64,000 nucleotides of DNA from positions 2,784,001 to 2,848,000 of the forward strand of contig OZ244160.1 in NCBI GenBank assembly GCA_965216325.1. Reading direction: 5' to 3'. Positions 1 through 64,000 of the stretch are shown piece by piece. Source of the stretch: Coraliomargarita sp. Its GTDB lineage: Bacteria; Verrucomicrobiota; Verrucomicrobiia; Opitutales; Coraliomargaritaceae. Every line of letters begins with the position of its first letter. Position 1 is the first letter of the stretch. Both the position numbers and the translations under genes were made by a program. A model generated the notes under the pieces. The model searched no databases, was not told the origin of the DNA, and saw only the letters and a list, made by a program, of their open reading frames with translations.

Positions 1-28523: not shown

Positions 28524-29594
28524 TTATTTTTCAGACTGCTCAAGCTCAGATTTCTCAATCAGCTGATTCGCTTGATCAATCTCGTGACTGATCGCGTCGA
28601 TCATATCGTGCGTGACAAGCTCTCGGGCGATACGCACTGCATTGGCGATCGCAACGTAATTAGACGAGCCATGAGACTTGAGAATGTTGCCGCGCAGTCC
28701 AAGGAGTGGCGCGCCGGCATGCTGGTCCGGGCCCAGTCGGGTGCGCATGTCGCGGAAGGCCGATTTCGATAATGCGGCACCGACCATGCGCTTTGGATTA
28801 CGCACAAGTTCTTCCTTCAGTGTGCTGCCGATAAAGGAAAATAGGGACTCGCTGGCCTTGAGGACGATGTTACCGACGAAGCCATCGCACACCACGACAT
28901 CGACGTCGCCGTCAAAGAGTTGAAAGCCTTCGATCGGGCCCGTATAGTTGATGACGCCGTTGATCGCCTGCATGCGTGCATGTGTGGCGTTGATGAGGCT
29001 GTTGCCTTTGCCCTCTTCGGTGCCGATTGTCAGCAGGCCTACGCGGGGATTGGAGATGTCGAGCGCTGCTTTGGCGTAGTTTGCGCCGAGCACGGCATTG
29101 TGAGCCAGATTCTCTGGGGTGGATTCCGGGTTCGCACCGACGTCGATTAGGACGAAGGGCTTTTTCTTGCTCGGAACGATGATTCCCAGTGCCGGGCGGT
29201 CAACTCCGGGGAGTGGACGTAGGCGAAGCGTTCCGCCCGCCATGAGGGCGCCGGTGTTGCCGCAGCTGACAACAGCGTCTGCCTTGCCATCCTTGAGGAG
29301 GCCGATGGCTTGCACCATTGATGAGTTCTTTTTGCGCTTTAGAGCCTGAATCGGCTTTTCATCCATGCCGATGACTTGATCCGCGTGGTGAATTTGGATC
29401 TTCTCGGGATCAATGCTAAGCTTGCGCACCTTGAGCAAGCGTTTGAGTAAGCGCTCTTTGCCTACGAGGATGAGGTTACAATCGAGACCAAGTTCTTCGA
29501 TGGCATAAAAAAGCCCACGGATAAACTCGGTGGGCCCTTTGTCGCCTCCCATGGTGTCGACTGCAATGGTGCAGTTGACTGCGCTAGCGCCCAT
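28524..29594 (-). CDS. plsX: Phosphate acyltransferase PlsX
   Basis: IAVDTMGGD, GNTGA, IGTEEGKG, CDGFVGN, SHGSS. Confidence 0.96.
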   Translation of the reverse strand: MGASAVNCTIAVDTMGGDKGPTEFIRGLFYAIEELGLDCNLILVGKERLLKRLLKVRKLSIDPEKIQIHHADQVIGMDEKPIQALKRKKNSSMVQAIGLLKDGKADAVVSCGNTGALMAGGTLRLRPLPGVDRPALGIIVPSKKKPFVLIDVGANPESTPENLAHNAVLGANYAKAALDISNPRVGLLTIGTEEGKGNSLINATHARMQAINGVINYTGPIEGFQLFDGDVDVVVCDGFVGNIVLKASESLFSFIGSTLKEELVRNPKRMVGAALSKSAFRDMRTRLGPDQHAGAPLLGLRGNILKSHGSSNYVAIANAVRIARELVTHDMIDAISHEIDQANQLIEKSELEQSEK

Positions 29595-29631
29595 AGTCGG
29601 TTGTGATGTTAAATGATTGTGCAGTAGGTGC

Positions 29632-29811
<180 letters not shown>

Positions 29812-29944
29812 GGTAAATGTCTGGTTGAATTAATAAATTGTGTGCTGCGAACGAGGTTCTGCAAAAGAGCGGGGATTAAAGAGGCAAATTTGGCCCCGTC
29901 AAGTATTCTTATTGAGATAAATTGGCCTTTTCTGATGCTGTGCT

Positions 29945-30601
29945 CTACGCGAGTTTGAGCACGTCGGCAACCAGTTGATTGATGCCTCCTTCGGCCTCGA
30001 CGATGTTTTCTGCCAGCATGTAGGCTGGGGTTGTGACCACTTTGTTGGTGGTGTCGACTACGGTTTGGCCGACGGGGCAGTCGATATGTTGGGCGCCTTT
30101 GGCTGTCAGCGCAGCTGCAGTGTCCGCGTCGTTGCCGATAGTAACTTGCACGCCCTTATCGCCGAGTGCTGCGGCTGCGAGTGCCGGAGCGATACACATG
30201 AAGCCTAATGCTTTGCTGGTTGAGTGTGCTTGTTGAATAAGTTCCACTGCAGATTCAATGGCAGTGTAATCTGCGCCTTCAAAAGCAAGGTTGCACAGGT
30301 TCTTTGCCGCTCCAAAACCGCCGACAAAGATGATTGCGTCGAAATCGTCGACCTTGAGTTCTTCGAGTGCGGTGATCGGGCCACGTGATATGCGGGCTGC
30401 TTCAGCGAGCACGTTGCGAGTCTCGCCTTCGGCAGGGGCACCGGCAGCGTGGTTGATGACATGCGCTTGTTCGATGTCGGGAGCTGCACAGGTGATTTTC
30501 GCGCCCGCGCGTGTCAACGCGAGTAGGGTGAGCACCGCTTCGTGAATTTCGGCGCCATCATAGACGCCGCAGCCGGATAGAATAACAGCAACTTTTTTCA
30601 T
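29945..30601 (-). CDS. elbB: ElbB / DJ-1-PfpI family glyoxalase
   Basis: LSGCGVYDGAEIHE, GGFGAAKNL, MCIAP, TTPAYM. Confidence 0.92.
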   Translation of the reverse strand: MKKVAVILSGCGVYDGAEIHEAVLTLLALTRAGAKITCAAPDIEQAHVINHAAGAPAEGETRNVLAEAARISRGPITALEELKVDDFDAIIFVGGFGAAKNLCNLAFEGADYTAIESAVELIQQAHSTSKALGFMCIAPALAAAALGDKGVQVTIGNDADTAAALTAKGAQHIDCPVGQTVVDTTNKVVTTPAYMLAENIVEAEGGINQLVADVLKLA

Positions 30602-30651
30602 GCTCTCTTAGTTAGCTGTTTTGTGCGCTTTGCCAAGTTCCTGATTGGAAA

Positions 30652-31662
30652 TTAGGCGAGTGTAAGCAGTACTAATATCGCTAGGCCGATGCGATACCAG
30701 GCAAACAGTGCCAGACCATGTTTGCTTAGGTAGGCAACCAGCCATTTGATCGCCAGTGCCGCCGCCACGAAGGCGACTAGGCAACCGACCAGAACCGGGC
30801 CTACGGAAAGGCCTTGGATCATTTCCGGTCCATCTTTTAGCATGGTGTATCCGGATGCGGCGCTGAGTGTGATGAGTCCTAGAAGGAAGCTGAACTCTGC
30901 GGCATGTGCAGGTGAGAGGCCCGCCATGTAGCCGCCCACGATAGTTGCCATCGAGCGGCTGGTCCCGGGCCACATGGCGAGGCATTGGATGCATCCGATC
31001 ATAAAGGCTTTGTGTAGTGGTAGGGTATAGATTGTGGGCCCGTCATAGGGGGGGATTGCACCTTGTTTACCTTTATGACGCCAGCGTTCGACGATGAGCA
31101 TGACGACTGCACCCACCACGAGTGCGCCAACCACCGCATGAATGTTATCGCCCAGGAACTCTTCGATCAAGTCGTTGAGCAGGAGGCCGATAACGGCTGC
31201 AGGCAGGAACGCGACGAGTAGGTTGAGTGCGAGTTGTCGTCCTTTCGGGTCAATGCCGACGATACCCATTATTATATGTAAGATACTCTCCCAGTAGAGC
31301 CAGACTACTGCGATGATCGCTCCGGCTTGAATCACGATTACGTAATCGTAAGCGGCTTCACCGATTGTGTAGGGGCGCGGAGTGCCGTCATCGCCCGTAA
31401 TCATAATTACTTGCCCGTCTTTTGTTGTGGCGGGAGTGTCGCCGTCGAGGCCCAGCACTGCATTGGTAAGGATTAGATGCCCGGTTGAAGAAACTGGCAG
31501 GTATTCGGTGATGCCTTCGACGAGTCCTAATACAATGGCATCTGAGTAGCTGAGTGCACGCGCTTGTTCTGCCTGTGCCGCTTCGGGTGTTTCGTTCGCT
31601 GAGGTAAGCAGTAGTAGTGTGCCGGCAAGCCAGCAAAAGAGAATGTTAATGGTCCGAAGCAT
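30652..31662 (-). CDS. uppP: Undecaprenyl-diphosphate phosphatase
   Basis: EGITEYLPVSSTGH, PGTSRS, AAEFSFLL. Confidence 0.93.
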   Translation of the reverse strand: MLRTINILFCWLAGTLLLLTSANETPEAAQAEQARALSYSDAIVLGLVEGITEYLPVSSTGHLILTNAVLGLDGDTPATTKDGQVIMITGDDGTPRPYTIGEAAYDYVIVIQAGAIIAVVWLYWESILHIIMGIVGIDPKGRQLALNLLVAFLPAAVIGLLLNDLIEEFLGDNIHAVVGALVVGAVVMLIVERWRHKGKQGAIPPYDGPTIYTLPLHKAFMIGCIQCLAMWPGTSRSMATIVGGYMAGLSPAHAAEFSFLLGLITLSAASGYTMLKDGPEMIQGLSVGPVLVGCLVAFVAAALAIKWLVAYLSKHGLALFAWYRIGLAILVLLTLA

Positions 31663-31874
31663 AAGGGCGGTTAGCTATAGCTGCATCGTGAGAGATGTGA
31701 AGGGCAAAAGCTCTGTTCTGGATCACAAAGTCGCGCGCGGGCGAGTCTGTTCGTCTTCGGGAATATGTTAAAAACCATTGAATGGCTTACTACGAAATCG
31801 ACCGTATATGATGAGTGTGGTATTTTTGCTTGTGGTTAGTTTCGGAAGTCATTGCTTTCCCTAGCGTCACAGTC

Positions 31875-32933
31875 ATGCACGATATCGAAACACTTACCCA
31901 GGCCGTCACGAGCGGTGAATCTCTCAGTCTCGAATCCGCGAGCGGCGCAGCTCAAGCCTTGGCAAGTCCAGAGGTTGCGGCTGTATCGAAGAAAGCCTTT
32001 CTGTGTGCCTTGGCGAATAAGGGCGAGACCGCTATTGAGGTTGCTGGATTTGCCAGTGCGTTTCGAGAGCTAGCGATCGATCCGCAAGTTGGAGAGTGGT
32101 CTGCTCGTGCAATTGATATTGTTGGCACGGGCGGCGATGGTGCGGGCACTTTCAATATTTCAACGGCAGTCTCATTTCTGGTAGCGGCGAGCGGTGTGCC
32201 TGTTTTGAAGCATGGTAATCGTTCGATTACATCCAAATGTGGTAGTGCTGACATGATTGAAGCGGTCGGTGTTCGTTTGGATGCCTCGCACGAAGTGTTG
32301 CGCGAATCGATCCGCGAACTGAATTTTTGCTTCTTTTTTGCACCGGCCTTCCATCCCGCTTTTAAGGAGATTATGCCAGTGCGCAAGGAGCTTGCGGCTG
32401 AAGGCCAGCGCACGATCTTTAATCTGCTTGGGCCGTTGATTAACCCCGGGTGTCCAGCGCATCAGCTCATGGGGGTATTTTCCGAAGGCTGGGTTGCGCC
32501 TCTGGCGTCTGCGCTGAATGAGTTGGGCCTGAAGCGTGGTTTAGTGGTGCATGGTCGCCCAACTCCGCAGCAGCCGCTCGATGAATTGAGTTGTGCGGGC
32601 GAGAATATTGTTGCGGGCTTTGGCGAGCTGGCCTCCGTGAACGGTCCGCTGAGCCCGATGGATGCAGGTTTAGCTCCGTGTGATTTTAGCGATCTTGCCG
32701 GTGGGGATGCCGAAGCAAACTTGCAACTAATGCGAGCGTTGATGTCTGGCTCCGCCGATGCGGTTCCAGCTGGCTTGCGTGATACCGTCTTGCTGAATGC
32801 AGGGGCAGCGCTCTGGTCCGTGGGGCGTGCGGACGATCTTAAGTCTGGAGTCGAGCAGGCGCGGGCGACTTTGGAGAGTGGCGCAGTGGAAGCCTGGCTC
32901 GGTAAGGTGAAGGAGTTTTACGCCTCCAAGTAA
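31875..32933 (+). CDS. trpD: Anthranilate phosphoribosyltransferase
   Basis: DIVGTGGDG..FNIST, KHGNRSITSKCGSAD, RTIFNLLGPL; start set at ATG 31875. Confidence 0.95.
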   Translation: MHDIETLTQAVTSGESLSLESASGAAQALASPEVAAVSKKAFLCALANKGETAIEVAGFASAFRELAIDPQVGEWSARAIDIVGTGGDGAGTFNISTAVSFLVAASGVPVLKHGNRSITSKCGSADMIEAVGVRLDASHEVLRESIRELNFCFFFAPAFHPAFKEIMPVRKELAAEGQRTIFNLLGPLINPGCPAHQLMGVFSEGWVAPLASALNELGLKRGLVVHGRPTPQQPLDELSCAGENIVAGFGELASVNGPLSPMDAGLAPCDFSDLAGGDAEANLQLMRALMSGSADAVPAGLRDTVLLNAGAALWSVGRADDLKSGVEQARATLESGAVEAWLGKVKEFYASK

Positions 32934-32946
32934 GCAACAAGGAATT

Positions 32947-34311
32947 ATGGGAAAGTATTTTGGAACGGATGGCATTCGCGGGGCGGTGGGCTCTGAGTGC
33001 ATTAATGAAGTTTTTGCATTCCGTATGGGCTATGCGCTCGGCGAGTATTTGAACGGTTCTGAGGATGGGGCTCCGCGGCATGTGGTGATTGGCCGTGATA
33101 CCCGTATGAGTGGTCAGGATTTAGCGGATGCCATGACGCGCGGTCTAAACGCGCGCGGTGTGTATGTGCATGACCTTGGCATTGTACCGACGCCTGCAGT
33201 TGCTCAGGTCGTTATCGAGCGACATGCAGATCTGGGAGTTGTCATCACTGCATCCCACAATCCATATACGGACAATGGGATTAAGCTCTTTGACTCTGCC
33301 GGCTGTAAATTCAGTCAGGAGGAGGAGCTCGTTATTGAGCGCTTTATTGAGCAGGCTCAGGCGATTGATGTGGATTCTGGGCAGCAGTCTGCTTCTGCGG
33401 ACTCATATCCACTCGATGGTGCGTCTTATTACATTAATCGGATCAGTTCACTCATGCATCAAAACTGCATGTGCAAGTTGAAGATCGTTTTGGATGTTGC
33501 CAATGGTGCGACCTGCGAGACTTCGCCAGCCGTTTTTCGGCAGCTGGGTGCGGATCTGATTCTGGTCGGCGACAACCCGGATGGTGAGAACATCAATGCG
33601 GGGGTGGGCAGCGAGCATCCGGAACTGCTTGGCAAAGCGGTTCGCGATCACCAGGCCAATGTCGGCATTGCGCACGATGGCGATGGTGATCGATTGGTCG
33701 TTTGCGATGAGAACGGTGATGCGATAGATGGCGACGTGATTCTTGGCCTCTTTGGCCTGTATGCGCTGCGTTCAGGTGCCTTGGCTCAGAATACATTAGT
33801 TGCGACGATTCAGAGCAACCTCGGGCTGGATGCTGCGATTAAGCGTGAGGGCGGTCAGGTTCAGCGTGTGGATATTGGTGACCGTAATGTCGCTGCGCGC
33901 ATGCGGGAAATTGGCGCTAATTTTGGTGGCGAGAACTCGGGGCATATTATCTTTTCCGATTTTGCCAGCACGGGCGACGGGCTATTGGCCGCGCTTAAGC
34001 TGGTCGATTTAATGTGCAAGACGGGCAAGCCATTGTCCGAACTTGCCACTGAGGTGTCGTTGTTTCCGCAGTTTACGGCTAATCTCAAGGTGGAGGAAAA
34101 GTTGCCGCTTGATGGCTTAGCGACTGTTCAGGCTGCACTGAAAGCGATTGGAGCGGATCTTGGGGAGGAGGGGCGTGTTCTGATTCGCTATTCCGGGACC
34201 GAGCCGAAATTGCGTCTTCTAGTCGAGGGGCCAGAGCCGAAGGCTGTCGAGGCTGCGCTGGAATCACTGAAAAAGGCCTGTCAGGCGGATTTGCAGGTAA
34301 TTGGTGGTTGA
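32947..34311 (+). CDS. glmM: Phosphoglucosamine mutase
   Basis: YFGTDGIRG, ITASHNP, DGDGDR, GGENSGH, RYSGTEP. Confidence 0.95.
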   Translation: MGKYFGTDGIRGAVGSECINEVFAFRMGYALGEYLNGSEDGAPRHVVIGRDTRMSGQDLADAMTRGLNARGVYVHDLGIVPTPAVAQVVIERHADLGVVITASHNPYTDNGIKLFDSAGCKFSQEEELVIERFIEQAQAIDVDSGQQSASADSYPLDGASYYINRISSLMHQNCMCKLKIVLDVANGATCETSPAVFRQLGADLILVGDNPDGENINAGVGSEHPELLGKAVRDHQANVGIAHDGDGDRLVVCDENGDAIDGDVILGLFGLYALRSGALAQNTLVATIQSNLGLDAAIKREGGQVQRVDIGDRNVAARMREIGANFGGENSGHIIFSDFASTGDGLLAALKLVDLMCKTGKPLSELATEVSLFPQFTANLKVEEKLPLDGLATVQAALKAIGADLGEEGRVLIRYSGTEPKLRLLVEGPEPKAVEAALESLKKACQADLQVIGG

Positions 34312-34451
34312 CCGTAGGCCAGTGAGGGCGCAGCTATAAAGGCTTGTTTACACACACTTGTTATTCGTTTCCCCACCGATTGCCGCTAATCTGATGTGCC
34401 AGCACAGAGGCTATTGATTTTCTGAATTCTAATTCTGACTCCTTTTTAATT

Positions 34452-35858
34452 ATGGAAGAAATTACCCTGAAAGATCTGGATCCCCGTCTACAAAAGCAAA
34501 TTGAGAATGCCCGTAAGTCTTTGGATAAGAATTCAACTTACTCTGTCGACGTGTTGACCAATATTGTGAATCGCAATCCGGGCTGTGTGGAGGCTCGTCA
34601 ATTCTTGCGCCAGGCACAGCAACGAGCAGCCGGGGGGAAGACCAAGGGCTTTGGTAAGCTACTCAGTAAGGTTACCAGTATCCCATTCTCTATGGGAAGT
34701 GACTCGAAGGTGAAAAAGGACCCCGCCAAGGCGATGGAATCTGCTGAAGATTTGCTCAAGGCTAATCCAGAAAATCCTGTTGGGCATAAGCTCTTGGGGG
34801 CAGGCGCTGAGGAACTGGGCTTGTTTGGGACCGCTGCCTTTGCCTATGAAACCCTGTATAAGATCGAGCCAGATAATTACGAGAACATCAAGTCCCTGAT
34901 GAATGCTTATATTGAGCTTGGTCGCGCGGAAGAGGCAATACGTCTGGGAGAAGCGGCTTATCGTAAAAATCCCGCAGACGATGAAGTGCAGGCCCTCGTC
35001 AAAAAGGCCTCTGTCCAGCAGACCATGGAGAAGGGGAAGTGGGAAGAGGATAAGAGCTTCCGCGAAAAACTTAAGGACGAAGATGAAGCGCAGAAGCTGG
35101 AGCAGGCTTCTCGTGCTCAGACGGGTGAAGCAGGTCTGCGCATGCTGATCGAAGAGGCGAAGAAGGGCCTCGAAGAAGAACCGGGCAACATGAATCTCTA
35201 CCGTGACCTTGCGAGCCACTATCGCAAGCTCGGTGAGTTTGACAATGCGCTTGAGTGGGTTGGTAAGGCCCGTGAAACCGAAGCTGGCCGCGCCGACGTC
35301 AACCTCGAGCGTATGGTCGCAACTTTGAAGCGCGAGAAGATGACTGCTGCGATCACCGAGCAGGAAGCGATCCTTGAGGGCGACCCGGAGAATGCTGCGG
35401 CTACTGCGGAGCTTGAGAAGCTTCGTGCTGAGGAGCATGCCTTCCGGCGCGAGCAGGCTGAAGATCTTGTTCAGCGCTATCCGAATGAATTCAGCTACCG
35501 TTACGAATTGGGTGAACTCTACTTCGAAGATGGTGAGGTCGATGCCTCAATCAAGGAACTGCAGCTGGCGCTGCGTGCACCTAAGGTGCGTGTGAATGCG
35601 CTCATCCTCCTCGGTAAGGCTTACAAGGCGAAGACTTTCTACGACATGGCAGCCGAGCAGTTCACGACTGCAAAGGGCGAAATCCCAGGCGTTAGTGATC
35701 AGAAGAAGGATGTGCTGTATGAGCTTGGTAATTGCTACGAGCTACAAGGTAAAATGGACGAAGCGATGGTCGAATACAAGGCGCTGTATGGGGCGGACAT
35801 TGCTTATCGCGACGTGGCGCAAAAGATCGACGACTTCTACACCAAGAAGAACGATTAG
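34452..35858 (+). CDS. TPR-repeat protein
   Basis: Helical repeats ending YELG...Y..DIAYRDVAQKI; strong codon bias. Confidence 0.8.
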   Translation: MEEITLKDLDPRLQKQIENARKSLDKNSTYSVDVLTNIVNRNPGCVEARQFLRQAQQRAAGGKTKGFGKLLSKVTSIPFSMGSDSKVKKDPAKAMESAEDLLKANPENPVGHKLLGAGAEELGLFGTAAFAYETLYKIEPDNYENIKSLMNAYIELGRAEEAIRLGEAAYRKNPADDEVQALVKKASVQQTMEKGKWEEDKSFREKLKDEDEAQKLEQASRAQTGEAGLRMLIEEAKKGLEEEPGNMNLYRDLASHYRKLGEFDNALEWVGKARETEAGRADVNLERMVATLKREKMTAAITEQEAILEGDPENAAATAELEKLRAEEHAFRREQAEDLVQRYPNEFSYRYELGELYFEDGEVDASIKELQLALRAPKVRVNALILLGKAYKAKTFYDMAAEQFTTAKGEIPGVSDQKKDVLYELGNCYELQGKMDEAMVEYKALYGADIAYRDVAQKIDDFYTKKND

Positions 35859-35885
35859 GCCTTCGATCGAACTGATATTCTTTTT

Positions 35886-35919
35886 AAAGCGCTGCTCGTA
35901 ATGGGCAGCGCTTTTTTTT
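35886..35919 (+). terminator. Intrinsic terminator
   Basis: AAAGCGCTGCTC-GTAAT-GGGCAGCGCTTT followed by a T run. Confidence 0.85.
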
Positions 35920-36009
35920 GTGCATTGTCTAATCTTAGAGCATGCTCCTTGGGTATTGCTTATCTAGTGCTTGAATTGCGACAAATCGGCACTCATGATG
36001 GTGAGCAAA

Positions 36010-37086
36010 ATGAAATTACAGCGCCTCGCACTTTCTCTGTTTATTGTCGTAACGGTTTTTTATCTGTTGCACATCGGGCAGGCGCTTCTGCAGCCAATCG
36101 TAATTGCTGGGGTGATTGCCTATCTGATCAGCATTCTCTCGCATGCGATTAGTTGGGTTCGGGTTGGCAGTTTTCAGATGCCGCGAGCTTTGGCGATGGT
36201 TTTGGCTATTGGAATTATCTTAACTTCGCTGACACTGTTGATTCAGCTGATCACGGTGAACATTACGAGTGTGGTGCAGAAGGCTCCGCACTTTCAGGAG
36301 AATCTCGAAAGTCGAATCTATGAAGGCTATGCACTTTTTGGGGTGGAGCGGGAGGAGGCTCCCAATCTCCGAGAGTTTTTGAATGAGATCGACATTCGTA
36401 GCTACTTGCAGGATTTCGGCCGCACAGTGCGTAACATTATCAGTCGCACGGGAATTATTTTCGTCTACCTGATCTTTCTTCTCTTTGAGCAGCGCACCTT
36501 CCGGCCCAAGATTAAGGCGATGTTCCCCGATAAGTTCCAGCAGCGTGAAGTGTTTACGATCATCGACCATATCCGTAAAGATGTGCGTTCCTACCTGGGT
36601 ATTAAGGTGCTGACCAGTGCGGCAACCGGTCTGATTAGCTATATTATTCTGCGCTTTGTGGGACTTGAGTTTGCTAGCTTCTGGGCAGTATTGATTTTTC
36701 TGCTGAACTTTATCCCCACGATTGGTTCAATCATTGCGACAATCTTTCCGTCCGCCTTGGCGCTGGTTCAGTTTGATACCATTGGGCCCTTCGTTTTAGT
36801 GGTCGTCCTGCTGACGAGCGTGCAGATTCTGATCGGTAGCTTTATCGATCCGAAGTTGATGGGCAACAAGTTGAACCTCAGTCCGATGGTCATTCTGATT
36901 TCTCTCGGATTGTGGGGCGCTGTGTGGGGCATCCCCGGGATGTTCCTCTGTGTGCCGTTTACGGTGATCATTATGATCATTTGTGCCTACTTCCCATCAA
37001 CGCGTCCAATTGCGATTATGCTGTCTGGAAACGGTCAGCTTACGATCGGGCAAGACGAGCTGATCAGGGGCAGGACGGAGTCGTAG
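36010..37086 (+). CDS. AI-2E family transporter
   Basis: Multiple TM helices; LNFIPTIGS, PKLMGNKLNLSP, WGAVWGIPGMFLCVP. Confidence 0.9.
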   Translation: MKLQRLALSLFIVVTVFYLLHIGQALLQPIVIAGVIAYLISILSHAISWVRVGSFQMPRALAMVLAIGIILTSLTLLIQLITVNITSVVQKAPHFQENLESRIYEGYALFGVEREEAPNLREFLNEIDIRSYLQDFGRTVRNIISRTGIIFVYLIFLLFEQRTFRPKIKAMFPDKFQQREVFTIIDHIRKDVRSYLGIKVLTSAATGLISYIILRFVGLEFASFWAVLIFLLNFIPTIGSIIATIFPSALALVQFDTIGPFVLVVVLLTSVQILIGSFIDPKLMGNKLNLSPMVILISLGLWGAVWGIPGMFLCVPFTVIIMIICAYFPSTRPIAIMLSGNGQLTIGQDELIRGRTES

Positions 37087-37188
37087 GCTGATTCCTTCAA
37101 TTTGGATCTAAGGCGGGCTGGGGGAGCCTGTTGGTTTTGTGCTGCCTGTACCCATGGCTCGTTTGGGCCTTGTAACAACTTGTTCGCC

Positions 37189-37197
37189 TGTGGATAA
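37189..37197 (-). promoter_or_regulatory. Perfect DnaA box upstream of the dcw cluster
   Basis: TGTGGATAA (reverse complement TTATCCACA). Confidence 0.5.
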
Positions 37198-37276
37198 GTG
37201 GATCAAGATCTTGCTCAGGAGTGACTTAAGTTACTTATGCCCAATTTGTTCACAGTGATTTGTGGCGGAATTTTTC

Positions 37277-37318
37277 TTGACTGGTGGGGTGAAATGGGGC
37301 GATATGGGGCGTATTGGT
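37277..37318 (+). promoter_or_regulatory. dcw promoter with MraZ-binding direct repeats
   Basis: TTGACT (-35) at 37277, then TGGGG at 37285, 37295 and 37305 and TGGT at 37315 (10-bp period), immediately upstream of mraZ. Confidence 0.8.
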
Positions 37319-37333
37319 AAGCCAAGCTAACGA

Positions 37334-37798
37334 ATGGGTCTATTAAACATAGGAGGTTTTGTCGGTGAATTTCACCACAACGTGGATGACAAGGGTCGTC
37401 TCACGATCCCTTCTGCGTGGCGCCCAGAGCAGGGTAGCGAGGAAAATATGTTCCTTGCATTGCCGAATCACACTCGTGGTTGTGTCACTGTTTATCCTCC
37501 GAAGATGATCAAGCAGCTCGAAGAGCGTATTTCGCAGATCAGCCTTGGGGATGAAGAGGGGCAGCAGGCGATTGCCGAACTGATGGCCATGGCGCACAGC
37601 TTTAGCTGCGATAAGTCGGGCCGCATTAATTTAAACGACAAGCTGATCTCGTTTGCGGAGATCAAGAAGGGCGCAGTCCTTCTTGGTACGCTTTCGACCT
37701 TCAGCATCTACAGCGAAGAAGTTTACGAAGCCATGAGCACAAAGGCACCGAGCGATCCCGCAAAGCGCGCAGAGGTGTTCAAGCGTTTCGGACTTTAA
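37334..37798 (+). CDS. mraZ: Transcriptional repressor MraZ
   Basis: [16 protein letters not shown] and DKSGRI SpoVT/AbrB repeats; first gene of dcw. Confidence 0.93.
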
Positions 37799-37818
37799 TC
37801 TAAACCCAAGGCGAACCT

Positions 37819-38052
37819 ATGCGAAACGTCCTCCAAGCCATTGCACGCGAAAATTTCCGGTCCTCCGGATACATCACCCATCCGGGTGGCGAGCGACGCA
37901 AGCCATGGACGTTCACCAATCCGCCGAAGAGCCCTTTTTTGATAACTGACACCGTTAGCGTGGCGCTGCAACGCCGCGAGAACGCATTACTACGACAACG
38001 ACCGAAAACCTCCCTCATAAGACACTGCCTGAATGTTATCCTCCATCGATGA
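37819..38052 (+). CDS. Small hypothetical ORF between mraZ and rsmH (77 aa)
   Basis: ATG-started ORF that fills the gap and overlaps the rsmH start; no recognisable motif. Confidence 0.35.
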   Translation: MRNVLQAIARENFRSSGYITHPGGERRKPWTFTNPPKSPFLITDTVSVALQRRENALLRQRPKTSLIRHCLNVILHR

Positions 38053-38989
38053 TACTTTGAATCCTGCCGCATTTGGTGGCCACATTCCCGTTTTGCTCCG
38101 CGAAACGCTGGAATTGTTGAGCCCGCGTGCAGGAGCAAAGCTACTTGATGGAACGTTTGGGGGTGGCGGCCACACTCGAGCTGTGCTCAGTGCGGCCGAG
38201 GGAGTGACGGTTGTGGCGACGGATCGTGACCCGGCCGCAGCGCCGCGTGCGGAAAAAGTTAAAGCTGAGTTTGGTGATCGCTTCCGCTTCTACGCCATGA
38301 ACTTTGGCGATCTTGCGGAGTTGGAAGAGGAGGGATTCGATGGCATTCTGTTCGACTTTGGACTGTCCTCTTTCCAGCTGGATACCGCCGAGCGAGGCTT
38401 CTCATTTCGCGAAGATGCACCGGTAGACATGCGCATGAATCCGAATGCGGGCATTAGCGCAGCCGAGTTCTTGGAAACCGCCGATGAGGAGGCACTCGTT
38501 CGCGCGGTGCGCAACTATGGTGAGGAAAAGCGTTGGCGTCGCGTGGTTCAGTCGATTATCGATGCACGTGGAACCGGCCGTCTGCAACGCACGCAGTCAC
38601 TTGCCGAGTTGGTAACAGATGCAGTTGGCCCGACACCACGAGGGCGCAAGGCCGTCCATCCGGCAACACGAACCTTTCAAGGAATAAGAGTAGAGGTGAA
38701 TGATGAGTTGAGTGCGATCGAGCGTGGTTTGCCAGCTGCGTTCGATCGCCTCTTGCCTGGCGGCGTGTTGGCCGCGATCAGCTTTCATTCACTCGAAGAC
38801 CGTATCGTCAAGCGCTTCTGCCGTAAGATGGCAGGCCGTCCTGAGCACGCAGGTGATACACGCACCCAGGATGAGCGCGTCGTGCAAGCCAAGATGATTT
38901 CCACGCGCCCGATCTCACCAGCGGATGATGAGATCAGCATTAACCCGCGCAGCCGCAGCGCCCGTATGCGCACACTTCGCAAACTTTAA
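38033..38989 (+). CDS. rsmH: 16S rRNA m4C1402 methyltransferase
   Basis: HIPVLL, DGTFGGGGH, RGFSF, ISFHSLEDRIVK, NPRSRSA. Confidence 0.96.
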   Translation: MLSSIDDTLNPAAFGGHIPVLLRETLELLSPRAGAKLLDGTFGGGGHTRAVLSAAEGVTVVATDRDPAAAPRAEKVKAEFGDRFRFYAMNFGDLAELEEEGFDGILFDFGLSSFQLDTAERGFSFREDAPVDMRMNPNAGISAAEFLETADEEALVRAVRNYGEEKRWRRVVQSIIDARGTGRLQRTQSLAELVTDAVGPTPRGRKAVHPATRTFQGIRVEVNDELSAIERGLPAAFDRLLPGGVLAAISFHSLEDRIVKRFCRKMAGRPEHAGDTRTQDERVVQAKMISTRPISPADDEISINPRSRSARMRTLRKL

Positions 38990-39008
38990 CTAACCAAATA
39001 CTACTGCT

Positions 39009-39383
39009 ATGAACCTGACTGCCCAAACTCGAAATCGTATGTTCTTGATGACGATCATTGCGATCGCAATCGCCGTTGCGAGCGCCTTCGGCATCGTCTG
39101 GATGCAACAACAAATCAATCGCACCGCCAAACACTCGCAGCAAATTGAGCGTGAGATGGAAGAGACCATGCGCCGGCTGCGCACTCTTGATGAGCGTATT
39201 GCAAGCCTGCACCAGCCGGTCGTGCTGCAGGGCAAGGTTGCTGGTGTGCTGCGCCCATCACTCGAAAATCAAATCGTATGGGTTGAGGATCGTCAGGTCG
39301 GCACGGGCCGCGCCTATGTCGCAGCGGATCCATATGAAACTTCCATGGACTTGGCTCTACTAGATTTTAACGCCCAGCGTTAA
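39009..39383 (+). CDS. ftsL: Cell division protein FtsL-like
   Basis: Short N-tail, single TM, coiled coil; located between rsmH and ftsI. Confidence 0.65.
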   Translation: MNLTAQTRNRMFLMTIIAIAIAVASAFGIVWMQQQINRTAKHSQQIEREMEETMRRLRTLDERIASLHQPVVLQGKVAGVLRPSLENQIVWVEDRQVGTGRAYVAADPYETSMDLALLDFNAQR

Positions 39384-39407
39384 TAAACAACAAACACACG
39401 ACACAAT

Positions 39408-39611
39408 ATGCACGTTACTTCAGACTACTATCGCAATCGCGAACGTAAGCTTTCCGAAATGGGATTGGCTGATCGTTGGCAACATTCCGTGCGCAATGCG
39501 GCACGTGCCGTTGAAGCAACGGCGGGTGAGAAACCGCTGCGTCCGTCGAATCAAACCCTACGTGGTTTGGCTCGCTGCCATCAACAAGCGCACATCCAAC
39601 GCATCGCATAG
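39408..39611 (+). CDS. Small hypothetical ORF between ftsL and ftsI (67 aa)
   Basis: ATG after an unstructured A/C-rich leader; ends 9 nt before ftsI. Confidence 0.45.
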   Translation: MHVTSDYYRNRERKLSEMGLADRWQHSVRNAARAVEATAGEKPLRPSNQTLRGLARCHQQAHIQRIA

Positions 39612-39620
39612 ATCCGTTCA

Positions 39621-41403
<1,783 letters not shown>

Positions 41404-41432
<29 letters not shown>

Positions 41433-42990
41433 CACCCTTTTATCTGCCTCCAGCGCACGCCAAGGTCTTTCAAATCGTTTTCAGAATCGTCGCTCAAACG
41501 ATCGCTCTCCTTTGAACCCATCTGTTGAGGACTTGGTTCGTAATGTTCCACATGTCGCACGCAAGGGGCAAGGCGATGGGTTGGTCACATGCCTGATTAC
41601 TGATAGCCGCCGTGTCGTGCCGGGTGCATTGTTTTTTGCCATTGGAGGCCTGCGCACGGATGGTAATTTCTATATCGAGGAAGCGGTGGATCGTGGTGCA
41701 GTCGCTATCGTGACCGAACAGGATCTGGGGCCACACTTCCCAATCGATGTGATTCAAGTCGAAGACGTGCGGTCCAGCCTTGCGATGATCGCACGTGAGT
41801 TTTACGAGCGCCCAGATGAGAAGCTGCGCATTGCGGGTATCACAGGCACCAATGGTAAGACTACGGTTTCCATGCTGGTGCAGCACCTGATGGGCGGCCG
41901 TGATAAAGTCGGTCTGGTGGGCACTATCCGCTATGATATTGGTAAGCGCACCTTGCCATCGTTTCGCACCACACCGGAGTCGGTCGACATCTATGCGCTG
42001 CTTGGGCAAATGGTTGACGGTGGTTGCGAGGAAGTCGCGATGGAGGTGAGTTCGCACGGCATCGATCAGAAGCGTGTGTATGGTCTCGATGTCGATGTTG
42101 CGGTGTTCCTCAACTTGACGCAGGACCACATCGATTACCACAAGTCGATGGAGGCTTACTATCAGGCGAAGCGTTCGCTGTTTACTGGTGGGGTTGGTCG
42201 CTTGCCGAAGGCAGCCGTGATCAACGTGGATTGTGAGTATGGCCGTCGTTTACAAAATGAATTGCCCGGCGGTTTGCCAGTCGTGACCTTTGGTCAGGCT
42301 GAAGATGCGCTTGTTCGCGCGGAGAATGTTCAGCTTCTTCCGGACCGAACTGTATTCGACTTGATCTGGCCTGAAGGTCAGGCACGTGTCGAATCGTCAC
42401 TGCTGGGTAGTTACAATGTGAGCAACCTGTTGGCTGCGCTGGCGACTGGCCGTGCCAAGGGGTACTCGATTGATGAGCTATTGTATCGCTTACCAAGCTT
42501 TCCGGGAGTTCCGGGGCGCATGGAAGTGATTCGCGAGGGTCAGGTAGCCAATGTTCTGGTCGACTACGCGCACACGGATGATGCTTTGAAGAACGCGACC
42601 GAGATGCTGCGTGAGATCACTCCGGGCAAATTGGTCGTTGTTTTTGGCTGTGGTGGTGATCGTGATCGCACCAAGCGTGCTCCGATGTTGCAGGCCACTT
42701 TGGAGCACGCCGATCAAGTGATCGTCACTGCAGACAACCCGCGCTCAGAATCGATTGATCAAATCTTTGCCGACATTCGTGTCGGTGCGCCCGCTGACGC
42801 GCCGGTTGAGTATATCCAAGATCGTCGTGATGCGATTTCCCGTGCATTGGATGCTGCAGGTGTGGGGGATTGTGTGTTGATCGCCGGCAAAGGCCACGAG
42901 ACGTTTCAGGAATTTGACGGAACCGTTATTCCTTTCGACGACCGTCAGGTTGCCCGTGAGTTGATTCAACTCAAAACGGGGGAGCTCTAG
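41404..42990 (+). CDS. murE: UDP-MurNAc-dipeptide--DAP ligase
   Basis: GITGTNGKTT, MEVSSH, DYAHT, DNPR (meso-DAP specificity), AGKGHE; start uncertain. Confidence 0.95.
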
Positions 42991-44339
42991 TGGCGCAGTT
43001 CGATCCGCAACAACTAGCAGCATGGACCGGAGGTGAATGGCTAAATGGTCGTCTGCCGGAGAAGGTGAACGGATTTTGTTTCGACGCGCGCCAACTTGAG
43101 GCTGGGCATGGCTTTATCGCGCTGACGGGTGGTGCCCGTGATGGACATGAATTCATTGCCCAGGCAGAAGCCCAGGGAGCCGTTGCAGCTGTGGTCGAGC
43201 GGCCGACCGATGCTGGCCTGCCGCAACTCGTTGTCGCCGACACGCTGCTCGCAATGGAAGCGATTGCGACCGCACATCGCGCAGCTTTCAATCACCCGGT
43301 AATCGGCATTACGGGGAGTTGTGGTAAGACTTCTACGAAGGAGATGCTGCGCCTCGTCATGGGAGGCGAGCAGGCCCACGCGACGGCAGGCAATTGGAAT
43401 AACCGTATTGGAGTGCCAATGACCTTATTCGATCTGGATGTGGCCAAGCACCACGCGGCTGTAATCGAAGCGGGCATCAACCAGCCGGGAGAAATGTCGC
43501 ATCTCGGTTCCATGATTGGTGCAGACTGTGTGATCATCACCAATATTGGTCCAGCGCATTTGGAGTTGCTGGGGACGGTTGAGAATGTTGCCGCTGAGAA
43601 GGTGCAACTGTTTCACAAGGCTCAACCGGAGGCGCTACTCATCCTTCCAAATTCGGCCTATCAGATGCCGGCTCTGGCTGCATGTGCAGATCGCGCGATT
43701 GTATTGGCCAAGGTGAACGAAGCGGTATCTCCGGAGCCAAAGCAAATCGTGCGCTATCGACTCAATGGTAGTCAGTTGCGCATTGGTGATCGGAGCTACC
43801 GAATCGAAAGTTCCAGCTCTGGGATCTGCTTGAATGCCGCGCTCGCGATTGTGGCTGGGCAAGTGATGGGGCGTAGTAGCGATCAGGTGACGGCGATTGA
43901 AGATTGGCAGCCGGATGCTAAGCGCGGACGTATCGCCACGAAAGGCGGGCAGACGTTTTACATTGATTGCTACAATGCCAATCCGACTTCGATGGTGGAC
44001 GCGTTCAAAGCATTCGTCGATGCGGTGCCAGTCGGTCTTCCACGTTGTTATGTGCTCGGTGCGATGAACGAGCTCGGTTCGAATGAATTGCGCTTACACC
44101 GCGAAGTCGCTGAGTCACTGAAGCTTCGCCAACGTGACCGAGTCTGTCTGGTGGGGCCCCAGCATCTAACTAATGCCTACTGTGAGGGGCTCTCCGTGCA
44201 GCCCGAACAGATCACGGTTGCCGATTCCGTTGAAAAAATTGACTCCGTGATTGCGCCTTACTCCGGAGCGATCTTTCTCAAGGGCAGTCGCAGCTATGCG
44301 CTCGAAAAGCTGCTGCCCGAACCACTTCGCACTTCTTGA
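42990..44339 (+). CDS. murF: UDP-MurNAc-tripeptide--D-Ala-D-Ala ligase
   Basis: GITGSCGKTSTK, NNRIGVP, DCYNANP, KGSR. Confidence 0.95.
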   Translation: MAQFDPQQLAAWTGGEWLNGRLPEKVNGFCFDARQLEAGHGFIALTGGARDGHEFIAQAEAQGAVAAVVERPTDAGLPQLVVADTLLAMEAIATAHRAAFNHPVIGITGSCGKTSTKEMLRLVMGGEQAHATAGNWNNRIGVPMTLFDLDVAKHHAAVIEAGINQPGEMSHLGSMIGADCVIITNIGPAHLELLGTVENVAAEKVQLFHKAQPEALLILPNSAYQMPALAACADRAIVLAKVNEAVSPEPKQIVRYRLNGSQLRIGDRSYRIESSSSGICLNAALAIVAGQVMGRSSDQVTAIEDWQPDAKRGRIATKGGQTFYIDCYNANPTSMVDAFKAFVDAVPVGLPRCYVLGAMNELGSNELRLHREVAESLKLRQRDRVCLVGPQHLTNAYCEGLSVQPEQITVADSVEKIDSVIAPYSGAIFLKGSRSYALEKLLPEPLRTS

Positions 44340-44351
44340 TCTTGACCAACC

Positions 44352-45452
44352 ATGCTGAGCTATCTTGCTGATTTTGAATCTTATTTTGGACCGCTGCGTC
44401 TGTTTCGCTATCTGACCCTGCGTGCTGCATTTGCCGGTTTGACTGCGATGGGGATTGGTTTCGTCCTGGGCCCGTGGTTGTTTGCCAAACTACGTCAGTT
44501 GCGTGCCAAGCAGTCGTTTCGCGACAAGAGTGAAGTCGGCGACCTTGCGGATTTGCACGCATCAAAGGCGCAAACGCCAACTATGGGTGGCTTGATGATT
44601 TGTGCGTCAGTCGTTGGCAGCACATTGCTCTGGGCACGGCCGAATGTCTTCGTGCTCACTGCATTGGTGGTTTACCTCGGCCTGACGGTCATCGGCTTTC
44701 TGGATGACTATCTGAAGATCGCGAAGAAGAACAGTAAGGGGCTGCCCGGCCGTTGGAAACTGTTGGGGCAGGGGCTGTTGACTGCGATCGCTCTGACCAT
44801 GTTGCTCTGCTGTTCGGAGTCGGCTGAGCAGATGCGTGAACTCTGGGTGCCCTTTTACAAGGACGTGTTGATCAGTAGTATGCCGCTCTGGTTCCTCGCG
44901 CCGTTTCTGTTTATCATTTTGGCTGGTTCGAGCAACGCGATCAATCTCACCGATGGTGTCGACGGTTTGGCAATTGGTTGTACGGTGACGGTGGCGCTTG
45001 CCTATGCGGTGATGGCCTATGCGGCGGGAAATGCGATCATCTCGGAATATCTGAATATTAGTTTCATCCTCGGCACGGGGGAACTTGCCGTGGTCTGCGC
45101 TGCCTTGCTGGGTGCGAGTCTTGCGTTCCTCTGGTATAACTCACATCCGGCGGAAGTCTTTATGGGCGATACCGGCTCACTGGCGCTGGGTGGTTTGATC
45201 GGCATCATTGCATTTATGGTGCACCAACCGTTTACCTTGGTGATCGTCGGTGGCATCTTTGTGATGGAAGCGGTGTCAGTGATCTTGCAAGTCGGGTCGT
45301 TCAAGACCCGCAAGAAGCGCATCTTCCGTATGGCGCCGATTCACCACCACTTTGAACTGAAGGGCTGGCACGAAAATAAGGTCGTGATCCGTTTCTGGAT
45401 TCTCTCGCTGATTTTCGCGATGGCTGGTCTGGCAACACTCAAACTTCGTTGA
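44352..45452 (+). CDS. mraY: Phospho-MurNAc-pentapeptide transferase
   Basis: TPTMGG, GFLDDY, NLTDGVDG, FMGDTGS, APIHHHFE. Confidence 0.97.
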   Translation: MLSYLADFESYFGPLRLFRYLTLRAAFAGLTAMGIGFVLGPWLFAKLRQLRAKQSFRDKSEVGDLADLHASKAQTPTMGGLMICASVVGSTLLWARPNVFVLTALVVYLGLTVIGFLDDYLKIAKKNSKGLPGRWKLLGQGLLTAIALTMLLCCSESAEQMRELWVPFYKDVLISSMPLWFLAPFLFIILAGSSNAINLTDGVDGLAIGCTVTVALAYAVMAYAAGNAIISEYLNISFILGTGELAVVCAALLGASLAFLWYNSHPAEVFMGDTGSLALGGLIGIIAFMVHQPFTLVIVGGIFVMEAVSVILQVGSFKTRKKRIFRMAPIHHHFELKGWHENKVVIRFWILSLIFAMAGLATLKLR

Positions 45453-46783
45453 TGGCAGATTTCGCGCAGTCCCTCGACTCCAGTCTCCGACGCATCGCCG
45501 TGTTTGGGGCCGGTGTAAGTGGGCAGGCAGCGGTGAAGCTGATCGAGGCACTGGGCGCGGAAGCGGTCTGTTTTGATGAGCAGGGACAGTGCTTTTCCAG
45601 TGATGCTTGCGCGCGCTTCGATGCCTTTATCTTTAGTCCGGGCTTCGCGGCCGAGCACCCATGGCGGGTGGATTGCGTTAACTCGGGAAAGCCTTGTTTT
45701 AGTGAGCTGGGCTTTGCCGCGCAATTTTGGTCGGGGAAGCTGCTGGGGGTCACCGGAACCAATGGCAAGACGACGGTCACGAGTTTACTCTGCAATGCCT
45801 TGAACCGAGCGGGGAGGTCTGCGGTTACTGCCGGCAATATCGGCACGCCACTGTCCGAGCGCGTGTTGCACTCCAATGCGGAATGGGTGGTCTGCGAAAT
45901 TAGCTCGTTTCAGGCTGAGCTGCCGCAGGGCCTAGAACTGGACGGCTTGCTCTGGACCAATTTTGCCGAGGATCATTTGGATCGCTACGAGTCGATGGCG
46001 GATTACTTTGCTGCAAAGGCTCGGCTGCTAGATTGTCTCGGCTTGGTGACACCTGTGGTGCTGGGTGAATCAGTGTATGAGTGGGCTGAGAGGACTGATA
46101 GCTGTAGGGGCGTTGCTTGCCGTTTCGACAAGCTCAAGGCCCCGAGTCTGTCGAGGGGCGACGCCCGCCGTCTGAACAGTAACTTTACGCAAGCGGGCTC
46201 CGCAAGCAGAGCCCCTACGGATTCTCCGTTCAGTCTGCCGCCCCAGTCGGAGAACTTCCAACTCGCTGCGGCACTTTGGTCTGCACTGGAATTGCCGGAG
46301 TCCGCTCTGGTCGAGGCTGCGAATTCGTTTCAACTCGCACCGCACCGCTTGGCGAAGGTCGCGGAGTGGAGCGGCGTGAGTTTTTGGGACGACTCGAAGG
46401 CCACCAATTTTCACGCGGCACTTGCGGCTGTCGATGCGATGGATCCGCCGGTTTTCTGGATCGGTGGCGGTAGCGGTAAAGGCGGCGACTTGGATGCATT
46501 TGCACGCTCGCTCGGGCAGAACATTGCCGCAGCTTTCGTATATGGAGAAGTCGCAGGGGAACTAGCGGCCGCTCTTGAAAAACACCTTCCGCGAGTGCAG
46601 GTGCATTCGCGTTTTGAAGATGCGGTGAGGGCGGCTTTTGCTGCTGCACTCGCCGAATCACCTGCCACAGTTTTACTCAGCCCTGGTTTTGCCAGTTTTG
46701 ACCAATTTCGGTCCTACGCGGAACGCGGAGAATCCTTTATTTCTGCTGTTTTAAGTTTGAAGGATAGGACTTCCGCGAACTAA
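45452..46783 (+). CDS. murD: UDP-MurNAc-L-Ala--D-Glu ligase with an in-frame palindromic insertion
   Basis: GVTGTNGKTT, GNIG, EISSFQ, DHLDRY, DDSKATN, LSPGFASFDQF. Confidence 0.93.
   Translation: MADFAQSLDSSLRRIAVFGAGVSGQAAVKLIEALGAEAVCFDEQGQCFSSDACARFDAFIFSPGFAAEHPWRVDCVNSGKPCFSELGFAAQFWSGKLLGVTGTNGKTTVTSLLCNALNRAGRSAVTAGNIGTPLSERVLHSNAEWVVCEISSFQAELPQGLELDGLLWTNFAEDHLDRYESMADYFAAKARLLDCLGLVTPVVLGESVYEWAERTDSCRGVACRFDKLKAPSLSRGDARRLNSNFTQAGSASRAPTDSPFSLPPQSENFQLAAALWSALELPESALVEAANSFQLAPHRLAKVAEWSGVSFWDDSKATNFHAALAAVDAMDPPVFWIGGGSGKGGDLDAFARSLGQNIAAAFVYGEVAGELAAALEKHLPRVQVHSRFEDAVRAAFAAALAESPATVLLSPGFASFDQFRSYAERGESFISAVLSLKDRTSAN
46104..46218. repeat. GTAG-type REP doublet (REPIN-like) with a nested second palindrome, inside murD
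   Basis: GTAGGGGCGTTGCTTGC (46104-46120) and GCAAGCAGAGCCCCTAC (46202-46218) are inverted at 15/17; nested TCGACAAGCTC...GAGTCTGTCGA. Confidence 0.8.
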
Positions 46784-46816
46784 TCTCAAACTCACTATTT
46801 TTTAGCGCAGATCATT

Positions 46817-47992
46817 ATGAAAATTTCCAAAGTTTTAGGGGGCGTCATCATCTCTCATGCAGCCATTGCTGCAATCCTAGTTGTGCAGCCGGGATGCAGT
46901 ACAACTCAGCCACCGACAAGGACTTATAAACAGACTGGGACGATTAGTGCGAACATCGAAGAGCGCAGCCCGGACACCATGATTCAGGCCGAGCGCGTGG
47001 ATGCCTCGTTGGACGATGCATTCAACGCGGGAATCGGTGATGACTCCTACGCGCCAATGGAGGAATTCGACAATCTCGAAGTGGCTCCACTCGATCCGGT
47101 TGAGACGTCCACACCGGCACCGACAACCGTGGAGATTGCAGGTCCGTCGTACACGACCTACACCGTGGTCAAGGGCGACAGCCTCTGGGCGATTGCGAAG
47201 CGCAACGGTGTATCGGTCAACGAGCTTTACAGTGCGAACGGGCTCGACAAGAACTCTGTGTTGAAGATTGGTCAGCAACTCCAGATTCCAAGCGAAGGCG
47301 GCACGGCAACGGTGAGCACCGTAACGGCTGACGCGTATCAGCCAACCAACCTTACAACAGGTTCACAAACTTATACTGTTCGCTCCGGTGACTCGCTTTC
47401 TAAAATCGCTCGCAATTACGGCACCACCGTGCGCGCAATCAAGGCGGCGAACGGCAAGACTTCGGATGTGATTCGCATCGGTGAAGAACTGGTCATCCCA
47501 GTTGCGGGTTCCAGCACGGGCACAACTGTTGCACCCAGCACAAGTTCTGCTCCGGCACCTGCTCCTGCGCCAGCGCCCGTATCCGGTGCGCGCACACACA
47601 CGGTTAAGGCAGGTGAGTATCCGGGCAAGATTGCCAAGAAGTATGGCATGACTGCTCAAGAGCTGCTCGCTCTAAACGGCATCAGCGATCCAACCAAGCT
47701 TCAAATTGGTCAAGTGCTCAATGTCAGCAAGGATGGCAGTGCTGCGAATATCGCGACCCAAACACAAACCGTTTCCGCACCTGCACCAAAGCCTGTCGCA
47801 GCAGCGCTGGCTCCGGCACCTGCACCAGCGAATGTGGGGCCAATTGCTCCGAGCGCAGACAGTGCTCCAGTTGCAATTCGGGTGGTCGAAGCAGACCCAT
47901 TGGTTGAGGACGAAGCCAACGATATCATTGATATCGATGCAGAGTTGGAGAACGCCGTAGAGATTCCGGTGATTCGCATGGAGGGCAACTAA
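46817..47992 (+). CDS. Triple-LysM peptidoglycan-binding protein, membrane-anchored or lipoprotein
   Basis: YTVVKGDSLWAIA, YTVRSGDSLSKIA, HTVKAGEYPGKIA; N-terminal hydrophobic segment ending QPGC; Pro/Ala linkers. Confidence 0.9.
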   Translation: MKISKVLGGVIISHAAIAAILVVQPGCSTTQPPTRTYKQTGTISANIEERSPDTMIQAERVDASLDDAFNAGIGDDSYAPMEEFDNLEVAPLDPVETSTPAPTTVEIAGPSYTTYTVVKGDSLWAIAKRNGVSVNELYSANGLDKNSVLKIGQQLQIPSEGGTATVSTVTADAYQPTNLTTGSQTYTVRSGDSLSKIARNYGTTVRAIKAANGKTSDVIRIGEELVIPVAGSSTGTTVAPSTSSAPAPAPAPAPVSGARTHTVKAGEYPGKIAKKYGMTAQELLALNGISDPTKLQIGQVLNVSKDGSAANIATQTQTVSAPAPKPVAAALAPAPAPANVGPIAPSADSAPVAIRVVEADPLVEDEANDIIDIDAELENAVEIPVIRMEGN

Positions 47993-48031
47993 GCCGGACG
48001 CTGAGGAGTCACTTTTGCACATGCGCACCGA

Positions 48032-49174
48032 ATGAGCGCCCGTACCGTTCTGAAAAGCTCGTTCTGGCGGATGCCTCCCGCAGGCATACTTTTTGGGATC
48101 ATCGTCCTTTCACTAACCTTCCTTGGATTGGTCATACTGTTTAGTGCGACTCGATCGATGTATGACGATCCCACGACGCTCTTACGTAAGCAGCTGATTT
48201 GGCTAGTGATCGCAACCTTTGCCGGAGTGGTCACCTATATGGTCGATTTGAATAAACTGCGCCCCTATGTGCCAATCTTGGCCGGGGGCTCGGTCTTGAT
48301 GCTCGTGCTGGTGTTGGTGCCTGGTATTGGTGTGAAGGTGAATGGTGCCCAGCGTTGGATCGATCTCGGGCCGATGCGCTTACAGGCCTCCGAAATCGGC
48401 AAGCTTGGCCTGTTGTTTGTGATGGCTCACTATCTGGCAATGAATCGTCGTTTTCTCGATGATATCGTGCGTGGCTTTATTGTGCCGTGTGGCATACTCG
48501 CAGTGATTTGTGGGTTGATCTTTATTGAGCCGGACTTTGGCACGACCTTTCTTTGTGGTGCGGTCGGAGGCACGATGCTATTCCTTGCGGGGGTGCGCTT
48601 GAAATTCTTGATTCCGACCGCAATGGCCGCGCTCACTTTGTTCTCGGTTGCGGTCTATCACGACCCGGTTCGCTTGCAGCGCATCACGTCCTTCCTCGAT
48701 GTGGAGGGCAACCGCGACGATACTTCGTATCAGCTCTGGCAGGGGATTCTTGCTTTTGGTGCCGGTGGCTTGCACGGCGTGGGGCTTGGAGAGGGCCGTC
48801 AGCAGATGTCCTTTTTGCCTGAGGCGCACACCGACTTCATCTTTGCGATCGTTGGAGAGGAACTTGGCTTGTTCTTCACCACCGGGGTGGTGTTGCTCTT
48901 CTTTATGGTGTTCTTCATTGGGGTCTTGCAGCTCAAACGAGCGCCGGATCTGTATCAATACCTCTTGGTGATGGGGGCCTTGTTATTCATTACCCTGCAG
49001 GCCTTGATCAACATTGGTGTGGTCACAGGGTGCTTGCCGACTAAGGGCATGTCTTTACCGTTTATTTCGTATGGAGGCTCGAATCTCGTGCTCATGTTTG
49101 TGCTGACTGCAATTATTCTCAATGGCTTCCGTACCTGGGAGCTCCCTGCGCTGCGGAGGCAGCGTGAGCTATGA
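48032..49174 (+). CDS. ftsW: SEDS peptidoglycan polymerase FtsW
   Basis: NGAQRWI, QASEIGK, EPDFGT, LPEAHTDFIFA, LPFISYGGS. Confidence 0.95.
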   Translation: MSARTVLKSSFWRMPPAGILFGIIVLSLTFLGLVILFSATRSMYDDPTTLLRKQLIWLVIATFAGVVTYMVDLNKLRPYVPILAGGSVLMLVLVLVPGIGVKVNGAQRWIDLGPMRLQASEIGKLGLLFVMAHYLAMNRRFLDDIVRGFIVPCGILAVICGLIFIEPDFGTTFLCGAVGGTMLFLAGVRLKFLIPTAMAALTLFSVAVYHDPVRLQRITSFLDVEGNRDDTSYQLWQGILAFGAGGLHGVGLGEGRQQMSFLPEAHTDFIFAIVGEELGLFFTTGVVLLFFMVFFIGVLQLKRAPDLYQYLLVMGALLFITLQALINIGVVTGCLPTKGMSLPFISYGGSNLVLMFVLTAIILNGFRTWELPALRRQREL

Positions 49175-50280
49175 GCAAGATTCTGATTGCATGTGGGGGA
49201 ACCGGTGGGCATCTGGCACCGGGGATCGCAATTGCGGAGACGCTCCAAACGCAGGGGCATCAATGTGTTTTGCTGATTAGCCAGAAGCAGGTGGATTCTG
49301 CACTCGTTCAGAAATATCCACACCTGACCTTTCACAGAACACCAGGGCGTGCGTTTGCTGGAGGGATTGCGCGCTCGGTTGGCGCGGTGCTTGGGCTCTG
49401 TTCGGGCTTCCTCTTCTCACGCAAGTTACTGCGCGAAGAGTCTCCCGATCTAGTGCTGCTGTTTGGTGGTTTTCTGTCGGTTGGGCTGGGCTTTGCCGCA
49501 AAGCTTGCAGGTGTGCCGGTTGCACTACACGAGGCCAATTGTCACCCCGGAAAAGCGATTCGAATTCTTAAGCGCGTTGCGACACGCCTGTATCTTCCGG
49601 ATGGTGTGCGCCTCAAAGGTGTAGCCCCAGCCAAGGTTAAGTATTACGGCTATCCAGTGCGTCAGGAGATTCAGCATATCTTAAAAGCTGAGGCTGCTGA
49701 GCGCTTAGGCATCCGGGTCGCCAATAAGCTACTCGTCATCATCGGCGGAAGCCAGGGGGCACAGGCACTAAATGAATGGGTGCTGGAACACTTTAAGGAA
49801 TTGGCGGAGGTTGGTGTCAGTGTTTACGGAGTCACTGGGCTCGGTAAGGATACCGATACCGAGTTGAGCTACGATGGGCCCGACGGCTCTCCGGTAATGG
49901 CTAATTTCGTGCCGTTCTCTGATCAGATGGGCGATGTGATCTCGGCAGCAGACTTGGTGATCTCACGTGCCGGTGCGGGCTCGATTGCTGAAATTATTCG
50001 CTGCGGTGCACCGTCAATTTTGATCCCGTATCCCTATGCTGCGGATAACCATCAACAGGCCAATGCGCTCGCGCATGAGAAGCATGGTGCCTGCGTTGTC
50101 GTCGATCAGGAGAAGCTCGATACACTCCTTCCGGAAGTTAAAGAGCTACTGTTCAATGACTGGATGTTGAGTAAGTTTAAATCGAACTTGGAACGCTTGG
50201 AGAAGTTTGATTCCGCCGCTAAGATTGCGGAGGATTTAGTAGAACTGTGCCGCGAGGAGGAGACGCTGCTAGCTGTATGA
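49171..50280 (+). CDS. murG: Lipid II GlcNAc transferase
   Basis: GGTGGH, HEAN, GGSQGA, SRAGA, DNHQQANA. Confidence 0.95.
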   Translation: MSKILIACGGTGGHLAPGIAIAETLQTQGHQCVLLISQKQVDSALVQKYPHLTFHRTPGRAFAGGIARSVGAVLGLCSGFLFSRKLLREESPDLVLLFGGFLSVGLGFAAKLAGVPVALHEANCHPGKAIRILKRVATRLYLPDGVRLKGVAPAKVKYYGYPVRQEIQHILKAEAAERLGIRVANKLLVIIGGSQGAQALNEWVLEHFKELAEVGVSVYGVTGLGKDTDTELSYDGPDGSPVMANFVPFSDQMGDVISAADLVISRAGAGSIAEIIRCGAPSILIPYPYAADNHQQANALAHEKHGACVVVDQEKLDTLLPEVKELLFNDWMLSKFKSNLERLEKFDSAAKIAEDLVELCREEETLLAV

Positions 50281-52520
50281 GCCCGTCTGCTGGAAAGTTC
50301 TTACTCCTTGGGGTCGGAGGCATGGGGATGGCCCCGCTTAGCGGATGGATGGCGCAGGCAGGGTATTCGGTCTGTGGATACGATGACTATTTGCAAGAGC
50401 CTGTGCGTCGCTTCTTGAGCGATTCGGGAGTTGAACTGCGTGACTTTATTTTTGCAGAGCAACTCTCCGAGTTTTCTGTAGTGGTGTATTCAAGTGCGTT
50501 GCAGCCCGATCATCCTCTCTTAAGCGCTGCCAAGGCACAGGGGCTTACCGTATTGCGTCGCGGCGAGATGCTGGCCCGCGTTGCGGAGACGAAACGCTTG
50601 ATCGCGGTTGTCGGAAGTCATGGCAAAACGACTACCTGCGGGATGATTGCGCATGGCATTCGTCGTTGTGGCATTGAGGCGGATTATATTGTCGGCGGTT
50701 TCTTTAATGATCGCTCCGTTCCGCCGAGTCAGTTTGTTGATAGCGAATGGCTGATTGCGGAGGTCGACGAGAGTGATGGCACGATTGATGGCTTTTCTCC
50801 TGAGGTGACCTTGGTGCTGAATATCGATTGGGATCATGCGGACCGTTATCAAACTTCGGATATGATTGATGGTGCGTTTTGCGAGCTGGTCGCACGCACG
50901 CAGCAGCAGGTTTTGGTGCCGGATGGTAGTGATTTGTTTGAGCGCTTGGCAACGCACACTCAGGCGAATGTGGTGACCTATGGTGCCGAGTTAGAGGCCC
51001 TCAATGCTGCGCCCGGTGGTGCTTTTAATCAGAGCAACGGCGCTGCGGCTTGCTCGGTTTTGAGCTTTTTGACAGATGCTGTGCTGCCCTTGGACGTGAT
51101 GAGTAGCTTTGGTGGTATTGCGCGTCGCCAGGCCGTTTTGCACGACTCATCTGAACTGACAATAGTGGAGGATTATGCGCATCACCCGACGGAGATCGAA
51201 GCCTTAGTCAAGGCACTGCGTGCGCAGGCCGATGGACGTCGTTTGGTGGTGGTCTTTCAATCGCACCGCTACTCGCGCACGAGGCAGTTTAAGTCTGAGT
51301 TTGCCGAGTCGCTAGTAGATGTTGATGAGCTCTTCTTGTTGCCAGTGTATCCGGCTCATGAACAAGTGCTGGAAGGTGGCGATGTGGAGTCACTACTTGC
51401 AGCATTTGATCCTGAGGTGGCTGAGTTGTTGAGCATGGATTTGGAAGGGCTTGGGCAATTGGCAGAAGCCGTGCAAGGCGAGCCTGCCTTGTTGGCTTTT
51501 GTAGGTGCGGGCGATCTGGATCAGTTTGGCGCTGTATTCACTTCATTGATACGCAGTGAATTCGATTTGGATGCTGCGTGGTTTGATTACCTCAAGGATC
51601 GTGTCTCGGAGGCATGCGTTCTGAAAGCGCAAGAGCCATTGGCGAATAAGACCACGATGCGGGTTGGTGGGGCGGCGCGCTTCTATGCGGAGCCGAGTAA
51701 TCTTTGCGACCTGCGTGCCTTGCTGAAGGCGACTGATTTGTTTGAGTTGCCGCATTTTACGCTGGGACGTGGATCTAACTTAGTGGTCCCTGATGCGGGA
51801 TACACCGGTTTGGTGATCCGCTTCTCCGGCCAAGCTTGGCGGCGGATTGAGGTCTTAAGCAATGGCCGCATTTGGGCGGGTGCCGGTGTGCGCCTGAAGG
51901 AAATCTGCGGGCAGGCGGCTAAGGCAGGGCTGGCAGGATTTGAGTTTCTGGAAGGCATTCCAGGCTCGCTGGGTGGCTCGCTACGCATGAACGCAGGGGC
52001 AATGGGGAACTGGATGTTTGATGTGGTGGAGCGTGTGCAGATGCTCGACGCAGAGACTAAACTGGTGGATTTGCCGAAGGACCACTTCCATTTCGGATAC
52101 CGCAAGGTTGAGGAAATTAGTGAAGGGATTGCACTGGGCGCGATTCTTTGTGCTGCCGATACTGAAACGACTGAGGCGATCCGCGAACGAATTGATACCT
52201 ATTCAAGCACGCGCAAGTCGTCACAGCCACGTGATCCGAGTGCTGGCTGCATTTTTAAGAATCCCGAGGGTAATTATGCAGGGAAGCTTGTTGATGAGCA
52301 TGGCATTAAAGGCATGTCGGTTGGTGCCGCAGAAGTGTCCGATGTGCATGGCAACTTTATCGTCAATAAGGGCGGTGCCACTTCGGCGGATGTCGTTGAG
52401 TTGGTGCGTCGAGTGCGGGCCAGAGTGAAGGAAGCATCCGGCTACGAGCTGGAGCCGGAAGTGCTTTTGTTGGGTCAGAGTTGGGAAGAGGTTTTAGCAG
52501 AAGGAGGTGACCATGTCTGA
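50277..52520 (+). CDS. murC-murB: MurC-MurB fusion protein
   Basis: N-part GVGGMGM, GSHGKTTT, EVDESDG, DYAHHPTE; C-part TTMRVGG, LGRGSN, GIPGSLGG..MNAGA, SAGCIFKNP, HGNF; start ATG 50277 overlaps the murG stop. Confidence 0.92.
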   Translation: MSPSAGKFLLLGVGGMGMAPLSGWMAQAGYSVCGYDDYLQEPVRRFLSDSGVELRDFIFAEQLSEFSVVVYSSALQPDHPLLSAAKAQGLTVLRRGEMLARVAETKRLIAVVGSHGKTTTCGMIAHGIRRCGIEADYIVGGFFNDRSVPPSQFVDSEWLIAEVDESDGTIDGFSPEVTLVLNIDWDHADRYQTSDMIDGAFCELVARTQQQVLVPDGSDLFERLATHTQANVVTYGAELEALNAAPGGAFNQSNGAAACSVLSFLTDAVLPLDVMSSFGGIARRQAVLHDSSELTIVEDYAHHPTEIEALVKALRAQADGRRLVVVFQSHRYSRTRQFKSEFAESLVDVDELFLLPVYPAHEQVLEGGDVESLLAAFDPEVAELLSMDLEGLGQLAEAVQGEPALLAFVGAGDLDQFGAVFTSLIRSEFDLDAAWFDYLKDRVSEACVLKAQEPLANKTTMRVGGAARFYAEPSNLCDLRALLKATDLFELPHFTLGRGSNLVVPDAGYTGLVIRFSGQAWRRIEVLSNGRIWAGAGVRLKEICGQAAKAGLAGFEFLEGIPGSLGGSLRMNAGAMGNWMFDVVERVQMLDAETKLVDLPKDHFHFGYRKVEEISEGIALGAILCAADTETTEAIRERIDTYSSTRKSSQPRDPSAGCIFKNPEGNYAGKLVDEHGIKGMSVGAAEVSDVHGNFIVNKGGATSADVVELVRRVRARVKEASGYELEPEVLLLGQSWEEVLAEGGDHV

Positions 52521-53433
52521 GCCCATTAAGATAGTCGTGTTGTATGGCGGTGTTGGCCCAGAGCGCGAAGTTTCGCTGAAGAGCGGTGAGGCGATTGGTC
52601 AGGCCTTGGCCGCAAATTTTGAGGTCGAGATGCTTTGTTTAGATGCGGAGCAACTGCCGGAGCCGATCGACGCGAAGACTACAATTGTGTTTCCAGCCTT
52701 GCACGGCACCTTTGGTGAAGACGGTCAATTGCAGGCCTTGATGGAAGCTGCCGGTGTGCACTTTGCAGGTAGCGGTTCTAAGGCAAGTCGTCTCTGCATG
52801 GATAAGGATCGCACTAAGCAGGTCGCTCGCGACCTCGGAGTGATAGTCCCCGAGGGGATGGCCTTTACTGGGAATGCGGTGCCACTTGCTGATGACGTGA
52901 TCGATCGCCTCGGAGAGTCTTTGGTCGTGAAGCCAACTGATAAGGGCAGCAGTGTTGGTTTGTACTTTACCGAGCATCGTTCCGCGCTAGGTGTGACACT
53001 TTCACAGATTCACGATGGCAATTGGCTGATCGAGCAACGCATTCGTGGCCGCGAGCTGACGGTTGGGCTGCTGAAAGGCAAAGCCATGGGCATCGTGGAG
53101 ATTGTCAGTGCCAGTGGTGTCTATGATTACGCTGCCAAATATACCCCGGGCTCAACGGAGTATCGTTTCCCTGCCGAGTTGGACGCAGCGCTGACCGCCA
53201 AGATTCAACAACAGGCAGAACAGATCTATGCGGCCTGCGATTGTCGCGATTTCGCCCGTGTGGACTTTTTGTTGGATGGCGCGGATGCTTATTTCCTTGA
53301 AGTCAATACACTGCCGGGACTGACCGCGACGAGTTTGTTGCCCAAGAGTGCATCCTGTGTGGGCTATGATTTTGCGGTCCTAGCCGCTGAACTCGTTGCT
53401 GGAGCACTTGCTCGGAAGGAGGCCTCGCAATGA
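52513..53433 (+). CDS. ddl: D-alanine--D-alanine ligase
   Basis: GGVGPEREVS, LHGTFGEDG, GSSVG, YDYAAKY, LEVNTLPG. Confidence 0.96.
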   Translation: MSEPIKIVVLYGGVGPEREVSLKSGEAIGQALAANFEVEMLCLDAEQLPEPIDAKTTIVFPALHGTFGEDGQLQALMEAAGVHFAGSGSKASRLCMDKDRTKQVARDLGVIVPEGMAFTGNAVPLADDVIDRLGESLVVKPTDKGSSVGLYFTEHRSALGVTLSQIHDGNWLIEQRIRGRELTVGLLKGKAMGIVEIVSASGVYDYAAKYTPGSTEYRFPAELDAALTAKIQQQAEQIYAACDCRDFARVDFLLDGADAYFLEVNTLPGLTATSLLPKSASCVGYDFAVLAAELVAGALARKEASQ

Positions 53434-54365
53434 TCGGTCGCGGTAAAGAGAAGAGTTCCAGCGCGCCGGATGGGGCACAGAGCTGGCGTGAGTTGGCTGG
53501 CCCGAGTAAGCGTCGCATTAATTCGCCGCAGGCGCGCAAGCGTCGTCAGCAGAAGTTGCTGAAATTACTTGGACTGTTTGCTGCGGTGCTGGCGGTGGTC
53601 GGATTGATTTCCTTTGCTGTGGTGAAGTTTAATCAGCGCGAGACTGAGATTTCGATTACGCCGCCGTCGAAGCCGATTGAGCAGATCCTATTCGATACCA
53701 ACGGCGTCTTGCCGGATGCATGGCTGAGTAAGGTCGTGAAGATTAAGCCGGGCATGGCCCTGATGGAAGCGGACATCCATGGTCTGAAGGCACAGCTTGA
53801 AGCACAGGGGCAGGTCGCACGCGCGTCGGTTGAGCGAGTGTTTCCGAATGCCCTTCGCATTAAGCTCGAAGAACGTCTGCCTGTGTTACGTATGGCGGTT
53901 GCGATGCCGGATGGCCGCGCACGAGCACGTATCGTTGCCAAAGATGGAACGGTTTATGATGGCATTGGCTACAGTAAGTCGACGCTGGCGAATTTACCCT
54001 ATGTGCAGCCCTATATTCACTCCGATGGCAGTGTCGAACCGATGGGAGGTATCGATCGTGTCGCTGAGCTTTTGGAACTCGCACGGCAGACCCAGCCACA
54101 CATCTTTAAAACCTGGCAGGTCGTTTCTCTAAAGCACTATTCCGGAGATCTCGATATGCCGGGGCAGGTGATTGAAATCCGCTCCAGTTATGTGCCGCGC
54201 ATCATCTTTAGTGCCACGCGTGATTTCGGGCAGCAGATGGATCGCTTGGTGTATATTTTCAAACATGTGAAGGAGCGCGGAAATCCTTCTATGGAACGGA
54301 TCGATCTTTCTTTACGCGGTGCCGCTGCCGTGCAGTTTAGCAGTGGTCGTATCAGCTCATACTGA
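53430..54365 (+). CDS. ftsQ: Cell division protein FtsQ/DivIB
   Basis: TM plus POTRA (ASVERVFPNALRIKLEERLP), IDLS near the C-terminus; between ddl and ftsA. Confidence 0.85.
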   Translation: MIGRGKEKSSSAPDGAQSWRELAGPSKRRINSPQARKRRQQKLLKLLGLFAAVLAVVGLISFAVVKFNQRETEISITPPSKPIEQILFDTNGVLPDAWLSKVVKIKPGMALMEADIHGLKAQLEAQGQVARASVERVFPNALRIKLEERLPVLRMAVAMPDGRARARIVAKDGTVYDGIGYSKSTLANLPYVQPYIHSDGSVEPMGGIDRVAELLELARQTQPHIFKTWQVVSLKHYSGDLDMPGQVIEIRSSYVPRIIFSATRDFGQQMDRLVYIFKHVKERGNPSMERIDLSLRGAAAVQFSSGRISSY

Positions 54366-54386
54366 CCTAACCCAACGTCAATCTAC

Positions 54387-55601
54387 ATGCCTCAATCCAA
54401 AGTAGTCGGTGCAGTCGAAATCGGGACCTCCAAGGTCGCGGTCTTGCTCGGCGAAATTATTGGCGATGCGGGGCTGAATATCATCGGGCACAGCACCTGT
54501 TCGTCCAAGGGGGTGAAGAAGGGGATGATTGCCGATCTCAATATAGCCAGCGACTGCGTGCATGCGGCGATCACCAGCGCAGAGAAGAACGCGCAGACCC
54601 GGATCGATGAAATTTATCTGTCCCAAACGGGCAGCCATCTTCAGGGCGCGTTTAATGTAGGCACTGCCAATGTCGGGGCATCGGATGGCATCGTGCGTAT
54701 GGCGGACATGGAGCAAGCCAAGCAGGATGCAAAGCGTCGTGGCTTACCCAACTCCCGCACCTACATTCACCATATTCAAAATCCGTTCAGCTTGGATGGT
54801 CGCCCTGTGGAGAATCCGCTTTCGCAGGAGGGGCAGCGCCTCCAGGTCGGCTATTGGTCGGTGCATGGGGATAGCCAGGTGGTTAAGGACAACTTGCGCG
54901 TGATCGGTGGCATCGATCTCGACGTGAGTGACATGATTATTTCCAGCATCGCTTCCGGATCCGTTCTCTTGGAGGACTCGGAAAAGGAAGCCGGTGCACT
55001 GGTTATCGATATTGGTGGAGGCACGACCGACTATGTGCTCTACCGCAAGGGCTTCATTGTGAAAACCGGTGTGGTTCCTGTAGGCGGTGACCACATTACC
55101 AACGATTTGAGTATCGGTTTGCGCGTTGGGCGCAAGAATGCCGAAGAGCTCAAGGTGAAGAACGGCCGCGCTTTCTATCAAAGTGAAGATCGTGAGGAAA
55201 GCGTTTGGTTGATCGGTGATCTGACCATCGGCGACCGTGAGTATCCACTCGCTGCGATTACCAAGATCATCGACGCGCGGGTAGGGGAGATTTTTGAAAT
55301 TATCAAAGCGCAGCTGGAAGAGGCCGAATTGTTCGAAGCCTCCGATATCGCAGGCGGCGTCGTCTTAACTGGCGGCAGTTCGCGTCTCAACGGGATCGGT
55401 GAGGCTGCTCACAAAGCCTTCGGTCTCGAAGCCCGTGTCTCTGAAGGGCCACAAGATGTGGCGCCGGAGCTTCGCCTGCCAGAATACAGCACGGCGCTCG
55501 GTTTACTGCACTATGCACTGACCGGACAGAGTGAAAGCCGCCAAGTCGCTAAGCCAACCGGACTCCTGCGCCGACTCACCAGCGTCTTCAGCCTCGATTA
55601 A
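54387..55601 (+). CDS. ftsA: Cell division protein FtsA
   Basis: [32 protein letters not shown], amphipathic C-terminus. Confidence 0.95.
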
Positions 55602-55607
55602 TTTTCC

Positions 55608-56876
55608 GTGGATACCACACCTGACAGTTTATTCGATCAAGAAACCGTAACGGCCGATCTGAAGATTAAGATCATTGGTCTTGGTGGTGCGGGCACCAAT
55701 GCAGTCGACGGACTCAAGCTCGATGATTTAGGTGATGTGCGTTTGGCCGCCATCAATACCGATGCACAGGCGCTGGGGAATTCACCGATTGCGGAGAAGC
55801 TAGTCATCGGCCGCTCCGTCACGCGCGGTCTGGGCGCTGGGGGTGAAGTTGAAATTGGAAAGAAGGCCGCCGAGGCGGACCGCGATGCGATCGCACGCAT
55901 GATCGCCGATATGGATTTGATCATCCTGATCGTTGGCTTGGGTGGCGGCACAGGTAGCGCGATTGCGCCGATCATTGCGGAACTCGCCGCCAAGACGGAT
56001 GCCGTGGTGCTCGCCTTTGCGACTTTGCCGTTTACCTTCGAAGGCGCGCGTCGCAAACGGATTGCCGAAGAAAGCCTCGGCGAGTTGCGCAGCCTGGTAC
56101 ATGGCCTCATTCCTTTGCCGAACGATATGCTGCTACAAGAGGGCGACGAAAGCACCAGTGTGCTGAATGCCTTTTCGGTGGCGGATCAATGGATCGGTCG
56201 CGGAGTGAACTCGCTGTGCGCGATGCTGCTCAAGACTGGACTGATCAATCAGGACATCAGTTCGCTGCGTTCGGTCTTTCAGAATCGCGGCGGTAAGACC
56301 ATTTTCGGCACAGGTATCGCCAGGGGCGGTGACTTTGTGAAGCACGCCTTGGAGGACCTGTTGATTTGCCCGCTGCTACACATGGGTGATCGGCCGAAAG
56401 AACTCGATCGTATATTGGTTAATGTGATCGGCGGCCCAGATCTCGGCATCGCTAAGGTCAACGAGATCATGTCGCATGTCTCCAAGAGCTTTGGTTCGCG
56501 GGATGATCTGGTCTTCGGAGCGGTGATCGATGAAGCACGCAGTGAAAGCCTTGAAATTTGCGTCTTGGGTAAGGCGGAGCTTGAGAAGCCCGCTGCTCCT
56601 GAGCTGGAGCTTCCGACCGAGTCCGCGCCGCAATCACTGGAAGCGCTCGGGCTCGAGAGCGAGATCGCCCAGGACAACAAGCCGCCGCGTCCCGTGCATC
56701 AGTCGAAGCTGCGTAAAAAGAAAGAGGTCGCAGCCGATCAAGACGAATTCAACTTTATCGAAGTGGACGCTCAGCGCGGCTATTTCGAGAAGACCGATCG
56801 CAATCTCTACAATGACGAAGATCTGGACGTGCCCACTTACCTGCGTAAGGGGATAAAGATCAAGATTAAGGTCTGA
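55608..56876 (+). CDS. ftsZ: Cell division protein FtsZ (divergent T7 loop)
   Basis: [33 protein letters not shown]-terminal [10 protein letters not shown]. Confidence 0.93.
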
Positions 56877-56882
56877 GTTAGC

Positions 56883-57007
56883 ACCACCCCGTCTCGCTCT
56901 GTGATCCACCCCTCCTCGTCAAGGAGGGGAGTTTTAAGCTTCTCTTCAGATAAGAAAGCTACTCCCCGGCTAAGGGGAGATGTCTTAGCTAGATAAGACG
57001 GAGAGGT
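56883..57007. repeat. Degenerate inverted pair of REP-like palindromes
   Basis: ACCACCCCGTCT...CCCCTCCTCGTCAAGGAGGGGAG and its inverted relative CTCCCCGGCTAAGGGGAG...AGACGGAGAGGT. Confidence 0.5.
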
Positions 57008-57119
57008 ATATCAGTTCGCTCATTCATAATAATGTGACCCAGCGATTTCACCCTAAATTAACGTAATTTGACGTGCATTAACGGTTAATAATCATTTTCT
57101 TAGGGACTGACAGGTCACT

Positions 57120-57512
57120 ATGAGTACAGAACCCATCGATCCGGGCATGCATAAGAATAAAGGCGCGAAGCGTGTCTTTAGGGCCTTCTTTTATTCTATG
57201 GATGGCATTCTCTCTGCCTTTAAGCATGAGGCCGCCTTCCGTCAGGAGCTGGTGCTGGCGACCTTAATGATTCCTGTATCGTTTTTGCTCAACGTGCCGC
57301 TGATGCATCACCTCGTCTTGGTGTGCTCTGTCTTGTTGGTGCTGATTGTTGAGCTACTGAATTCAGCGATCGAAGCAGTGGTGGACGATATTTCTCTGAG
57401 CAACCGTCCTTTAGCAAAGCGCGCCAAGGACCTGGGGAGTGCGGCGGTATTTATCAGCTTGATGAACTGTTTGATCTGCTGGGTCTCCGTGATCGTCGTT
57501 AACTGGGGCTGA
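57120..57512 (+). CDS. dgkA: Diacylglycerol kinase
   Basis: HEAAFRQE, ELLNSAIEAVVD, AKDLGSAAV. Confidence 0.95.
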   Translation: MSTEPIDPGMHKNKGAKRVFRAFFYSMDGILSAFKHEAAFRQELVLATLMIPVSFLLNVPLMHHLVLVCSVLLVLIVELLNSAIEAVVDDISLSNRPLAKRAKDLGSAAVFISLMNCLICWVSVIVVNWG

Positions 57513-57553
57513 CAGGAGCTATCACTTGGCTTCGTCAATGAGCCCACCAATTA

Positions 57554-57610
57554 CATGAACGTGGAGATCTGGCGACGGCGTTAGCCGTTGCTCAATGAAT
57601 CTGGTTAGCT
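57554..57610 (-). repeat. attC site 1 (terminal, unoccupied, partly degenerate)
   Basis: Minus strand: R'' AGCTAAC 10 nt after the cassette stop, hairpin GGCGACGGC/GCCGTTGCT, R' GTTCATG; R'' is complementary to the cassette-start GTTAGCT at 57877-57871. Confidence 0.8.
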
Positions 57611-57620
57611 CTGGGTTTGC

Positions 57621-57857
57621 CTAGCGGCGTCCTTCGTTGAGTGCTTTCTTCAATTCCTCTTCAGACCTGAATTCTTCTTTTTCTTTTGGTCCGAAGGCAA
57701 TGTAGAGGAGTAGTCCGAGTGCGTTGAGAGTGCATAAGACTACAGTCCAACAAATTTTATCTGTTGGCTCGATTTCTTCACTTTTGAGATGGGCAATCAG
57801 TGCCCAAAGCCAAGCTAGCTGAATCAACGCTATGATAATAATCCAAGTGGTGTTCAT
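57621..57857 (-). CDS. Cassette gene: small membrane protein with PLDc_N-like domain
   Basis: W.WALI...DKICW...LNALGLLLY..G pattern; no promoter, ATG 13 nt after GTTAGCT. Confidence 0.75.
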   Translation of the reverse strand: MNTTWIIIIALIQLAWLWALIAHLKSEEIEPTDKICWTVVLCTLNALGLLLYIAFGPKEKEEFRSEEELKKALNEGRR

Positions 57858-57870
57858 TTCTTATTCTTTT

Positions 57871-57919
<49 letters not shown>

Positions 57920-58029
57920 TTGAACAAAGCCGCTGCGCGGCGGCTGTTGGTTAAGTGCTTGGGCGTCTTGGTGGGTGGTTTCTAAAGTCAAAAGTTCCGG
58001 GCTAGGCTGAGTTGCCCCAACCTGCCCGG

Positions 58030-58996
58030 ATGAAAAAAAAATACCAAATCATCAAAGACTCAGTGTTCGCAAACGTATCAACAGTTCTATGCGCATGTCC
58101 ATAGCAAAGCTCACTCGCCTCGTAGTCGTAAGGCTTATCTGGATTGGGTCAATCGCTTGGGCGAGCACTACCAACCGAAGGGCCCGGGGTTGCGCCGTCT
58201 ATCGGAACGTCAGGTGTTGGACTATCTGATCTACCTGCGCGACGACCAAAAGCTGGCCGCGTCAACGGTGAATCAGGCGCTGGTGCCGATTCGGACGCTT
58301 TACCGTGATGTGCTGGCCCGGGAGTGGAAGCTGTGGTCGGAGTTCACGCTGCAGCGGCGCGAGCCTTTGCCGAGCGTGCTCACGCGCGACGAGGTGCGGC
58401 GTGTGCTGGCCTGTGTGCATGAGGGTCGCTTTCGGGCGGTGCTCTCGCTGATCTATCACTGTGGTTTGCGTTTACAGGAGGCCTTGCAGCTCAAGCCGAC
58501 GGATATCGACTCTGGACGCGGCGTCGTTCGCGTGCGCCATGGCAAGGGCAACAAGGCGCGTGAGGTGCCGATTTGCCCGGCAATGGTCAAGCGGTTGCGG
58601 GCATTTTATAAGTGCCACCGCAATCCGGACTGGCTGTTCCCTGGCGTGGGGCGCGGCTGGAAGCAGTCAGGCATCTCTCAGGCGCAGGCGATGCACCGCA
58701 GCGCCAAGCCGATGAGCAGCTCGGCGCTGGAGATGGCGATGCGGATCATCCGCGCCAATAGTGGCATCAACAAGCACTTCACGGTGCATACCTTGCGGCA
58801 TAGTTTTGCCACACATTTGCTGGAGGACGGGGTGTCGATTCGTCAGGTCAGTCGCTATCTCGGCCACTCGGAACTGAAGAGCACGCTGGTGTATCTGCAT
58901 GTAACCGAGCTAAGTGAAGAAGGTGGCCGCCAGAGCCAGAGCGCACTGTTTGACAGTGTGATCGCTCCGGCCTTGTCGAAGCGCAGCAAGCGTTGA
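58030..58996 (+). CDS. Tyrosine recombinase (phage-integrase family), frameshifted in an A9 run right after ATG 58030
   Basis: GLR, GKG, HTLRH, LGH and Y catalytic residues; the frame of ORF 58157 stays open back to 58034 and encodes a SAM-like N-domain (HSPRSRKAYLDWVNRLGEHY). Confidence 0.85.
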
Positions 58997-60096
58997 GGCT
59001 GGCCGATCTACTGCGGCGGCATTGGCCGGAGTATGTCAGCGCGCGCGGCGGGGCACACAAGATCCCTGCCGCACACTGGCGAGCAGTCGAAGCCGTCTTG
59101 AGTTGTCGCACGTCTAGATTGGGCGGGCATGTGCACCTGTGTGCCAGTTGCGAGCGTGAGCACTATGTGTATCACAGCTGCAACCATCGAGCCTGTCCGA
59201 GTTGTGGAGGGCGCACGCAGCAGCTGTGGTCAGCACGCCAACAGGCTCGCCGCTTACCGGTGCCATACTTCATGCTGACCTTCACGGTGCCCGAGCAACT
59301 GCGCGGGTTCTTCCTGCGCTACGACCGGGTCGCCTATCAGTTGTTGTTCGCGGCCAGCTCTGGAGCGATCAAAGAACTGTTTGCCAATCCGAAGCACTTT
59401 GGTGGCGAGCCGGGCTTTGTGGCGGTGCTGCATACGTGGACACGGCAAGTGCAGTATCACCCGCATGTGCACGTGCTCGTGCCTGCCGCTGCACTCAGCC
59501 AGAGCGGATGCGAAGTAATCCGCGCCAAGCACGAGAACTACCTGTTGCCGTATGCCGCGCTGGCGCGCAGCTATCGCGACCAGTTCCTGCGTGCGTTGCG
59601 CGAGAAACATCCGGGCCGGTCTGCTGAACTGGATCCACAACTCGCGCGTATGGATTGGAACGTGAACGTTCAACCGGTTGGTCGTGGCAAACGTGCACTA
59701 CGCTACCTCGCGGCGTATGTGGGCAAGAGCGCCTTCAGTGAAGAACGTCTGGCTGGTTACGATGCGCAAGGGCGTGTGCGGCTATGGTGGACCGATTCGG
59801 CTACGGGCCAGCGCAGGCTGATGGCTCTTGAGCCCGCCGAGCTGATACGCCGCTGGCTGCTGCATGTTCTGCCCAAGGGGCTGACACGCGTGCGGCACTA
59901 TGGCACCCTCTCAGCTGCCGCGCGGGATAAATACCGCAGGCTGCGCTTCCTGCTCGGCGGCCGTGCACCTGCGATCCAACTACCTGAAGAACAGCCTCTG
60001 CGTTGTCCTTGTTGCGAGGGGCAGCTGCACCGCGTCGGCAAGCTCCGTCCAGTCCGTGGCCCACCGCTGAGCACCGCCTTACTTTACCGCAAATGA
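58993..60096 (+). CDS. IS91-family rolling-circle (Y2/HUH) transposase
   Basis: Zn-binding CASC and SCNHRACPSC, FMLTFTVP, LHTW...YHPHVH HUH motif, YLAAY (YxxxY), RVRHYG, CPCC; TTG start overlaps the recombinase stop. Confidence 0.92.
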   Translation: MRLADLLRRHWPEYVSARGGAHKIPAAHWRAVEAVLSCRTSRLGGHVHLCASCEREHYVYHSCNHRACPSCGGRTQQLWSARQQARRLPVPYFMLTFTVPEQLRGFFLRYDRVAYQLLFAASSGAIKELFANPKHFGGEPGFVAVLHTWTRQVQYHPHVHVLVPAAALSQSGCEVIRAKHENYLLPYAALARSYRDQFLRALREKHPGRSAELDPQLARMDWNVNVQPVGRGKRALRYLAAYVGKSAFSEERLAGYDAQGRVRLWWTDSATGQRRLMALEPAELIRRWLLHVLPKGLTRVRHYGTLSAAARDKYRRLRFLLGGRAPAIQLPEEQPLRCPCCEGQLHRVGKLRPVRGPPLSTALLYRK

Positions 60097-60289
60097 TCAA
60101 CCGTGTTCAACAGACAGGCCGCAGCCCCGAATCCCATCAGATTTGGGCCGTGCTTGCTTGTGCCCGTTTTTGGGATGTATCCGTAGCGTGGATACGAAAA
60201 CGCCATTATTTAGCTGCGCCCACACCAACTCTCTGTGCTGATGTGGTTTTACGGCATGATGCCGGAAAACCACATGCCTGCCGCAGCTT

Positions 60290-60310
60290 GAGATTTACAA
60301 ATCTCCTAGC
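60290..60310 (+). other. oriIS-like motif (candidate HUH nick site)
   Basis: GAGATTT-AC-AAATCTC hairpin plus CTAG about 200 nt downstream of the transposase; resembles the AAATTCCTAT-type oriIS end. Confidence 0.5.
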
Positions 60311-60395
60311 CGCGTCGATCCGAACGCCCCTCCAGCAGTGCCGCCAAAAGCGTTTCGCATATACTAAGCCGCGCCGTTAATCCAAGGGCGGGCTT

Positions 60396-60451
60396 GTTCA
60401 ACAATCAGTTATCAACGCGGCTGCGCGCGATTGATAACTTCAGGGTTAGGC
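60396..60451 (+). repeat. attC-like hairpin at the right end of the element (not of the host attC family)
   Basis: GTTCAAC (RYYYAAC)-AATCA-GTTATCAA-CGCG..CGCG-A-TTGATAAC-TTCAGG-GTTAGGC (GTTRRRY). Confidence 0.8.
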
Positions 60452-60733
60452 CTTTTTGTAATTCTTTAAGTCTCTATAGAAGTTTTCATGGCTCCCATAC
60501 GTAAGTAGACTTATTTCACTTTCATCGAAGCTATAGGAAAGTAGTGTCAGCTGTTTATTGATTTTAAACTTATGGACGAATATTCCTGCAAGATCGCCAG
60601 CTTTTTCCTGACCAATGCTAGGATTTGAGAGGATGTCTAAAACTGCATCGTCTAATTCTTTCTTTTCCTGCTTTTTGAGCTTCTTCATTTTCCTGCTGAA
60701 CGCAGGGGATACGTAGACCTTCTGTTTAGCCAA
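60446..60733 (-). CDS. RelE/ParE family toxin (cassette)
   Basis: SPAFSRKMKKL...NPSIGQEKAGDLAGIFVHKF...GSHENFY; the stop codon lies within R'' GCCTAAC. Confidence 0.88.
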   Translation of the reverse strand: MAKQKVYVSPAFSRKMKKLKKQEKKELDDAVLDILSNPSIGQEKAGDLAGIFVHKFKINKQLTLLSYSFDESEISLLTYGSHENFYRDLKNYKKA

Positions 60734-60944
60734 AAGTATATTCCTCCTTCTCAGCTTCTTTCATTTCCTCCATTGCTAATAGTGTTTCTTTAATGAAGCT
60801 GAAGGGTAGGTCTGGATTCTCTTCGGCAGCCTTTCCGATCGTTGCCCAATATTCCAACTGTGAAGTCATTGATCGATGCTCCACTTTGGATCTGGTTTTG
60901 GCTTCTTTTGCGAGATGGTCGGATATGCGAATAACAGTGCTCAT
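60726..60944 (-). CDS. ParD-like (RHH) antitoxin (cassette)
   Basis: IRISD.L..EA......HRSMTSQLEYWATIGK.AEENPDLPFSFIKE; overlaps the toxin start. Confidence 0.85.
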   Translation of the reverse strand: MSTVIRISDHLAKEAKTRSKVEHRSMTSQLEYWATIGKAAEENPDLPFSFIKETLLAMEEMKEAEKEEYTFG

Positions 60945-60953
60945 GAATGACGC

Positions 60954-60981
60954 CTTGTAGTAAAATGTAGCACATTGTCAA
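60954..60981 (-). promoter_or_regulatory. Internal promoter/operator of the TA cassette
   Basis: TTGACA-16 nt-TACAAG on the minus strand; palindrome AATGTGCTACATT in the spacer. Confidence 0.65.
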
Positions 60982-60991
60982 CTTTTTGTGT

Positions 60992-61059
60992 GCCTAACGT
61001 AGAGATGTCTCGATTCAGTGAAGCGCGGAGCGCGTAACTGAATTGAGACTATCGACTGG
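60992..61059 (-). repeat. attC site 3, interrupted by an intron at CTGG|TT (remainder TTCTAC at 61712-61717)
   Basis: GCCTAAC-GTAGA-GATGTCTCGATTCAGT...ACTGAATTGAGAC-T-ATC-GACTGG; the rejoined R'' GTAGAAC matches the cassette start GTTCTAC at 62285-62279. Confidence 0.88.
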
Positions 61060-61711
61060 GTATGCCCGGCATGTTGATAAACTAATATGGTTAAAGTCCA
61101 TTGTGAGAGCCCTGAATAACAACTCAATCACTAGAGAAGCACAAGTGCGGAATCGTGAGGTTTCGTGCGGAAGCAGTGTGGATCAAACCGACGAGCCGAT
61201 GTATAAGAACGTCATAGGAGGCACAGAGGACGGGCGAGCGGGCCCGGGATCGCGAAGCCCATCAGGTCAGATCCGATGTGTAAATGGCGCGGTTGTGTCG
61301 GGGCAGTGTATCAACTTATCCGGGGAGGCCTCGGAGGTTCGCGTTGTGGCTTCAATGTGCCAATCAAGCATCGCAGTTGAAGCAGGGATGCTTCGATGAT
61401 GAACTTCCGAGGAGTCAGCAAAGGGCATAGTAGCCGCGGAGACGAGCTTGCCAGAGGCAGGACGGACTCACGAAGCGGTGAAGGCCTGAAGTCGATCATC
61501 ATCGGGACTCATTCAGTAGACACGTCCATAAACGCCGACCGTAGCGCGAGGACCTCTGATCTCTGTCTGATACAGCTCGAAGATACGTCTACTTTTGTAG
61601 GCGCGACAACCGCCTTAAAACAGACTGCGTAGCACTGCGATCAGTCTGGCTGCGGACCCGCATGGCAGGTGGTGTGGGAGCGGGGGGAGTTAATGCCCCT
61701 CGCTACCCGAT
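61060..61711 (+). mobile_element. ORF-less group IIC (attC-type) intron, 652 nt
   Basis: 5' GTATGCCCGGCATG, core GAGTCAGC...GCATAGTAG and GAAGGCC, DV with CGC triad, DVI ending CTACCCGAT; no RT. Confidence 0.88.
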
Positions 61712-61720
61712 TTCTACCAT

Positions 61721-61978
61721 TCAGTTGTAGTGGAAACGCATCTGGACGAAAGTGATTCCGTGATCGAATTGCTTGTACACAAGGCGATGCTCTTCAGTGA
61801 TTCTTCGGGACCAGTATCCACTTAAATTATGTTTGAGAGCTTCAGGCTTTCCAATGCCTTCATATGGAGAACGCGTGATGTCCTGAATCAGTAAGTGGAT
61901 TCTCTTTAGAGTCCTTTTATCTGTTTTCTGCCAGTACTGATAATCTTCCCATGCTTGTGGAGTGAAACTGATATTCAT
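61721..61978 (-). CDS. yoeB: Txe/YoeB family toxin (cassette)
   Basis: AWEDYQYWQ..DK, GIGKPEALKHNLSGYWSRRITEEHRLVY, RFHY. Confidence 0.95.
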   Translation of the reverse strand: MNISFTPQAWEDYQYWQKTDKRTLKRIHLLIQDITRSPYEGIGKPEALKHNLSGYWSRRITEEHRLVYKQFDHGITFVQMRFHYN

Positions 61979-62232
61979 TCTGAGAGATCAATTTCTTTTA
62001 CGGTAATATTCCCTGTTTCAGCCGCTTCGATGGATGCGATCAGTCTCTTCGCATTTGCAGGACTTCTTAGGAGGTGTGCAGTCTCTTCGAGGGCTTCATA
62101 GTCTTCCAAAGAGAGCATTACGACAGCCTGCTCCCTTTTTCTTGTTATGATTATTGGGTCTCGATCTAAGCAGACCTGATCCATTGTGGATGCTAGATTC
62201 TCTCTTGCGGCGGTGTAAGTAATAGCGTTCAT
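61975..62232 (-). CDS. yefM: Phd/YefM family antitoxin (cassette)
   Basis: MNAITYTAARENLA..MDQV..D..PIIITR...VMLSLEDY..LEET.HLLRSPANAKRL; true start ATG 62232. Confidence 0.93.
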   Translation of the reverse strand: MNAITYTAARENLASTMDQVCLDRDPIIITRKREQAVVMLSLEDYEALEETAHLLRSPANAKRLIASIEAAETGNITVKEIDLSE

Positions 62233-62234
62233 TG

Positions 62235-62270
62235 TGGACATCATACTGTCCATGTTCGCGCGGGGGTCAA
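62235..62270 (-). promoter_or_regulatory. yefM-yoeB promoter with palindromic operator
   Basis: TTGACC...TATGAT on the minus strand; TGGACA-N6-TGTCCA palindrome over the -10; ATG 7 nt after the -10 (possibly leaderless). Confidence 0.65.
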
Positions 62271-62278
62271 TTTTTTTC

Positions 62279-62338
62279 GTAGAACGTGGAGATGTGGCGA
62301 CGGCTGAGCGCAGCTCAGTCGTTGCCACTATCGACTGG
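62279..62338 (-). repeat. attC site 4, interrupted by the RT-encoding intron after CTGG
   Basis: GTAGAAC-GTGGA-GATGTGGCGACGGCTGAGC-GCA-GCTCAGTCGTTGCCAC-T-ATC-GACTGG. Confidence 0.9.
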
Positions 62339-64000
62339 GTATGCCCGGCATGTTGATAAACTAATATGGTTAAAGTCCATTGTGAGAGCCCTGAATAACA
62401 ACTCAATCACTAGAGAAGCACAAGTGCGGAATCGTGAGGTTTCGTGCGGAAGCAGTGTGGATCAAACCGACGAGCCGATGTATAAGAACGTCATAGGAGG
62501 CACAGAGGACGGGCGAGCGGGCCCAGGATCGCGAAGCCCATCAGGTCAGATCCGATGTGTAAATGGCGCGGTTGTGTCGGGGCAGTGTATCAACTTATCC
62601 GGGGAGGCCTCTATCTGTGGCGAGCGTGAGCTTCAATGTGCTCACTCAAGCGCTTGCAGCGGTGACAGCAATGCCGTCGCTGTCACGGATGGAGGAGTCA
62701 GCAAAGGGCATAGTAGCCGCGGCGACGAGCCTGCCAGTGGCAGGATGGACTCACGAAGCGGTGAAGGCCCGCACTACGCATGGCAACCGGACTTGCCTCT
62801 GGAGCCCACCCATAAACGCCGGATGGCGCGCGGGCACGGGAATCCGGAGCAATACAGCCAGTTGCAAGCCGAGCTATTGGAGGCGATCTTCAGTAGCACC
62901 AACCTCGAAGCGGCCTATGGTCGTGTCAAAGCCAATGGCGGAGCCGCTGGTGTAGACGGCATTAGCTGGGCCGAGTTTACGGAATGGTTCATCCCGCGCC
63001 GTGAAGGTCTGCTGCGCCGCTTGCATCTGGGTAACTACCGCCCGAGTGCGGTGCGTCGTTGCTACATCCCAAAATCGAACGGCAAGAAACGCCCTTTGGG
63101 CGTGCCGAACCTGTTCGATCGGATCGTGCAACAAGCGATCCACCAAGTGCTCAGCCCGATGCTGGAGCCTTCGTTCAGCGAGCATAGTTTCGGGTTCCGC
63201 CCCAAGCGCGGCGGCCAACAGGCCGTCCGCGCCCTGCACGGGCACATCCGCAGCGGCTATCGCTGGGCAATCGACATCGACCTGAAGTCGTTCTTCGACA
63301 CAGTCCCGCACGCGCGTGCGTTGGAAGCACTACGCAATCGCCTCGGTGGGGATGGCCCCGTCGTGCGGTTGATTAAGCGCTACTTGGAAGCGGGCTATGT
63401 CGAACTGGACCAGTTCCACGAAACGGTCGAAGGTATGCCACAGGGCGGGCCCTTGAGTCCCTTGCTGTCGAATCTGGTGCTGGATGCACTGGATAAGGAA
63501 CTGGAGGCTCGGGGGCACCACTTCGTGCGCTACGCCGACGACTTTGTCGTGGTCGTTCAAAGCGAACGCGCTGCCAAGCGCGTCTTCTCCAGCATCTGCG
63601 ACTTCGTCGAGGGCGAGCTGGGGCTGACGGTCAACCGTGAGAAAAGCGCGGTGCGCCCGGTGCGTGAACTGAGCTACTTAGGCTTCAGTTTCCGTCAGGC
63701 CAAGATCGTGGTCAGTGCGCAGGCACTGGCCGAGTTCAAGTATCGTCTCAAGTGTTTCAGCTGTCGAAGCTGGAGCGTGTCGATGGACTACCGCCTGTAT
63801 CAGCTTCGTCAATACGCTCGAGGTTGGATGGGCTATTACGGCCTGTCCGAAGTTTACAGCGTGTGGCTGTCGATAGACAAGTGGCTTCGCAGGCGAGTTC
63901 GCATGTGCTACTGGCGCATGTGGAAACGCCCGCGACGTCGCTATCTCAATCTGGTGAAAATTGGCTCCAATAGTAAGTTTGCTGGTGGCTTTGCTAAAAG
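62339..64000 (+). mobile_element. Group IIC (attC-type) intron encoding a reverse transcriptase, truncated by the window end
   Basis: Same 5' end and domain I core as 61060, followed by an RT ORF. Confidence 0.92.
62823..64000 (+). CDS. ltrA: Group II intron reverse transcriptase/maturase (partial; absent from the ORF track because it has no stop in the window)
   Basis: Manual translation: VKANGGAAGVDG, YIPKSNGKKRPLGVP, DRIVQQA, SFGFRP, DIDLKSFFD, GMPQGGPLSPLLSN, RYADDF (63531), YLGF, RGWMGYY. Confidence 0.95.
   Translation, partial: MARGHGNPEQYSQLQAELLEAIFSSTNLEAAYGRVKANGGAAGVDGISWAEFTEWFIPRREGLLRRLHLGNYRPSAVRRCYIPKSNGKKRPLGVPNLFDRIVQQAIHQVLSPMLEPSFSEHSFGFRPKRGGQQAVRALHGHIRSGYRWAIDIDLKSFFDTVPHARALEALRNRLGGDGPVVRLIKRYLEAGYVELDQFHETVEGMPQGGPLSPLLSNLVLDALDKELEARGHHFVRYADDFVVVVQSERAAKRVFSSICDFVEGELGLTVNREKSAVRPVRELSYLGFSFRQAKIVVSAQALAEFKYRLKCFSCRSWSVSMDYRLYQLRQYARGWMGYYGLSEVYSVWLSIDKWLRRRVRMCYWRMWKRPRRRYLNLVKIGSNSKFAGGFAK

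Follow-up and report, generated by a model that had tools for sequence, protein, structure and literature searches.

An IS91-type element with an IntI-like recombinase and group II introns behind attC hairpins of a Coraliomargarita chromosomal integron

A cassette array with interrupted attC sites

The window analysed here, a stretch of 64,000 nucleotides from Coraliomargarita sp. (GCA_965216325.1, OZ244160.1:2784001-2848000), ends in a sedentary chromosomal integron, whose distal end was placed at 57554-64000 by profile and covariance-model searches (Table 1; slashes within motifs mark junctions). A true integron integrase, one of three genome-wide above the TIGR02249 cut-off of 265 bits, lies on the + strand to the right of the array, about 6 kb past the window end (window coordinates 70084-71013; 356-358 bits), while GCAGAA/C at about 69301-69307 fits the end of the first cassette and marks a candidate attI. 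With intI on the + strand and the Pfam-matched cassette ORFs all on the - strand, the + strand is the attC bottom strand. This assignment is further supported by the first six bases of each cassette, complementary to the R box of its own attC (TTAGGC and GCCTAA, TTCTAC and GTAGAA, TTAGCT and AGCTAA), and by the fold of the + strand, whose single bulged base is on the 3' side, in agreement with the earlier note, which had placed the insertions on the bottom strand, antisense to the cassettes.

Table 1. Features at the distal end of the integron, in window coordinates.
Feature	Position	Strand	Evidence
Terminal attC, empty, CATGAAC...ATCTGG/TTAGCT	57554..57604	+ (bottom strand)	R1 41.4 bits, E 7e-8; sequence
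Last cassette ORF, 78 aa, PLDc_N domain	57621..57857	-	Pfam PF13396, E 2e-8
attC of ParD/ParE cassette, interrupted by DNA element after ...GGCTGG	57871..57919	+ (bottom strand)	R1 52.4 bits; fold; empty-site contig, run X6
IS91-family element with IntI-like recombinase, 2526 bp	57920..60445	+	Ends set by three genome copies; X6 joint skips 2526 bases
Tyrosine recombinase gene	58157..58996	+	Pfam Phage_integrase, SAM_4; best NCBIfam match integron integrase 177.6 bits, cut-off 265
IS91-family Y2 (HUH) transposase gene	58993..60096	+	NF033538 339 bits, cut-off 125; PF04986, PF14319
Element right end, GGCTTGTTCAAC (inverted repeat of left end), hairpin, ...CAGGG	60390..60445	+	Fold z -3.4; bulge in 3' arm; conservation
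ParE/ParD toxin-antitoxin cassette, TTAGGC...GCCTAA	60446..60991	-	Pfam PF15781, PF11903
attC interrupted after ...CGACTGG by ORF-less intron	60992..61059	+ (bottom strand)	R1 46.2 bits; fold z -4.2
T1-type group II intron without ORF, GTATG...CCCGAT, directly between G and TTCTAC	61060..61710	+	Rfam RF02001 100 bits, RF01998 49 bits; 91% identity to 5' 431 nt of full copy
YoeB/YefM toxin-antitoxin cassette, TTCTAC...GTAGAA	61711..62278	-	Pfam PF06769, PF02604
attC interrupted after ...CGACTGG by full-length intron	62279..62338	+ (bottom strand)	R1 72.7 bits; fold z -5.3
Full-length T1 group II intron with RT-maturase ORF	62339..64000, on to 64229, then TTCGAC	+	Rfam; RVT_1, GIIM

A covariance model built from 15 such attC sites (R1), run unfiltered over 57000-64000, matched only the four sites listed, all on the + strand with E <= 7e-8, and compensatory changes were found in four of the six pairs of the inner stem. 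Three of these four sites are interrupted directly after ...CTGG: by the DNA element (...GCGGCTGG(57919)/TTGAAC...element...CAGGG(60445)/TTAGGC), by the ORF-less intron (...CGACTGG(61059)/GTATGCC...CCCGAT(61710)/TTCTAC) and by the full-length intron (left junction ...CGACTGG(62338)/GTATGCC...). The junctions given in the earlier note read exactly so, and the hairpins are real attC sites by model and compensatory pairs. Its statement that only the degenerate terminal attC is empty holds inside the window, but another empty attC of this array lies just outside, at 64921-64971, with a non-canonical G/AT. Cassette ORFs and their stop codons are indeed left intact, the parE stop being the TAA within GCCTAA/C.

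Genome-wide, 28 attC-type sites were found by R1 at E <= 1. A hairpin ending in ...C(T)GG precedes all three copies of the DNA element and all ten related introns with an intact 5' end, so that the other copies of both also lie in attC-like hairpins, and this placement is beyond chance. The attC hairpins thus appear to be a common landing pad for two kinds of mobile element.

Anatomy, copies and relatives of the DNA element

In the element, the transposase start overlaps the recombinase stop. The only Pfam matches of the two ORFs are Phage_integrase/SAM_4 and Y2_Tnp/Zn_Tnp_IS91, and visual inspection of the transposase gene's DNA gave HVH and YxxxY motifs. The recombinase scored 177.6 bits as integron integrase versus 142 as XerA, 136 as XerC and 128 as XerD, and its catalytic columns R, K, H, R, H, Y are invariant (alignment A2). 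A true IntI is ruled out by the score below cut-off and by the absence of the IntI-specific inserted segments (gaps in A2; TIGR02249 profile positions 181-215 unmatched). In the window copy (A), the ATG at 58030 is thrown out of frame by an A9 run (58032-58040); with A8 instead, the ORF of copies B and C is intact at 321 aa.

The left end consists of TTGAAC followed by a subterminal palindrome, and the whole reads TTGAAC...genes...GTTCAAC-hairpin-G, as in an integron cassette, which the inserted element anatomically appears to be. Right-end GTTCAAC-hairpin and left TTGAAC together make an attC-like site; with such ends, a circular or tandem junction would form one, and a natural tandem junction (L028) folds into an R-box plus hairpin. 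The right-end hairpin is kept family-wide, with compensatory changes in L015, and is not matched by the host model R1 in the unfiltered search of 57000-64000. The replacement GTTGAAC and hairpin that the element was proposed to supply are present at sequence level, G/TTGAAC being provided to the left attC and the element's own GTTCAAC-hairpin-G standing before TTAGGC. Cassette anatomy, the IntI-like recombinase and the attI position of relatives lie beyond what the earlier note had described.

The three genome copies are 99.9% identical, one indel and one substitution apart, and have different flanks; all left flanks are of attC type, one being a degenerate half-site, and the unusual right flank of copy B, ATGTGT, is complementary to the R box of the attC that follows (ACACAT/C). 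A metagenome contig (run X6) joins 57917 to 60444 with nothing between, although its short side counts only 20 letters and repeats can mimic such joints; this putative empty-site allele displays the same junction. In contigs of run X5, the compared element pieces showed no base changes, one A-run indel and a different right flank. Neither the flanks of the copies nor the empty-site joint show a target-site duplication. The breakpoint is ambiguous over 2-4 nt because GGTT is common to the empty site and the element at both junctions, and copy B narrows it to either side of the G. If the shared G is counted as flank, the tetranucleotide abutting the end downstream of tnpA is GTTA, GATG and GTTC in copies A, B and C, respectively. 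Regarding IS91 rules, GATG breaks the one requiring T at position 2, and the six bases of a TTAGGC-like right flank specify more than a tetranucleotide would.

Relatives were found at 37 loci in Verrucomicrobia, Chloroflexi and Gammaproteobacteria, the family being present in 24 of 401 genomes of the host phylum, with TTGAAC/GTTCAAC-hairpin ends conserved. By our own reading, a G precedes TTGAAC at 38 of the 41 left junctions, three motif matches that are not element ends having been left out. At L015, at L055 and at two junctions of L077, the match to a host-type attC model stops precisely where the left end of the element begins; in these loci, as in this genome, the element is inverted relative to the cassettes with its junction at R''. 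In all six junctions abutted by a strand-specific model, its sense strand is on the bottom-type strand. In two Chloroflexi relatives (L047 and L049), the element lies instead at attI beside a true intI, in a cassette-like position and orientation, a canonical geometry more readily explained by a tyrosine recombinase or by host IntI than by an HUH enzyme. Right flanks TTAGGC, TTAGCC and TTAGGT, from many independent events, correspond to the GTTRRRY core, and tandem copies occur at L028 and L058/L078. Nonetheless, not every member of the family targets a hairpin: about 10 of 27 left flanks fold no better than shuffles (z > -1.7), and in a cultured Herpetosiphon the copy is flanked by two large genes and has A at -1.

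Two intron lineages at the foot of the attC hairpin

Both introns of the window, of lineage T1, lie exactly at G/TT, while a second lineage of the genome, T2, lies one base further (CTGGN/). The copies with an intact 5' end, five of each lineage, are all in the attC bottom strand past the hairpin, antisense to the cassettes, and one T2 intron is nested in a T1-type intron after its first G. One extra 3' intron fragment lacks its attC. The T1 intron-encoded protein (IEP), scanned over 403 aa, up to its last ~40 aa, has RVT_1 and GIIM, no other Pfam domain and no endonuclease domain. Its best plasmid relative (46.8% identity) occupies the aadA1 attC of a class 1 integron in antisense orientation, at GT/TAGAC.

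Group IIC-attC introns enter the bottom strand of attC, in an orientation opposed to that in which the cassettes are transcribed (PMC3001079). The introns here share with them (e.g., S.ma.I2 of Serratia marcescens class 1 integrons) the ribozyme and RT-maturase and an antisense insertion within the GTT of R'', immediately 3' to the fold of the attC bottom strand. They differ in the low IEP identity to plasmid-borne members, the co-residence of two lineages with a one-base offset, the ORF-less derivatives and the nesting of intron in intron. They appear to be two lineages of this known attC-targeting class C kind, and would enter the folded bottom strand by reverse splicing, directly 3' to the hairpin and in antisense to the cassettes. 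Such targeting of attC is an already known behaviour.

The claim that two unrelated classes occupy the same bond stands, genome-wide and in other genomes, for the foot of the hairpin formed by the attC bottom strand, but the bond is exact only for T1 introns, as the breakpoint of the DNA element is ambiguous over up to 4 nt and the five T2 copies lie one base further. Competition for the site, raised as a possibility, is not evident, considering that (i) 18 of the 28 attC sites are empty, (ii) T2 is nested in T1, and (iii) the left junction of the element re-creates a perfect intron target. It is plausible that introns freeze a cassette whereas the element keeps its flanks recombinogenic.

Origin of the insertions and possible modes of transfer

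With IS91, IS801 and IS1294 the DNA element shares a Y2 transposase well above the family cut-off, insertion that leaves the target unduplicated, a subterminal palindrome on the upstream side of the genes with further palindromes on the downstream side, and apparently a GTTN-type target at the flank, and its coupled upstream ORF may be compared with orf121 of IS91. It differs in that this ORF encodes an IntI-like recombinase, in its 12-13-bp terminal inverted repeats, in its attC-like right-end hairpin and in having integron core sites as targets. The same gene pair occurs in IS91-like elements such as ISShvi3, found in a Shewanella integron adjoining attC (PMC9229058); recombinases of such elements, without the IntI insertion, have been grouped with IntI as its closest homologues in an "Integron-like" subgroup (10.1101/542381). 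The passages of both sources on these elements do not describe an attC-like terminus, a defined G/TT junction or systematic attC/attI targeting.

DNA insertion sequences that invade attC sites, as introns do, are also reported in the IS1111-attC group of the IS110 family (PMC9229058). Their transposase family is unrelated to the Y2 HUH enzyme and tyrosine recombinase found here, and membership is ruled out, as the ORFs match no IS110-family transposase in Pfam. To our knowledge, IS1111 elements have no attC-like end.

That this is an IS91-type element with an IntI-like recombinase targeting attC and attI is, leaving mechanism aside, highly probable. The element would enter integron core sites at their conserved G/TT and leave no duplication, the attC core GTTRRRY containing the IS91-type GTTN target. 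In the host phylum the target would be the R'' foot of attC, with the element sense strand on the bottom strand, and at the two Chloroflexi loci the attI beside intI. The Y2 transposase would make a single-stranded circle by rolling-circle replication, to be joined to the folded target at hairpin-G/TT(R), and the recombinase may assist, in end recognition, target capture or resolution, or may itself do the joining. We tentatively assign the cutting to the element transposase, at somewhat less than even odds; the element recombinase is a slightly less probable candidate, and host IntI an improbable one. The end layout fits that of IS91/IS801 (upstream subterminal palindrome, downstream palindromes and flanking GTTN; PMC13181058). 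Taken whole, with landing pad, identity, targeting and this lean, the explanation is given a probability of about 0.55.

Of the other explanations, the one that survives best, while still unlikely, is a mirror-image form of integron recombination carried out by the recombinase of the element, the Y2 transposase only supplying the single-stranded circle. The recombinase would fold the antisense strand of the circle as an attC-like site, cleave its 5' foot GTTCAA/C as IntI does, and exchange it with one of two partners: attI, for the canonical outcome, or the top strand of host attC sites, for the inverted insertion at R''. This agrees with the cassette anatomy, the tandem copies, the repeated TTAGGC-like right flanks, the insertion exactly at the IntI crossover of attI beside intI in L047 and L049, and a recombinase closest to IntI with intact catalytic residues, as also placed in the IntI subgroup by 10.1101/542381. 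Moreover, the antisense hairpin of the element bulges in its 5' arm, and the host attC top strand should do likewise, given that in two host sites the bulge of the folded bottom strand is on the 3' side. On the contrary, IS91 proper needs no recombinase, the ends also suit the IS91 ori/ter layout, copies exist at sites without hairpin or core site, and the recombinase start of copy A is frameshifted, though service in trans is possible; hairpin binding by the recombinase is itself an assumption of this proposal. Xer recombinases act on folded single-stranded DNA in CTX-phage-type integration, to which the proposed use of a hairpin by an Xer/IntI-like enzyme is alike, although the likeness is by analogy, with no phage here.

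An ordinary passenger cassette, in which an IS91-type gene pair joined to attC is shuffled by the host integrase, is very improbable. The element resembles gene cassettes in its TTRRRY...RYYYAAC-hairpin-G structure and its place at attI (first cassette in L047 and L049) or between attC sites. Unlike them, it carries its own mobility genes, is inverted in the host phylum with the junction at R'' and not at the IntI crossover in R', and retains a hairpin outside the host attC family while the host attC differs among copies; the site of one copy is, moreover, a degenerate half-site, and relatives also occur outside integrons. A coincidence of composition, the element inserting at any GTTN or CTKG abundant in attC sites, might draw on the IS91 targets 5'-CTTG/GTTC, rarely CTGG (Table 2 of PMC13181058), and on members at non-hairpin sites, but is about as improbable, as every genome copy lies behind one of so few attC-type hairpins in 3 Mb holding very many (uncounted) GTTN/CTGG, four junctions in other genomes likewise follow attC, and the sense strand is consistently on the bottom-type strand.

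Returning to an IS91-type element that targets integron core sites, a further and rather doubtful idea is that IS91-recombinase elements are self-mobilising integron cassettes, whose rolling-circle transposase would yield a single-stranded circle with a junction folding into an attC-like hairpin. If true, the family would be a living relative of the IntI/attC ancestor, or an offshoot of the IntI/attC system, and the origin of integron recombination sites would become directly testable.

Organisation of the cassette array and its attC sites

The window belongs to a genome of 3.06 Mb assembled as a single contig, whose cumulative GC skew climbs over 0-1.15 Mb, drops between 1.15 and 1.8 Mb and then climbs once more up to 3.06 Mb, a course that implies either replichores of very unequal length or a large rearrangement. 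The integron array begins at 57554, next after ftsA, ftsZ and dgkA, and extends beyond the window end. Its cassettes read leftwards, on the - strand, from the attI side to the terminal attC, and every cassette ORF with a Pfam match (a PLDc_N protein, ParD/ParE and YefM/YoeB) lies on the - strand. In addition, each cassette opens with six bases complementary to the R box of the attC that belongs to it (TTAGCT with AGCTAA, TTAGGC with GCCTAA, TTCTAC with GTAGAA). Both features identify the + strand of the window as the attC bottom strand, confirming the assignment made in the earlier note. Two host attC sites fold with one bulged base, located in the 3' arm on the + strand, a position that we take, by convention, to denote bottom-strand polarity.

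Positions of the features of the array and of the integron integrases
Feature	Position	Strand	Basis or remark
Terminal attC	57554-57604	+	far end of array, adjoins dgkA
DNA element (copy A)	57920-60445		recombinase and transposase genes
T1 intron, ORF-less	61060-61710		group II intron
T1 intron, full	62339 to window-equivalent 64229		group II intron
Likely attI	near window-equivalent 69307		read from genome sequence
intI	window-equivalent 70084-71013 (genome 2854084-2855013)	+	TIGR02249 356-358 bits, cut-off 265
Integron integrase	genome 2766502-2767434		above family cut-off
Integron integrase	genome 811175-812110		above family cut-off

Three integron integrases score above the family cut-off in this genome, each within a long open frame of 441-484 aa, suggesting an N-terminal extension of ~130 aa. 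In some self-complementary R boxes AT replaces TT (window-equivalent 64921-64971 and 65557-65563; genome 815514-815790), with pairs such as G/ATCTGC with GCAGAT/C and G/ATGTGT with ACACAT/C (slashes between bases mark the bond concerned). Thus, the GTT triplet is not obligatory for cassettes in this integron.

A loose regular expression combined with folding returned 894 matches, mostly false, and a covariance model was used instead, built from an alignment of 15 attC sites of this genome with the pattern xxxxAAC-GTRGAG-stem-loop-stem-CGACTGG, in which four of the six predicted pairs show compensatory changes. When run unfiltered over 57000-64000, the model recovered the four known attC sites only, all on the + strand with E <= 7e-8, and no comparable match on the - strand. 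The attC sites in the window are accordingly regarded as real and strand-specific. Genome-wide, at least 28 attC-type sites were recognised at E <= 1, comprising the 15 used for model building and 13 new ones, with 150 of 1128 candidates scored.

Group II introns in attC sites

The two insertions of lineage T1 in the window are group II introns (Rfam RF02001 at ~100 bits, RF01998 at 41-49 bits). The one starting at 62339 encodes an RT-maturase (RVT_1 and GIIM domains), and the shorter one is an ORF-less derivative, with identities to the full copy of 91% over its first 431 nt and 88% over its last 103 nt. Their boundaries, GTATG...CCCGAT, cannot be shifted, placing T1 exactly between the G and TT of the R'' box. 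Introns of the second lineage, T2, measure 1.9 kb and occur in five copies sharing 99.5-100% identity, with flanks (CTGGT/.../T or CTGGG/.../T) situated one base beyond the T1 position. At genome 550312-554174, an attC holds a T1-type intron that is itself interrupted, behind its first G, by a T2 copy, indicating that an occupied site is still open to a second insertion. A 3' fragment of T1 at window-equivalent 68452-68924 (genome 2852452-2852924) ends correctly at G/TTCTGC of the first cassette; a deletion has taken the 5' part of the intron together with its attC and some of the adjacent ORF.

Intron insertion into attC is known biology: passages of PMC3001079 describe group IIC-attC introns as entering the bottom strand of attC, against the direction of cassette transcription and usually after palindromes. 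The closest plasmid-borne relative of the T1 intron-encoded protein (46.8% identity) belongs to an intron that occupies the attC of aadA1 in a class 1 integron, antisense to the cassettes and with junctions ...GAATTGT/.../TAGAC. Since an intron puts 0.65-1.9 kb between TTRRRY and the rest of the R box, it should disable the attC and fuse neighbouring cassettes. Weak similarity to T1 and T2 (66-75%) was also detected at six loci (genome 1096993, 1143230, 1322381, 1371984, 2236691 and 2599737), together with short domain-5-like matches at about ten places; their recurrence is suggestive of a third family of group II introns present in multiple copies.

The DNA element, its copies and its relatives

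The DNA element consists of two coupled genes. Its transposase is of the IS91-family Y2 type (NF033538 at 339 bits, cut-off 125; Y2_Tnp and Zn_Tnp_IS91 domains), and its recombinase carries Phage_integrase and SAM_4 domains, with the integron integrase as top NCBIfam model at 177.6 bits, below the cut-off of 265, and lower scores with the XerA, XerC and XerD models. Alignment with the genome's own IntI shows that the catalytic residues are kept and the segments inserted in IntI are absent, in agreement with a remark in excerpts of 10.1101/542381 that recombinases of IS91 elements are the closest homologues of IntI lacking the IntI-specific insertion.

The only differences among the three copies (A in the window, B and C elsewhere) are a single substitution and the length of one A run (A8 or A9). 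The A9 at window 58030-58040 puts the recombinase start of copy A out of frame and may reflect either true slippage or faulty assembly; A8 is found in B, C and the contigs from sequencing runs, and in both B and C the recombinase is intact, at 321 aa. All three copies share exactly TTGAAC...CAGGG and diverge outside it. On the left they abut an attC-type hairpin ending in CTGG in all three cases, two being matched by the covariance model and one being a degenerate half-site, and on the right they are followed by TTAGGC, ATGTGT and TTCGGT. Because ATGTGT complements the R box of the next attC (ACACAT/C), copy B sits at a genuine cassette boundary, with a non-canonical G/AT. At window 60446-60451, the parE stop TAA is the TAA of the R'' box GCCTAA/C, so that the element lies directly after the stop, without a spare base.

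The three junctions in the window, when re-read in the sequence, coincide with those first reported. A contig from an algae metagenome (X6) carries the ParD/ParE cassette without differences and joins 57917 directly to 60444, skipping 2526 bases; four letters, GGTT, fit either side of this joint. The contig is read as an empty-site allele on good, not strong, evidence, given that the short side of the joint has 20 letters. In a marine metagenome (X5), the stretches of the element that could be aligned differ by the A-run indel alone, and the right flank is a different one, again starting with TT. A joint from 57591 to 61017 in a third run, X2 (side of 22), most likely stems from a paralogous attC and was given no weight. 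The element has been recently mobile and lands, without duplication, where integron core sites have their conserved G/TT. In doing so, it rebuilds an attC on its left, formed by the host hairpin and G-TTGAAC, and puts its own attC-like site on its right, GTTCAAC-hairpin-G-TTRRRY. With two attC-like sites left in this manner, the host attC and the element genes could in principle be excised as a cassette.

The transposase has relatives at 37 loci, which belong to Verrucomicrobia (46-68% identity), Chloroflexi and Gammaproteobacteria; of 401 genomes sampled from the phylum, 24 carry relatives. Recombinase-like matches of 93-124 bits occur in at least 35 loci, and of the 12 loci with ORFs listed, 10 have a recombinase gene that either stops where the transposase gene starts or runs into it. 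The ends are conserved across phyla, the left one being TTGAAC-nAAGC followed by a short palindrome, and the right one GC(n)GTTCAAC, a hairpin of 40-90 nt and a last base G. By our reading, a G precedes TTGAAC in 38 of 41 left junctions, a count that drops L022 (motif inside the gene) and two chance motif matches, and the right flanks that could be fixed are mostly TTAGGC, TTAGCC, TTAGGT or TTAGAC, corresponding to a GTTRRRY core. In L015, in L055 and at two junctions of L077, the left junction coincides exactly with the end of a match to the host-type attC model (E 0.05-0.13), and more attC sites in the same orientation lie near the element in L015 and L058. Considering the six junctions abutted by the model, two from this genome and four from relatives, the sense strand of the element always lies on the attC bottom-type strand (6/6). 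Replication direction was discarded as the cause of element orientation: copy B accords with the attC strand and disagrees with the replichore defined by GC skew.

In two Chloroflexi loci (L047 and L049), the element lies ~150-250 bp from a true intI start, with intI on the other strand. The right flank in L047, G/TTATCC, opens a normal cassette with its own R box GGATAAC, and this element is read as occupying the first-cassette position at attI in canonical orientation. Five Chloroflexi left flanks share C-N-GTATA-(4-8 nt)-TAG or -TTG with the element following, beside intI in L047 and L049 and without intI within the locus sequence in L027, L038 and L046; this motif may represent a lineage-specific attI. 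Tandem copies with the junction hairpin-G/TTGAAC occur in L028 and L058/L078, one of these junctions folding into an 8-bp R box and an inner stem. A hairpin is not present at every insertion: in about 10 of 27 left flanks the fold is no better than that of shuffled sequences, and the copy on a Herpetosiphon plasmid is flanked by two large genes.

Mode of insertion and significance

The earlier note had proposed that the element and the introns converged on one bond of the attC and might compete for it. Tabulation of what follows the 28 attC sites, the check suggested in that note, gave a T1 intron in 3, a T2 intron in 5, the DNA element in 2 and ordinary cassette sequence in 18. In the array of the window, four of the six detected sites are occupied and a seventh was destroyed along with the 5' part of an intron, but empty canonical CTGG/TT sites are plentiful genome-wide, as the 18 sites leading into cassettes show. 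Thus, convergence is supported and competition is not evident, with those sites empty and with nested and re-created targets present.

As site and element share G(G)TT, the bond can be placed only within 2-4 nt, and a sense-strand cut 3' of the hairpins formally equals an antisense cut 5' of the hairpins (AA/C, the IntI position). Two modes of insertion fit these junctions with close odds, and a slight preference is given to rolling-circle transposition of the IS91 type with the recombinase as helper. The transposase would then insert the element, and the attC core GTTRRRY would be an IS91-type target offered on single-stranded DNA. The element ends are arranged as in IS91/IS801: upstream lies a subterminal palindrome, downstream lie further palindromes, and GTTN flanks the element; excerpts of PMC13181058 give the same palindromes and, for IS801, the flank GTTC. 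Alternatively, the IntI-like recombinase of the element might recombine hairpins on the attC strand not used by IntI, which would account for the attI cases and for the six-base core preference. Insertion of the element by host IntI is a third, less likely mode.

Regarding previous descriptions, parts of PMC9229058 report attC invasion by insertion sequences of the IS1111 group and note ISShvi3 beside an attC. This is one of the IS91-like elements with recombinases, which are already catalogued. In the open-access literature, no report was found of an IS91-family insertion at attC G/TT or of an attC-like IS91 terminus, nor of a defined junction at both the attC R'' box and attI, nor of the cross-phylum pattern. 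ISfinder entries considered as candidates, including ISAzo26, led to nothing relevant in the literature, and apparent mentions of IS91 in PMC11023631 and PMC3826837 refer to IS911.

Sites of the attC type are the moving parts of integrons. The arrival of three independent lineages, two of introns and one HUH transposon, within two bases of each other indicates that the folded attC is a general single-strand landing pad beyond IntI. The consequences for the array differ, the introns splitting the attC R box and the DNA element duplicating an attC-like site, and the element could travel as a cassette or carry its neighbours. For annotation, such elements will pass for odd 'cassettes' or break attC calls. 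Three components meet in the element: a recombinase more closely related to IntI than any other known, a transposase of the rolling-circle type producing single strands, and a terminus resembling attC. It occurs at both attI and attC and in two phyla, a combination that could bear on the origin of integron integrases and attC sites. A bolder and rather doubtful reading would regard it as a cassette that mobilises itself and is related to how integrons originated.

Follow-up and report, generated by a model that had tools for sequence, protein, structure and literature searches.

An IS91-family element that carries an IntI-like recombinase and appears to home to integron attC sites, facing against the cassette array

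The window analysed here is a 64,000-nt stretch of the genome of Coraliomargarita sp. (contig OZ244160.1, positions 2,784,001 to 2,848,000), in which the attC site of a ParDE cassette is interrupted by a 2.5-kb unit carrying a tyrosine recombinase gene and a transposase gene. What is this unit, and how could it have come to lie inside an attC site with its genes opposing the cassettes? The genome was found to hold three full-length copies with identical ends, whose flanks differ and change exactly at 57920 and 60445/6 (Table 1). With three such copies in one genome a chance origin of the unit is excluded, and the preliminary description was right that 57920–60445 moves as such; the boundaries, motifs and counts that it gave were all reproduced. 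The three copies differed from one another only in a single A within a homopolymer run and a single substitution, and in contigs assembled from sequencing runs the depth of the element was 3.2–4.0x that of its flanks. The placement of the junctions is ambiguous by up to 2 nt, GG being common to the left flank and the right end of the element. A DNA similarity search of the element against plasmids gave no close match, and Rfam returned no attC model match in this region, only group II intron domains.

Table 1. Features of the interrupted attC site and of the inserted element, in window coordinates.
Feature	Position	Strand	Remarks
Larger, left-hand portion of the ParDE cassette's resident attC	57862..57919		Host attC family AAC-GTGGAG...GCCGTTG...CTGG; bottom strand = window + strand
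Mobile unit	57920..60445	+	2526 bp in window copy, 2525 bp in other two; same ends, different flanks in three copies
Left end	57920..57945	+	TTGAAC, AA, then palindrome AGCCGC-TGCGCG-GCGGCT (57928-57945)
Tyrosine recombinase gene, IntI-like without IntI insert	58030..58996	+	Phage_integrase E 1.2e-36
IS91-family Y2 HUH transposase gene	58993..60096	+	Start overlaps recombinase stop by 4 nt
Inverted left-end copy near right terminus	60388..60402	+	13/15; last 7 nt GTTCAAC act as R'' box of element hairpin
Element's own attC-like site	60396..60445	+	R'' box 60396-60402, stem 60407-60439 with A60430 bulged, loop 60420-60425, spacer TCAGG, final G 60445; from fold and covariation
TTAGGC remainder of the resident attC	60446..60451		R'' box GCCTAA|C on - strand; TTA = ParE stop codon, - strand
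ParE/ParD toxin-antitoxin cassette, attC interrupted by element	60446..60944	-	Pfam ParE-like_toxin E 5.5e-33, ParD_like E 8.6e-19

By its sequence, the transposase is an unexceptional IS91-family protein. It matched Pfam Zn_Tnp_IS91 (E 5e-29, 100.6 bits) and Y2_Tnp (E 4.2e-43, 147.9 bits), scored 339.3 bits with NF033538 (cut-off 125), and its HUH residues H156/H158/H160 and tyrosines Y238/Y242 were invariant in all 15 aligned transposases. Together with the Phage_integrase match of the upstream gene, these domains bear out the coupled pair of tyrosine recombinase and IS91-like Y2 HUH protein that had been proposed. The pair had also been put forward as a candidate new element class, which was an overstatement given so ordinary a transposase; novelty appears to lie in the target rule and in the cassette-like build of an IS91-family element with an IntI-like recombinase. 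A literature search, with ISfinder and TnPedia outside its scope, found no paper stating the attC target rule.

In the window copy, a run of nine A (58033–58041) breaks the recombinase frame, while eight A in the other two copies and in the sequencing-run contigs give an intact recombinase of 321 aa. The integron-integrase model scored best with this protein (192.1 bits; XerC 142, XerD 136), below the TIGR02249 cut-off of 265, and the three IntI of the host scored 358, 357, and 340 bits. A tree grouped the recombinase with these three IntI, apart from the Xer-like proteins of the host (100/99). IntI proteins carry a specific insert of ~30–32 aa, which reads the extrahelical bases of attC; it was present in the three host IntI and absent from six of six aligned element recombinases. 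The catalytic residues R147, K172, H253, R256, H279, and Y288 (R-K-HxxR-H-Y) were invariant in 15/15 sequences. The recombinase and transposase genes overlap by 1–29 nt in 13 of 18 elements, and a complex prediction for the two proteins scored 0.50 (best control 0.10), with runs agreeing in ≥94% of contacts and a partner pLDDT of ≥79. This support for a complex is weak: a score of 0.50 was reached by 116/157 solved complexes and 2/215 mismatches, but scores up to 0.60 included only 18 of the solved complexes and both mismatches.

The element has the anatomy of a gene cassette, with its own attC-like site at the 3' end and a TTGAAC start complementary to the R'' box GTTCAAC. The left end had been expected always to start with TTGAAC, which held for the three copies and for relatives across three phyla, where the motif TTGAAC-nAAGCsGC was kept. 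The claimed complementarity of the two ends was confirmed by sequence comparison, GTTGAACAAAGCCGC (57919–57933) being identical to the reverse complement of 60388–60402 at 13 of 15 positions. Both the left end and the R'' box are invariant in intact elements, so that the two offer no covariation. GCTCAAC variants in genomes G015 and G012 were rejected as intact elements; they are solo right ends, with no genes or left end nearby.

The terminal hairpin (60396–60451) folds at -12.7 kcal/mol (z -2.86), and two of 200 shuffles folded equally well. Across nine close relatives 91.7% of cells were paired (26–37% when slid), four pairs had changed on both sides, and the covariation score was 0.210 vs 0.083, with 0/500 shuffles as high; by these measures the terminal hairpin is under selection. 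Its stem sequences are wholly different between clades and the pairing is retained. The stem had been described as lacking an extrahelical base; in the + strand fold, however, A60430 is bulged. The bulge lies in the 3' arm in the window copy and in the 5' arm in loci L013 and L014 and in a copy from Escherichia coli, and there is none in Chloroflexota. Because the bulge side is not conserved across clades, this criterion cannot assign the polarity of the mimicked strand, and extrahelical-base polarity was rejected as proof of that strand. The hairpin occurs only three times in the genome, each time with the element, and a homologue of the ParDE cassette keeps an uninterrupted site of its own. 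The terminal hairpin is thus the element's and not the ParDE cassette's; as had been supposed, it travels with the transposase.

Matches to the host attC family motif in the array were all on the + strand; regular expressions for attC were very noisy, and only clusters readable by eye were used. All three genome copies sit at ...CTGG| (the bar marking the junction) in sites of this family and oppose the cassette direction. Empty sites, which the preliminary description had suggested seeking in relatives, were found twice: in a contig of genome G002 (C152) an identical 43-nt core runs uninterrupted into TTAGGT (CTGG|TTAGGT), and the ParDE homologue in G016 reads CTACTGG|TTAGGCC. These uninterrupted sites and the flanks of the three copies showed that no target is duplicated. 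A fourth right flank, GGG|TTCTCAC, was recovered from a metagenome run. Taking the clades together, the last base of the left flank is G at 39 of 41 junctions, and the right flank starts with TT in 28 of 33, AT in four, and TC in one (the right end of L013 was read by eye for these counts). On the - strand, the flanks of the three copies are CTAA|, ACAT|, and CGAA|, with NNAA| in 28/33 junctions. At least six copies in G091 and three in G014 lie in attC at one exact base. All seven Verrucomicrobiota and Gammaproteobacteria loci with a gene next to the element on the right have that gene on the opposite strand, and no forward-oriented copy occurs among the copies examined. One copy (L003) sits at a decayed attC, and its closest intI is ~0.5 Mb away.

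Two group IIC-attC introns in the window occupy the same CTGG|TT position, within ±1 nt. A replication-strand bias of the targets was considered and dropped; the three copies have no common orientation relative to the inferred forks, in a genome whose cumulative GC skew is atypical, with turning points near 1.14 and 1.8 Mb. Among 24 listed sequencing runs, four were examined as assembled contigs rather than raw reads, and these contigs contained neither the TTCAGGG|TTGAAC joint nor an empty-site molecule, a result that carries no weight as to their absence.

Relatives in Verrucomicrobiota, Gammaproteobacteria, and Chloroflexota all kept the TTGAAC left end, its inverted copy near the right end, and the paired hairpin, and this design and the element's own recombinase were conserved jointly across three phyla. 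One relative lies in attC(aadA1) of a class 1 integron with intI1 on an E. coli IncC plasmid, where the element opposes aac(6')-aadA2-cmlA1-aadA1. In this canonical site the cut falls at GTCTAA|C of the attC top strand, in agreement, like the three genome copies, with the proposed target: an attC cut at G|TT on the R'' side, reversed to the array. Its flanks are 85 bp apart in empty sites, among the matches listed of 3132 matching plasmid records, and the element was present in only one of 72,556 plasmid records. Many Chloroflexota targets are without a clear attC hairpin fold. In rhizobial relatives (36% identity) the gene pair, left end, and right-end hairpin are the same, but the elements sit outside attC sites, with - strand flanks AATC|, CTTG|, and TTTG|; having this recombinase does not, therefore, in itself entail attC targeting. 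We conclude that the unit, built as TTGAAC...recombinase, transposase...GTTCAAC-hairpin-G, almost certainly enters integron attC sites at G|TT on their R'' side, duplicating nothing and with its genes always opposing the cassettes. It is, very probably, an attC-homing IS91-family member with a gene-cassette-like build turned against the array.

As to how it inserts, our reading is tentative, and we put it a little short of an even chance: the transposase generates a circle of single-stranded DNA, which the element's own recombinase joins to the attC strand that IntI leaves unused. The Y2 HUH transposase would copy out one strand as a circle in the manner of IS91, by analogy the strand antisense to tnpA, which is the window - strand. 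In the circle, the left end would pair with its inverted copy into a perfect 7-bp R box (GTTCAAC/GTTGAAC; 13/15 with the extension) below the hairpin, so that the circle site would become a look-alike of an attC bottom strand. The IntI-like recombinase would then cut this site and the folded resident attC at 5'-RYYYAA|C and exchange one strand, using the top strand of the resident site, and replication would fix the insertion. Since attC-like hairpins would be left on both sides, neighbouring cassettes would retain a site. The crossover partners share only G|TT, and a one-strand exchange, rather than the classical two-strand one, would fit such sites. In tyrosine-recombinase chemistry the binding arm lies 5' of the cut, from which the cut strand would be the window - strand. 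This matches the strand inserted by IS91 as a circle (PMC13181058).

A serious rival, which we consider somewhat unlikely, is that the Y2 HUH transposase both excises and inserts the element, recognising "hairpin + short spacer + G|" at its own end and in the target. Such shared recognition would explain the attC-like end, and the recombinase would be an accessory in the manner of Orf121, which holds the same gene position in IS91, and would act as a regulator, terminator aid, multimer resolver, or excisionase. In favour of this route, the canonical IS91 TnpA alone inserts a bottom-strand, single-stranded circle; Orf121, whose stop overlaps the tnpA start much as the genes overlap here, only modulates insertion, and the target and terIS tetranucleotides are alike (PMC13181058). 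The rhizobial insertions outside attC point the same way, and ISCR28, which is without a recombinase, has been reported with attC sites at its end (PMC12772301, as data not shown). The left-flank tetranucleotides are mostly NTNG, with T at position 2 in 30/38, like the CTTG of IS91, although this T may merely reflect the attC spacer. IS91-type targets, however, comprise only 4 nt, yet the three copies here and those in G091 and G014 lie at one exact attC base, and the cut is the mirror image of the IntI crossover. Moreover, the flank beside the end downstream of tnpA is NNAA| and not CTTG or GTTC, and an invariant, catalytically complete recombinase exceeds the needs of a regulator.

It is unlikely that the element is a selfish reversed cassette moved by host IntI, which would recombine the element hairpin with a resident attC while the element's enzymes serve other ends. 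The three host intI above the TIGR02249 cut-off, the full cassette anatomy down to the terminal G, and the residence of the E. coli copy in an intI1 integron would suit this explanation. IntI, however, prefers attC bottom strands about a thousandfold (PMC5371416) and would place cassettes forward at R', whereas every examined copy is reversed at R''; the distance of the L003 copy from any intI and the conservation of the design with its own recombinase argue against it as well. Far less probable still is the alternative offered in the preliminary description, an ordinary cassette (57869–60401) whose genes are reversed and which comes after a ParDE cassette with a foreign attC. On the + strand, IntI would find flanking AGCTAA|C and GTTCAA|C boxes, so that this segment could behave as a cassette once inserted. 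The three copies, however, have the right-hand hairpin and not the left-hand attC in common, which refutes this origin, and both the uninterrupted site of the ParDE homologue and the restriction of the hairpin to the element speak against it.

Recombinase-mediated joining thus remains our preferred reading. In its full form it describes a two-enzyme "mirror-image cassette", in which a single-stranded circle provided by an IS91 transposase folds into an attC mimic and an insert-less IntI-like recombinase joins it to the attC strand ignored by IntI; we hold this form as plausible, with rather less than even confidence. To our knowledge, only two kinds of attC-specialised elements are known, IS1111-attC and group IIC-attC introns. 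The present element would add a third kind, which occurs in at least three phyla and has one copy already in a clinical class 1 integron, and its three same-base, reversed landings in attC point to an undescribed way of parasitising integrons. The function of IS91-associated recombinases has, as far as we know, long been unexplained; the mirror-image cassette, if true, would give them one, and the tyrosine recombinase accompanying part of the family thereby gains a role that can be put to the test. There would then be a second, integrase-independent recombination system on attC, with an enzyme family using the opposite strand, and the donation of replacement attC sites to cassettes would be explained; solo right ends do occur in relatives. 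If the recombinase does the joining, this also bears on the reshuffling of cassette arrays, the gain of new attC sites by cassettes, and the origin of IntI.

IS91-family members with an upstream tyrosine-recombinase or integrase gene, such as ISShvi3, are catalogued in ISfinder. With this family (IS91, IS801, IS1294; ISShvi3-like) the element shares a Y2 HUH transposase above the family cut-off, the lack of target duplication, ends that differ from one another and have palindromes close to the termini, and an upstream gene with a stop codon overlapping the start of tnpA. It differs in targeting a structured attC at G|TT, where IS91 uses a tetranucleotide, CTTG/GTTC, flanking its oriIS end downstream of tnpA (PMC13181058), in having a full attC look-alike as its right end, and in carrying an IntI-like recombinase in place of orf121. 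Like integron cassettes in IntI attC x attC recombination, the unit starts TTRRRY, ends R''-L''-loop-L'-G, and crosses over at G|TT with nothing duplicated and almost no sequence shared between partners. Unlike them, it inserts reversed at R'' rather than array-oriented at R' or attI, is joined to the resident top strand, and carries its own recombinase, without the IntI insert, and a rolling-circle transposase. Group IIC-attC introns likewise target attC and oppose cassette transcription (PMC3001079), but they are retroelements with a ribozyme and a reverse transcriptase and no DNA recombinase. The IS1111-attC group are also insertion sequences specialised on attC, but they are reported to use an RNA-guided DEDD transposase (PMC11187229) and have no HUH protein, tyrosine recombinase, or attC mimic.

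The mobile unit contains a tyrosine-recombinase gene followed by an IS91-type transposase gene (tnpA), with an overlap of 4 nt. The left end recurs in inverted form (GCGGGCTTGTTCAAC, 13/15 match) after ~300 nt of non-coding DNA 3' of the transposase gene, and is followed by a hairpin and the unit terminus. The genome (one contig, 3.06 Mb) contains three full-length copies, identical except for one A of a homopolymer and a single substitution. The flanks of the three copies part exactly at the proposed ends (57920 and 60445), the left flanks being three unlike attC-type sequences, each with CTGG at the junction, and the right flanks being TTAGGC, ATGTGT, and TTCGGT. The preliminary description had proposed an attC-targeting rolling-circle cassette with its own hairpin. 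The hairpin moves with the transposase: its core occurred only three times in the genome, each time within the element, and none of the three copies had other ends.

Features of the window and of the related plasmid copy (| marks a junction)
Feature	Position	Strand	Description
Mobile unit	window 57920-60445	+	left end TTGAAC-AA-palindrome, right end ...TTCAGGG
Group II intron, short	window 61062-61712	+	without reverse-transcriptase ORF; at CTGG|TT of attC
Group II intron	window 62345-64000, extends beyond window	+	encodes RVT_1 + GIIM; at CTGG|TT of attC
L108, relative of the element	plasmid NZ_LT985243.1, 11205-13177 of record		inserted backwards into attC(aadA1), in a class 1 resistance integron

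In the window copy alone, the recombinase frame is disrupted by an A9 run at window 58033-58041. Both other copies of the genome, like the contigs of three public sequencing runs, have A8 at this run, with which the frame is open from the ATG at 58030 (321 aa). The frameshift is therefore either a change confined to the window copy or, as is likely, an assembly error in the homopolymer. By eye, an imperfect palindrome (GTGGTTTTACGGCA...TGCCGGAAAACCAC) was seen at window 60243-60273, in the non-coding DNA that leads from the transposase gene to the right end; it may be a second origin-side palindrome like those of IS91 and IS801.

Insert-free sites were found in other genomes. The same 43-nt attC core, followed directly by TTAGGT, was present in a same-genus genome, which also has an intact equivalent of the third copy's target, and a ParDE cassette of another genus, 73% identical to that of the window, reads CTACTGG|TTAGGCC. 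In assembled contigs of public runs, the depth of the element was 3.2–4.0 times that of its flanks. These contigs showed the three known flank pairs, and a fourth right flank, GGG|TTCTCAC, was found in one metagenome. No circle junction was seen in the assembled contigs.

Three integron integrase genes (intI) in the genome scored over the TIGR02249 cut-off, one of them on the + strand ~6 kb past the window's right end. The - strand carries the cassette genes of the window (for a small PLDc_N protein, ParDE, and YefM-YoeB), and in this array the attC family motif lies on the + strand at 5/5 sites. The + strand is therefore the bottom strand of attC, and the element, encoded on it, opposes the cassettes. 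The second copy, ~4 kb within the array of another intI, is likewise inverted relative to that array, and the third copy lies in a decayed attC adjoining another attC, with the nearest intI ~0.5 Mb away. Several attC clusters without an integrase were observed near 0.555, 1.30, and 2.27-2.28 Mb. The cumulative GC skew of the genome followed an atypical course and turned near 1.14 and 1.8 Mb.

When species-representative genomes were scanned, transposase relatives (32–76% identity, best segment) were identified at 37 loci of Verrucomicrobiota, Gammaproteobacteria, and Chloroflexota, and strong matches were found in 13 of the 401 genomes of a phylum sample. Wherever the ends were on the contig, the left end was g|TTGAAC-nAAGCsGC plus a small palindrome, and the right end was ...GGCTTnGTTCAAC, a hairpin, and a short spacer with terminal G (or A), then TT. 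In a pooled table, whose counts take in kin and duplicated flanks and so are not independent (one right end, L013, was set by eye), the left flank ended in G at 39/41 junctions and the right flank began with TT at 28/33 (AT at 4, TC at 1). The pairing of the hairpin was kept though its sequence was wholly different from clade to clade. Among nine close relatives, 91.7% of cells paired versus 26–37% with the partner slid, double-sided changes occurred at four pairs, and the covariation score was equalled by 0/500 shuffles.

Reconstructed targets showed textbook attC folds (GCCTAAC...G|TTAGGC and similar) in Gammaproteobacteria and at the Verrucomicrobiota locus L014, and most of those in Chloroflexota had no such fold. 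The right-hand neighbour gene was opposite in strand at 7/7 Verrucomicrobiota/Gammaproteobacteria loci with such a gene, at 4 of which the TAA of the R'' box is the neighbour's stop codon. Multi-copy genomes carried at least six (G091) and at least three (G014) copies, all with ...CTGG|TTGAAC in attC-like flanks. Head-to-tail pairs, which would be expected were the hairpin of the element itself a usable target, were found at L024:182-260 and at L132 (G334:C2), where the copies are 2.49 kb apart and the second begins ATGAAC instead of TTGAAC. Solo right ends of related elements were observed at four places in G015 and two in G012 (L060, L065-L068, L056). They comprise the inverted repeat, hairpin, and G|TT with the R'' box GCTCAAC, and neither a recombinase gene nor a transposase gene lies close by; they may be remnants that the adjoining cassette now uses as attC sites. 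On pRL7, pRL10, and pRL11 of Rhizobium johnstonii 3841 (L048-L050), a recombinase + IS91 element is present in three identical copies that have the same left-end motif and a right-end hairpin, yet lie outside attC sites. In two of the three, an IS5-family transposase gene lies immediately downstream.

L108, on an E. coli IncC plasmid, has 44% identity to the gammaproteobacterial transposase and lies in the order intI1, aac(6')-Ib3, aadA2, cmlA1, aadA1, [element, reversed], qacEdelta1, sul1. Its left junction is ...GGCTTGAACGAATTG|TTGAAC... and its right junction ...TTATTTG|TTAGACATTATTTGCC..., and the top strand of attC(aadA1) is therefore cut at GTCTAA|C, in mirror image of the IntI crossover, which itself sits in the R' box. 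Among the matches listed, of 3132 matching plasmid records, the empty sites have the two flanks adjoining each other (85 bp). The element was held by 1/72,556 plasmid records and by none of 5426 complete E. coli genomes. At its right end, L108 shares 95% identity with part of a Shewanella sp. ANA-3 plasmid.

In the transposase, an ordinary member of the IS91 family, the HUH histidines are invariant, as are both tyrosines. ISfinder lists IS91 members that have an integrase upstream. The best model for the recombinase was the integron integrase (192 bits, under the cut-off of 265), followed by XerC (142) and XerD (136). All catalytic residues are kept, and the ~32-residue insert of the host's three IntI is absent. 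In a small tree the recombinase grouped with IntI, apart from the host's Xer-like proteins (100/99), with weak support for the exact IntI placement (81/74) and long branches. The recombinase and transposase genes overlapped by 1–29 nt in 13/18 elements, and the complex prediction for the two proteins (0.50 versus 0.10 for the best control) weakly suggests that they may form a complex. In calibration, 116 of 157 solved complexes and 2 of 215 mismatches reached this score, yet scores up to 0.60 were given by only 18 of the 157 solved complexes and by both of those mismatches.

Since the partner sites are nearly devoid of common sequence beyond G|TT and no duplication occurs, one-strand exchange with replication fits better than a double-strand reaction, and insertion would proceed by these two steps as in integrons. 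Tyrosine recombinases cut with the binding arm 5' of the cut, which would make the window - strand the exchanged strand, its sequence being 5'-GCCTAA|C at the target and 5'-GTTCAA|C in the element once circularised. In the host array the - strand is the top strand of attC, and it is antisense to tnpA; in a single-stranded circle, the left end would pair with its inverted copy and so form the R box missing from the integrated element. IS91 has been shown to insert the strand antisense to its tnpA as a single-stranded circle (PMC13181058). We tentatively suggest, at slightly below an even chance, that the element's recombinase joins such a circle to the attC top strand. Catalysis by IntI is unlikely, as IntI was reported to favour bottom strands ~thousandfold (PMC5371416), and the forward insertions at R' expected of it were not seen among the copies examined.

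The main rival is a route in which the transposase carries out the whole reaction. TnpA suffices for IS91, which is why an IS91-type element has an end that looks like its target. The relatives in Rhizobium, which share the gene pair, the left end, and the right-end hairpin, insert outside attC. We consider this route a serious possibility, though somewhat less likely than joining by the recombinase, from which sequence alone does not separate it.

Full-text literature searches did not turn up a description of attC as the target of IS91-type elements. Among the closest published mentions is a remark on attC sites at the ISCR28 end, taken there as passive carriage with the data not shown in the paper (PMC12772301). 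The two group II introns of the window lie in two other attC sites, at the same CTGG|TT position as the IS91-type element to within 1 nt, which agrees with published descriptions of group IIC-attC introns (PMC3001079).

Follow-up and report, generated by a model that had tools for sequence, protein, structure and literature searches.

Group II introns have termini of the type GUGYG...AY and a domain VI with a bulged branch-point A located 7-8 nt from the 3' end, and their domain V is a hairpin comprising a catalytic-triad helix and a 2-nt bulge. Among the described systems closest to the element analyzed here are the IIC-attC introns, which insert into the bottom strand of attC at the R'' site and lie antisense to the cassettes (PMC3001079, PMC7923331). 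The class IIC target is described as a stem-loop, after which come a short IBS1 (3-4 bp) and IBS3 but no IBS2, and the RT as a protein without an endonuclease domain (PMC7923331). Group II introns of bacteria that lack an ORF are reported in a review as rare and as found in genomes with closely related IEP-encoding introns, and such derivatives are expected not to persist for long in bacteria (Zimmerly and Semper, 2015; PMC4424553). In Thermosynechococcus elongatus, the ORF-less TeI3 introns share one deletion and are mobilized in trans by RTs of their relatives (Mohr, Ghanem and Lambowitz, 2010; PMC2882425).

We analyzed a 64,000-nt stretch of genomic DNA (the window, in whose numbering positions are given unless marked as genome positions) from a member of the Puniceicoccaceae. 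The analysis confirmed that the element termed here E is a genuine feature, a complete-looking group II intron without an RT gene (Table 1). E is probably a IIC-attC-type group II intron that is non-autonomous, having kept all six ribozyme domains and lost the RT/maturase gene from domain IV, and that would be spliced and mobilized in trans by the RT of a relative.

Similarly to introns of the S.ma.I2 and Kl.pn.I3 type, represented here by a copy beside blaIMP-4 on an IncN plasmid (NZ_MZ643942), E is placed in the bottom strand at R'', antisense and directly after the cassette gene. The Kl.pn.I3-type copy and E have homologous 5' ends (GTACGCCCAGCATGG... and GTATGCCCGGCATGT..., respectively) and homologous domains V and VI (AACCGCC...GGTGGTGTGGG...CTACCCGAT), and the RT encoded by F, a relative located one cassette from E, resembles IIC-attC RTs, with RVT_1 and GIIM domains present and the endonuclease domain absent. 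In contrast to IIC-attC introns, E has no RT gene, and its junction CUGG/U is cut one base earlier in GTT (G/TT compared with GT/T). The ORF of the Kl.pn.I3-type copy ends before an uninterrupted domain V, whereas the lineage of E carries a 33-nt insertion in domain V; the hosts differ as well, the Kl.pn.I3-type copy being located on a proteobacterial plasmid.

E resembles the TeI3 introns in its complete ribozyme, in a deletion of the RT from domain IV that leaves N- and C-terminal remnants, in co-residing with RT-encoding relatives, and in occupying several sites; by analogy, its expected mode would be mobilization by a relative's RT in trans. TeI3 introns, however, belong to class CL/IIB1, have proliferated within one genome, and have been shown experimentally to be mobilized in trans (PMC2882425), whereas mobility of E is predicted. 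The lineage of E belongs to the IIC-attC type, is represented by only a few copies per genome (two here), occurs in several genera, and has exchanged domains with RT-bearing relatives. It is like the ORF-less introns covered in PMC4424553 in co-residing with relatives, but unlike them in its apparently long persistence. Within the limited coverage of our literature search, no ORF-less intron of the integron-associated IIC-attC class was found.

Table 1. Features of E and its surroundings, in window positions.
Feature	Position	Strand	Basis or remarks
ParE-like toxin and ParD-like antitoxin cassette beside the 5' exon of E	60446..60944	-	Pfam 5.5e-33, 8.6e-19
5' exon of E: bottom-strand attC of the yefM-yoeB cassette, GCCTAAC...hairpin...CGACTGG	60992..61059	+	Sequence, DNA fold
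ORF-less group II intron E, GUAUG...GAU	61060..61711	+	652 nt; termini, Rfam, alignment, folds
Domain I (approximate limits)	61060..61324	+	RF02001, RNAalifold pairs, identity to F
Domain II; interior 61332-61408 unique to E	61325..61416	+	46-60% identity to every other copy
J2/3 linker and domain III	61417..61486	+	RF01998; 97% to C, 90% to F
Short domain IV without RT gene	61487..61607	+	Alignments, compensatory pairs, no RT similarity
Domain V: lower helix CCGCCU/AGGUGG, GC/GC, upper helix UGCG-GACC-CGCA, 2-nt bulge UG	61610..61672	+	MFE fold, pair counts in 25 sequences, Kl.pn.I3-type homology
33-nt insertion in the domain V 5' strand: UAAAA and hairpin CAGACUG...CAGUCUG	61616..61648	+	Folds, alignments; contains remnant stop TAG (61630-61632)
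Domain VI, in which A61705, 7 nt before the 3' end, is bulged	61676..61708	+	Folds, covariation
3' exon start TTCTACC	61712..61718	+	With G61059 gives GTTCTAC, complement of the cassette R'' core GTAGAAC
yoeB (61721-61978) and yefM (61975-62253)	61721..62253	-	Pfam YoeB_toxin 3.2e-38, PhdYeFM_antitox 1.2e-22
attC forming the 5' exon of F, likewise ending CGACTGG	62279..62338	+	Sequence, DNA fold
RT-encoding relative F	62339..64000 (ends 230 nt past the window)	+	Genome 2846339-2848230, 1892 nt

The original prediction of a 652-nt intron with both splice boundaries exact is borne out. The sequence reads ...CGACTGG/GTATGCCCGG at 61059/61060 and ...CTACCCGAT/TTCTACC at 61711/61712, and the same termini bound F, a second short copy (C), and the IIC-attC intron beside blaIMP-4 (GTACGCCC...CTACCCGAT); the predicted joined exons are ACTGG/TTCTAC. 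Domains I-IV are recognizable by covariance models, with matches to RF02001 at 61149-61314 (100.2 bits, gathering score 32) and to RF01998 at 61374-61486 (48.7 bits, gathering score 35), and this pair of matches was also found in F. The ends of E, GUAUG...AU, are combined with the bulged A expected of a branch point, and the A at intron position 3, which departs from GUGYG, is present in the RT copies too. An RT-encoding relative one cassette away had also been predicted, together with three core blocks common to both introns and extensive divergence of the peripheral segments. F is indeed separated from E by the single yefM-yoeB cassette, all three blocks occur in both introns, and identity to F beyond domain I varies, being 46% for the interior of domain II, 90% for domain III, 53% where domain IV begins, and 74% for domain VI.

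E lies in the R'' core (GTAGAA/C) of the yefM-yoeB cassette attC, bottom strand and antisense to the cassettes, which is the placement of IIC-attC introns in integrons or CALINs. In our reading, the cassettes would be delimited by complementary core sites, GTTCTAC/GTAGAAC and GTTAGGC/GCCTAAC, as in integrons. An integron integrase gene (TIGR02249, 357.5 bits, cut-off 265) is located approximately 9 kb to the right of E, at genome positions 2854084-2855013, on the + strand and divergent from the cassettes; altogether, the 3.06-Mb host genome contains three such genes above the TIGR02249 cut-off (2766502, 2854084, 811175).

Folded as DNA, the 74-nt 5' exon of E reaches -16.4 kcal/mol and its hairpin stops a few nucleotides before the insertion point; the 5' exon hairpins, including those at the sites of F and C, range from -16 to -19 kcal/mol and end 4-6 nt before the site. 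The locus thus presents the stem-loop and the short candidate IBS1 of a class IIC target, together with a relative's RT that has no endonuclease domain. E, C, and F all have the junction CUGG/U, which departs from the TTGT/T consensus; GUGUG-type relatives insert one base further on, after CUGGU, and the Kl.pn.I3-type copy is located at TTTGT/T. Unoccupied attC sites with the CTGG/TT motif are present in the host genome, and in one seawater metagenome contigs match the attC of E and then run on with TTAGATCC where the intron would be.

The candidate EBS1 is a domain I internal loop, AUCAGGUCAGA (61261-61271), in which (A)UCAG could pair with CUGG(U), making CUGG the candidate IBS1; this pairing is short, comprising 4 bp including a wobble. 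As we read it, the loop of C has CCGG where that of E has UCAG, and either could pair with CUGG. Position 61283 is tentatively assigned as the EBS3 of E. An earlier EBS1 candidate (CCGAU / CCAGA / CCGGU), which apparently covaried with IBS1, was rejected: it lies in the 3' strand of a domain I stem, and because these bases form a stem strand, their covariation is attributed to the stem.

The RT ORF of F starts at 62823 and is intact, encoding 442 aa with a YADD motif. The Pfam scan detected only RVT_1 (1.4e-41) and GIIM (3.1e-12) in this protein and no endonuclease domain, and its best plasmid matches in tblastn are Kl.pn.I3-type introns (approximately 46% identity over 93-94% of the protein). 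F and a further RT-encoding copy, A, share the host genome with E and C. In that genome, which is heavily loaded with introns and integrons, lineage 1 comprises four copies plus a 3' fragment, lineage 2 occurs at five loci, and a further six loci resemble parts of the RT gene at 72-75% nucleotide similarity.

The absence of any recognizable RT remnant from E, as originally predicted, holds for RT domain coding but not for the last seven codons and for diverged nucleotide remnants at both ORF ends. In blastx against the 442-aa RT of F, E matched the last seven codons only (TALKQTA, 61609-61629), which are followed by a TAG stop. At the nucleotide level, its domain IV keeps the CAUAAACGCCG block, which in F abuts the RT start codon, the GAUACAGC block, and, at its end, a hairpin (UCUACUUUUGUAGG). 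When the interior of domain IV was aligned locally with the RT gene, the score was 15, compared with a shuffle mean of 17.0 (269 of 300 shuffles scored as high), and a MAFFT alignment that had assigned three pieces of domain IV to the RT gene was discarded because it did no better than shuffles.

We infer that the short domain IV is a fusion of the beginning (approximately 40 nt) and the end (approximately 70 nt) of the ORF region, both diverged, and a single old deletion producing this junction is likely to have founded the ORF-less lineage, as part of the explanation that we favor. The first part contains the CAUAAACGCCG and GAUACAGC blocks, the last part of approximately 70 nt is a hairpin followed by AACCGCC, and the ORF-end remnants double as RNA structure. 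As in non-autonomous introns descending from a shared deletion, the copies have domain IV blocks and the junction in common and occupy several sites, and the host genome of E and C contains the RT-bearing relatives F and A.

Further copies were sought with an exact two-block pattern whose spacing requires domain IV to be short. The ORF-less set comprises six members: E, C, one copy in a Puniceicoccaceae MAG (G015), a partial copy from Thalassobacterium maritimum (Thal), and two metagenome elements (M37 and M38). C (genome 2272852-2273510, 659 nt) lies in the attC of a cassette other than that of E; its cassette encodes a 152-aa secreted protein and belongs to a cassette cluster without a nearby integrase. 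Among 401 genomes of the same order, the exact pattern placed the lineage in three, all of the same family (the host genome twice, G015, and G103). In the species-genome collection, two records matched, a 606-nt T. maritimum contig and the G015 MAG, and in metagenomes four stretches, three of them real and representing the two distinct 686-nt elements M37 and M38, and one (locus L040) a chance match without similarity to E. Viral contigs scanned with the two-block pattern gave no match. A sequence resembling a short copy, G103:C128, was rejected, as it carries the RT N-terminus.

The five complete ORF-less copies sit in five different flanks, with toxin-antitoxin or other small genes antisense beside C, G015, M37, and M38; to judge from their sequences, the neighbors of the metagenome and MAG copies include putative RelE/DinJ-like and YoeB/YefM-like pairs. 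The first base of the T. maritimum contig is precisely intron nt 2, a start that a collapsed multi-copy repeat would produce, and the insertion site is not visible because the copy is partial. The G015 copy (L023 1501-2316, contig C3) is 816 nt long because of five insertions, one of which places 43 nt between the domain V upper helix and the 3' lower strand; with these insertions and a weakened domain V lower helix, it may be dead. Its attC is approximately 85% like that of E, although the adjacent gene differs.

In domain IV, identity is 99% between E and C, 88% between G015 and Thal, 69% between M37 and Thal, and 50% between E and M37. Since this short domain has diverged to 50-88% between subtypes yet keeps its hairpins, the lineage appears to have persisted for long. 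Folding and covariation analysis of the family was positive: RNAalifold on the six sequences gave 179 pairs, 50 of them with compensatory change, a statistic inflated by kinship, and the compensatory pairs fall in hairpins of domains II (alignment columns 412-489), IV, and VI. The claim that E is not a fresh deletion of its neighbor stands, because the short domain IV is shared with, and diverged among, other copies (C, G015, and the two metagenome elements, all at different attC sites, and the partial T. maritimum copy). The related claim of a separately evolved lineage applies to the ORF-less family, which occurs across genomes, but not to E as a whole, which is a recombinant.

Positions 1-272 of E are identical to F at 271 of 272 nucleotides. 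Compared with C, E is 97-100% identical over domains III-V, but only 79% in domain I, 60% in domain II, and 64% in domain VI; domain I of C resembles that of the RT copy A (88%), and domain VI of E is identical to that of M37 and M38. The breakpoints of the mosaic fall in conserved junction sequences between domains. Because E combines F-like, C-like, and unique parts, recombination among co-resident introns is common, and at least one such event is needed, since neither E nor C is a copy of the other over the whole element. Template switching and gene conversion are both conceivable routes, and the latter alone could have handed the deletion on to a resident intron.

Domain V departs from the plain form in that CCGCCU is followed by UAAAA and a hairpin, and only then by GC-UGCG-GACC-CGCA-UG-GC-AGGUGG. 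An insertion of 33 nt or more at this place is present in E, C, F, and A and in relatives in at least eight other genomes, RT-bearing members included, whereas the host's lineage-2 introns and the Kl.pn.I3-type intron have a plain domain V without it (e.g., AACCGCCCUG-UGCG-GAGC-CGCA-UG-CAGGGUGG). The RNAfold MFE structure is a three-way junction for E, F, and one G103 copy, with z-scores of -3.1 to -4.2. In the domain V/VI model for 25 sequences, 96.8% of cells are paired, compared with 87.2% in shuffles and 38-49% with slid partners; 13 pairs change on both sides, and none of 500 shuffles reaches the observed values, although kinship inflates covariation statistics. Eight of the 12 domain VI pairs show changes on both sides. 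The helix spanning the insertion is 99.1% paired, with a both-sided change in one sequence (UCGCCA/UGGUGA), and one sequence (G100_C58) has paired changes favoring an alternative proximal strand, CAGUCU.

In RT-bearing members, the ORF ends inside the inserted domain V hairpin. In one genome (G102), two insert-bearing RT copies located in different attC sites match at 1892 of 1892 nt and retain an open ORF; the insertion thus seems to be no obstacle to recent mobility. RF00029, which models domains V-VI, gave no match at E<=1 in E, F, C, or the lineage-2 copies; this silence is not specific to the insertion, because the uninterrupted lineage-2 domain V is missed too, and surveys anchored on RF00029 would therefore miss such introns. 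A text search of the literature, limited in coverage, found no report of an insertion in domain V. We tentatively propose, at slightly less than even confidence, that a Puniceicoccaceae lineage has stayed active despite a hairpin of at least 33 nt that makes domain V a three-way junction with the RT frame ending inside it, and that it spawned a long-lived ORF-less parasite of a parasite, which would survive across genera by means of a borrowed RT and domain swaps with its helpers.

As a non-autonomous intron, E would be transcribed on the + strand, antisense to the cassettes, and spliced with the RT/maturase from a co-resident relative such as F. The RNA-protein particle would recognize the folded bottom-strand attC (the hairpin, then CUGG, then U), the intron RNA would reverse-splice at G/TT of the R'' core, and the En-less RT would copy it into DNA. 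Co-resident introns would swap whole domains at conserved junctions, which would make E a mosaic.

The most serious alternative, which we nevertheless consider unlikely, is that the ORF-less state spreads by DNA recombination and not by retrohoming, in that a domain III-V conversion tract from an ORF-less donor deletes the RT gene of a full-length intron resident at the attC, E and C being converted residents for which no movement as ORF-less RNAs would be required. This would agree with the sharp identity blocks ending at conserved domain junctions (E like F in domain I, like C in domains III-V, and 46-64% elsewhere), with the identity of F and A, 80% alike overall, over 75 columns covering the domain IV end and domain V, with domain VI types common to otherwise different introns, and with homology arms of approximately 75-80 nt (90-93% identity) flanking the deletion. 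However, patchwise conversion predicts something other than the relation of M37 and M38, which have unrelated flanks and different attC sites and are 93-100% identical in each of the six domains; such uniform likeness fits copying of the whole ORF-less element. That the lineage occurs in metagenomes as well as in three or more genera, its domain IV having diverged to 50%, likewise argues for long persistence and transfer as an entity, and the start of the Thalassobacterium contig resembles a collapsed multi-copy repeat.

An improbable alternative is that E, derived from a full-length intron, is immobile, in decay, and without activity of its own. Deletion derivatives are common in these genomes, including a 697-nt copy in G078 with domain I replaced by unrelated sequence, a 1030-nt copy in G109 with an internal deletion, and the 474-nt lineage-1 3' fragment in the host genome (2852452-2852925). 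E, however, keeps all its domains paired, with a CGC-containing domain V lower helix, a 2-nt bulge, and a bulged A in domain VI; over the core formed by domains III-V, it is 99% identical to C, located 570 kb away; and because domain IV shows compensatory changes across the lineage, selection on the RNA is indicated. The G078 and G109 copies and a 767-nt copy in G021 were rejected as members of the lineage of E, being independent deletion or decay products. The last of these (L015, G021:C105) is an independent ORF-deleted intron of the lineage-2 type with recognizable RT C-terminal coding, and provides a contrasting case of recent deletion.

A fresh deletion of F would explain the almost identical domain I and the spacing of only 627 nt, but is already contradicted by the divergence from F in domains II, IV, and VI and by a deletion-bearing domain IV that matches that of C and is homologous to those of other genera, and its probability is negligible. 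We regard as equally remote the co-option of E for an integron function, for instance as a promoter directed outward or as an antisense RNA targeting the toxin-antitoxin cassettes on either side: outward promoters driving the next cassette can be present in IIC-attC introns (PMC3001079), and E lies antisense between two such cassettes, but conservation tracks ribozyme helices and not a linear motif, and a scan for the sigma-70 consensus, which may not suit this phylum, found no site inside E and two in 60900-62700, both in yoeB, with 1.7 expected.

If E belongs to a lasting non-autonomous lineage, a compact, structured domain IV kept across genera would show that non-autonomous group II introns can persist in bacteria, that integron attC sites can host a helper-and-hitch-hiker system, and that the exchange of ribozyme domains is modular. 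Should it prove compatible with catalysis, the insertion in domain V would offer a natural test of the tolerance of the catalytic hairpin. As a small natural ORF-less attC-targeting intron, E would also be a convenient substrate for splicing and mobility experiments.

Several observations concern the surroundings of E and its relatives. A 2.5-kb unit at window positions 57926-60396, encoding a tyrosine recombinase (Phage_integrase 1.2e-36) and an IS91-type transposase (Y2_Tnp 4.2e-43, Zn_Tnp_IS91 5e-29), lies antisense inside the cassette array, with further copies near genome positions 817315-818322 and 1301330-1302337; all three abut attC at CTGG/TTGAACAAAGCCGCTGCG, the core position used by the introns. 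Tandem introns occur as well: at genome positions 552216-552279 (L008), A, which begins with T in place of G, follows immediately on the final one or two bases of a lineage-2 domain VI, and on one contig of G109 (C391, L052/L061) two lineage-1 introns lie head to tail. The window also contains an ordinary rRNA operon (7922-13159) with 16S, two tRNAs, 23S, and 5S.

The RT reading frame is open from intron nt 2 through domains I-III in F (window 62340-62822), A (genome 552279-552760), L055, and C. Over its first 480 nt, this frame is free of stops in F, A, C, and the G102 copy and contains a single one (nt 32) in G109, M37, and M38; the two remaining frames are interrupted by 6-14 stops, and eight occur in the RT frame of the Kl.pn.I3-type intron. 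Differences between F and A by codon position number 27/40/39 in the upstream open stretch, compared with 73/52/159 in the RT gene; because the upstream frame has no third-position excess, selection on a peptide encoded there is not supported.
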